DNA of 64,000 bases from Pristiophorus japonicus. Lineage: Eukaryota. This document shows positions 1 through 64,000 of the stretch, in pieces. A model generated the notes under the pieces. That model saw only the letters and a list, made by a program, of their open reading frames with translations, searched no databases and was not told where the DNA came from. Where the stretch lies: positions 52,390,001 through 52,454,000 of the forward strand of contig NC_091999.1 in the NCBI RefSeq assembly GCF_044704955.1. The letters are read 5' to 3'. Within the stretch, counting starts at the first letter, position 1. Each line of letters opens with the position of its first letter. Both the position numbers and the translations under genes were made by a program.

Positions 1-165
1 GTTTCTTAAACGATAAGGGAATAAGAGGTTATGGGGAGCGGGCAGCGAAGTGGACCTGAGTCCATGATTAGTTCAGCCATGATCGTATTAATTGGCGGAG
101 CAGGCTCGAAGGGGCCGTATGACCTACTGCTGCTCCTATTTCCTATGTTTTTATGTTCTTATATT
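1..165 (+). mobile_element. CR1-type LINE 3' end
   Basis: Matches the CR1 3' UTR seen many times in this window (gatcagccatgatc...ggcggagcaggctcgaagggccg...cctactcctgctcctatt) and ends in a ttatgttctt tail. Confidence 0.8.
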
Positions 166-988
166 GAAGAGGCTGATTTATGGCTTAATGGACATTGGAA
201 CATAGGAATATATGAATCGCTAGATGGAAAAAGACCAAGGTGCATTTAATTGGCCTTCTACCATCCTGGTACTCAAAGTATACAACGATAATTCAGTTGT
301 TGATTAATCACAGCAATCAATCTCTATCAATGATTCTACAATAGACATTAGGCGAAGAAAACTTCAGTGGTGGATAACTTAACAACCAATCGACCAAAGT
401 CACCTGCTCCTCCCAAGCATACTACATTCACCAGAGGTCTTGTCTCAAAGTACTCGCATAATGTGTCCTACATTTTATTCTGTGAAATAATTCTCTCCAA
501 TTTGCATTTGAATGAATCAACACGAACTGCTTCCATCGTTTCCCTAGGGAGCCTGCCCCACAGATTGATCACTCACTCACTGAAATATTGTTTCCGTCGA
601 TTGGTTTTGAATGTACTCCATTGAAACTGCACCCTTTAAATAAGCGAACCTACAATTTATCTCGGTTCTTATTGTTGTGATCTTGCTTGCCGCAAATTAT
701 CGGCAGTGCTTGCATGCAGGGAACCGTAATTATTCTTCAGAATACAATTCAACAATTTGAAAGCGCTTTGGAGGGTGCTATATTCTTGAAATAAACGCGC
801 ACTTGTGTAGATTCTGTGATTGTGCTAAAGAGTAAACCGCAGATAGCGATTTTTTAATGGAAGTACAAATCAGCACAAATGTAAAACGGACTGCCGATTT
901 GCTATCGCCGTGTTTATACAATTGCATATTGTGAAAATCTATCCCATTCGATCTTCTTTCTAAACATTCCATCCTAAAAGCAGCCCCG

Positions 989-1027
989 GGTTTTTGTGCA
1001 CACTCTGTCACTCATTATCACACTGTG
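989..1027 (-). other. V(D)J recombination signal, 23-RSS, perfect consensus
   Basis: Minus strand reads CACAGTG, 23 nt (998-1020), ACAAAAACC, directly after the V coding end. Confidence 0.97.
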
Positions 1028-1298
1028 TGCACGACACAGAAGTAGGTCGCTGTGTCTGTCAGATGTAAGGCCGCGATAGTCAGGGAGCTGCGCTTCTCCG
1101 AACTTTGACTGACGGCTGTAAATCGTCCTTTATGTTCACCATTTTCCGATGCCAACATCACCATCTTTGTGCTTTGGATTGGATGCTGGACCCACCAGAA
1201 TATCGCAGAGAAGGAAATGGTTGTGTGACAGTTAATCGATATGGTTTTCCCTTCACTGGGAGTCTGTGACGGAAATGTTTGTACAATTTCCTCTTTAC
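1028..1298 (-). CDS. TCR alpha/delta-like V exon (V1), open frame; leader uncertain
   Basis: Acceptor ttgttatag then phase-1 GKEEIVQT...INC...IFWWVQ...GRFT...SSLTI...DTATYFCVV; both Cys and the Trp of the V-set fold are present; perfect 23-RSS follows. Confidence 0.9.
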
Positions 1299-1519
1299 CT
1301 ATAACAACCAATCTTATTAATGGAGAAAAGCAGACAAAACCAGTCAGTTCCAAAAGGTATGTCAGGAACATAGCAGTTCCCAATCAGAGGAAATAGTTTC
1401 TGCATATCTAACTGATCGAAATAAACTTAACATTTAAAACATCGCATTTTTTTTTACTCACTAGCATCCAACAAACGTTTCTCTAACCTGTCCTTATAAT
1501 TTAATATTCTGTGACCCAT

Positions 1520-1849
1520 TCATCATCATCACAGGCAGTCCCTCGAAATTGAGGAAGACTTGCTTCCACTCTAAAAGTGAGTTCGCAGGTGACTCTACAG
1601 TTCAATATGGGAATTACATTCTCTGTCACAGGTGGGACAGACAGTGGTTGAAGGAAAGTGTGGGTTGGGAGTCTGGTTTGCCACATGCTCCTTGCGCAGC
1701 CTGCGTTGATTTCTGCATGCTCTCGGTGACGAGACACGAGGTGCTCAGTGCTATCCCGGATGTTCTTCCTTCATTTCGGATGGTTTTGGGCCAGGGATTC
1801 CCAGGTGTTGGAGTGGATGTTGCACTTTATCAAGGAAGCTTTGAGGGTA
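1520..1849 (-). mobile_element. RTE/BovB-type LINE 3' fragment nested in a CR1
   Basis: (gat)n tail; decayed C-terminal Cys/His zinc-finger-like coding; CR1 sequence resumes on both sides. Confidence 0.7.
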
Positions 1850-2320
1850 TCATTCTAGTGATTCTGCGCTGTACCCGCTCCGAGGCCAGTATATCTTTCC
1901 TGAAGTGCGGTGCCCAGAACTGAATGCAGTTACTCCAGAAGCAGACAACCAGAGTTTATACAACAGAAGCGGGACTTTCCTTCCTTTGTATTCCAGCTCC
2001 CTCGCGATAAAGACCTCGATTACATTGGCCCCTTTGATTGCTCTTTGTACATGTCTAGTTGTTTTTAATGATTTGTGTATTTGGACTCCTAAATCACTTT
2101 GCTCCTCTACAGCAACTAGCTTCACACTATTTAGAAAATACTCCGATTCATCATTTGTTGGTCTAGAGTGGATGTCTTCTTATTTGCCCACATTAGCTTC
2201 AATATGCTCGAGTTCTTCCCACTGATTTAATCTATCAACGTCCTCCTTACATCTGCACTACTTACTCGCCCTCCTAATTTAACGTCATCTACAAACAATC
2301 CAAGTTATTAATAACTATGA
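1850..2320 (-). mobile_element. CR1 LINE RT C-terminal fragment
   Basis: DLGVQIHKSLK...FIARELEYKGR motif; a short continuation at ~1477-1519. Confidence 0.8.
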
Positions 2321-3579
2321 TAATAAATATCTGTACCCCTCTCTCGGGACACAATATAAGGTAACTTTACACGAGTTGTCACTGTTAGCTCACACATGTA
2401 AAGCTGACTGGAAAAAAAAAGCATTATAGACATCTGAAACACTCTTTGCATCTTATGCACTGACAGCTTCGGTAACAATCAGATCAGAGTATTGTGGCAG
2501 GAATTACTGAGAGATATTACGAGGACAATAATATTCAAATGCTTCGTTGGTTTATCATGCGGAAAAAAAAACCACATGTCGAACCTCGATCTGATTTGAC
2601 ATCAACATGTACTGACCACGTGGTCCAATTTCATCATTTCGTACTGTGACACCATTCGTGGAAAAATAAACGATATCATTGTATGCAAGCCATATGTTAT
2701 TGTAGGTGGATTGGTCGAGTAATTGAAGTGTTACCCGGATCAAATTAAAAGGCTAACATTTCCATTAAATCCAATGGACAAATAGATATTTTATCGACAA
2801 GTTGCTCATTGATCTGCTAACATCCCAGCAGCTATTGCTAAGGCTTGTTTGATTGCTACCCTACGGTTTCTTTTTATTCCACTTTTTTCATGTATAATAT
2901 TGAAAAACAACAGTAACTCGAAATATGACCAATAATTTTTTGTACCTTTTACAAATCATGCATTTAGTTCTCCTGAACATGGTAGCTGATTTATATTTAA
3001 TTAGGTTTTTGGCAGCCATCCCATGTCTGGTTACCAGGACTAGGCTGCTATCAACAGAGTTTTGAAGGGGTCTTTTTACCGGTAGTCGACGTGACACTTG
3101 CAGGAAGTAACCTCAATACCCATGCTATTACTAGTGACTCTCCAGTGACATTCCCACGTGGAATCAAGGCCAGCCTATTCTTCCAGACACAGGTTAAAGG
3201 GCAGTGAATTAGTGGACCTGGGGGCGCAGATATAAATTTCCCTCATGTTATCTAATAAAAATAATAATTATTATTGTTATTATTATTTGTGGTTAAATAG
3301 CAAGACCGGTATTATTTTGGAGCGAGGAAGTGCAGTTCACTGGAGCCGAGCCGTTTTTCTCCTATGCTGTGGAATTGGGAAACACAGAACTGGAGCGCTA
3401 CAGCACCATCACAGGCTGAAGGTGTAATTACAGTGAGATAAGTTTCAATTATAAATATAGTTAAAATTATTTATAGTCGAAATGTTAACACAATAATTAC
3501 AGGAATAAGCCACATATTTAATATTTGACTAGGTGATATTCTTGGTGTTGTAGGTGGTGAATGAGGTCCATTACCAGCG

Positions 3580-5260
3580 ATATTTTTGCCACATGGGAAC
3601 TGCAGGTCGCTCCATCTGCCCTGGGCGTGTACAAGAAGTGCTTCCAGATTCTCAAAGTCGAGCTCAGGGTTTCTGAGCTTGAAGAGCGGCTTTAATCACG
3701 GCACGGCATTCGGCAAGCTGAGAGTTTCCTGGAGAGCATTGGGCATAATTTCAATGGGTACAGCGGCCATAATTTCAAAGTTTGCAGATAATATAAAACT
3801 CGGATAAGTAGTAAGCAATGAGGAGGATAGTACACAGACTTCAGGACGATATATACATCCTGTTGATATGGCAGACGCAAGGCAGATGAAATTTAACTCA
3901 GAGAAGTGCGCAGTGATACCTTTGGGTAGGAAGAATGAGGAGAGGCAATATGACCTAAATGGTATAATTTTAAAGGGGGTGCGGATCAATCTTGCTGTGT
4001 ATGTACATACAGCTTTGAAGGTGACAGGACAAGTTGAGAAGACTATTAAAAAGCATTTTGATCCTTGGCTTTATTAATACCAGACTAGAGTACAAAGACA
4101 AGGAAAATATGCTAAACCTTTATAAATCACGTGTCAGGAGTCCTCGCCGAGAGGTTAATCCATGATAGGGGTCGGTCAATTAGAACGGAGAAGAGAAGAA
4201 ATTTCTTCACTCAGAGATTTGTGAGTCTTTGGAATTGTCTTCCCCAGAAGGGTTGTGGATGCTCAATCGTTGAGTATATTCAAGACAGCGATTGCTAGAT
4301 TTTTGGACGCTCACGAACGTTGAGTATATTCAAGGCTGAGATCGTTAGATGCTTGGACTCTAACAGAATCAAGGGCGGTGGAGATCGGGCAGGAAAGTGG
4401 AATTGTGGTAAATGATCAGCCATGATATTATTGAATGGCAGAGCCAGCTTGAAGGGACGTATAACCTACATTCTGGCTCCTAATCCTAATGTTCTTATGT
4501 TCTTACGACATCGATAGATTCTTGGATGCAAAGGGAATCAAGCGAAGTGAGTTTGAATCAGAAATTCAGCCATGATCTCAGTGAATGGCTGAGCAGGTTG
4601 GAGGAGCGGTATGGCCTACTCCTGCTCCTATTTCTTATTTCTTACGTTCTTATGAATATAGTACAAAGCAAGAAAGTTATTCTAAATTCTTATAATGCAA
4701 TGGCCAGGCCTCAGCTGGAGTATTATTTTCAGTTCTGGGTACCGCACTTTGTGAAAGAAATTAAGCCTTAGAGAGGGGCGCAGACAAGATTTACTAGAAT
4801 TGTACTAGAAACTGATGAGGAACTTCAGTTATGTGGAGAGACTGGAGAAACTGGGTTTGTTCTCCTTAGAGCAGAAAAGGATAAGAGGAGATTTGATAGA
4901 ATGTTGAAAATCATGAATTGTTTTGATAGAGCAAATAAGGAGAAACATTTTCCCGTGGCCGAAGTGTCAGTAACCATAGCACACAGATTTAAGTGATTCG
5001 CAAAAGAACCAGAGGCAAAATAAAACACTTTTTTTAAACAGCGAGTTGTTGTGATCTGGAATGCACAGTCTGAAAGGGTGTGGAAACAGATTCAAAAGTA
5101 ACATTCAAAAGAGAATTGGATAAAGGCTTGAAGCGAAACAAATTATAGAGCTACATGAGAGAGCAGGGGAGTGGGATTACTTGGACAGGTCTTAATTGGA
5201 GATCCGGAAAAGCACGACAGACTGAATGGCCTACTTTTGTGCTGTATCATTCTATGATTT
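3580..5260 (+). mobile_element. Nested CR1 LINE fragments (ORF1-like piece, RT pieces, several 3' ends)
   Basis: CKKC..ELRVSELEERL-like ORF1 piece near 3620-3730; SKFADNIKLG, QMKFNSEKC and RPQLEYYFQFW RT motifs; repeated 3' UTRs. Confidence 0.75.
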
Positions 5261-7098
5261 TTAAAAGCAAGTACATTGTTTTGGATTATTTTCTGCATTT
5301 CCGTGTTCATGAAAGGGAGGGGATTCGGTGTGAGATTGTGCTGAATTGCGGACGGTTCTGTGGGTCCATGCTCACTCGTGGAGTGATTTTTATTCACGAC
5401 ATTTCGAGAGGAATTTGCATCCGAGGAATTAGTTTAAACCACAATTGGAGGGAGCTTTCCTTAAACATTGATATTTTGTGACAACATTCCTGGGGGGAGG
5501 TAGCAAAGACAGAAAATTAAAGAGCTGCCTCTGAAGCTGGTTTCTATAGTGGGGGAGGAGGACTCATGGATCAGTGAGATTCAATGGACTGAATCTTCTA
5601 TGTGCTTTGAAATTCGATTATCTTTCAGTTTAAGATGTTAAACAATGTTTAACTCGACATGTGAACCCATTCTCTTCCTTACTGCAACCAAATATTTAAG
5701 AACTGGAAGAGTTGTATTATTCTCTGGTTCACGAGGGCGCTGAGATTTGAAGTTATATTTTAGCAATCGCCGACTGGACAAAAAGCATTGTCTGGGTGGC
5801 GAGCAGAGATGAAAATATGTCGGGCTGTGGCGGTGGCGGGGGGAAATTACACGCCTGTAATGAGCCCCCCTCCCCAGATTTCCTCCCATTATTTGAAATG
5901 TAAGGACATCCCGGGCTCTGCTATCAGTGGGAGGCCTTCTGGACCTGAATTGCCTCACACTCTTTTTCGTTGCTTAAAATAGAAATGAAATGATGAAGTG
6001 TGGGAGATGTTCACTCTGGTTGCTTTTTGTGAGACATAACAGACGTGGGAGATATTTCCTGTTAGCGATAGGGAATGGATCGTGTTACTTGTAAGCTTAT
6101 AACTTTTTCCACAAGTAAAAAGGGCTTAGGTGCATTTATTTGCAATAATGTGAATTAAGCATACAAAAATAACTATTATTATTAAAAAATACACATATAA
6201 TTAAGAGAACATTTAAGGTAATAAGGTTAGAGGAGATTTATCCGTTACTGGTCCCGAGCTTCAGGGGAACGGCTGCTCCGGCCTCGTCACATTCTATGTA
6301 CCTATCCTGTTTTACTCCTTTTTAATCCTTTATTTCCGACCTGCTGCGTATCACATGTTCCATAGTCTCATCTCCGTCAGTTAGCGGCATAAACTTCAGT
6401 TTTAACAAGAATCACTCCCCAAGCTTTCACCTTGACTGAAATGCTAATCAACTCATGTAACTGGAGGCAATTACAGAGAACAGAAGCCCCAATAGGGACG
6501 CTCCACATTTCATAGACAGCTGTCCTCGGTGGAGTAAGAATCCGGAGTTGGAGCTTCACGATCTGTCCGTGAAAACATGTCTATGGAGATGTCGCGTCTC
6601 TCACTGCTGAGAGATTGATGGTGCTAAAGTCAGCCATCTAACAAAGAAAGCATGACTTTGTCTCTGATGAACTTCCTTATTAGCAAAGGCTGTCTCTGCC
6701 GGAAATTGCTCTGAAATTAAATGGTTCACTGCACTTGGCTCACCATAACTCGTGTAACAGTTAAAAGCCAAGAATGAATGTAAGGAAATTAATATCAAAT
6801 AAACTGTTTACTTGCATTAACACATCTGTTTCCATTTCGCTAGAAATAACGCACAGAGATATTAATTCCATGTTTACATCGGAAACAGAAAAGGAAATCG
6901 AACCCGATCCTATCTCCAGGTCACCTATGGTTACTTTGTGGGGTTTTGGGACGATTTGCAGTCAGAATGTTTCTGAGTCGCTGTAATATGTTTTCCCTGT
7001 GAGACTCACACCACACCGTGTGCCGAGCACTGTTTCCTCTCACTGCCAGTCTGCACAGCCCAAAATAAGGATTATCTCCAGGGCACACACATCCAGCT

Positions 7099-7137
7099 AG
7101 TTTATGTACGTGGGTCTGACTGGTTCCCACCATTCTG
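7099..7137 (-). other. Defective 23-RSS of V2
   Basis: CAGAATG, 23 nt, ACATAAACT; the essential CAC of the heptamer is changed to CAG. Confidence 0.85.
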
Positions 7138-7539
7138 AGACTCAGCGCGCAGTAATAGGTGGCGGCTTCAGCAGGCCGCAGTTTGAAGGTGGTTAAAATG
7201 AAGATGGCTTTCGCAGTGTCCAGCACAGTGGCGAAACGGCTTTGAGCAAAATCCGCTTTTATTTGGTAACCGCCTGAAAGCTTGACAACAATAAACTCGG
7301 GTTCACTGCCGGCGTATTGGCACTCATGGTCGTGAAATAGATTATAATGATTCCTTCTGTCCAACTCACTGTTGGAAGCTGCTGTCTGACAGAGATTTCC
7401 TGGCTCAGACCTGCATTAAATGCAAACCAACGTCAAAAAGTAAACCATTTTTAAATTCACATTTGACCCCAAACCGTGTCTCAGAATAATTACCTGTAAA
7501 TAATGCTCCAAACACAGCACAGATAGCGATTAATGGCAT
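7138..7539 (-). pseudogene. TCR alpha/delta-like V pseudogene (V2)
   Basis: Leader exon 7539-7494 (MPLIAICAVFGALFTG), 83-bp GT-AG intron, V exon 7410-7138. FR1 (LSQEISVRQQ..EG) and FR2-FR3 (QYAGSEPEFIV...RFATVLD...AEAATYYCALS) lie in different frames; the first Cys/Trp region is deleted. Confidence 0.9.
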
Positions 7540-8934
7540 TGCTGCTCCGCCGTGTGTTTATTAAATTTGTAATCTCTGGAAACTGGCACGAATTTGCAGC
7601 TGAAACAACCCTTTTGGAGGGTCGGTTGTCGCGCTCCAGTGTCCCGCCACTTGTGCCGCGAGTCTCTGGGGAAAGCACGGCCAGCAGTCGCCAGCCTATG
7701 ACAAAAGGAATATTCCAACTGAACAAAGCGCAACCACACAAAGGCCAAACAGGACAGGGATTTTATTCAGAAGGAAAGAGTGAATGGTTCTAAGGCATCA
7801 ATTTACATTGCCGTGATTCGTTCTCCATGTGTGAGTATGAACTTGCTGAAATCGCTAACACTGCTCCAAAATATGAAATTTCAAATTAGTTTATTTAAAA
7901 ATAAAACATTAAAGTTCACTAAATTATTTGTAAGAAACGGTGTATAGTTGAGTGTAGCAGAAAGGAGTAACTTAGAGGGTATATTTCAATAAATATTGTG
8001 GCTTTCCTTGGTGTTAGGTTCCTGCGATGCACCAGGATTTTTATGGTCCTGGGTGACTTTCACGAAAAATAAACAAGTCATATTTAAATAACGTTATCTC
8101 CCCTCTAGATAATTCTGTTATATCTTTATTTTGCCATCTGTTCACCTGGACGTTTTTTTGGGTATTTACCTGCAAAATTATTTATACAATGAATTAAACG
8201 CAACGTGATAAATATTTTCTGAGCAACCGTCCAACTTTAACAGGTTTTTAACCGTTGAGGTTATGTTGAAACCATTTCTTGAGGTCGAGTTTGCTGCTGC
8301 TTTAACCTGCAGTGACAGTTGCGGTGTGAGCTATGGCATGTCGATACAGGTGCACTTCTGGTTCCAACTGAAACTTCTGATCTCCGACTGACTCGAGACA
8401 GAAATGGGACTGAATGGAGCATAGAGAAATTCTAGGATGGTGATGATGATGATGATGTATAATAAATGACCCAGAAACTGCACAACACTAGTGACACCAC
8501 ATTTGAAACACTCAGCTCATGTTTGGTGACCTAAATATGGAGAGAATATTGAATATAGATATATAGAATCATTAAGGTCTAACGAGGAAGGGGCAGAGCA
8601 CTGATGAAAAATGTGAAAATTTAGAGCTGTTTTTGCTGCAACACAGATAATTAAATCTATTTTTCGATATTAAGATGATTATTCTAGCGCAAATAGTGAA
8701 AGCTATTGGAGGGAAGATTTGATGAAGATATTTAAGATTTTAGCCACTGTGGACAATTTGGATTCAGGGTGTCGCAGATTTATGGGACTCGGGGACAAGG
8801 CTTAATGTTAAGGGTGTTGAAGGAAAGTCTCAAAGTTTAATAACTTGTATGATTAAAGGAACTTACTGGGGGATGGAACAGAAAGCCAAGATAATATTTG
8901 TAAGAAGGGGAAGAATTCAATTCAATAAAGGAGA

Positions 8935-10640
8935 GACATAAGAACAGAAGAAATAGGAGCAGGAATAGGTCATTTGACCCGTCGAGCCTGTTCAGCCATT
9001 TAATAAGATCATGGCTGATCTGATCATGGAGTCAGTTCCACTTCCCTGCACGCTCCCCATAACGCTTTATTCCCTTACCCTCAAAAATCTATTTCCGCCT
9101 TAAATATATTCAATGAACCAGCCTCCACATCTCTCTGAGGCAGAAAATACCATAGATTTACAACCCTCTGAGAGAAGAAATTCCGTCCATTTCAGTTTTA
9201 ATTCGGCGGCCTCTTATTCTGAGACTATATCTCGCAGTTTTAGTTTCCCCTGGTAGTGGAAATATCCTCCCTGCATCCACCTTGTCGAGCCCCCTTATTA
9301 TCTTATATATTTCAATAAGATCACTTCTCGTTCTTCTGAACTGCAATGAGTATAGGACCAACCTATCTTCATAAGCCAACCTCCTCACCTCCAGACTCAA
9401 CACGGCGAAACTTCTCTGAACAGCCTCCAATGCAAAAATATATTTCCTTAACTACGGTGACCAAAACTGTGCACAGTACTCGAGGTGTGCCCTCACCAAT
9501 ACTTTATATAGTTGTAGCAGGTCTTCTCTGCTAATAACCCATCCCCCTGCCAATAAAGGCCAACATTCAATTTGCCTTCCTGATTAATTGCTGTACCTGC
9601 ATACTAACTGTTTGTATTTCATGCACAAGGACCCCCAGGTCCCTCTGTACTGCGGCACTTTGCAATGTTTCTCCATTTAAATTATAATTTGCTTTTCTAC
9701 TTTTTATGACAAAGTTGATAAACTCACGTTTTTCCACATAATACTCAATCTGCCAATTCACGTAGCCTGTCTATATAACTTTGCTGATTTTTTTGTTTCC
9801 TCCTCACAACTTGCTTTCCCACACATCTTTCTATCATCAGCAAACTTGGCTACATTACACTACGTCCCTTCATCCAAGTCATTAATATATGTTGTAAATA
9901 GTTGAGGACCCAGCACCGATCCCTGTGACACCCCAGTAGTTACTGTTTGCCTATCGGAATATGAATAATTTTTCCCGACTCTCTGTTTGATTTTAATTAG
10001 CCAATCCTCTATCAATTCTAATATATTACCCCCACACTCGTGAACTTTAATCTTGTGCAGTAACCTTTTATTTGGCAACTTATCGCATGCATTCTGGAAA
10101 TCCAAATACACCACATCCACTGGATCCCCCTCATCCACCCTGCTCGTTACATCCTTAAAGAACTCCAGCAAATTTGTCAAACCTGATTTCCCTTTAATAA
10201 AACCATGCTGACTCTGCTTTATTGAATCATGCTTTTCAAAAAGTCCTGCGATTGTTTCCCTAATAGTGGACTACAGCATTTCCCAACAGCAGATGTTAAG
10301 CTGACTGGTTTATAGTTTCCTGCTTTCTGTCTGCCTCCTTTCTTTAAAAGGGACGTCATATTTGCAGTTTTCCAATCCGTTGGGACCTCCCCAAAATCCA
10401 GGCAATTTTGGTAGATTACAACTAATGCATCCACTATATCTGCAGCCACTTCTTTTAAAAACCTTGGATGCAAGCCACCAGGTCCAGGGGACTTGCCCAC
10501 ATTTAGTCCCATTGTTTCACCGAGTACTACTTCTTTAGTGATAGTGATAGTGATTGTGTTCAGTTCTCCCTCTATATAGCTCCTCGATTATCCACTATTG
10601 GTGTGTTTTTATTGTTTTTAGTATTTCCTACCGTGAAGAC
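8935..10640 (-). mobile_element. CR1 LINE, 5'-truncated and degenerate
   Basis: KSPGPGGLHPRFLKE, VVYLDFQNACD, GVSQGSVLGPQLF and QRDLGVLV motifs plus 3' UTR. Confidence 0.9.
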
Positions 10641-10799
10641 CGAAAAATATATTTATGATAGCGTGATTTCACCATTCACTAAGTGCAGTCATCAAACTGA
10701 CTGAAATCAGCACGGCCCTATACTTGGAATTAAGATTTTAACCTGCTTAGCCTTCAAATCAATCATGGAAGCATCTCCCTAAACAGGAGCGAAGATACG

Positions 10800-13010
10800 G
10801 TATTAAATATGTCAAACAAAACATGATACCAGGGCTGAAGGACTTCAGTTTTTGGAGAGCCGGTGATAGCAGGATTTTTCTCCTTAGAAGAGAGAAGTTT
10901 ACGCTATACAATATGTTTTTCGTGATCAGAATGTTGAGAAACCAACTAGGGAACAGGTTATTTTAGATCTATTATTGTGCAATGAGAACGACTTAATTAA
11001 TAACCTTGTGGTAAAGTGGCCAGGGAAGAAAGCCCATAATATTATTAACAAAATTACTTAGTTTGAAAGTGATTTAGTTAAATCCAAAACTAAGGTCTTA
11101 ATTCTATACAAAGCAAACCACGTAGGCATGAGAGGAGGGTGGATGAAAGTAGATTGGGAAAGTACATTTAATGAATGATGGTAGATTAGCAACGGATTTA
11201 ATTTAAATATTTAAGGTGGGATTCACAACAAAGATACGTTCCTTTAAGGCACAAAAACCCCACAGGAAAAGTGATCCAACCATGGCTAGCAAGAGAAGTT
11301 AAAGATAGTATTAGAGCAAAGGAAAGGATTATAATGTTGCTAAAAAGAGTAGTAAGCCGGAGGATTGTGAGGAGGGTAAACTAAAGAGACATTAAACAGA
11401 TTGTAAAAACTTCTATATGTATGTAAAAAGGAAAAGATTAGCGAAAGTAAACGTGGTTACCCTACAGGCTGAGACAGGATAAATTATAATAAGGGAATAC
11501 GTAAATGGCAGCGAAATTAAACAAATACTTTGTGTCTCTCTTCATGAACGAGGATATAAAAAACCTCACGGAAATAGCGGAGAACCAAGGGTTTAGCGAG
11601 AATGAGGAACTGAAAGAGATTAGTCTGTGTAAAAAAAATAGTACTGCAGACATTATTGGGACTGAAGCCGATAAATCCTTTGCATCTGATGGCCTACATC
11701 CTAGAATTTTGAAAGAGGTGGCTACAGAGATAGTGAATGCATTGGTTCCCATCTTCCAAAATTCCATAGATTCTAGAACGGTTCCCACAGCTTGGAAGGT
11801 AGCTAATGTAACACTGCTATTTAGAAAAGGAAGGACAGAGAAAACGGGGAACTACAGACCAGTTCGCTCATGGGATTGGTGGTAATATACTAGCATCAAT
11901 TGAGGAGTGCTTAACGGACAGAATACAGAGAGTAGGAATAAATCGGTCAGTTTCGAGTCGGCAGGCTGTAACTAGTGGCATGCCGCAAGGATCGGTGCTT
12001 GGGTCCCAGCTATTCACCATCTATATAAAGGATTTGGATGAGGGGACCAAATGTAATATATCCAATGTAATATACGTAATATATCCAAGTTTGCTGATGA
12101 TACAAAGCTACGTGGGAATGTAAGTTATGAGGAGGATGCAAAGAAGCTGCAAGGGGGTATAGACAGGCTAAGTGAGTGGGTAATAACATGGCAAATGGAA
12201 TATAATGTGGAGAAATATGAATTTATCCAGTTTGTAGAAAAAATAGAAAAACAGAGTATTTAATAAATGATGAGAGATTGGTAATGTTGGTGTTCAGAGA
12301 GACCTGCATGTCCTGGGACACGAATCATTGAAAGTTAGCATGCAGGTAGAGCAAGCAATTAAGAATGCAAATGGCCTGTTGGCCTTTATTACAATAGGAT
12401 TTAAGCATCAGAGTAAAGATGTCTTATTGCAATTATATTGGGCTCTGCTGAGACTGCACCTGGAGTATGGTGTATAGTTTTGGACTCCTTACCTAATGAA
12501 GGATATACGTGCAATAGAGGGAATGCAATGAAGGTTCACCAGTCTGATTCCTGGAATAGAGGGATTGTCCCATGAGGAAAGATTGAGTAGACTCGGCCTA
12601 AATTCTCTAGAGTTTAGAAGAGTGTGAAATTATTTAATTGAAACATACAAAATTATTGCAGGGCTTGAAAAGGTAGATGCAGGGAGGATGTTTCCTCCAG
12701 CTGAGGAGTCTAAAACCAGGGGTCACAGTCTCAGGATAAGCGGTTGGCCATTTAGGACTGAGATGAGGAGAAACTTGTTCCTTCAGAGGGTGGTGAATCT
12801 TTGGAATTCTCTAGCACAGATGGCTGTGAAGCCTCAGTCTTTGAGTATATTTAAGACTGAAATCAATAGATTTTGTGTTACTAAAGGCTTCAAGGGATAT
12901 GAGGAGAGTGCAGGAAAGTGGAGTAGAGGTAGAAGATCAGCCATGATCTTATTGAATGGCAGAACAGACTCGAGGGGCCAAATGGCCTACATCTGCTCCT
13001 AATTCTTATG
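10800..13010 (+). mobile_element. CR1 LINE ORF2 remnant
   Basis: DGLHPRILKEV, GNYRPV, PQGSVLGP, FADDTKL and RTEMRRN motifs plus 3' UTR. Confidence 0.9.
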
Positions 13011-13569
13011 ACACACCGGGGTCTCAGTTACAAGGTCACTGTTAGACTATTTATTACTCTATCACTGTTAAAGTAGTGTATCAGTTAAAATGTTAGACCG
13101 GAGTATCCACTTTATGGTCACAATTAGATCATGTTTTCAGGTGAAATCTTTATGTGCCTCAAGTTTTACATTTTACGTTAACTTCCTATGCCTAAGCAAT
13201 AAGACCAGTGACATGCTACTCGCTGAGTCTCTCACGCTCCCTACTGCAAGACAGCGCTCGGTACGCAGTCTCAATCCCAATATTGACGAATATCGGCAAT
13301 TATTTTAGCTTCTCCAGGAATCTCAGAACTGTTTAATTTTTTTTAATCATGCCTTAAGATACTGAGGCAATATCGCGCTGACAGAGAAAAATAAGAGGGT
13401 TTAATGGATATGTATTACATTATGAAAGGTTTTGATAACATGAAGTGAGAACAACTGCTTGTTTTCTTTCAGGGAGTTATTGACGAGGGGACATTAATTT
13501 AAAAATGTTAATATGAATCAGAAAATAGGTTAGGAGAATTAATTTATTCAGATAATAACCGAAGGATAG

Positions 13570-15310
13570 AATAAGTAGGAACATGAGTAGACCATGTGGC
13601 CATTCAATAATATCAGGGCTGATCTTCGACCAGAACTCTACATCCTGCCCAATCCCCATATTCCTTCATTCCCCTAGTGTCAAAATTCTACCGATCACAT
13701 CCTTGAATATTCTCAGCTTCCACATAGCTTTGAAGTAGGGAATTCCAAATATACACAAACTCTGAGTGAAAAAATTCCACCTCATCTCAGTCTTAAACAG
13801 CCGACCATTATGCTGAGACTATAAGAAATAATAGCAGGAGGAAGCAATTAGGCCCCTTAAGCCTGCTGCTCTATTCAATAAGATTATGGCTGATTTTCTA
13901 ACTCAACTCAACTTTCCTGCACTGTCCCCATATCCCTTGTTTCCGTTAATATCCTAAAATCTAGCGATCTCTTTTTGAATATAAACAACGACTGAGCCCC
14001 CATACCCCTCTGCAGTAGAGAAATTCAAAGATTCATAACCTTATGAGTGAAGAAATTTCTCATTATCTCAGTCCTAAATGACCGACCCCTTATTCTGACA
14101 TTGTGACCCCAGGTTCTAGACTCCCCAGCCAGGGGAAACATTCACGTGGTATCTATCCTGTCAAGCCCTGTAAGAATTTAGCATGTTTCAATTAGATCAC
14201 CTCTCATTCTTCTAAACTCTTAACAATACAGGCCTAGTTTACTCAATCCATCCTCATAAGACAGTCCCCCTATCCCAGGAATCAACATGAGAACGTAACA
14301 ACTAGGAGCAGGAGTAGGCCATACGGCCCCTCGAGACTGCTCCACCATTTAATAAGATCATGGCGAATCCGATCAAGGATTCAGGTCCACTTCCCTGTCC
14401 GCTCTCCATAACTCCATGTTTCCTTATCGGTTAAGAAACTTTCTATTTCTGTCTTAAATTTATTCAATGACTCAGCTTCCACAGCTCACTGAGGTAGCAA
14501 ATTCCATAGATTTACAACCCTCTGAGAGAAGAAAATCCTCCTCATCTCAGTTTTAAATGGGCGGCCCTTATTCTGAGATTATTCCCCCTTGTTGTAGTCT
14601 AGTGGAAATATCCTCTCTGCATCTATCTTTTCAAGCCCCCTCATAATTTTATACGTTTCGATAAGATCACCTCTCATTCTTCTGAATTCCAATGAGTAGA
14701 GGTGCAACCTACTCAACGTTTCCTCATAAGTCAACCGCCTCATCTCGGGAATCGACCTAGTGAACCTTCTCTAACTGCCTCCAAAGCAAGTATATCCTTT
14801 CTTAAATATGTAAACCAAAACAGTACGCAGTATTCTAGGTGTGGCCTCATCAATACGCTGTATAACTATAGCAAGATGTCTCTGCTTTTATACTCCGTTC
14901 GCTTTGCAATAAAGGCCAAGTCCCCGTTAGCCTTTCTGATCACTTGGTGTACTTGCATTCTAGCCTTTTGTGATTCGTTCACCAGGACCCCCAAGTCCCG
15001 CTGCACTGCAGCATTTTTCAATTTTTCTCCATGTAAGTAATAACTTACTATTCGATTTTTTTCTGCCACAGTGCATAACCTCACTCTTTCCAACATCATT
15101 CTCCATCTGCAAAATTGTTGCCCACTGATTTAGCCAGTCTATGTCCTTTTGCAGTTTTTTTTTGTCCTCCTTATACTATGCCCCCGAGTTCTCGATTCTC
15201 CAGCCAGGGGAAATTACCTTTAAGTACCTACCCTGTCAGTTCCCCTCAGTGTCTTGTATATTTCAATAAGATGCTCTCTCATTCTTCTAAACTCCTAAGA
15301 GTATAGACCT
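13570..15310 (-). mobile_element. Cluster of nested CR1 3' fragments
   Basis: At least three CR1 3' UTRs and QRDLGVLV..KANG RT C-terminal coding. Confidence 0.85.
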
Positions 15311-16074
15311 CTAAACATAGAGAATATTATCGAGAAGAATTATTCAGGCAATTAGCTATTGAATAGATGTACTGATGCAGATAGTTATTAAAGATGCATT
15401 TAAGAGGAAGCTAGATAAGCAAATGAGGAAGATGGGAAAAGTGGATTAAGCTTATCGAGTTGGATGAGGAAGGACGGGGGGGGGAGGCTCGAGTGGAGCA
15501 GACAAGCTAACTTGGACTCGTTGGGCCGAATGGCCTATTGCTGTGCTGTTTATTCTATGTAATTCAATATAAAGAGATTTAGTGATGCATATAGTAATTA
15601 AATAGCTTCATTTATGCAGCTGGTTATTAAAGGTTTGGAGCCCTCTGCCACAAGGAGTAATTTTCTTTTCGAAATCTGTAAGCTGGTGGCATTTTTAGCA
15701 GAGGATACAGAACCATGGAGACAGTGGATTAGTTTGACAAGATTTGGATTGCTGTAGCAAAGGCCTGGCACAAACATAGTGGGCCGAATGGCATCTTTCA
15801 GTATTGAGGTGGAAGGCGGCCTACTTCAGCGCGGCAAACTTCAGCGGCTCTTAGGTTCAAAGAAGAAGACGTGCCAATCTGCACTTCCCTCAGGAAACCA
15901 GGAGCAGGTATCGCAGCGATCTGCTTTATTTCATTGGATTCACAAGTTAGGACCTGACCCTCGATTAGCCTTTATGATTACAGATACTATTACAACGTTT
16001 TTTAAGAGAGAATGTAGGCGAGGGAACGCAATCAGCGCTCTGTGATTAGAAATTAGGAATACAAGTGGACTAAA

Positions 16075-16510
16075 ACTGTAATGGGAGTTGTATTCACTGG
16101 AGTTTAGAAGGATGAGAGGGGATCTCACTGAAACTTACAACAATCTGACGGGACTCGGCAGGTTAGATGCAAGAAGAATGTTCCCGATTTAGGGGAGGTC
16201 CAGAAACAGGGGACGCAGTCAAAGGATAAGGGGTAAGCCATTTAGTACTGAGATGAGGAGAAACTTGTTCACACAGCGAGTTGTTAACCCGTGGAATTCT
16301 CTACCACAGAGAGTTGTTGATGCCAGTTCATTGGATATATTCAAGAGGGAGTTAGATCAGGCCCTTACGGCTAAAGGGAGCAAGGGGTATGGAGAGAAAG
16401 CAGACAAGGGGTGCTGAGGTGAATGTTCAGCCACGAACTCATTGAATGGCGGTGCAGGCTAGAAGGGCGGAATGGCCTACTCCTGCACCTATTTTCTATG
16501 TTTCTATGTT
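16075..16510 (+). mobile_element. CR1 3' end with (ttctatgt)n tail
   Basis: LYSLEFRRMRGDL coding, 3' UTR and tail; near-identical to the copies at ~36080-36510 and 37216-37542. Confidence 0.85.
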
Positions 16511-16942
16511 TCAAGATATTTTTGTGGAGCAATATGTTATGCAACCAACAGGAGGACAAGCCTTACTAGATTTAGTAAGGAGTAATGCATCAGAATTAGT
16601 CAATAATCTAACAGTAAGGGAACATTCATTCAACAGTGATTACAATACGATCGAATTCATTGTTTGAAAAGAAGAACCGTAACAAAGTTACTAATATTCT
16701 ACCTTTGGTGAGGCTAAAACTGAACAACTAATGCAAAATGCTGCAGTTGCTATTTGAATTTGAAAAAAATAAGCGCAGAAGTGCCTCCGTGTGCTTGATA
16801 TATATCAGAAGTAATTCCCTTTCTTGTCCCTCTGTTCTCTCAGTCAGTGAAGAGTGGCGCCACATTCACTTTAATCCATACGTTTGTCACGTAACTATGC
16901 ACACGAATGTTACCATGTCACTCCAAAGTCCTTGCCCGAAGT

Positions 16943-17065
16943 TACTTATGTACAGCAGGCTTTAAATTGTCCTTAACTGTGGGAGCGCCATTTGTGGTGG
17001 CTCTGGGAACTGTTCGTTTGGATGGATATTCTGGTGTCCATCACGGTTACTTCTGGAGATCATGA
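16943..17065 (-). pseudogene. 3' half (FR3-like sequence plus degenerate 23-RSS) of a decayed IgVH-like V
   Basis: ttcatgatctccaga...caaacgaacagt resembles VH FR3 ttcaccatctccaga...caaatgaacagt; followed by CACAGTT, 23 nt, ACATAAGTA (16981-16943); the YYC motif is absent. Confidence 0.45.
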
Positions 17066-17420
17066 ATATTTGAGCATGCCTTTTCCCCGGGAGAAAATGA
17101 GCTAGGTAGACTCTGCAGCAGGGAAGCTCACACTTGGTCTGTACAGGGATTCGGTATGAGCACCCGAATATTCTTGAGCTGGTCAATTATATTTGTAACT
17201 CTAATTATAATGTATACGTTTAAAAATTGAAATAACTCTAACCCATTAGTGAAGAAACACAGACTATTGATCGCTGCCCTAAATACCATGAGGCAACTGT
17301 TCTGTATTATTAATCAAGATGAATATATATGAAATCTATTATTTTAATTCAACTATTAACTGACAAAGTCGAATGATAGAGCAATTGCACCATTCTCGAA
17401 GACAAGACCAGGAACTGGCA
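17066..17420 (+). repeat. Left arm of a long inverted repeat flanking V3
   Basis: Reverse complement of 18028-18385; 47/60 identities in the block 17111-17170 vs 18281-18340, with similarity continuing along the arm. Confidence 0.9.
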
Positions 17421-17458
17421 GTTTTTGTAGCAGTGTCAAGAGTTCATGTAACGCGGTG
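17420..17458 (-). other. 23-RSS of V3
   Basis: CACCGCG, 23 nt, ACAAAAACT. Confidence 0.9.
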
Positions 17459-17874
17459 CTAAATAGCTGCGCAGTAATACACGGCGGAGTCAGACAGCTG
17501 GGTGGGTGTGATGTTCAAAGGGATGTTTTTGTTCATTCTGTCCTGTACGGCAGAAAACCGCTTTATAAAGGCTGCTGCATTCTCTTCATTCCCAGCAGTG
17601 TGTCTGACGAGCATGTACTGAAGGCCTTTTCCCAAGTACTGTACATACCAGAATAGGTTAGCGGCTGTGTATGTGGCAGGGTAGTTACAGGGCAACACCG
17701 CCTTACCTCCTTCACTCGCTGCTGCTGCTGAAGGCCTTTGGGAAAGTTCACCCTGCCGGCTGGGTGCTGCAACCAAAGAGGAGGTTATCAACAGAACATT
17801 TCGATATAAAGTGTTTTTGTACCTTAGAGCAAACACACAAACTCAGATACACAATGACACACGCATTCAGACAT
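17459..17874 (-). pseudogene. TCR alpha/delta-like V gene (V3): open V exon, apparently defective leader
   Basis: V exon 17766-17459 (LPCNY...NLFWYVQYLGKGLQYML...RFSA...LNIT..QLSDSAVYYCAAI*). Candidate leader 17874-17823 has an in-frame TAA, and the hydrophobic frame lacks an in-frame ATG; 56-bp intron. Confidence 0.8.
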
Positions 17875-18027
17875 CTCCCCGCTGATTCAGATATTAACTG
17901 CACTGCCAATGTGAAACAGAATGGGAAAGTCCAAAGCTTTAGCACCTCATTAAGCTGATCGCAGGCTGCGACCGATTTTATGAGCCTGCAGGTTGAAATC
18001 ATAGTTCTATCTCCAGGGTCATACTGG

Positions 18028-18385
18028 TGCCAGTTAGGTTAATGGCTGCGATTAGCGAATGGTGAAATCACTCTGTCAGTTAATAGTTCAAGTTGAAATT
18101 ATAGATATTATACGTATTCATCTTAACCAATAACACAGAACAGATGCCCCTGGTGTTTAGGGCAGCGAATAATAGCCTGTGTTTCACCAATAAGAACTGA
18201 TACCTTGGGTTAGAATTATTGAAATTTATAAACATATTAATGAATATTGGAATTACAAATATAATTGGCTTGCTGAAGGACATTCGGGTTCGCAGACCAG
18301 TTCCGTGTACAGCCCAGGTGTGAGCTTCCCGACTGCAGACACCGCCTCACACATTTTATACCAGGGAAACAATGGTCTCAGTGTC
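18028..18385 (-). repeat. Right arm of the long inverted repeat flanking V3
   Basis: Reverse complement of 17066-17420 (shared blocks gggaagctcacac, caattatatttgtaa, cgctgccctaaa, aactattaactgaca, aactggca). Confidence 0.9.
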
Positions 18386-18700
18386 CGGGAATAAGTGCGT
18401 TAAGCAGCCAGGGTCTCGGTCCCGCGGGTAGATGCACCTCTGCGGACCTGCCATGTTTACAGTAACCAGCCATGTTGCAGCTATTTGGAATAGTCTATGA
18501 ACACTCACTGACGGGTGGGCAAATCCCGAGGAACCGCGCATCAATTTGACTCCGCCGTCAACAGTAGACACAATAAAAATTAGAAAATAAACAAAAGCTT
18601 CATTAATAAACAAAATAACTATTATAATCTTATGAAATACCTACCCGGTAGAACGGTTAGGAGGAAAAGTACTGCACTGACGGGCACTGTTGTGATCCAT
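18386..18700 (-). pseudogene. 5' half (leader, intron, FR1-FR2) of a decayed IgVH-like V
   Basis: Leader 18700-18645 M(+1)ITTVPVSAVLFLLTVLP with donor gtaggt; 80-bp intron with a damaged acceptor; then AVDGGVKLMRGSSGFAHP and, after a frameshift, SCNMAGY...PAGPRPWLL. Confidence 0.5.
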
Positions 18701-19001
18701 AACGCACTCTGTGAATTATGAGCTGTATTCATGTTTTATTCCATGTACAAGTACCAGACTGTATGGAGATATACGCTGCACATACAAGAAGGTTATTATA
18801 CCCAACTACCGCGTTTGCGGTTACATGGACATGCATATAGCAATAATGGGAAAATGTAAATAACATCTGTCAGTTTTCAACACTGGGTGTCTCCCAAAAG
18901 CCGATAGGTCGGTGTTGAAAAGGGCGGGACAGCAAAAAAAGTGAAGATACTAGAACGGAGATCCAAATTAGCAACTACAGCCCAGCCCAGCGTCAGCGTC
19001 C

Positions 19002-21105
19002 ATGGGCATCAATGACCATTGTTATTTGATGGACACCAATGACCATTGTTATTTGATGGACACCAATGACCATTGTTATTTGATGGACACCAATGACCAT
19101 TGTTATTTGCTGGACACCAATGACTATTGTTATTTGCTGGACACCAATGACTATTGTTATTTGATGGACATCAATAACCATTATTATTTGATGGGTAGCA
19201 ATGACCATTGTTATATGATAGGTAACAATAACCATTGTTATTTAATGGACACCAGTGACTATTGTTATTTGATGGACACCAATGGCCATTGATATTTAAT
19301 GGACACCAATGACCATTGTTATTTGATGGACATCAATGGCCATTGTTATTTAATGGACACCAATGACCATTGTTATTTGATGGACATCAATGGCCATTGT
19401 TATTTAATGGACACCAATGACCATTGTTATTTGATGGACACCAATGACCATTGTTATTTGATGGACACCAGTGACCATTGATATTTGATGGACACCAATG
19501 ACCATTGATATTTGATGGACACCAGTGATCATTGTTATTTGATGTACACCAGTGACAATTGATATTTGATGGACACCAATGACCATTATTATATAATGGA
19601 CACCAATGACCATTGTTATTTGATGGACACCAATGACCATTGTTATTTAATGGAAACCACTGACCATTTTTATTTGATGGACATCAATGGCCATTGTTAT
19701 TTAATGGACACCAATGACCATTGTTATTTGATGGACACCAGTGACCATTGATATTTTATGGACACCAATGACCACTGATATTTGATGGACACCAGTGACC
19801 ATTGTTATTTGATGGACACCAGTGACAATTGATATTTGATGGACACCAATGACCATTGTTATATAATGGACACCAATGACCATTGTTATTTGATGGACAC
19901 CAATGACCATTGTTATTTAATGGAAACCACTGACCATTGTTATTTGATGGGCACCAATGACCATTGTTATTTGATGGGTAGCAATGACCATTGTTATTTA
20001 ATGGACTCCAGTGACCATTGTTATTTGATGGGCACCAATGACCATTGTTATTTGATGGGTAGCAATTACCATTGTTATTTAATGGACACCAGTGACCATT
20101 GTTATTTAATTGACGCCAATGACCATTTTTATTTAATTGATGCCAATGACCATTGTTATTTGATGGACATCAATGGCCATTGTTATTTGATGGACAACAA
20201 TGACAATTGTTATTTAATGGACACCAGTTACCATTATTATTAGATGTGTAGCAATGACCATTGTTATTTAATGGACACCAGTGACCAGTGTTATTTAATG
20301 GACACCAGTGTCCATTGTAATTTGATGGACACCAATGACCATTGTTATTTAATGGACTCCAGTTACCATTGTTATTAGATGGGTAGCAATGACCATTGTT
20401 ATTTGATGGGCACCAATGACCATTGTTATTTGATGGGCACCAATGACCATTGTTATTTGATGGGCAGCAATGACCATTGTTATTTGATGGGCACCAATGA
20501 CCATTGTTATTTGATGGGCAGCAATGACAACTCTTATTTGATGAACACCAATGACCATTGTTATTTGATGGGCACCAATGACCATTGTTATTTGATGGGC
20601 ACCAATGACCATTGTTATTTGATGGGCAGCAATGACAACTCTTATTTGATGAACACCAATGACCATTGTTATTTGATGGGCACCAATGACCATTGTTATT
20701 TGATGGGCACCAATGACCATTGTTATTTGATGGGTACCAATGACCATTGTTATTTTATGGGTACCAATGACCATTGTTATTTGATGGGTGCCAATGACCA
20801 TTGTTATTTTATGGGTACCAGTGACCATTGTTATTTCATGGACAACAATGACCATTGTTATTGATGGGAAGCAATGACCATTGTGATTCAATGGACACCA
20901 ATGACGATTGCAATTTGATGGGCAATAATGACCGTTGTGACTTAATGGACACCAGTGACCATTGTTATTTCATGGACACCAGTGACCATTGTTATTTGAT
21001 GTGTAGCAATGAACATTGTAATTGGATGGTCAGCAATGACCATTGTTATTTGAAGGGTAGCAATGAACATTGTAATTTGATGGACAGCAATGACGATTGT
21101 TATTT
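19002..21105. repeat. 27-bp minisatellite, about 78 units
   Basis: Unit atggacaccaatgaccattgttatttg; source of the MDTNDHCYL and MVIGVHQIT pseudo-ORFs. Confidence 0.98.
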
Positions 21106-22268
21106 AAGAACATAAGAACACAATAAATAGGAACAGGATTAGGCCATAGGGCCCTGCGAGCCCTTCCGCCATTCAACAGCATCATGGCTGATCTGATCAT
21201 GGGCTCAGCTTCGCTTCCACGCCTGCTCCCCATAAACCCTGATCCCCTTATCGGTTAAGAAAGTGTCTATTTCTGTCTCAAATGCATTCAATGTCCCAGC
21301 TTCCACAGCTCTCTGAGGCAGCGAATTCCAAGGATTCACAAAACACGAAGAGAGGAAATTCCTCCTCATCTCTGTTTTAATTGGGTGGCATCTTATTCTG
21401 AGATCATGCCCTCTAGTTTGAGTCTCCCCCATCAGTGGAAACATCATCTCTGCATCCGCCTTGTCAATCCCCCTCATAATCTGATACGTTTCAATAAGAT
21501 CACCTCTCATTTTTCTGAATTCCAATGAGTAGAGGCCCAAGCTACTCTATCTTTCCTCATAAGTACCCTCATCACCAGAATCAACCCAGTGAACTTTCTC
21601 TGCACTGCCTCCAAAGCAAGTATATCCATTCCTAAAAATGGAAAACAAAGCTGTACGCAGTATTGCAGGTATGGTTTCAGCAATACCTTGCATAGCTGTA
21701 GCAATATTTCCCTGCTTTTATGCTCCATCCCCTTTGCAATAACGGCCAAGATACCATTGGCCTTCCTGATCACTTGCTGTACCTGCACAATATACTTTTG
21801 TGTTTGACACACAAGTACCCACAGGTCCCACTGTAATGCAGCACTTTGCAATCTTTCTCCATTTAAATATTATCTTGTTATTAGATTTTTTCTGCCAAAG
21901 TGCACGACCTCGCACTTTCCAAAATTATACTCCATCTGCAAAACGTTTGCGCACTCACTTAACCTTTCTATGACCCTTTGCAGATTTTTGGTGTCCTCGT
22001 CACACATTGCATTTCCATCCATCTTTGTATCATGAGCAAACTTGGCGAGGTTTCACTCAGTCCCTTCTACCAAGTCGTTAATATAGATTGTAAATAGTTG
22101 GGGTCCCAGCGCTGATCCCTGTGGCACCGCACTAACTACTGGTTGCCAACCACAGAATGAACCATTTATGCCGACACTCTGTTTTCTATTAGTTAGCCAA
22201 TCCTCTAACCATGCTGATATATTACCCCAACCTCGTGAACTTTTATCTTGTGCACTAACCTTTTATGT
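21106..22268 (-). mobile_element. CR1 LINE 3' portion
   Basis: GLYSLEFRKMRGDLIETY and KANGILAVIAKG motifs with 3' UTR. Confidence 0.9.
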
Positions 22269-22599
22269 GGAAGCTTCCTTCTGCTCTGGTCCCTGGAGCT
22301 TGTGTTTTGTATATTCCCTTTCGCCTTTTCCTTCATGCTTTTGCAGACTTTGAAGATGGTAAGACATTGTATAAGCATTCCATTTTCTCAGGATGTTTAC
22401 TGTATTCATTTTCGATACTGAGTAGATCAAAATGAGGTAATCCCATCCATCGAGGCTTCGCCAGCTCTTGGTAGAGGTGTCCAATTCGTCTCAGGTGCAG
22501 TGATGAACAGGGGCCAAGAGTCGGAAACATGAATCCATGTACGGACCTTGGGGCTTGTTAGAATTTCAAAATGCCATTTGTGTTTTGGGTCAAGGAACA

Positions 22600-22920
22600 A
22601 ATTTGTGGGGACATGGAAGCCATTTGAGGGGTTTTGATAGAATAAATAGGGGCAATCTTTTTCCAGTGGCAGGAGGTGGGTAACCAAAGAACACGGTTAA
22701 AATAATTGTTTAAAACAGGGGTGGGATGAGATTTAATTTTTCATACAGCGAGTTGTTTTGATCTGGAATGCACTGCCTGAAAGGTTGGTGGAAGCAGATT
22801 GAATTTTAACTTTAGAAACAATTTGCAGAGCGACGGGTTCAGGGTGGGACTAATTAACAGCTCTTTCCAAGAGCCGGCACTGGCACGATGGGATGAACAA
22901 TGCTAAATGATACAATGATA
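22600..22920 (+). mobile_element. CR1 3' fragment
   Basis: cagcgagttg..gatctggaatgcactgcctgaaagg motif shared with other CR1 3' ends. Confidence 0.7.
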
Positions 22921-23263
22921 TAGCTACAAGTTTATGTCGATCATTTTGCAGCAGTTTCATGCCGGCCATTTTGCAGCAGGTTCATGGTGGCCATGTTGTG
23001 ACAGATTCATGGTGGACATTTTGCTGAGTCCCAGCTGAGCTATTTTGCTCGCAGTCAATCTCACCTTCTTGAGTATATTGCATATCCAGCTTCCCAAGTA
23101 AGACCCACACGATTCAATACAAAGACCGGTCACACCTGAAATGCCATTTGGAGGAGGCGAGATGTAGCGTCCAGGGACCTTTATACAATATTTGAAAACA
23201 ATGAAGCCAGTTTTTATAAAAACAATGAGATCAGGCGTGTGCTGAATTAAGACAGTGCAGGGA

Positions 23264-23578
23264 CAACAACAATAACTTGCATTTATATAAAGCCTTTTTT
23301 GTTATGAACTGTTCCAAGAAGATTCGCAGGATTGATTATCAGATAACATTTTACTTTGAGACATACTAGGAGATATTGGCAGAGTTGACCAAATCGTCAA
23401 AGGGGGAGGTTTTATGAAGTGCTTAAAGTAGGAAGGGCAGAGAGGTTTAGTGAGGGAATTCCAGAGCTTCGGGTCTAGGCAGCTGAAGGCACGGCCACCA
23501 ATTGTCCAGTCATTAAAATAGGAGGTGCTCAAGAGGCCAACATTGGAGGAATGCAGAGATCTTTTAGAGTTGTTGGAT
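23264..23578 (-). mobile_element. L2-type LINE 3' end
   Basis: GGRAFSCLDPKLWNSL motif and (gtt)n tail. Confidence 0.75.
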
Positions 23579-23579
23579 C

Positions 23580-24100
23580 ACTAGTTACAGAGTCCGACTC
23601 CATACTAGGAGAGGCACACTGTACACAGAAACATTTGTTAGTGTCTGACTCTATACTGGGAGAGACACACACTTTATACAGGAACACTTGTTACAACTTC
23701 CATCTTAACACTGGGATAGGCACACTGTACACAAGGACATTTGTTAGCTAGTCTGACTCCACACTGGGAGAGGCACATACTATTCACCAGGACACTTGTT
23801 ACAAAGTCTGACTCCACACCGGGATATACACACTGTACGCAGGGAGATTTGTTACAGAGTCTGACTCCATGCTTGGAGGCACATACTGTTCACAGGAACA
23901 CTTGTTACAGAGTCTTACTCATCACTGGGAGAGACACACACTGTACAGAGGAACACTTCTTAGAAAGCCTGATTCCACACCGGGATATGCACACTGTACA
24001 CAGGGACTTCTGTTGCAGCGTCGCACTGCACACTGGGAGAAAGGCACACTGTATGCAGGGCGACTAGTTACAGACTCCACTTACAACTGGGAGGGACACC
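23580..24100. repeat. ~55-bp minisatellite, about 9-10 units
   Basis: Unit approximately cttgttacagagtctgactccacactgggagaggcacacactgtacacaggaaca. Confidence 0.9.
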
Positions 24101-24889
24101 CAGGAATGCCGATTGCAATTGTCAATGTCTCACTCATCTCAGACTGAGCCCCATCCTAGGCCCTTCCTGTCTGTGCATTTCGTGGGTGCCCCATTGGCGC
24201 ATATTCAGCCCCGGTTATCCTGCAGAAGCAGGTGCTGTGGGGCGGGGTGGCTGAGTCACGGGACCCTGTTGCTGGACCTCCGACGTCACAATGGGCTCAA
24301 CTCGAGCGGAAAACCCTTAAAGGGCCATCAGGATTTAAACCTGTTGAGGTCGGTTAAAGGGGAGGGGCAGAAAAATCAGTCAACATTTTCCATATGAGAG
24401 CCGTGATGTTTATGAACTGAAATGTTCACAGTTTCACGCTTAGTCTGGGTCTGGATTCCTGCAGCGACCTCCGATGTCTCTATGAGTTTCAACTGAACGT
24501 ATTCCCGCACAGGAAATAAACAGACTGAAGAACGGGCTTAATTTTTCAAAAATAATTACAAACAAATATTCCCCATAAGAGTGACTGATTCCCATTTATA
24601 TTGTATTTATTACATTAACCGTTAATACAAACACTCACCAGGTCCGCTCCAGACTCCTGCAGGTCAGTATGAGCCGGCAGCGAGCGGGGACAGATTGGTC
24701 GGTGAAGGAGTTTGATTCCAGGTTCAGATGCGTCAGTGACGGGATTGAACCCCGAACATCAGTGAGAACCTCGGCACAAGAATCTGTGAGACCGACATCA
24801 TCCTGCCTGGAGATTAGCAACAAAGATGAAAAGGGAGACAGACAAAGAGAGATAGAAAATAATAACATGATTTAGTGTTTTTCTTAAAA

Positions 24890-25290
24890 CGATTGCTGAT
24901 ATTAATAAATGTCAGTGTTTATTAATAACACTATTACATATGCTAATAAATGTCAGTGTTTATTAATAGTACGATTACTGATAATAATGTATAGTGTTGT
25001 TTAATAACACTATTATATGTACTAATAATAATATACAGTGTTTTTAATAATACTATTACTCATACTAATGTACATTTTTTAACGTTACGGATGTTAATAA
25101 ACACTACATTAGTAATACTATTACTGATACTAAAGTACAGTGTTTAATAATACCTACTGATATTAATAAACTCAGTACATTATTCGTATCAGTATTATTA
25201 TTTTACACTGCACATTATTAGGATCAGTAATAGTGTTACTAATGAACACAGTACATTATTATTAGTAACACTATTACTGATAATCATTTA
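24890..25290. repeat. AT-rich ~40-bp degenerate tandem repeat in the NLR intron, resuming at ~26378-26445
   Basis: Recurrent ttaataacactattactgatattaataaatgtcagtgttta. Confidence 0.75.
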
Positions 25291-26375
25291 TTATATTTAT
25301 TCGTTCCTGGGATGTGGGCATCGCTGGCAAGGCCAGCATTTATTGCCCATCGCTAATTACCCTTGAGAAGGTGGTGATGAGCCGCCTTCTTGAACCGCTG
25401 CAGTCCGTATGGTGAAGGTATTCCCACAGTGCTATTAGGGAGGGAATTCCAGGATTATGACCTAGCGACGTTGAAGGAATGGCAATATAATTCCAAGTCA
25501 GGATGGTGTGTCACTTGGAGGGGAACGTGCAGGTGCTTGAGTCTCCAGGCGCCTGCTGCCCTTGTCTTTCAAGTGGTAGAGATCGCGGGTTTGGGAAGTG
25601 CTGCCAAAGAAGCCTTGGCGAGATGCAGCAAAGTAACTTGTTGATAGTACACACTGCAGCCACGGAGCACCGGTGGTGGAAGGCGTGGATTGTTGAGGTG
25701 TTGAATGGAGTGCCAATCAAATGGGCTGCTTTGTCCTGGTTGGTGTCAAGCTTCTGGAGTGTTGTTGGAGCTGCACTCATCCAGGCAAGTGGAGAGTATT
25801 CCATCACACCCCTGAAGTCTGCCTTGTAGGTGGTGGAAAGGCATTGGGGAGTCACGAGGCAAGACACTCGCCGCAGAATACTTAGAATACCTACTCTTGT
25901 AGCCACATCATTTATGTGGCTGGGTCAGTTAAATTTCTGGTCAATGGTGACCTCCAGGATGTTGATGGTGGGGGATTCAGCGATGGTAATATCGTTCAAT
26001 GTCAAAGGGTGGTTGTTAGTCGCTCGATTGTTGGAGATGGTCATTGCCTGGCATTTGTGTGACGCGAATGTTACTTGGCACTTATCAGCTCAAGCCTGAA
26101 TGTTGTCCAGGTCTTACTGCATGGGGCATGGAAAGCTTCATTATCTGAGGAGTTGCAAATGGAACTGAATACTGTGCAAACATCAGCGAACAACACCAAT
26201 TCTGACCTTATGATGGCATGAAATTCATTCATGAAGCAGCTAAAGATTGTTGGGCCAAGGATGTTCAAGGGCTGTGATAATTTCTCTTCAATAACGACAA
26301 CCATCTTCCTTTATGCTAGGTATGACACCAGTCACTGGAGAGCTTTTGTCCTGATTCCCATTGACTTCAATTTTA
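25291..26375 (-). mobile_element. LINE 3' portion (CR1-group, a different family)
   Basis: LGPTIFSCF, LFADVCTV and VMEYSPLAWMSAAPTTLQKLD RT-type motifs. Confidence 0.8.
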
Positions 26376-27880
26376 ATACTTACTGAATAAAGTTCAGTGT
26401 TTATTAATAACACTGTTACTTATACTAGTAATATTGTACAGTGTTAGACATCCAGATATTGTAAACACAATCTCACACAGAGTGGTACTTACCACAATTC
26501 TTGTATTTTTCAGTCCGGTTCCCTCAGAGCGTCAGACAGCAGTCTTACTCCTGTATCGCCCAGATTTTTGTGACTGAGTCTAAACACAAATGTACAGAGT
26601 CTGAGAAACAAATTGAAGCAAACCCAAATCTGATACAATTCTCTCTCTCTCTCGGATATTACAGAAAGTATTGAAAGCATGTCAGGAAATTAAGAACCAG
26701 ATTTTCCGGTCACTGACAATGAATCCCACTCTGTCCAACTCCCTGTACATTCAAGGCATGCCAGGAAATGCATCAATTCAATAAAGAGCTTATTTTGTGA
26801 AGGCTTGAAATGTCCCTCAGTCTGGGCTCATTCCCTGATGATCAGAAATATCTTCCTGGAGCACAGTGACCAGCCCCATCATGTTTCGGGAAACTTGTCT
26901 CATTTCTCCTGCTTCATAAATCTGGATTTTATTGGAATGGGGCGATTTTCCTGAATGAAACGATAAAGCGATTATTCTCTGTAGTTTATATTCTGTGCAT
27001 TACCTGAATCTGTGTAAAATCTCGGGGTGCGTTATATTGTGAAATGGATCTAACTGCTCCTGTAAAATGCATTCCCACACGATTTTATGTAACAACGAGG
27101 TGTCATCCCGTCCTTTTAACAGTTTCATATGTCCCTGTACTCCTAGTTGATAGGGGAGGCGGGCCTCTCACTTTATTCCCCATTAAAATGGCTCTACATT
27201 TAGTTCAAGTGGAACTGGCCCGAGAGCTTGGGGGAAATATTCACACAAAGGGGGCAGATTATGGGAAATTCCTGGTCAAGCTGGATTCCGAGCTAGGGGT
27301 CTGAATCCAAGACCTCCTGACTCAGAGGCGCGAGTGCTGTCAGCTGGGCGAAGAGAGGGTGCTTGTATTGGAGAGCGTGAAGGCCTGTTCATTGATGGGT
27401 TACGGTAACGTTCTGCCACCTGCGGAGAGAGATCAGCTTGCCCATTGGCAGTTCACTGCCCAAAAGCTGGGCTTTGCTTTTTGTTACTGAATGTTTGGTG
27501 CTTCTGCTTCCCTCTCCTACGCAGGTCGACAGTCCAGTCCAGCTTGCACCTACACCTCGGGAAAAGGGTGCGATGCTACGACATATGAACTACTGCAGTT
27601 AATGTCAGCCTATGGGTCAGGAACCTCCTCAATGGGCGCCTCTTAGGCAGAGCGAAAAACAGAAATATAGCTGATTTATTGCAACTAAATTATCAGGCGA
27701 TTTCAGTGACCTGTATTTATTGATCCAGTAAAGAATGTGAAATTCCTACTTGTGCACAAGGATCCTTTTAATTTCTTTAGTCCTCAGGGAATTACTAACC
27801 GATCCTCTAATAATTTTTTTACTTGAGTTGAATCTGCTGCTCTCTGTTTTAACTGAACTGTTGGTTTCCCTTCATTAAAA

Positions 27881-28087
27881 AGAAAGAAAGGAACACTTGC
27901 TTTTATATCGCGCATTTCATGATAACTGGACGTCTCGAAGCGTTTGCAGTCAATGAAGTACTTTTGGAGTGTAGTCACTGTTGTAATGTATGAAACGCGG
28001 CAGCCAACTTGCACAGAGCAAGCTCCCATAAACTCCCACAAACAGCAATGTAATAATGTCCTGATAATCTGCTTTTGTTATGTTGAT

Positions 28088-28125
<38 letters not shown>

Positions 28126-28295
28126 CAAGGACACCGGCGATAACTCCCCTGATCTTCTTCAAAATATTGCCATGGGATCTTTTACGTCCATCTTAGAGGG
28201 CAGACCTCAGTTTAATGTTTTATCTCAAAGACAGCACCTCCGACCATGCAGCACTCACTGAGCCCTCAGCACTGTACTGGTTTGTCAGCCGAGAT
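27881..28295 (-). mobile_element. Deu-domain SINE (SacSINE1-like), partial, with internal (TA)n at ~28090-28123
   Basis: Reverse complement of the SINE at 31390-31852 (gtaaaagatcccatggca..gaagaaga..gagttatc core and L2-like tail). Confidence 0.8.
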
Positions 28296-30239
28296 TTTTA
28301 CAGAGCAATAACACAATCCTTGGGTCTTCACTCAACGGTTAGAGACAAATAAAACGTTTTGTCAACACCCGACATTTGTACAGTTCAGGTCCCAGCCGCT
28401 TGAGTCCTTCATACTGAAGTGTACCCGATCGAGGCGATTTATTGCATTGAAGAATCCAATGACATGAGACAGCACCATAAAGTAAATTGGGCTCAATAGA
28501 AATCCATTAAATGTAAGTGCTTCCACATATACGAGTGTGCCCCGAGAGAATGCCATATTCTGAGATTCAAACACGTAGTGCAATGTGTTCAGGAGATCCC
28601 TTCAACGAGTTTTAATCCATGTGTTTTTAACCTTTCCTTCAAACTTCTCCATCACCCAGTCAATCATTTGGCCGATTTTTGATGAAGAAATGGACCCAGA
28701 AACTCCTCCAGGTGCCGAGCTGCTCCTGGGTAAGTGAGACCAGCAGCAAAAAAGAAAGATATCTTAAATCGCCCAACATTCTTGCTGTGGGCTTCACTGG
28801 AGAGTTTCCAGATGTCCGCGGGAACTTGAGTCAGGAATTGTGCGAGTGCAGCTACAAACTCTTGGATGGTGAGGTGAGGGAATGTGTGCACCAAGCTCTG
28901 CGTTGAATCATGTTTCTCCAAATGTTCCATCATGAATCCAGACAGGAATTGGGATGGTTGCAGATTGTACTCGATCAAATCTCCATCTCTGAACAATCTT
29001 CTTCTCGGAGACTCCTGTGAAGGCCATCTCACCGATCTTCAGTAACACATCACGGGGGCTTTCAATCTCTCGGCCATGGCTTCTCAGAATGTTGTAAATA
29101 TAGGAGGAATATAGTTGGGTGGCTGTCTTGAGAACTTACTGCTGTTTTCTGTCTCTTTGTGTAAAGAAAGGTCCCAGTGACAGCCCGAGAATCCAGCAGT
29201 AGGAAGGGTTGCAGCTCATGGTGTACAGGATGTTTTCTCCTCCACGTCTCTGAATATAGCTGCTGCCACCACCTGATCTTCAAAATGCCTGTTGAAATAA
29301 TCCTTCTGTTTTTACCAACAAATCCCAGGATTTCTGCCCAGACACTAATCTCAGCCTTTTTCAATAAATGCAATGCAGTGGGACGGTTTGTCGCGAGCAC
29401 TGAACATCCTGGGAGCAGATTGGTGCTGTATTAAACTGTACACAATGTCAGACACTTCACACCAATCTTCAGCATTTTGCACATGTGCTTAGGTTCTGTA
29501 TTTCTCCGACTATCAGCAAAATCAATTCTCTCCTTGAATTCATCCGAACCGTCGAATATGAACAGCAATCTCTCTGGGTTCTTCTAGCGCTCTCCCAGAA
29601 TATTCCCAAAGTAAGGATAGAGATCCAGTATCAGATTCCTCAAGTATATTCTATAGCTAATAGAATTCAAATCCCGGAATTTAATATTGAAAACAAATTG
29701 AATGTGTTAGTATATTTTCTCAGTGGCCTAGCCATAGACAACTTTTGGTACCAATGTTATCTTTCCAATTCCTGGTACTCTGCTCACTGCTGATGAACTC
29801 GCAGAATTTGAGTTTCTCTGGGAAGTATTGCTCTGGAACAATTGACCAGTTCGAATTTCTTTCCAGACGATGTTTCTCTCTCCACTCTTCATGGTCTTGG
29901 CCTCTAGCCAGCAGTTCATGTTCTACAATTGTCCGATCTCGAACAGTAGGAATGACCGTTAGCTTAGCGTATCGATCTACCAGCTACAAAACATCAAACT
30001 TCTCCTTTATTAGGATCGTGTTCTCTCTCAGTGTTTCAGCTTGTATCCGGAGTATTTCCTTGTGTTGCTGTTGAATAACTTCAATTGGAGTAGACAGAAA
30101 GTGGTTCTCATTGTTAGCTGCATTGTCATAAAACAACTTCACAATACTATATTACTAAAATGTTGCAAGATTTAATTCACAGCTTCAAATTAAAACTCGG
30201 CGAATGAAGGTGAACAACGGCCAAGAAAGTTTCAAGTCC

Positions 30240-30770
30240 TCATTTGCTTCAAATATTTAAGTCACAAACTCCATTCCCTATCCACTAATTCCGTCTCTCT
30301 CCCCGGCAATTGTCAAAGCCTCACCAAGTCTGTTCGCAACATTGGTGTCATATTTCATCACGAATTGAGCTTCAAACTCCATATCCTCTACATAACAAAG
30401 ACTGCCGAATTCAATCTCTGTAATATCGACCGTCTGCGCTCCTGCCTCAGCTCATTTGCTGCTGAAATCATCCATGTCTTTTATTACCTACAGACTCGAC
30501 TATTCGAATGCTCTGCTGGCCGCCCTCCCACCTTGACCCTCTTTAAATTTGAGCTCATTCAAAACTCTGCTGCCCTTAGCCTAACTCACAGCAAGTCCCG
30601 TTCACCCATCACCCCTGTGCTCGTTGACAAACGAGCGCTTAACAGGAGTGTTATGAGACAAAAATAACTAAATTTGACACCGAGCCACGTAAGAAAAAAT
30701 TACGGTAGATGAACAAAAGCTTGGTCGAAGAGGTAGGGATTAAGGAGGTTTTAAGACAGGAGTTACATTG
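30240..30770. mobile_element. L2 LINE fragments in both orientations
   Basis: ELIQNSAA...SPITPVL motif on +, followed by an L2 3' end on -. Confidence 0.65.
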
Positions 30771-31119
30771 CTGTTGTTTCAGGACTCGTACAGTTTGTCT
30801 GGGATATTACCTGCGCTTCTATTGTCACGTGATCACAGCGAAGATTTCTGCTATTCTAAAGGTACAGAGGGAAATTTGAAAGAGGATTTAAGGTATTAGG
30901 GGCAGGATTTTCGGCTTGCTGCCGTCTCGATTTTCACTCTGCAGTGGCAGTAATGGCGGAGGGATGCATTTCTGCGCAGCTGGTGAGTTTCCAGTGTCCC
31001 GCCGGGATATTCGGTGCAGGCTTTGCGGCGGAGCAGAGCTATGCCGCCTGGGAGAGGTGAGCCGGTGTGCAACGCCCCCAGTTACGACACCGGCTCGATC
31101 TTTGGTTGTCACCCAACTG

Positions 31120-31136
31120 CAGCGCCCCCTAGTGTG
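31120..31136 (-). promoter_or_regulatory. CTCF-like motif
   Basis: CACACTAGGGGGCGCTG versus consensus core CCACYAGRKGGCRS; motif match only. Confidence 0.45.
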
Positions 31137-31389
31137 AAGAAAGCTGCTTCCAGAGATCTCATAATCCAGTGAACTCTGTGGTGAGATGTTTGCCTTAATC
31201 GACATTCAATTGATTTCAGTGCTCTGCAGTGGGAATGACGTTGTGCGCTTCACTTGTGAAATCAACGAGCTCTCTAAGCAGCCAATCACGTTGCAGAATA
31301 TTCATAGCCAGGAAACCACTAATGAGAAGCTGCTTTCTTCCGGATTTTCGTAAAATTTTACAGAAAGCATTACACATTTACATGGGCAT

Positions 31390-31852
31390 AGTGTCAGCTA
31401 TAGCTCAGTCGGTAGAAGTCTCGCTTCTGAACCAGAAGGTTCAAGTCACACATCAGGGACTTGAGCATGTTAATCTAGGCTCACGCTCAAATGCAGTGCT
31501 GAGGGAGTGCTGCACTGTCGGAGGTGCCGTCGTTCAGAAAATCCATTCAACAGAGGCACTGTATGCTCTCTCAGGTTGATGTAAAATATCCCTTGGCAAT
31601 ATATCGAAGAAGAGCAGGAAAGTTATCCCCGGTGTCCTGGCCAATATTTATCCCTTTATCAACATAATGAAAACAGATTATCTGGTCATTATTACATCGC
31701 AGTTTGTGGGAGTTTGCTGTGCACAAATTGGCTGCTGCGTTTCCTACATTACAACAGTGAATACATTCCAAATTTAATTCCTTCGCTGTAAAGTGCTTTG
31801 AGACGATCGTGGTCATGATAGGGGCAATATAAATGCAAATCTTCTTTCTTTC
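31390..31852 (+). mobile_element. tRNA-headed Deu-domain SINE (SacSINE1-like), near full length
   Basis: A-box-like tagctcagtcggt, B-box-like ggttcaagtc, Deu core, L2-like tail gtaaagtgctttgagacg...aaatgcaaatctt. Confidence 0.85.
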
Positions 31853-33049
31853 AACAAAAAGCTGAAACATCATAAGCAAACTTATTAAAACAATAGGGGT
31901 AAAGTCCCAGCCTTGCCGGGTCCATACAGAATTCGTATGGACCCGGCTAGGCCTCGCAAAGTCGGCTTTTCCGATCTGTCAAGATTTCGCGTGGCAGATC
32001 CTCTGCATCCCCACAGGAAGGATGTTATCCCCACAGGAAGGATGTTCGCATGGGTGGAATTGGGCTATCCACCAGCCCACCGAACGTCCTTGAAACTTTT
32101 ACACATGGTAAAAGCAGGTGCACAGCCTACTTTACCAGCGTAAGAGTTTAAAAACATATCAAAATTAAGTTTATTACACATTGCTACAGAAAAATCCTTG
32201 TCTATTAAGGTCAGTTTATTTTAAACGCTATTACATTAAAAAATTACGTTAAAAAAATCCCCCAAATATTTTTTTTTCGAATACATCTAACTAATTTTAA
32301 TTTCAATTAATTTTAAATATGTGAGGGTTTTTTTTATTTGTAATGTGTTCATGTATTTTAGGTTTTAAGCTCATTGATAGTAATGGAAACATGGAGAAAC
32401 AGACTTCCCATCAATATCAATGAGAATTCAGCAATGATTGGTAGTCCAGGCCCACGTGACTTCCAGCTTTTTTGTGCGCGTGAGGAAGTCCCCTTCCCGT
32501 AGGAGAATCCAATCTATGTCTTCGAACGGAAACTAAGGCGCCTCTGGAGTCACTAGGTACATTCGTAGAAAAAGTTCAGATCTGTGGCATTCATCCGAAG
32601 GAAGCCTCCTATCGGATTTTTGGCCCATAAAGATATTAAAATGTAAAGCTTTTGTCATAATGTCGAAATTGATACGCCACAAATATAAAAATTAGTTCTT
32701 CAGGGCCAGAACGGATATTAAGCAGTCGACACGCTATTAAAACACCAGATACACATATTCCTACAAGTCTTCATATTTAATGGGGTGTTTAACAGTGATA
32801 TTACAGTGGAAAGCTCTAGTGTTCATCCGTTTCACTGATTTCACTGATTTCCAGCTATGAGGATTTCCACAGCGCAGCCAATGTTGAAGCAGCGAATGAG
32901 TGTCCACAATTTCACCGATTCCGTATTTTGACGCACATGCGCTACATCCTGTGGTTGCTGTAGTTTCAAAGGTGCAATAACGGCAAATGTTGTTAGTTTG
33001 CCAAAGCTTACTCAACACAAATTCTGGCCCATAAGAATTAAATGACTAT

Positions 33050-34880
33050 TAAACATAGAAACATAGAAACATAGAAAGTAGGTGCAGGATTAGGCCATTC
33101 GGCCCTTTGAGTCTGCAGCACCATTCAATATAATCACGGCTGATCATGCAACTTCAGTACCCCATTCCTGCTTTCTCTCCATACCCCTTGATCCCTTTAG
33201 ACGTAAGGGCCACATCTAACTCCCTTTTGAATATATCTAACGAACTGGCCTGAACAACTTTCTGTGGTAGAGAATTCCACACGTTCAAAATTCTCTGGGT
33301 GAAGAATATTCTCTTGATCTCGGTGCTTCGACTGTGACCCTTGGTTCTGGTCTTCCCCAACATCGGGAACATTCTTCCTGCATCTAACATGTCCAATCCT
33401 ATCAGAATTGTATATGTTTCTAAGAGATCCCCTCTTATTCTTCTAATTTCCAGTGAATATAAGCCTAGTCGATCCAGCCTTTCTTCATATGTCAGTCCTG
33501 CAATCCCTGGAATCAGTCTGGTGAACCTTCGCTGCACTCCGTCAATAGCAAGAATGTCCTTCCTCAGATTAGGAGACCAAAACTGCACGCAATACTTAAG
33601 GCGTGGTCTCACCAAGGCCCTGTACAACTGCAGTAAGATTTCCCTGCTCCTATAATCAAATCGCCTCGCTAAGAAGGCCAGCATGCCATTTGCTTTCTTT
33701 ACTGCCTGCTGTACCTGCATGCCTACCTGCAATGGCTGAAGTACCATGACACCCAGGTCCCGTTGCACTTCCCCTTTTAGTAATCTGTCGCCATTCAGAT
33801 AATAATCTGCCGTCTTGTTTTTACCACCAAAGAGGTTAACCTCATATTTAACCACATTATACCGCATCTGCCATGCATGTACCCATTCACCTAACATGTC
33901 CTAATCACCCTGCTGCTTCCTAGCATCCGCCTCGCAGCTCGCACTGCCACCCTGCTTAGTTTCATCTGCAAACCTGGAGATATTACATTCAATTCCTTCG
34001 TCTAAATCATTAATGTATATTGTAAATAGCTTGGGTGCCAGCACTGAACACTACGGCACCCCATTAGTCACTGCCTGCCATTCTAAAAAGGATTCGTTTC
34101 TTCCCACTCTTTGCTTCCTGTCTGGCAACCAGTTCTCTATCCATGTCAATACATTACCCTCAATTCCCTGGGCCTCAATTTTGCTCACCAATCTCTTGTG
34201 TGGGAAGTTGTTTACAAGCCTTTTGAAAGGCCAAATGCACCACATCCACTGGTTCTCCCTTATCCACTCTACTAGTTACATCCTCATAAGACTCCAGAAG
34301 ATTTGTCAAGCATAATTTCCCTTTCATAAATCCACGCTGATTTGGACCGATCCTGTCACTGCTTTCCAAATGCGCTGCTATTTCATCTTTAATAGTTGAT
34401 TCCAGCATTTTCCCCACCACCGATGTCAGGCTAACTGGTCTACAATTCCCTGTTTTCTCTCTCCCTCCTTTTTTAAAAAGTGTGGTTACGTTAGCTACCT
34501 TCCAATCGATAGGAACTGAAACAGAGTCCATGGAATGTTGGATAATGACCACCAATGCATCTACTATTTCCAGCACCACTTCCTTAAGTACTCTGGGATG
34601 CAGACTATCAGGCCCTGGGGATTATCAACCTTCAGTCCCTTCAATTTCCCTAACAACATTTCCTGACTATTAAGGATTTCCCTCAGTTCACCCTCCACGC
34701 TAGACCCTCGGTCTCATAGTATTTTCGAGTGGTTATTCGTGTCTTCCTTAGTGAAGACAGAACCAAAGAACTTGTTCAATTGGTCTGCTAGTTCCTTGTT
34801 CCCCATTATGAATTCACCTGATTCTGACTGGATGCGACCTACATTAGTCTTCACTAATCTTTTTCTCTTCCCATATCTAT
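33050..34880 (-). mobile_element. CR1 LINE ORF2 3' half (includes the 247-aa ORF 33154-33897)
   Basis: RT motifs, 3' UTR and (ttctatgt)n tail. Confidence 0.92.
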
Positions 34881-35059
34881 AATAAGATAGTGTATACACT
34901 TTTAAACCTTGCTTATCATATTTCACATTTTATCTTAATCCTGAGTGCACGTGTCAATTTTTATTTCATTCTCTATAGAATTTATAAAAAGGTCAATTAT
35001 AATCTATGCAGTTTACTTCGTGGTTTGCTGACTGTGCGAATATGAGAATAAGAATCTAA

Positions 35060-36512
35060 ATTAGGCAGTGGAGCAAAGAGATCTGGGTGTACAGATACAC
35101 AGATCATTAAAAGTAGACGCACAGGTTAATGATTCCATGAAAATGCACTAGTGTTCATTTCTGGAGAGATATATTGACAAGCAGATAAGTTATTTTAAAC
35201 CTGTATCAAACCGTGGTTAGACCACACGTGGAGCACTGTGCAGAGTTCTGATCGACGTTTTATAACGGTTATTTAGGCACAGGCAAAATTGCAAAAAAGA
35301 TTCATGAGATGAGAAGGATGATACCAGAACTGGGAGGATCTATTCATAAGGAAAGGCTGAACAGGCTCTGGCTTATTTCTGCAGTTCATAGAAGGCTGAG
35401 AAGTGACCTGGTAGAGTTCTTTAAGATTATGAAAGGGTAGATGTAGGGAGGTTGTTTCCACTTGTGGGGAAGGACTAAAACTCGGGGCCATAAATATAAT
35501 ATATTCACTTATGAATCCAAAGGGGAATTCAGGAAAAATGTCTTTACCCACAGACTGGCGAGTGTGTCGAACTCGCTACACAGGGAGTGGTTGAGATGAA
35601 TAGCATAGATACATTGAAGGCGAATCTAGATAATAACCAAGAAAGGATTAGAAGGATATGCCATTAGGGTTCGATGAAGAGGGGTAGGAGGAGATTCGTT
35701 TGGAGCATGATTCCCGCATAGACAAGTTGGGCTAAACTGCACAGAAGACACATTTCCTTCTGTGCTGTAGACCCTGTGTAACTCTACGTGATTATGTCAT
35801 GGTACATCAGTCATTGAAGGTTGGCATGCAGGTACAGCAGGCGGTTAAGAAAGCAAATGGCATGTTGGCCTTCATAGCGAGGGGATTTGAGTACAGGGGC
35901 AGTGCAGTGTTACTACAGTTGTACAATGCCTTGGTGAGGCCACACCTCGAGTATTGTGTACAGTTTTGGCCTCCTAAATTGAGGAAGGACATTCTTGCTA
36001 TTGAGGGAGTGCAGCGAAGGTTCACCAGATCGATTCCCTGATGGCGGGACTGACATATCAAGAAAGACTGGATCAACTGGCCTTGTATTCACTGGAGTTC
36101 AGAAGAATGAGAGGGGATCTCATGGAAACATTTAAAATGTTGATGGGTTTAGATAGGTTAGATGCAGGAAGAATGTTCCCAATGTAGGGGAAGTCCAGAA
36201 GCAGGGGTCATAGTCTAAGGATAAGGGGTAAGCCATTTAGGACCGAGATGAGGAGAAACGTATTCACCCAGAGAGTGGTGAATCTGTGGAATTCTCTACC
36301 ACAGAAAGTTGGTGAGGGCAATTCACTAAATATATTCAAAAAGGAGTTAGATTTGTCCTTACTACTAGGGGAATCAAGGTGTATGACGACAAAGCAGGAA
36401 TGGGGTACTAAAGTTGCATATTCAGCCATGAACTCACTGAATGGCGGTGCAGACTCGAAGGGCCGATTGGCCTACTCCTGCACCTATTTTCTTTGTTTAT
36501 ATGTTTCTATGT
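35060..36512 (+). mobile_element. Two tandem CR1 3' fragments (junction ~35795)
   Basis: Both carry RPH(L/V)E..VQ-type RT C-terminal coding and 3' UTRs. Confidence 0.85.
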
Positions 36513-36758
36513 ATGTAGTGTTCACGGTTCCGTTCCATCATGGGAAATGCATTACATTTTCCAATAGATGTCTGCATTACACTTGAAAACATGTTCTATT
36601 TCAGGAAACATCAACGTGAAAGCGAATTGTTTGTTCAGATGACTGTAACTAATATGCAAGGTGAAACAATCTAATTGTATCTCTGGGGTTTAACACAAAT
36701 CATAAATAAGGGACCATTTACATTGGAAAGATCTCAAGCAGATCGGCTCTTACAAAAA

Positions 36759-39700
36759 ATGCATTCACCAGCAAATGGTCAGATATTTGCGATTTACTAT
36801 CCTGTCCTTGCAGCTATCGGGGTTCCAGGTGAGATATGAAGGTAATTCTACAGCTCAGCATTTAACTGTCTGGACTGGGATTTTCTGAATGTGTTCTCAA
36901 TGTTTTTCTGTGACCCAACCTTCTATTTTTATTAGGAAGGGTATTTTATTGAAATTCTTAAATGATCCGCATCTGCAAGTAATTTTCAACCAGCCAGACC
37001 CGCACCACCTGGAGGTTATACATTTATGTTCATACAGTGAGTTAGCATTTTCAAAATTGGACTGGTGTGAGCACCCGCACAGAATGAAATAGACCTGCCT
37101 GAACACCGAGCTGACAATCGGAATGTAACTGTGTCTGGATACTGACACAGTGACAGACCTACCCGAACACCGGGCTGACAATCAGCCTGTAACCTTCTCT
37201 AAATACTGACACACAGTGGGGAAGTCCAGAACCAGGGGTCATAGTCTGAGGATAAGGGGTAAGCCATTTAGGACCGAGATGAGGAGAAACTTCTTCACCC
37301 AGAGAGTGGTGAACCTGTGGAATTCTCTACCACAGAAAGTAGTTGAAGCCAATTCACTAAATATATTCAAAAGGGAGTTAGATGAAGTCCTTACTACTCG
37401 GGGGATCAAGGGTTATGGCGAGAAAGCAGGAAGGGGGTACTGAAGTTTCATGTTCAGCCATGAATTCATTGAATGGCGGTGCAGGCTAGAAGGGCTGAAT
37501 GGCCTGCTCCTGTACCAATTTTCTATGTTTCTATGTTTCTATGAGACAACCCGAACACCGAGCGACAATCAGACTGTAACCGTGTCTGAATACTGACACA
37601 GTGGCAGACCTACCCGAACACAGAGCTGACAATCAGACTGTAACTGTGTCTGAATACTGACACAGTGACAGACCTACCCGAACACCGAGCTGACAATCAG
37701 GCTGTAACCATGTGTGAATACTGATAAAAGATAGAAAGAAGAAAAGTAAAAGTGGAGGGCAAAAGGGGCCACATTACAGCAACATTCTAAACGGGCAAAG
37801 GGTGTTAAAAAGTCAAGCCTGAAGGCTCTGTGCCTCAATGCGAGGAGTATTCGGAATAAGGTGGACGAATGAACTGCGCAGATAGCATTTAATGGATATG
37901 ATGTAATTGGCATCACAGAGACATGTCTCCAGGGTGACCAAGGCTGGGAACTCAACATCCAGGGATATTCAACATTTAGGAGGAATAGACAGAAAGGAAA
38001 AGGAGGTGGGATGGCGTTGCTGGTTAAAGAGGAAATTAATGCAATAGTAAGGAAGGACATTGGCTTGGATGATGCGGAATCTGTATGGATGGAGCTACGG
38101 AATGCCAAAGGGCAGGAAACGCTAGTGGCAGTTGTGTACAGACCAACGAACACTACTAATGAGGATGGGGACAGCATCAAACAAGAAATTAGGATGCGTG
38201 CAATAAAGGTACAGCAGTTATCATGGGCGACTTTAATCTACATATTGACTGGGCTAACCAAACTGGTAGCAATACGGTGGAGGAGGATTTCCTGCAGTGT
38301 ATTAGGAATGGTTGTCCAGAGCAATATGTCGAGGAACCAACTAGAGGGCTGGCTATCCTAGATTGGGTGATGTGTAATGAGAAAGGACTGATTAACAAAC
38401 TTGTTGTGCTACGCCCCTTGGGGAAGAGTGACCATAATATGATGGAATTCTTTATGAAGATGGAGAGTGACACAGTTAATTCAGAGACTAGGGTCCTGAA
38501 CTTGGGGAAAGGTAACTTTGATAGTATGAGACATGAATTTGCTAAAATAGACTGGCGAGTGATACATAAAAGGTTGACGGATAGGCAATGGCAAACATTT
38601 AAAGATCACATGGATGAACTTCAACAATTGTACATCCCTGTCTGGAGTAAAAATAAAATGGGGAAGGTGGCTCAACCTTAGCTAACAAGCGAAATTCAGA
38701 ATAGTGTTAAGTCCAAGGAAGAGGCATATAAATTGGCCAGAAAAAGCAGCAAACCTGAGGACTGGGAGAATTTTCTAACACAGCAGAGGAGGACAAAGGG
38801 TTTACTTAGGAGGGGGAAAATAGAGTATGAGTGGAACCTTGCTGGGAACATAAAAATTGACTGCAAAAGCTTGTATAAATATGTGAAGAGGAAAAGATTA
38901 GTGAAAACAAACGTCGGTCCCTTTTATTCAGATTCACGTGAATTTACAATGGGGAACAAAGAAATGGCAGACCAGTTAAACAAATACATTGGTTCTGTTC
39001 TCACGAAGGAAGACACAAGTAACCTTCCAGAAATATTAGGGGACCGAGGGCCTGGTGAGAAGGAGGAACTGAAGGATATCCTTATAAAGTGGGAAATTGT
39101 GTTTGGGAAATTGATGGGATTGAAGGCCGATAAATCCCCGGGGCCTGATAGTCTGCATCCCAGAATACTTAAGGAAGTGGCCATAGAAATAGTGGATGCA
39201 TTGGCGATCATTTTCCAACATTCTATCGAAGCTAGATCAGTTCCTATGGACTGGAGGGCAGCAAATGTAACACCACTTTTTAAAAAATGAGGGAGAGAGA
39301 AAACGGGTAATTATAGACCAGTCAGCCTGAGATCAGTAGTGTGCAAAATGTTGGAATCAATAATTAAAGATGAAATAGCAGCGCATTTGAAAAGCAGTGA
39401 CAGGATCGGTCCAAGTCAGCATGCATTTATGAAAGGGAAAACATGCTTGACAAATCTTCTGGAATTTATGATGATGTAACTAGTAAAGTTGACAAGGGAG
39501 AACCAGTGGATGTGGTGTATTTGGACTTTCAAAAGGCTTTTGACCAGGTCCCACCCAAGAAATTGGTGTGCAGCATCAAAGAATATGGTATTGGGTGTCA
39601 GGTACTGACGTGGATAGAGAACTGGTTGGCAGACAGGAAGCAGAGAGTCGGGATAAACGGGTCCTTTTCAGAGTTGCAGGCAGTGATTTGTGGGATGCCG

Positions 39701-42700
39701 CAGGGCTCAGTACTCGGACCCCAGCTCTTTAGAATATACATTTGTGATTTAGATGAAGTAATTGAGTGTAATATCTCCAAGTTTTCAGATGACACTAAAC
39801 TGCGTAACGGTGTGAGCTGTGAGGAGGACGCTAAAAGGCTTCAGGGTGATTGGACTGGTTAGGTGAATGAGCAAATGCATGGCAGATGCAGTATAATGTG
39901 GATGAATGTGAGGTTATCCAATCTGTGGTCAAATCACGAAGGCAGAATATTATCTGAATGGTGGAAGATTAGGAAAGGGGGAGGTGCAATGAGACCTTGG
40001 TGTCATGGTTCACCAGTCGTTGAAAGTTGGCATGCAGGTGCAGCAGGCAGTGAAGAAGGCAAATGGTACGTTGGCCTTCATAGCGAGGGGATTTGTATTG
40101 GAGCACGGAGGTCTTACTACAGTTGTACGGGGCCTTGGTGAGGCCTCATCAGGAATATTGTGTTCAGTTTTCGTCTCCTAATCTGAGGAAGGACGTTCTT
40201 GCTATTGAGGGAGTACAGCGAAGGTTCACCAGACTGATTCCCGGCATGGCGGGACTGACATATGAGGAGAGACTGGATCAACTGGGCCTTTATACATTGC
40301 AGTTTAGAAGGATGAGAAGGGATCTCATCTAAACTTACAAGATTTTGACGGGACTGGTCAGGTCAGCTCCAGCATTTCTTTCTTCACTGAAAGAGCTTTA
40401 AAAGATTACAGGAGGTCCACAATAAAACGATTCTGTGCTTTACAATTATATTTAAATTCATCTGTTTGTATCCATTGCTTTGAATTCGGCGTCAGTTTAA
40501 TGCTCATCTGTCATTGCTCTGGGGATCTCCTTCACAATCGGGCTGACTTTCTTCCATCTACTGCTGCTGTCTCGGTGTAATCGGTTCAAACTGGTTGTAA
40601 ATGAAGATTCTTTTATAGCATTTTGAGTGTAAATGTTGCATTGTTATAAATTAGCAATGTTGCTGGGCCTTATTTCCAGTTATCTAATTTGGTACAGAAC
40701 GATTCATAATGGCTTTAGTTTCTGAAGTGCGAATCTACGGATAACTTGGCTATCCCTTGTGTTAAAGTTGATTTAATTCAATTACTGAGGCAACTCGAAT
40801 GATGCATTCAGATATGTATATCTGTGTACTGGTCTGATACTTGTTTGGTACAAATGACGCGCACGTTTCCTGGACAGTAACTATTGAGTGTTAGTGATCT
40901 TATTACACAACATGACCTGAAAAATAGATTTATTTCTAGACGTGACAGTGTTCATTAAAGTAAGTTTCCATTAGAGCTTTCATTGCATACTTACAAACGT
41001 TTAATAATTAAGAAGCTACTCGCTAAATGTAATAAATACTTCAAGGAATTACGCACAAGATTAGGTAATGGTAACTTCATGTTGATAACTACCTGCAGCA
41101 AACTATCAGTGACTGAGTGTAAGTAGTGCATTTACTGATAGTGTGTTAGTTCAGCGTTATTGACAACCGTTAACTATGAATGAGAAATTCGCAGTTTCTA
41201 TTAATTACGCTGTCGAACCATCAGAAGATTATGGGTTGAAGTCCACTCCAGAAGGTTCACCACAAAATCAAGGCTGACACTCCAGTTCAGTGCTGGGAGA
41301 GCGTGGCACTGTCAGAGGTGCTGTGTTTCAGATGAGACGTAAAACCGAGCCCCCATCTGCTCTCTCAGGTAGATGTTAAAGTTTCCATGGCAAGAAGAGC
41401 AGAAGAGTTATCGCCGGATTCCTGGCCAATATTTAACCCTCAATCAACACATCTAAAACAGATAATCTGTTCATCATCACATTGCTGTTTGTGGAAGCTT
41501 GTAATATGGTAATTGGCTGTCCCGTTTCTTACATTACGAAAGTGAATACACTTCGAAAAGTACTTAATTGGCTGTAAAACGTTTTGAGACATCGTGAGGT
41601 CGTGAAAGATGCAATATAATTGCAAGTCTTTCTTTCTTTTTGTCGCCATCGTTCAGTGAAATCTTGTCCTGCTCTTGGAATGAGCTACTCTGGGATTCTC
41701 TTTTTTAAATGCTATTCAACTCCACTTGTTACTTCTATTCTTTGCTAATGTTCCAGACCGTTGCCCTCTCCAGTCAACCCTCCATTGCTATCCATGGCAC
41801 CGGTCCAAAGACCGGGATGAGGGACTTCAATTACTTGCAGAGACTAGAGAAACTCGGCTTGTGGCCCTTGGAGCAGAGAAGGTTAAGGGTAGATATAATC
41901 GATGTGTTCAAAACCATGTAGGGCTTTGACAAACTAAATCATGAGAAACGGTTTAAAGTGGCAGAAGGTTCGGGACCCAGAGGCCACAGATTTAAGGTGA
42001 TTGGCAAATAAAACAGAGGTGAGATGAGGAATCATTTTTTATGCAGCGTGTTGTTGTGATCTGGAATGCAATGCTTGAAACGGTGATGGAGGCAGATTCA
42101 ATAGTAACTTTCTAAAGGGAATTCGATAAGTACTCTAAGGTGGAAATAGCACGGTTCCGAGAGGAGAACAGGGGATAGCTCTGTCAAAGAGCCTGCACAG
42201 GCACGATGCGCCGAATGGTTTACTTCTGTGCTGTATCATTCTCTGCTTGGCCCTCGGCCTCCAACTTCAGATTGGAGCAATCCCTTGGTCATTTTACTGG
42301 AGCCGGTCAACCAGTGGCTCATTTGCTCCTCCATGATGTTTCCGTGTAACTCCTAATCCCATCTTCAAACCGGGAGCCAAAATCCAAATTTAACCCGACC
42401 GTTCATCATCCCTGGTGGCACGGTCCACATTCACCACCTCTGAAATGATTCACAATATTTAACGTGTCTTTTACAATCTGCTTCTTGTTGCATGTCCGAT
42501 TCTGAATGGGTGGCTCCCATTAAACAATCCGTCACCACCTATCCCGCAGGCTATAAGCTCATCCCCGACTGTCACTTAGTGGCTCCCATTAAACGCTCCC
42601 TCAACACGTTTCACGCAGGTTCTAGACAGACCCCGGCTCTCACTGAGTGGCTCCCATTAAACGCTCCCTCACCAACTATGCCGCAGGTTATAGGCTCACC

Positions 42701-45700
42701 CCCGGCTGTCATTGAATGACTCACATTAAAGGCTCCCTCACCACCTATCCAATGAGTTATAGACTCATCCCCAGCTCTCACTGAGTGTCTCACACTAAAC
42801 GCTCTCTCACTACCTATCCCACAAGTTATGGACTAACACCCGGCGCTCACTGACTGGCTCACACTAAACGCTCCCTCACTACCTATCCCACAAGTTATGG
42901 ACTCACCCCCGGCTCTCATTGAGTGGCTCCCATTAAACACTCCCTCACCACCTATCCCACAGGTTATGGACTCACCCACGGCTCTCACGGAGTGGCTCAC
43001 ACTATACTCTCCCTCACCTTCTATCCCACAGGTTATGGACTCACCCCCAGCTCTCATTAAGTGGCTCTCATTAAACGCTCCCTCACCACCTATCCCGCAG
43101 TTTATTGGCTCACCCCCAGCTCTCAAGGAGTAGCTTACACTATACGCTCCCTCACCACCTATCCCGCAGTTTATAGGCTCATCCCCGGCTCTCAAGGAGT
43201 GCTTACACTATACGCTCCCTGACCACCTATGCCACAAGTTATAGATTCACCCCCGGTTCTCACTGAGTGGTTCCCATTAAACACTCCCTCACCACCTATC
43301 CCGTAGGTCATAGACTCATCCCCGGCTGTCACTGAGTAGCTCCCATTAAACGCTCCCTCACCACCTAACCCACAGGTTATGGACACACCCCCGGCTGTCA
43401 CTGAGTGGCTCATGTTAAACGCTCCCTGAATACGTATCACGCATATTATAGACTGACCACGGCTCTCACTGAGTGGTTCCCATTAAACGCACCCTCACCA
43501 AGTATTCATCAGGTTATAAACTCACCCCCGGCGGTCACTGAATGGCTCCCATTAAACGTGCCCTCACCACCTATTCAATGGGTTATAGACTCACCCCCAG
43601 CTCTCACTGACTGGCTGAGACTAAACGCTCCCTCACCACCTATCCCGCAGTTTATAGACTCACCTCAGCTCTCATGGAGTGGCTCACACTATATGCTCCC
43701 TCACCACCTATCCCACAGTTTATAGGCTCACCCCCGGCTCTCACTGAGTGGTTCCCATTAAACGCTCCCTCACCACCTGTCCAATGGGTTATAGACTCAC
43801 CACCAGCTCTCACTGAGTGGCTCACAATAAATGCTCCCTCACCACTTGTCCCGCATTTTATAGACTCACCCCTGGCACTCATTGAGTGACTCCCATTAAA
43901 CGCTCCCTCACCACCTATCCCGTAGTTTATAGACTCACCTCGGCTCTCATGGAGTGGCTCACACTATACGCTCCCTCACCAGCTATCCCACAGTTTATAG
44001 GCTCACCTCCGGCTCTCACTGAGTGCTTCACATTAAATGCACCCTCACCACCAATCCCACAGATTATGTACTCGCACCCGGCGCTCACTGACTGGCTCCC
44101 ATTAAACGCTCCCTCACCACCTATCCCACAGGTTATGGACTCACCCCCGGCTCTCACTGAGTGGCTCCCATTAAACACTCTCTCGCCACTTATCGCGCAA
44201 TTCATATACTCACCCCCAGCTCTCAAGAAGTGGCTCACACTATACGCTCCCTCACCTTCTATCTCACAGGTTATGGACTCACCTCTGGCTCTCACTGAGT
44301 GGCTCCCATACAACGCTCCCTCACCACTTATCCTGCAGTTTATAGGCTCAACCCAGCTGTCACTGACAGGTTCTCTGCAGTGCCGCCATTACAGTGATAC
44401 TGGATACCATGACACTGTCTAATGGTCAAGGAACAACTGGACCGAGTGCTGGGAGTTGTGCCCTGGCCAACATTTGTCCCTCAATCAATATCACAAAGGT
44501 GCAGTTTGCTGGTCAATGATCTCATTGCCTTTTTTCACCGCCCATTAGCAGAATGGCTGCTCCATTAACCAGATAGCAACAATCGTAATTTGGAGTCATT
44601 CCATATGGGAATTTTACGATTCTCCTGAGGTGTAAATAGCAGTCGATCGCACTCTTTCTACCATCAATTTTCAAGGTGACATTATGTTTAGCTTGTCCTA
44701 TTTAATGTTGGGATAAATTATTCATTAACTATTAGTGTATGTCTGTTCTTTACTATGGTCAGTTTCGCTCTCCTTCTCTTTTTGTGCCGAGTTCAGGCGA
44801 TTATAGCCTCAAGTCTATCGAGCAAAACGCTTTCCCTGCGATTCCATATTGTTCCGTATTTAGTAAAGCTCTGCTGATCTGGCAAATTGATTGGTTTCCA
44901 TCAACTGATCAGGTAATGAACTCAGAAACCATGTCCAGTCAAACTAAGACTTTGAATGGCTATGGAGGCTGGGTTACTGAAGATAATTAAGGCGGAGATA
45001 AACAGATTTTTGAGCGATAAGTGAAAGAAGGTTTCGGGGGGGTGGGCAACGAAGTGGAGCTGATCCATGATCAAATCAGCCATGATCTTATTAAATGGCG
45101 GAGCAGGCCCGGGGGAGGGGGGTGCGGTGGGAGGCAAATTGCCTACTCCTGCTCCTATTTCATATGTGCTTATGTTCTTATGATGGTAGTCTGAAGTGTA
45201 ATTTCCATTTTGCTCCTTTTTGCAGCGAACATCGCAGCGATTGTGATCCTGTCCCGAGGAAGGTGCGGTCTCTCCAGGTGTATCACTCGGTACCTGGTGT
45301 TCATGGCGGTGACCGATCTCCTGGTCATTATCACCGCTGTGATATTGAATAGAATTGGTGGTATCTATTTCCGGATTAGCATTCTGTCCACCACACCAGC
45401 GTGCAGCATCAGCACTGTGCTCATTTATTCATCAAGAGACAGTTCTGTCTGGTTAACGGTTGCGTTCACCTTTGATCGATTTGTGGCCATTTGTTGCCAG
45501 AAGCTGAAAACAAAATACTGCACCGAGACAACGGCGGCTGTGGTGATAGGAGCGGTCTGTGCCCTGAGTTGTTTAAAAAACATCCCTTTCTACTTCACGT
45601 ATGAGCCATTATTTACTATTAATAAGGTGGCCTGGTACTGCAACATAAAACTTACTTTTTATGTTTCACCCGCTTGGACAGCGTTTGACTGGCTGGACCG

Positions 45701-46133
45701 TATTCTAACCCCGTGTGCACCGTTCCTCCTGATGTTACTGCTCAATGCTGTGACCGTCAGATACATTCTAGGGGCTAGTAGGGCCCGCAGGAGACTCCGG
45801 GCCCAAAACAATGGAGAGAGTCAGAGTGATCCAGAGATGGAGAGCCGGCGAAAGTCCATAATTTTACTCTTCACCATCTCGGGAAGTTTCATCCTGTTGT
45901 GGTTGACGTATGTTATCAATTTTCTCTATGTCCGAATTGAAAACAATAATTATTTCACAGGTTTTAATTTCAATGACCCCAAATTTATTCTGCAGGAAAG
46001 TGGAAACATGCTTCAGCTCTTAAGCTGCTGCACTAACACGTTTATTTATACAGTGACTCAGAGTAACTTCAGACAGCAGTTAAAGAACGCGCTGAAATAT
46101 CCATTGAATCTAGTTGTTAAATTACTTCTATAA
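36759..46133 (+). CDS. GPR139-like class A GPCR, two exons (36759-36828 + 45226-46133), 325 aa, intact
   Basis: Exon 1 MHSPANGQIFAIYYPVLAAIGVP, gtgaga donor, phase 1; acceptor ccttttTGCAG restores ANIAAIVIL; seven hydrophobic segments, DRF in TM3, NTFIY in TM7; the intron sits in TM1 at GxP|AN, as I recall for mammalian GPR139. Confidence 0.92.
37092..37725. repeat. ~64-bp tandem repeat (about 5 units) split by a CR1 3' end (37216-37542)
   Basis: Unit gacctacccgaacaccgagctgacaatcagactgtaaccgtgtctgaatactgacacagtgaca on both sides of the LINE piece. Confidence 0.85.
37730..40365 (+). mobile_element. CR1 LINE ORF2 (APE endonuclease plus RT), disrupted
   Basis: LNARSIRNK, GGGMALLV, MGDFN, LGKSDHN, KSPGPDSLHP, LDFQKAFD, PQGSVLGP and FSDDTKL in order, with stops and frameshifts. 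Confidence 0.95.
41221..41641 (+). mobile_element. Deu-domain SINE copy
   Basis: Colinear with 31390-31852. Confidence 0.8.
41812..42242 (+). mobile_element. CR1 3' fragment
   Basis: GMRDFNYLQRLEKLGL..EQRRLRVDII motif and 3' UTR. Confidence 0.8.
42495..44368. repeat. 69-bp minisatellite, about 27 units, in the GPCR intron
   Basis: Unit approximately ccccggctctcactgagtggctcccattaaacgctccctcaccacctatcccgcagtttatagactcac; gives 23-aa periodic pseudo-ORFs. Confidence 0.97.
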
Positions 46134-46384
46134 CGAAACTAGCTATTCCAGCACTCAACCTCCATTAAGCTCTGCACTGTAGTCTTTCGTTCCAATTCTC
46201 CAAACCCGCTGGTCATTCCTATTCTCCACAGTGGAAACATACACTTTATCACCCAATTTAATGTTGTAAACTGATTTATTTTATTTCCAAGTGACCCGTC
46301 ATGTCCTATGGATGCTGACACTTACCTTAGTGCAGTAAGTCAGTTGTATCTTTAGGAATAGATTGGTTTTTGAGGTGGATGCAC

Positions 46385-46742
46385 TCAGCCGTGGTAGCCC
46401 TCTTGCACCTCAGTTAGAAGAATGTGGGTTCAAGTCCCATTACAGGCTGACCCGCCAGTGCAGTACTGATGGAATGCTTCTTTGTCAGATGGTGCTGTCT
46501 TTCAAGTGAGATTTTAAACCGAGGTTCCGTCTTCCCTCTCAGGTGGATGCCAAGGATCTGAGTGTATTATTTTCAAGAAGTGAGTAAATGTTCTGCCGAT
46601 GCCCTGACCAATGCTTATCGCTCAACAAATATCACCAAAACTGATTATCTGCGCCTGTATTTATTTCTCGGTAGGTGGAACTTTGCTGAGTGCAAATCCG
46701 CTGCCACGTTTCCCTGCATTACAACAGTGACTACACTTCAAT
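46385..46742 (+). mobile_element. Deu-domain SINE whose tail runs into a minisatellite
   Basis: tRNA-like head, Deu core, cattacaacagtgactacacttcaa, then the array. Confidence 0.8.
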
Positions 46743-47930
46743 ATAAAGCACCTTGGAACCTCCCTGGGTGTGAAGCTCCATGGAACCTTCTTGGGAGTAC
46801 ATCGCCTTGGATCCTCCCTGGGAGTAAAATACTTTGGAACCTTCCTGGGTGTAAAAAACTTTGGATCCTCCCTGGGTCTGAAATACTTTGGAACCTCCCT
46901 GCGAGAAAAACACTTTGGAACCTCCCTGGGTGTAAAACACTTTGGAACCTCACTGGGTGTAAAGCTCCAGGGAACCTCCCTGGGTGTAAATCGCCTTGGA
47001 ACCTCCTTGGGTGTAAAACATTTTGAAACCTCCCTGTGGGTGTCAAACACTTTGGAACCACCCCCCATCCCGGGTGTAATGCTCTTTGGAACCTCCCTGG
47101 GTGTAAAACACTTTGGAACCTCCCTAGGTGTAAAACACTTTGGAACCTCCCTGGGAGTAAAACACTTTGGAACCTCCCTGCGTGTAAAACACTTTGGAAC
47201 CTCCCTGGGTGTAATGCTCTTTGGAACATCCCTGGGTGTAATGCCCTTTGGAACCTCCCTGGGTGTAATGCGCTTTGGAACCTCCCTGGGTGTAATGCGC
47301 TTTGGAACCTCCCTGGGTGTAATGCTCTTTGGAACCTCCCAGGTTGTAAAACACTTTGGAACCTCTCTGCATGAAAACACTTTGGAACCACCCTGGGTGT
47401 AAAACACTTTGGAACTTGCCTGGCTGTGAAACACTTTGGAACCTCCGGGTGTAAAACACTTTGGAACCTCGCTGGGTGTAAATATCTTTGGAAACTCCCT
47501 GGGTATAAATCTCTTTGGAAGCTCCCTGCGTGTAAAACACTTTGGATCCTCCCTGGGGATACATATCTTTGGAAACTCCCTGGGTGTGAAGCACTTTGGA
47601 ACCTCACTGGGTATGAAACACTTTGGAACCTCCCTGAGTATAAATATCTTTTGAACCTCCATGGGTGTATATATCTTTGGAACATCTCTGGGTGTAAAGC
47701 ACTTTGGAACCTCCCTCGCTGTAAAGCTCCATCATACCTCCCTGGGTGTAAAGCCCTTTGGAATCTTTCTAGGTGTAAAGCACTTTGGAACGTCTCTGGG
47801 TGTAAAGCCCTTTGGAACCTCCCTGGGTGTAAAGCGCTTTGGAACCTCCCTGGTTGTAAAGTTCTTTGGTACTTTCCTGCATGTCACACTCTTTTGGTCA
47901 ACCCTGGCTGCAACGCCCTTTGGAGCCTCC
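46743..47930. repeat. 27-bp minisatellite, about 44 units
   Basis: Unit gtaaaacactttggaacctccctgggt; the consensus is stop-free in all six frames, which explains the overlapping long ORFs. Confidence 0.97.
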
Positions 47931-48919
47931 CGATAGGTTGGACAGACAAGTTCATTACTGCTCCCAGATGAGAACAGCTTCGTTGTTCTATCCTCCTAGT
48001 GCCCACCGCTCAGCCGCAGTCCTTTGTCTGTACAGCTGAGATTGGACATTGCATCAGGAAAGGGAAAAGGATTGAAACTGCAGCGAGTGAGTTGTGTCCC
48101 GAAAATGGAATACTGTTACTTTGCCTCTAGCAGAGATAAGCTTTAATTTTATTATCCCTCTTTCGTTCTCCTTTTTACCAAATTTGCTGTCTCCACTTTA
48201 AACACAAGTAGCTGTATCCATTAATGAGAGAGCTACAGGCCCGAATCTTAAACATAACACTGCCAGCTCACTTGGATGTACAAAATGTCCCTCGTTGTTT
48301 TCACTTGGAATAGCCTAAACGGGCAAGGAATAATTGCTCCATTACTGATACAGTAAATATAAGAAAATATATTCTCCATCGCTAGTTCTAGCGAAATTGA
48401 AAGAATGTTTGTACAATATTTCGCTAGAAATCTCCGAAAAATAAAACTGTAAAGTGTCTACAGACAAAAGTGGGACTACATCTCGGTCGCAGCTTTTTCG
48501 TAATGTTGTTCTGTTGCATTAATCGTTGATTAATGTAAACAACACGCACTTTTACATCGCAATCTCTGCCTGTTGTAATTTGAAGAACAACTCTTCAGTC
48601 TTACATGTGATGAACCTCCCCTATCCATTCCAGCTGCCTCTGTTCCAATGAAATGATAAGAATATATACACTGAGACTGTGAAATAGGAACGTGAAGGGT
48701 AAGTGTTAGAGAAAACATGGTGATGTACTGGGCCAACGGATTACCAGGCACTGACTGGCACTTGTTCAATGTATAAATATACACTGTGAACTTTATGGCT
48801 TTAAAGGAATGTTTGCAATTCACCAAATCAACACGTTTCTCTTCCGTGTGCTATTCGCTGATACCAAAAAATAACTGCTTCATGTCATTCTGGCTAATAT
48901 ATCATTCCTCTTGCGCGGT

Positions 48920-51815
48920 GCACAACAACAATAAATTACATTTATTCAGCGCCTTTAACATAGTAAAGAATCTCAAGGCACTTCACAGGACCTTTATCGA
49001 ACAAAATGTGACAACGAGTCACTTAAGGAGATATTAGAGCAGGTGATCAAAAGTTTGGACAAAGAGGTAGGGTATAAAGAGCGAGTTAAAGAAGGAGAAG
49101 GCGTCAGAGAGGCGTAGATGTTTAGGGAGGGAATTAGAAAGCTTATGCCTTTTCAGCTGAAGGTATAGCTGTCAAAGGTTGAGCGATTAAGAACACAAGA
49201 AATAGGAGCAAGCATAGGCCATTTGGCCCGTCGAGCCTGTTCCGCCATTTATTAAGATCATGGCTGATCTGATCACGGAATCAATTCCAATTCCTTGATC
49301 GCTCCCCATCACCCTTTACACCCTAATCACTCAAAAATCTGCCTATCTCCGCTTAAAATTATTCAGTGACCCAGCCTCCACAGCTTTCCTTGGCAGAGAA
49401 ATCCAGAGATGTAAGACACACTGAGAGAAAAATTCCTCCTCATTTCCGCTCTGAATGGGCGACCTCTTATTTTAAAACTATGCCCCCTAGCTCTTGAATA
49501 ACCCACGAGGGGAAAAATCCTCTCTGCATCTACCGTGACGAGCCCTCTCAGTATCTTGTATGTTTCAATAAGATCAACTCTCATTCTTCTAAACGCCAAG
49601 GAGTATATGCCCAACTTGCTCAAACTTTCTTCACAAGTCAACCTGTTCATCTCAAGAAGCAACCTAGTGAACCATCTCTGAATAGCCTCCAATGCAAGTA
49701 TATCGCTGCTTGTATAATGAGACCAAATTCGTACACAGTACTCTAGGAGTGTTCTCACCAATACTTTACACAGTTTTTGTAGGACTTGTCTGCTTTTATA
49801 CTCTTTACACCTTGCAATAAAGGTTAACATTCCATTTGCCTTCCCAATTATTTGCTGTATCTGCATACCAAATTTTTATGTTTCATGCACACGGACCCCA
49901 GTTCACTCTGTACTGCAGCATTTCGCAATTACTCTCCATTTAAATAATAATTTGCTTTTTTATGTTTCCTGCCAGATTTTCGGTGTCCTCCTCACAATTT
50001 GCTTTCCCACCCATCATTTTATCATTAGCAAACTTGACAACATTACATGGACCCTTCATCCAAATAATTATTATAGATTGTAAATAGTTGAGACACTTGC
50101 ACCGCAGTCTTTATCATTTGCCAACCGGAAAATGTTGCATTATTCCAGACTCTATGTTTTCTGTTCGGTAGCCAGTCCGCTATCCATGGTAATATATTTC
50201 CCCAAGCCCCGTGCACTCTTATCTTGTGCAGTAACCCTTTATGTGGCACTTTATAGACTGCCTTCTGGAAATCCAAACACATCACATCCACTGGTTCCCC
50301 CTTTTATCTCCTCAAACAACTCCAGAAAATTTGTCGAACATGATTTCCCTTTCATAACACACAGCTGACTCTGCTTGACTTTATTATTGGTTTCCAAATG
50401 TCCTGCTATTGCTTGCTTAATAATGAACTCCAGCAATTATCCAACGACAGATATTAGTCTAACTGGTCTATAGTTTCCTGCTTTCTATCTGCCTCCTTTT
50501 CAAATAGGGGTGTTGCATTGGCGGTTTTCCAATCCACCGAGCCCTCTACAAACTCCAGGATATTTTACTAGATTAGAACCAATGCATCCAGTATCTCCGC
50601 AGCAACTTCTGTTAAGACCCTAGGATGCAGGCCACTAGGTCCAGATGACTTGTCCATCTTTAGTCGCCATATTTTACCGAGTGCTTTTACTTTAGTGATA
50701 AGGATAGTTTAAGGTTCCTCCCTCCCTATACCCCCTTGATTATTTTTATTGCGATGTTTTTATTCTACCATAAAAACCGATACAAAATATGTATTCAAAG
50801 TATTAGCCACTTCCCTGTTCCCCATTATTTTTTCACCAGTCTCATCATGTAATGGACCAATGTTTACTTTTGCTACTCTCGTCCTTTGTTTATACCTGTT
50901 GAAGCTCTTACTGTCTGTTTGTTTATATTTCTTGCTAATTTACTCTCATAATCTATCTTTCCTCTCTGAGTATTTTTTTTAGTCATCCTTTGCTGTTAAA
51001 AAAAATTCCCAATCCTCTGGCCTCCCAGTTACCGGAGATATTCAAGAGGCCAGAACTGGAGCAGCGCAGAGATCTCGTAGGAGAGTCGGGTTGGAGGAGA
51101 CTACAGAGGTCGGGAGAGGCGAGACCGTAGAGGGATTGGAAAACAAGAATTAATGTTATAAAATCGAGCATTTATCAGACGAGGAGCCAACGTAGGTCAG
51201 CGAGCACAGGGATGATTGGTAAGCAGGATTTATAGCGAATTAAGCCATGGACAGCAGAGTCTTGGATGATCTAAAGTTTACGGTGGGGTAGAATGTAGGT
51301 AAGCTGCAAGGAGTGCATTGCAAAGTCAAGTCTAGATGTCAAAAAGCAATGGCTCATGTTTTCAGCAGCAGCTGAGATGAGGCAGAGATAGATTTTGCGA
51401 AGTTATGGAGTTCGGAGTAGGCGGTCGTGGTGATGGATCAGTAATGTGGTAGGGTGCACATCCAATGTTCAATTATGGCACCAAGATTACGATCAGTCTC
51501 GTTCAGGCTCAGAAAGTTACCAGGTAGAGTCAGTAATTAGGGAACGGGGTTTGTGCCAGAGACCAAAGACAATGATATTTATTACTGGATGTAGCACAGG
51601 CTGTTTGACAAATCTGAGAGAGTTTAGGTGTCGAGAGACCAGATGATGAGGTAAAGCGTGGTGTCATCAGCATACATGTGCAATCTGTAATATTGTGTTC
51701 GGATATAATCGCCGAGGGGCAGCACGGAGATGGGAAGCATGAGTTGCCAAGGATAGATACTTGGGGAACTCCAGAGTTAACAGTGCTGGAATGGGAATTG
51801 AAAGAGGTCCACAAT
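48920..51815 (-). mobile_element. L2 LINE remnant interrupted by a CR1 (49190-51030)
   Basis: L2 3' end at 48920-49190 and L2 ORF2 (SGVPQVSILG, FQSLYGLASPDL) at 51030-51815 flank CR1 RT motifs. Confidence 0.8.
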
Positions 51816-51879
51816 TGAACACAATACACTAAATGTGTTTTACCTACAGTCTTATATATGTACTTGTACTTCCACCTTT

Positions 51880-54390
51880 TTGTATTCCAGTTCGCTTGTA
51901 ATAACTTGAGATAATGGCCAATATTCCATTAGCCTTTCTGAATATATTTTGTGCCTGTCCACTGAATTGTAGTGCTTCCTGTACGTGGGAACCTCTCTGT
52001 TACTCTCAGGTTCCAAGCTTCTCACAATTTAGTAAATACTCTGATCTATCTCTCTTAGGTCCAATTGGATGATCTCAAACATACTCACATTAAACTCCAA
52101 CTGCCACAGTTTTGACCGGTTTTGGATTATATCTCAATGTATTGGCATTAAGTATGATCTCATTGAAAGACGTACGATTCTCAGAGGGTTTGATAGGCTA
52201 GATGCTCAGACGGTGTTTCCCTTGCCTGAATGATCGAGAAATAGGATGTTTCATCTCAGGAACAAGGGTCGACCATTGAGGACTGAGATGAAGAGATTTT
52301 GTTTCGCTCAGAGGGTTGCGATTCTTTGGAATTCTGTAACGCAGAGGACTGTGGATGTTCAGTCATTGATTATATTCAATGCATAGCGTGATAGATATTT
52401 GGACGCAAATGTAATCATGTGATATGGGGATCAGGTGGAAAATTGGGGTTGAGATCGAAGAACAGCCATGATCTTATTAATTGGCGCTCAGGTTCAAGGG
52501 GCCGTATGGTCGACTTCTGCGCCTATTTATTATGTTCTATGCTATTCAGCATTCCTTGCCAGACTTTGCATCAATACTGTTCAATTCCAATAGAGTGCTT
52601 TCCCATTCATCTCGCATTGTAGGCGTGTGATCTCCATTGGGCTGGGAAATCATTTTTCCCCTTGCAGATTAGGTCAAGGAGCTATATCCAGGAACTGTGG
52701 GTTTTAGACTTTGCAACCAGATCGCATAATGCCCTCACCCCACATCAACATAAACCAGTTAACTGCTAGATTTGCATTTAAAATGTATTTCACATGGCTT
52801 CCTCCTGAATTTCGTGCAGGAATTTCCTGGATCGTAGTTACTTAACAATCACGCTGAACGATGAACCAGTATATGCCTCAATCTGGGCGCCAGTAACTTT
52901 CGCCCAAATTTGCATGGATCTTACAAGAGAGCATATACCCCATCCGATTTGATTCCCATTAACAAATAAATAAATTAGGGCGGGCTGTACAATCAACCTA
53001 GTGCAGGATTTGATGCCCTGTAGAGGTTACAAGTTTTAATCTTGTTTTAATAAAGCTGTCAAAACTATACACCCGCAGCTAACCTTTGACTGCAGTGCAT
53101 GCGTATGTCAATAATCAAACTTGTTAATAAATTAAACCTAATTTTCCACCAATCTTTGTTGTTTCTTGATATGGGCAACTGTCAGAAATCCAAATGTGAA
53201 TTTTGCTACTGAAATATTTGACACCGATCCGCATTAGGAGAAATTAGCGCAGGTACCAAAAGCTTGGTCAAAGAGGTAGGTTTTAAGGAGCGCCTTGAAG
53301 GAGGAAAGGGAGGTAGAGAGGCGGAGAGGTTTAGGGAGGGAGATCCAGAGCTTGAAGCCCAGGGAACAGAAGGCACGGCCAACAATGGTTGTGCGATTAT
53401 AATCAGGGATGCGCAAGAGGGCAGAATTAGAGGCTGGAAGAAATTAGAGAGATTGGAGAGGCGATGCCATGGAGGGATTTCAAAATAAGGATGGTAATTT
53501 TGAAATTAAGGCATTACTTAACCAGAAACCAATGTAGCTCAGTGAGCCCAGGGGCGATGGTTGAGCAGGAAACGGGCAGCTAAGTTTTGGATACCTATCG
53601 TTTATGTAGGGTAGAATGTGGGAGGCCAGCTATGAGTGCATTGGAACAGACACATCTAGAGGTAACAAAAACATGGATGAGGGCTACAGCACCGGATGCG
53701 CTGAGGCAAGTGCTGTGGCCACGTCGTCAGAAGCTCATTTCAGGGTCAGAATATGATATCAAGGTTTGCTTCAGTCTCAGACAGAAGTTGGGCAGAGGGA
53801 TGGAGTCAGCTGCTCCAAGGAAATCACGTTTAACACATTTATTTGAGTTTGATATTCTTTTATCATTTCCTCATTAATGTATTTCAGCATGTGCCCGACG
53901 ACTGAGTTCAGGTTACCTGGCCTGTAGTTCCCTTTTATTTTATCTTTGCTCCATTTCTTTAATAGTGGCGTTATATTTATTACCTCCCAATCCACTGGGC
54001 CATTCTATTATCAGAAAAGTTTGGAAGATGACAACCAATGCATCCACTATCTCTGCAATCACCCCATTTAGAACCCTAGGGTGTAGGCAATCCGGTCGAA
54101 TGGATTTGTAGGCCTTTAGTTATTTTGGTTTCTCAAGTACTTTTTCTCTACTGATATTAATGAATTTAAGTTCCTCACTCTTAATATTCCCTTGTTTTTC
54201 CATTGCTTTTTTATGTTTTTGTGTCTACTACTGTGAAGGCAGAAACAAAATATTTGTTTAAAGTCTATGCCATTTCATTATTTCACCTGTCCCAGCCTGT
54301 AAGGAACCAACACTTACTTTTGCTACTCTCTTCCTTTTTACATACTTGTAAAAGGTCTTACCATCTGTTTTTATCTTTCTTGCTACTTAC
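51880..54390. mobile_element. Mixed CR1 and L2 fragments
   Basis: CR1 3' end on + (52150-52540), L2 on - (53215-53810, GRAFCSLGFKLW), CR1 on - (53830-54390, GNYRPG). Confidence 0.7.
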
Positions 54391-55100
54391 TCAACATTTA
54401 CCAAAAGATGTAGTAGAAAAACATCTATAAACTAGAAACTAGATGTCATAAAGATTAATCGTTGCGGAATACAAAAGGTCCGATGATGTCTAACCAATCA
54501 GCTTAATTTATTTGAGGAAGTAAATAAAGGGTAATGCAGTAGACGTAATGGCTCGGATTTTGCGGTTGCAATTGCAGCGAAACTGTCAGCGTTCACCACG
54601 TTTATCCTGTGAATCTGACAGCAACTTCTGTCTGATTCCTTCTCTTTCTAGACTACTCTTTATTCTAACGTGCCTTATCTCCCAGTTATATTCGTGACAT
54701 GTTTCTCCTCTCTGACACATCACCCTTGTTTCCCTCCCTCTGCCAAATAGGTTTGAACAGTAACAGTGTTACTGTGGCCTCCTTTCATGTTTGGCTCTTT
54801 GTTTCACCATGGCAACTCCACAACAAGCTTTTCATAGAATCTCTTAAAATCGCTTTCGGCCTGTATAATTTCTATTTGAATCCAGTCTAATGCATCCAAC
54901 CCATTCGAGTAAAAGTGACTCACATCTGCTTGTTCCATTCACTGTATTCAATTCCCATGCGTGAAAATCAATGTTAATTTGTTTGTTTAAATAACTGACA
55001 AAAATAAATTTATGATGTGATCAAATCGTCTCTCGGACGAGTAACACCAGATATAAACAAAGGTACCTTTTTATGTGTCACAGAGAATGGCTCACAGAAA

Positions 55101-55170
55101 ATGCATGGACCACAAAAGAGCCTGATTTATACCATTTACTACATCGTTCTTGCAGCTCTCGGAATCCCAT
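55101..55170 (+). CDS. Exon 1 of a second GPR139-like GPCR; exon 2 not in the window
   Basis: MHGPQKSLIYTIYYIVLAALGIP, gtaagt donor; same 70-nt length and phase as the exon at 36759; TATAAA at 55052. Confidence 0.85.
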
Positions 55171-57069
55171 GTAAGTTATTGTATTAATTTATTATTGATA
55201 CAAATCGATTACTTGTTGGAGTTAAGTTATAATTGTCTCGTTGTCTTAACCACCAATTCCTCCCTTAAAGTTGTATCCTTTCAGACAATAATGTATCCCA
55301 GCTTTCTGTTTTTTATTTTTTTGAAACAATTCGTTAACTTCCGATTCACACTCTTACACACACTCATACACACTCATGCACACAATGGATACAGGATTAT
55401 TCTCCTTCACAACCGATTTGCAGCCTCGTATCTGAACCCGATAGGTTCATTTTATGGAACACAGCACTGATAGCCTTGCCGTTGTTTCTACAGGAAAATC
55501 CGAGACATTGTGTCTTACTTCTGATCAGTGCCTTGAAATGAGGTTTAAAAGCTTTGGCCCTGACTTTGCTAAAACAATTAAAGGCGAGGCTATCAGCGCT
55601 TACTCTTATTAAAAGTAAATCGGACATCAACTTGCAGCATCCACACATGCAGAATCAAATGCTGAAATCAGAAAGTTGCCATCCGAGTTGCTTGGCTCCT
55701 ACAGGAGCTTCCTGTATCCTTTAACCGGTACTTGCTGACAGACTCGGCTTTCAAATACACGGCGTGAAGTAGGAATAGTTATGTGATAGATACACACTTT
55801 ACACCGCAGAATCATTTATGGTAAGTCAATTGATATGTAAATTATTTTTAACGGCGAGATAATTATTAATGACTGTCAAGCTATCTCTCTGGGCTGTAAC
55901 ATAACGTTTACATATGCAGAGTCCTGTTCCTTCAGTTGTTAATTTTTGTTGGAGATGTTCAATAAGTGTAAAAGATAAATATTTGTTATTTCTTTCACTT
56001 TTATCTCTCTCCCTTTATCCTAGCTTTCGTTGCTTCAATTTATTTCGCTTTACCTGATTGGTTTTGAAGTAACTATTCTAACTACACTTCTTGGTTCAGA
56101 TTCTGCGGATTGTTCGATCTGATTGGTTAATTGTGGACAGCGTTCAACGAACAACGCTAGCCGTTCATTGTACTTACACTTGCCCACAGACTTTATATGG
56201 ATTTTTGCACTGGAACTTTTGGTCTGCAGAAATCCAAAACAGCGCCGATCAGTGTGTGTAGAGGACCAGTAACTGCGTATCTCCTTAACCAACCAGACTG
56301 AAAAAAATCCTTACACAGACATGCCAAGTTTGATCCAGGAAGTGTAAGTTATAATAGGTAATTAAAAGCCAAGTCATGGACACAAAGCAAAAGAAAGTGA
56401 TGGAAAAAAAGGAGAGGATAAAGGAGAGCCACGGATTTTGCAGTTAGCTGCCCTCAATTAATACTGCCCACAATCATCCAGCGATCACTGTGGCATGGAT
56501 TCCACCTTTCCCAACATTAATTTCATTCTGGTGTTACCTATAGGGGATCACTGGCGTGCAGCGACAGTGATGTCATCAAGCAGGCTAAGAAGACGGTGAC
56601 AATGAATAATTCTTTAAACAGCAACCCAGGAAGTAGAAAGCATGGATTATCATTCACTTTTTAATCATTTAATAGCAAGCGAAAATGATATTGGGACATA
56701 CTCATGGCATTAAGAATGAAGCTGAAATATAAATTAAAAAAACTTAAAATATATATTTTATTAATTTAACAATCTAGGCTCTTTTTCACAATGCAGAAAT
56801 GTAACATTCTACAACGTATTTATCCAATGCAAGAGAGCGTTTTCAACAGTAATTATGACTTGCTATGCCTTTAAACCCGCCGTTCGCCGCATTCAACAAG
56901 GCATAACGTTTTCAGTTTTTTAGATGCGATATTAGAGTGTAAAAGTGGAAGTTCACGTTAATTCCGATGATTTTAAGATTTCTTTCTTCGAGAGCTTCAT
57001 CAGTGCATCCGATGGAGGAGCAGCGTATTACTTGCAGCAACTTCCAGATTTCGACATTTAAATCTGCGT

Positions 57070-57392
57070 CTTTGGACACGAGAAGGTGCAGAAAAGTTTT
57101 ACAAGAATGATTCCACAGATGAGGGACTTCAGTTACCTGGACAGACTAGAGGATCTGTGGTTGTTCTCCTTAGAGCAGAGATGTTTGGCAGGTGATAGAG
57201 GTGTTGAAAATCATGAAGGTTCTGCACAGAGCAGATCGAACGAAACGGTATGCATTGGCAGAAGGATAGAGAACCAGAGAACACAGATTTAAGGCGATTG
57301 GTAAAAGAACCAAAGGCAATATAAGGAACAAACTTTTTCGCACAGCTACTGGTTAAGATCTGGAATGCACTGCCTGAAAGAGTGGTGGAGTC
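57070..57392 (+). mobile_element. CR1 3' fragment
   Basis: QKSFTRMIPQMRDFSYLDRLE motif. Confidence 0.75.
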
Positions 57393-58578
57393 ACCGAGGC
57401 CGACCTGGTTGGGAACACCAGCAACTACAGCGGAGATAAGATGAGCTAGCCCAACGCAGGGAGCAGCATAAGCCGTCCTGAGAGGAAGACAAAAGCAAAG
57501 TGGGTGACAAAACCGACTTCACAGCAACTCAGGTAGCTGGTTGTTGGCGTAACTTGGAGTGACATCGAGCCAAGCGGCGAGGTCAGGGCCCAGAAGAGTT
57601 TGGCGAACAATGGAAAGTTTCGGAGGTTGGCGAGCAGCGTGAGGTCCGGAGGACGGTAACCAGTGGGAGTTCTGGATGTCACCGATCAGCACAAGCTCCG
57701 CAGGTCGGTGAGCAGTGGGAGCAGTGGCAAGGTTCGGAGGTCGGCCAGCAGCAGGAGGTTCGCAAGTCGGCGATTAGGGAGAGGACAGGAGGTCGGCGAG
57801 CTGTGGACATTAGCGAGGAGCGGAGGACGGGACCAGCGAGGCCTGGAGATGGGAAGTGGCGAGGAATAGATGTTGGGAACAGCGAGGTCAGTACCCATGA
57901 GCAGCAACTTCGAGTTCCATGAATACGAGGGAGACAGAAACTGCTGGACCGAGAGACGAAGACAGTTGGTGTATGCATGAGTGTACGTACTATACCTTTG
58001 CAGCAGAGCGTGGTCTTCAGTCACCTTGTATCCCCTTGCCACTTGGCCAAGACCTTGCTCTGCCAAGCCCGTGTGATAGCTGGTGTGCAACCGCAACCCG
58101 ATTTTAAAATATATCACATACAGGCATTTTCCTCCCTTCAAAAGGAAGTACTGGACCTGGAACGTCAGGACCCTCATGGACAACTTCAACAGTGACAGAC
58201 AGAAGTGTTGCATTACTGTCGTTGCCCGGGAACTCTGACGTTTTAATGGACACATCACCGCATTAAGCGAGATAGCGGCTAGGGGAAAGCCAGCTCAAAA
58301 AACAAGGCGGTGGGGACAGCTTCTTCAGGAAAGATAAACCATAAGAAGAATACCGGCTCCGTAGTGTTAGCTTCGCCATAAAAAAATGAGCTAGTCGGCC
58401 GTGTCAGAGACTCCCCTTGCTGGATAAACGAAAGCATCATGATTCTTTGCCTCACCCTAGCCCAGAACCAGGGTGCTACGGTCTACAGAGCGTACCCCCC
58501 AACCCTGGAAGCAACAGACGTGACCAAAGAGTAATTCTACTCCAGGCTCGAACAATCCCTGTCCCTCGGCTCAGCGGG

Positions 58579-59087
58579 TGTATTGTATAGGGTTAATCAT
58601 ATAGGGTTAATGATGATATTTAGTCATCTTGAGTGTGTTTCTGTCCCAGGCCTCATGGAATGATAAGCAGAGAAACAGAGAGAGAGAGCTTGAGGTCTCA
58701 TGCTTTGTGGACGAGCACCTGCGGCTTTATAGATTAGGAGTTCGCCATAAGCCACATGCACATGTTTTGCTCAATAGTATGTTATTGGATAATATAAAGG
58801 TACAGCACTGTCCCGTAGCTCTTCGAACTTCACCTTGGACCGAAATTCGCGAGCTGTGCCGGGACCCGCAATGCTCCAGACCAGCCGTCCCTTGAGGAGT
58901 TCTGGACGAGCAGAAGGCCGTGAGCTTTGTTACTTTGTATCATACTTCTCTTTTGTTCGTAAACTGTATTTTTAATGTTTATTTTCTCTCAGTAAACGGT
59001 ATGTTATTCTTTACGTCATTTGCCTTGTCTCTTATTTAACATTCATCCAGATCCCGAATCTGAGTCTATTATTATCAATCCAAAACA
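58579..59087 (+). repeat. 5' LTR (509 bp)
   Basis: Direct repeat of 62705-63216; TATAAA at 58793, candidate poly(A) signal AGTAAA at 58991. Confidence 0.95.
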
Positions 59088-59090
59088 TTT

Positions 59091-59108
59091 TGGCGTCACA
59101 AACAGGAT
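59091..59108 (+). promoter_or_regulatory. Primer-binding site, tRNA-Ser type
   Basis: TGGCGTCACAAACAGGAT; 17/18 to the complement of the 3' end of a vertebrate tRNA-Ser(CGA) as I recall it (TGGCGTCACGAACAGGAT). Confidence 0.75.
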
Positions 59109-59116
59109 CTGGTAAA

Positions 59117-60198
59117 ATGCTTAAGAGAAAAGACGAGAAGCAGTCTCCTCCTGCGAGAGAGAAGTATAGAATACCAGGGTGGGGAACGAGGGATGAGGGT
59201 TTTGGCTCTCTTGCCAAGGTGCTAGCCCGGTTTGGACCCCGGCAACATGGGGATACGCCGTTATTGGAACAGAACAAAGGTAGAGCCGTACCCCACGCAG
59301 TACTGCCTCTCCTGGACGAAGAGGGCTTCCCACAGGAGAAAAATAGTCTCCCACAAATGGAATGGATTTTGTTGATAGCCTTAAGGGCGATGTGTAAACA
59401 ACTGAAGGAAAGTGAGACAGAAAACCTACCGCTAAAAACAGCTGTTAAGGTTTTGGAAAGTAAAAACTCGACCCTGACTGAAGCAGTCCACACTGCACAA
59501 GAGCGGGTGGACAAGGTCAATGAACAAACAGAATCTTTAATATGCCGTCTGGTGACAGTACAAATTAAAAAGAAAGCTAGACGACGGAAATTACAGCTGG
59601 ATTCGAAATATATCGTTTGTATTTGCTGCTGCATGTGGTATGGGCTTGCTCAATCCGATCCCAGTGAGTGTTTAAAAGCCCATTGAAAATCATATGGGGA
59701 ATGTATACAAGCTGGAAGAAATGGAGAGGAGGGGGGAACGGGAGAAACTAAAGACCCTCCCCCATACGCTGCGAGCACGGAAGCTAGAACCCTTATGACA
59801 AATAAGACGAAACAGTAAGATGGGGAACAACCGGTAACCACTAGAGGGGTGCATGACTTCACCACTGATGAGTTACAAGAAATGGTTACTACTGGGGTCC
59901 AGCAAAACTATCCCTATGCCGTTGATTGGGAAGGGGAGGTAAAACCTTGAAATACTATGGCAGAGTGTGCAATACAGTTACGCAACATGGCAACACAGGG
60001 AAGAATATATCACCAACAATCTGGGGGCCAGATCACGAGCTCTTTACGGCAGGAAGGCGGAACAGCCTGATGAAGAGTGGCCCTCCTATGATGAGGGGTG
60101 CGCTACACGCATTATTGGGACCAGCCCAAGGGCAGCGGGTGGCGCACGCCTGCCTATTTTTAGGACAGTTAGAGGATGTAGAAGATCCCCTCGACTAG
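59117..60198 (+). pseudogene. gag: ERV gag remnant
   Basis: ATG just after the PBS; open ~190 aa with a coiled-coil-like stretch, then frameshifts; terminal TAG is in frame with the protease-proximal GDLRPHI. Confidence 0.7.
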
Positions 60199-60281
60199 GG
60201 GTGTTGCCGGAATCCAGGGGCACCCCCCGTTACAACCATATCAACCCAAGCTCCCGGGGATCTGAGGCCACACATTCTGAT

Positions 60282-60312
60282 TACTTACCTGACAGGGGAG
60301 TAACCATAATCA
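60282..60312 (+). ncRNA. U1 snRNA 5' fragment captured in the ERV (not a gene)
   Basis: TACTTACCTGACAGGGGAGTAACCATAATCA, 27/31 to human U1 nt 2-32 (TACTTACCTGGCAGGGGAGATACCATGATCA). Confidence 0.75.
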
Positions 60313-60544
60313 GCTTTGTTGAATGACGAAAGACTTTGTGAATGACTGTCTGTGAATGAAAGCGCTTTTGTGTTTTTTTGACTGCGGAATGAATTTTTCA
60401 TATGTCTGAAAGCCTGTTTGGAAAAATAGTGGAGCTGCCTGTTTGTTTTAGCTCCACCCATTTTTTCAAACAGAGTGAAAACATGTTTAACCCTTCGTAG
60501 TGTTGTCCTGTATGTGGGAAGTCTTCAGAAAGTGTGAACCATAC

Positions 60545-62307
60545 AGCGGACACCATACAAGAGCTCTTGGGGGCGGGTATCATTGGACACGCAGTGTCCC
60601 CCTACAATAGTCCTGTTTGGCCTGTGCAGAAACCCGACAAAAGTTGGAGAATGACTGTGGACAACCGACAACTGAACAAATTTACCCCTCCCCTGGCAAC
60701 CGCTGTCCCAGATGTAGCAACTATAACAGAGCGACTGTCTGAAGAAGGTGCGGAGTGGTATGCGGTAATCGACCTGGCCAATGAGACACACAAGGTCAGG
60801 CGAGCGCAGGAAAGCTCCATAATGCGCTGGAAATTGTATTTCGTAGACAGAGCAAGTACAGGAATAGAAGGAATCACCAGAGTACATGATCATGTGGATG
60901 AGTGCCTACATATAGCTGAGAGTGAACTTACGCAGTCGTCTGTCAGTTTAACCAAAGAGTCACCGGTCTCCTGGGGCGTGTCTTTTGAACAGTTAACACC
61001 TGAAGAACGTAGCCATGCCTGGTTCACAGATGGCTCAGCGGTCTGGCGAAACCGCCTTCGGTGATGCCGAGCCGCTGCCTTCAATACAAAAACCCAGACA
61101 AATGTGTATGATGAGGGCGTGGGAGGCTCCAGCCAGCTCGCAGAACTAGCAGCTGTAGTCCTTACGTTAGAAGAGGAACAGCAACAAGTAAACATATATA
61201 CTGACTCATGGGCAGTAGCCAATGGCATGGCGAGCTGGATGCAAAACTGCCATGAACATAACTGGCAAATAACTGGCAAAGACTTGTGGGGAAAGCACTT
61301 ATGGGAACAAATATCGTTCAAAGCCCAGAAGATGAAAATAGCTGTATATCATGTGGACGCTCACATGAAAAACACTTCAAAGACCTCTGAATATAAAAGC
61401 ACCATTGATAATATAGCCCGGGTACGGGCTGTCAAAGAGGCGGAAGAGGAAGAATATGGCATAGGCAAGTGGACCCACCACAAATCTGGACGTTTGTGCA
61501 TTCAGGGTACGATAAAATGGGCACGAAATAGGGGGTTACATTTGATTACGGAAGGTGTTAAACAGATCATAAACACCTGTGAAATTTGTCAAAAGGTGAA
61601 GCATTTTCCCTACAATGACAAACCGGTGCCCATATTAAGAGAGGGACTCAACCAGCACAAATATGGTAAATTGATTATATAGGACCTTACCATTGCAACA
61701 AAGGTTCCAATATTTCGTCACTGCTGTCGATAACTATTCTGGACTTTTGATAGCTTATCCAGTGACTAAAGCGAATCAACAAAGTACGATTAAACGACTG
61801 GAGAATTTAAACGTATACTACGGAGAGCCAGCAGAAGTACAGTCCGATAATAGGTCGCACTTCACAGGTCAAGCAGTGCAACAGTGGGTGTTAGACAACG
61901 GGATCTATTGGATGTTTCACATACCTTACTATCTGCAAACAAAGGGTTAATAGAACGCATGAATGGTCTACTTAAACAACAGATTAATATTAATTCCCAC
62001 TAACACCTTGCAAGGGTGGTTAAAGGTCTTACCACAAGCAGTGCACAATCTGAATCACCGACCATTAAGCGGTGGGAGCTCCCATAAGCCACATGTTAAG
62101 AAAGTTAGTGTCCCTACTATTGAAAAGGAAAATCAGACTCAGGACTCAGTTTGTGAAGGCGGAAAAGTGGTGGTGCAGTACCCCCAGAAACCCTTACAAG
62201 CAGGAGAAATCTTAGCGAAAAGAGAAGAAAACACTTATTGGGTGTTCCTGACTGGTCAAGATATTCCTCGCTGTGTTGACAAGGGTAAATTGACTAAACG
62301 AGGCTGA
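60545..62307 (+). pseudogene. pol: ERV pol remnant: RT N-terminus fused to tether/RNase H, then integrase
   Basis: SPYNSPVWPVQKPD..WRMTVD..LN..IDLAN joined to HKVRRAQESSIMRWK; WFTDGS, QLAELAAV, YTDSWAVANG, HVDAH; IDYIGPLP, QSDN, IERMNGLLK. Confidence 0.92.
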
Positions 62308-62349
62308 ATTAACATACCTATGCTTCCTCCCGCAGGAATTCTGCCCAAA

Positions 62350-62690
62350 ATGGCGAAATACCAACTCATGCTGGCCAGTCTCTGTGTCTCGTTATCTGTG
62401 ACCGTGCTACTCCATCCTCAAACACAGCATGGGATGGCTGTATAGGGTGGCGGTTAGCTAACACTGGTCGTATGCACGACAATGACTAACCTTCCTCCCA
62501 CTGCAGACCTAACTCGTTTAGCTCAATTTCTAAAAGCTAACACTGATCGTCATTTGACTCGTCGTGTTATTACTGATATTACTGCTTGTATGTATTCTTT
62601 GGTGTAGATTGCGTGTGTTGCTTGTGCCTACTCAACGTGTAACTGATGCATTACGCCTTTAACTTGATTATATCACTTAGAATGTCTAGA
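62350..62690 (+). pseudogene. Heavily deleted env-like remnant
   Basis: Acceptor cttcctcccgcag (62335), signal-peptide-like MAKYQLMLASLCVSLSVT, basic RHLTRR, hydrophobic tail; several stops. Confidence 0.45.
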
Positions 62691-62704
62691 TATCAAGGGT
62701 GGAT

Positions 62705-63216
62705 TGTATTTTATAGGGTTAGTCATATACGGTTAATTATGATATTTAGTCATCTTGTGTGTGTTTCTGCCCCAGGCCTCGTGGAATGTTATGCAGAGAA
62801 ACAGCGAGAGAGAGACCTTGAGGTCTCATGCTTTGTGGACGAGCACCTGGGGCCTTACAGATTAGGAGTTGGCCATAAGCCACATGCACCCATGTTTTGC
62901 TCAATAATATGTTATTTGATAGTATAAAGGTACAGCACTCTACCGTAGCTCTTCGAACTTCACCTTGGACCGTGATTCGCGAGCGGTGCCTGGGCCCCAA
63001 TGCTCCAGACCAGGTGTCCCTTGTGGAGTTCCAGACGGGCAGAAGACCGTGAGTGTTGTTGCATCTTATCATACTTCTCTTTTCTTCGTAAACTGTATTA
63101 CTAATGTTTCTTTTCTCTCAGTAAACGGCATTTTATTCTTTACTTCATTTGTCTTGTCTCTTAGTTAACATTCATCCAGATCCCGAACCTGGGTCTGTTA
63201 TTATTGATCCAAAACA
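62705..63216 (+). repeat. 3' LTR (512 bp), preceded by PPT aagggtgga
   Basis: About 50 substitutions versus the 5' LTR by eye (~10%). Confidence 0.95.
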
Positions 63217-64000
63217 GCGGGCGACAATCTAATCCTCCTCAGCGAAATTAACGCCAGAGTTGGAAAGGACACAGACCTCTGGGGATTTGTGTCCTGCAGA
63301 GAGGGAGTAGGGAAAACCAACTCCAACAGCACCCTCCTCCTGACGAAATGCTTGGAACATGGCCTTGTCATAACCAACATCTTATTCCATCAAAAAGACA
63401 AATATAAGACTTCATGGCAACACCCTCACTCCAAGCATTGGCATCTGTTAGACTATGTCATCGTCCGAGCAAGGGACCGCAAGTTCATGCGCATCACCCA
63501 CGGCATGACAGGAGCTGACGACGGCTGGACGGCCCACTTCTTAATCCGCTCTGTCATCACCATTAATGAAGCTCCATAATAGCAACGGCAACAGAAGCAA
63601 TGCGGCAGGAAAATCAACACTGGAGCACTCAAAGACCCGACTAAGAAAGTTCTATTCAGCCAGCGCCTCACTGCCAACCTGACGACTACCAGTGATCCAG
63701 AGGCACAGAATCTCCACAATGCCTGGTCTGCCCTCAAGGCCTCTATAATTAGCACCTGTGAAAAGACGCTCGGTCATTCGACCAGGAAATACCAAGACTG
63801 GTTGTACGAGAAAGATCAGAGATCCGGTAGCTAATAGCCGACAAGTTTAAGGCATTCTTGAACTCGAAATAGCAACACAACTCAAGAGCAAGAAAGCAAA
63901 TCTACTGACGTCTGAAGAAGAGGTCTGACAAAAAACTCGCGACCTAAAAACAGATGATGTGTGGAGAAATGCAGGAGATTTAGCAACTAGCCGACAACCA

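Follow-up and report, generated by a model that had tools for sequence, protein, structure and literature searches.

A heavily deleted provirus of 4638 bp holds a fragment of U1 snRNA at 60282-60312 which, judging from its sequence, is a real piece of U1 and not a U1 gene. It heads a non-viral patch of about 260 bp beginning with U1 nt 2-32. The reading favoured here, to which we give roughly an even chance, is that the patch came from the viral reverse transcriptase (RT) switching onto a co-packaged U1-headed RNA, and that it is now a likely functionless passenger.

The U1 match and the provirus that holds it

The window, i.e. the whole stretch of DNA that was analysed, comprises 64,000 nucleotides. 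On its + strand, positions 60282-60312 agree with U1 nt 2-32 at 27 of 31 sites, the mismatches falling at U1 nt 12, 21, 22 and 28, and the earlier note had both the coordinates and the count right. The next-best 31-mer of the window reaches 19/31, and no more than 22/31 was attained in 200 shuffles of the window. The value of 27/31 is returned by all 14 metagenome loci and both genome-contig loci (16/16) fetched by pattern scans from public contigs, using a window-derived pattern in which 22 of the 27 agreeing letters were preset; at the unforced positions, 5/6 also agree. Eleven of the 14 metagenome loci are U1 genes according to Rfam (147-169 bits), with model position 1 lying one base upstream of the match, while two of the remaining three run off their contig and the last is the locus L010, considered further below. 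Among the loci retrieved, L007 and L008 belong to a single contig where U1 genes alternate at close range with U6 genes on the opposite strand. The full vertebrate-type U1 genes L015 and L016 sit on contigs assigned to two bacterial metagenome-assembled genomes, which likely reflects host contamination.

Identity to U1 ends after nt 32-33, only 4-15 matches being found over the next 39 nt, and this truncation point lies in a single-stranded segment, loop I, of the Rfam structure. Comparison with the Rfam U1 model (RF00003), which had been proposed as a check, assigned 60281-60314 to model positions 1-34, where the U1 5' end with its donor-pairing sequence is present, but the score from this 40-nt stretch was a weak 16.3 bits (E 0.0054), far below the gathering threshold of 69.5. 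No U1 match was reported by Rfam in 401-nt, 5-kb or 61-kb stretches of the window, and the full 164-nt U1 body (stem-loops I-IV and Sm site) is absent above gathering at 60282-60312. Sequence typical of the region upstream of U1 genes is also absent before 60282, where U1 loci have ...TC (mostly CAACTC) and the window has protease codons.

That eroded protease codons came to resemble U1 by chance is scarcely credible. The first 4-5 nt of the match do overlap plausible viral codons and the Rfam score is low, yet the match far exceeds both the shuffles and the rest of the window, it begins exactly at the U1 5' end, and the body of the insert has no protease similarity; a chance match is thus largely refuted.

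The provirus and the insert are organised as follows:

58574-58578 (+): 5' target-site duplication of 5 bp, the same five bases recurring at 63217-63221; within an RTE-like LINE endonuclease frame
58579-59087 (+): 5' LTR (TG...CA), with 51 mismatches to the 3' LTR in 508 aligned positions
59091-59108 (+): primer-binding site starting with TGG, in the sequence directly after the LTR
59117-60198 (+): broken gag; its end is likely a TAG that shares the frame of the protease start
60256-60285 (+): start of the protease region, GDLRPHILIT, aligning with GDPRPYIPLT of the ray relative P0172; its last codon overlaps the U1 match
60282-60312 (+): U1 snRNA nt 2-32, 27/31
60313-60411 (+): body of the insert, rich in T (39%, the viral flanks having 18-20%) and containing GAATGA four times
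60412-60476 (+): long hairpin with a 25-bp stem and an 11-nt loop, -29 kcal/mol
60477-60542 (+): rest of the insert, with neither tail nor target duplication; eroded viral linker may make up its last ~40 nt
60543-62309 (+): pol remnant (RT N-terminus, connection region, RNase H, integrase) with stops and frameshifts
62705-63216 (+): 3' LTR, paired with the 5' LTR at 58579-59087

The LINE frame that hosts the provirus (58140-58578 and 63222-63600), whose endonuclease we have labelled RTE by assumption, reads on across the element, and this continuity, together with the 5-bp duplication, indicates one clean integration. The provirus has its nearest protein relatives in Gag-Pol products of ERVs from a caecilian, turtles, an electric ray and several fish; the gag N-terminus, in particular, is 31.7% identical to that of the electric-ray ERV protein P0175 (E 3e-17, over 59093-59563). 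The best matches of pol among solved structures are Pr125Pol and peptidase A9/RT chains, which we take to be foamy-virus Pol. Paired LTRs, a primer-binding site (presumably of the tRNA-Ser type), the 5-bp duplication and a pol nearest to the ERV-L/ERV4/spuma-related group are all present, from which we infer that the provirus is probably a class III-like (ERV-L/ERV4/spuma-related) element. The gag match to the ray and the presumed CR1-type repeats of the window suggest that the host is a cartilaginous fish. A read-through arrangement of gag and protease is known from ERV-L-type elements.

The protease, most of the RT and most of env are gone, so the element could have moved only with the help of an intact relative. 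The RT N-terminus runs in frame into the connection region, some 290 codons having been lost near 60785, and the distance from the integrase to the 3' LTR is down to about 400 bp. Just 3' of the integrase, at 62322-62335, lies an acceptor-like pyrimidine tract with CAG, probably the acceptor of the largely missing env. A 14-nt stretch of the integrase (62082-62095) recurs without change in the LTRs (58745-58758 and 62873-62886) and is possibly a small template-switch patch. Protein searches with the RT-connection frame and the gag-end frame found no same-family copies at near lengths; further protein searches brought up relatives of no more than 58% identity, all of them distant, with no U1-derived peptide in those inspected. 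Among public sequencing runs, 7 from 3 studies shared some of the sequence words searched for, none of them as many as half and none an RNA run, and this overlap carries no weight. Among viral contigs there was no U1-head pattern, no primer-site pattern and, in 17 candidates, no RT relative.

Loss of the protease and composition of the insert

Among the relatives, 23 have a protease-to-QYR region, many of them being near-identical copies from two species, and in 16 of the 23 RP[YHFW] stands just before the catalytic DTG; the U1 match lies five codons after this motif that precedes the protease in relatives. The order of RP[YHFW] and DTG bears out the position at which the earlier note saw protease coding break off, after GDLRPHILI and directly before U1; its frame, in turn, may be one codon too short, as the viral reading appears to include a Thr codon (60283-60285) overlapping U1 nt 3-5. 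On score alone, the similarity of GDLRPHILIT to the relatives is weak, 8/100 shuffles scoring as high. At this codon, the viral ATTACT resembles the ATACT of U1, a microhomology of 4-5 nt if the Thr is viral, as seen in distant relatives only.

In 15 of the 16 relatives 134-146 codons separate RP from QYR (91 in the other one), and since none of this interval is detectable here, the sequence argues for replacement of about 410 bp of viral DNA and not for its interruption. About 260 bp, counted from the Thr codon to the return of RT homology, stand in place of the approximately 410 bp of protease and linker. RT homology is back at about 60543-60549, in agreement with the ~230 bp of non-retroviral sequence up to ~60545 described before, and the 3' border of the insert is uncertain by about 40 nt. 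At 60477-60542 one ray relative aligns PVC, protease and linker similarity there being not above shuffles. An eroded protease was also considered as the origin of the insert body and rejected, its best score of 33 being reached by 43/100 shuffles.

After the U1 part, T content rises to 33-39%, compared with 18-20% in the viral flanks. The motif GAATGA occurs four times in 100 nt (60321, 60340, 60354 and 60387), a count reached by 0/20000 shuffles for a motif picked post hoc. No tandem repeat was found that could account for this cluster. Elsewhere, the window holds tandem arrays at 19002-21105 (27 bp x 78), 42510-44366 (69 bp x 27) and 46744-47860 (27 bp x 41). The hairpin at 60412-60476 has a z-score of -4.87 (0/200 shuffles), and its region has the lowest energy among 794 81-nt windows with GC <= 0.42. 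No Rfam family comes near threshold for it; matches to SNORA69, mir-31_2 and mir-190 are far below gathering and were judged to be chance. A pyrimidine tract with CAG (60473) closes its 3' arm and resembles a splice acceptor. The hairpin is the size of a pre-miRNA, and a mirtron-like or a hidden-acceptor reading might be considered from its sequence.

The insert has no second copy within the window, no flanking duplication of 6 nt or more and, at its 3' end, no poly(A) and no tail of the CR1 type found in the window, where we take the repeats to be CR1. Neither the self-comparison of the window nor the U1 loci compared yielded a match for the source of the 230-nt body. An L2 or CR1 tail was tried as a source of the insert and dismissed, the LINE ends of the window being of the ATGTTTCT/ATGTTCTT type with no match. 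The L2 of platypus ends in TGAA repeats, and a short L2-type end may be present at the insert.

Origin of the patch

The U1 fragment is likely RNA-derived, since it starts at the mature 5' end, lies in viral sense and is accompanied by neither a U1 promoter, nor a target duplication, nor a LINE tail. A template-switch chimera, as the earlier note had suggested, is the reading that best fits the one copy available. In such an event the viral RT would leave the viral RNA at the start of the RT region, copy some 230 nt of an RNA from the host or a retroposon, continue through the U1 head to the 5' end of that RNA, and return to the viral template at the start of the protease, where ATTACT resembles ATACT, the first five bases of U1. 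The donor might have been one U1-headed transcript of the SINEU or Tx1 type, with two switches, or alternatively U1 and a second RNA, with three.

Several observations are consistent with this course of events. A host-type RNA piece stands in viral sense and replaces viral sequence without tail or duplication; viral and not U1-promoter sequence lies upstream of U1 nt 1-2; and the provirus itself is flanked by a clean 5-bp duplication and has a second large internal deletion, in the RT. The packaging of small RNAs by retroviruses and template switching, which had been called established, are indeed described in the accessible part of PMC4997597, according to which snRNAs are packaged by retroviruses and host RNA serves, via microhomology, to patch non-homologous junctions. 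The patch repairs and the snRNA and 7SL captures reported there resemble the present case in that a host small RNA occupies a non-homologous junction, in sense, in place of viral sequence; here, by contrast, the RNA is U1 and not U6 or 7SL, 230 further nt follow it, and the product is fixed in the germ line of what is likely a cartilaginous fish (PMC4997597, in part). Copies of snRNAs tied to LTR elements are mentioned, with reference to Giles et al. 2004, in the portion of PMC4476161 consulted. Furthermore, the available part of PMC4299795 reports the capture of host mRNA by crocodilian ERVs and makes no mention there of snRNA.

In the electric ray, all 14 annotated proteins of a related ERV (P0163, P0167-P0179) lack about 150 RT residues after YxDD, which suggests that deleted forms of this ERV lineage can spread, although the ray deletion could be an artefact shared among gene models.

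Against template switching, the event is seen in one copy, and the microhomology is drawn from the Thr codon of distant relatives and not of a sibling copy. The hairpin (z -4.87) and the GAATGA cluster are not explained by pure accident, unless they were brought by the donor RNA. Moreover, at 4/31 the U1 part has diverged somewhat more than the ~5% that each LTR should have accumulated since integration (P 0.07), a hint in the sequence that the U1 head may be older than this integration. In human data, finally, no U1/L1 template-switch chimera is counted among 33 U1 copies, such products being rare there (PMC4476161, in the part accessible).

The main rival, which one copy cannot separate from a template switch, is a LINE-type insertion combined with a deletion. 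A U1-headed non-LTR retroposon, SINEU-like or Tx1, would have been inserted by target-primed reverse transcription into the provirus or its ancestor, a deletion then removing its 3' end, the duplication and the protease; we hold this to be possible, if on the unlikely side. A U1-headed Tx1-like element does exist elsewhere. Positions 1-534 of L010 (one of the 14 metagenome loci) comprise U1 nt 1-46 and, after some 155 nt, an ORF bearing the Pfam domain RBD_ZCCHC3_1st (E 1.8e-18), presumably a Tx1-like ORF1, and its U1 part is preceded by bases like those upstream of U1 genes; the locus is read as a U1-headed or U1-gene-inserted Tx1-like LINE. The TG-rich body of the insert also gives us the impression of a LINE untranslated region. 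However, the insert is unlike the untranslated region of L010, it has neither a tail nor a target duplication, no Tx1 ORF1 is found in the window (P0183, tblastn, no match at E 1), and a second event, the deletion, is needed. As far as PMC4494074 could be consulted, U1 heads are carried by crocodilian SINEU and some Tx1 families, to which they were added recurrently, and one U1-headed family, Tx1-4_AMi, prefers certain LTR retrotransposons as targets, but SINEU is reported only from crocodilians. The insert shares with SINEU, Tx1-2_Crp and Tx1-4_AMi a U1-derived 5' fragment heading a non-U1 body; it differs in host lineage and in having no poly(A) tail, target duplication or Tx1 coding sequence, of which the tail and the duplication could have been deleted (PMC4494074, in part). 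A search of the open-access literature for Tx1 together with U1 returned no papers other than those on SINEU and Dada.

U1-headed Tx1 and SINEU retroposons are, in our assessment, a closer precedent than Dada-U1, and the earlier note had left them out, offering as one alternative the captured junction of a U1-targeting transposon. An origin from an element such as Dada-U1 is improbable. Such elements, which are likewise associated with U1 sequence, exist in ray-finned fish (PMC8869645, in part), and an interrupted U1 gene would yield an RNA starting at U1 nt 1, L010 perhaps being such a case with a LINE. Nevertheless, the break at nt 32-33 does not correspond to the Dada-U1 target: the published motif lies near U1 nt 84, at which position it is found in L003 (no exact motif was present in L004), and its insertions have duplications of 6-7 bp. 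Dada-U1 is described only from ray-finned fish, with Dada not detected in elasmobranchs, according to the accessible part of PMC8869645. No sequence from upstream of U1 is present here. The 3'-truncated, tailless U1 retropseudogenes of Group III provide a further comparison, sharing the mature 5' start and an end in a single-stranded loop; unlike them, the insert has no flanking target duplication, and the DNA downstream of it does not continue the DNA upstream (PMC4476161, in the part consulted). The earlier suggestion of a template switch stands in so far as viral sense, the mature 5' start of U1, the missing duplication and tail, and the replacement of viral sequence all agree with it, while it remains a reading of a single copy.

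Possible function and significance

The patch could also be more than a passenger, namely an RNA module kept by selection in a non-autonomous ERV family that was amplified, in which the U1 head would mask a donor, or GAAUGA and the hairpin would aid the export or packaging of unspliced RNA. Judged from sequence features, this is unlikely. The strong hairpin, the GAATGA cluster and the intact donor-pairing 10 nt of U1 are in its favour, as is the efficient spread of non-coding, non-autonomous ERVs such as ETn, reported in the available part of PMC6466679. However, the earlier idea of a retained cis U1 mimic finds no partner in the provirus: the best + strand pairing of the U1-like 5' end reaches -8.9 kcal/mol, where shuffles (n=15, 5' part) gave -8.8 to -14.8 and perfect pairing would give -15.8, so no donor pairs better than chance. 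A scan for + strand donors, covering all but about 150 nt of pol, found 12 GT sites at 7/9 consensus positions and none higher. The perfect donor that had been pointed out on the minus strand is simply the complement of the same 10 bases at the U1 5' end and adds no second observation. That all four mismatches fall outside the first 10 nt of U1 has a chance probability of 0.19, and the U1 part, which is not less diverged than the LTRs, shows no sign of preservation. Truncation has removed every stem of U1 along with the 70K loop and the Sm site, and without them no snRNP could form.

The provirus resembles ETn-type non-autonomous ERVs in having kept LTRs and primer-binding site while losing coding capacity, and differs from them in that much of pol remains and a single copy is known (PMC6466679, in part). 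The boldest version of a functional reading, a non-autonomous ERV family of cartilaginous fish with a conserved module (U1 5' end, GAAUGA cluster and acceptor-hiding hairpin) that would steer splicing, export or packaging, appears about as unlikely. If true, it would represent an LTR element that domesticated a spliceosomal RNA head; in the open-access literature, as far as accessible, no LTR element with such a head as a cis module was found.

The kind of event is already known, and the capture of U1 in this provirus is a new instance of it, real but probably ordinary. Judged by title or abstract opening, none of the open-access papers that the searches returned describes a U1 head inside a fish ERV. 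A one-off capture is useful for repeat annotation and not surprising, and the finding would gain greater weight if the insert were shared and conserved across the ERV family. As a likely one-off, the patch is a germ-line record, likely in a cartilaginous fish, either of a U1-headed RNA meeting a retroviral replication complex or of a LINE targeting an ERV, and in this insert, elements of the SINEU-like or U1-headed Tx1 kind may have left a first trace in cartilaginous fish.
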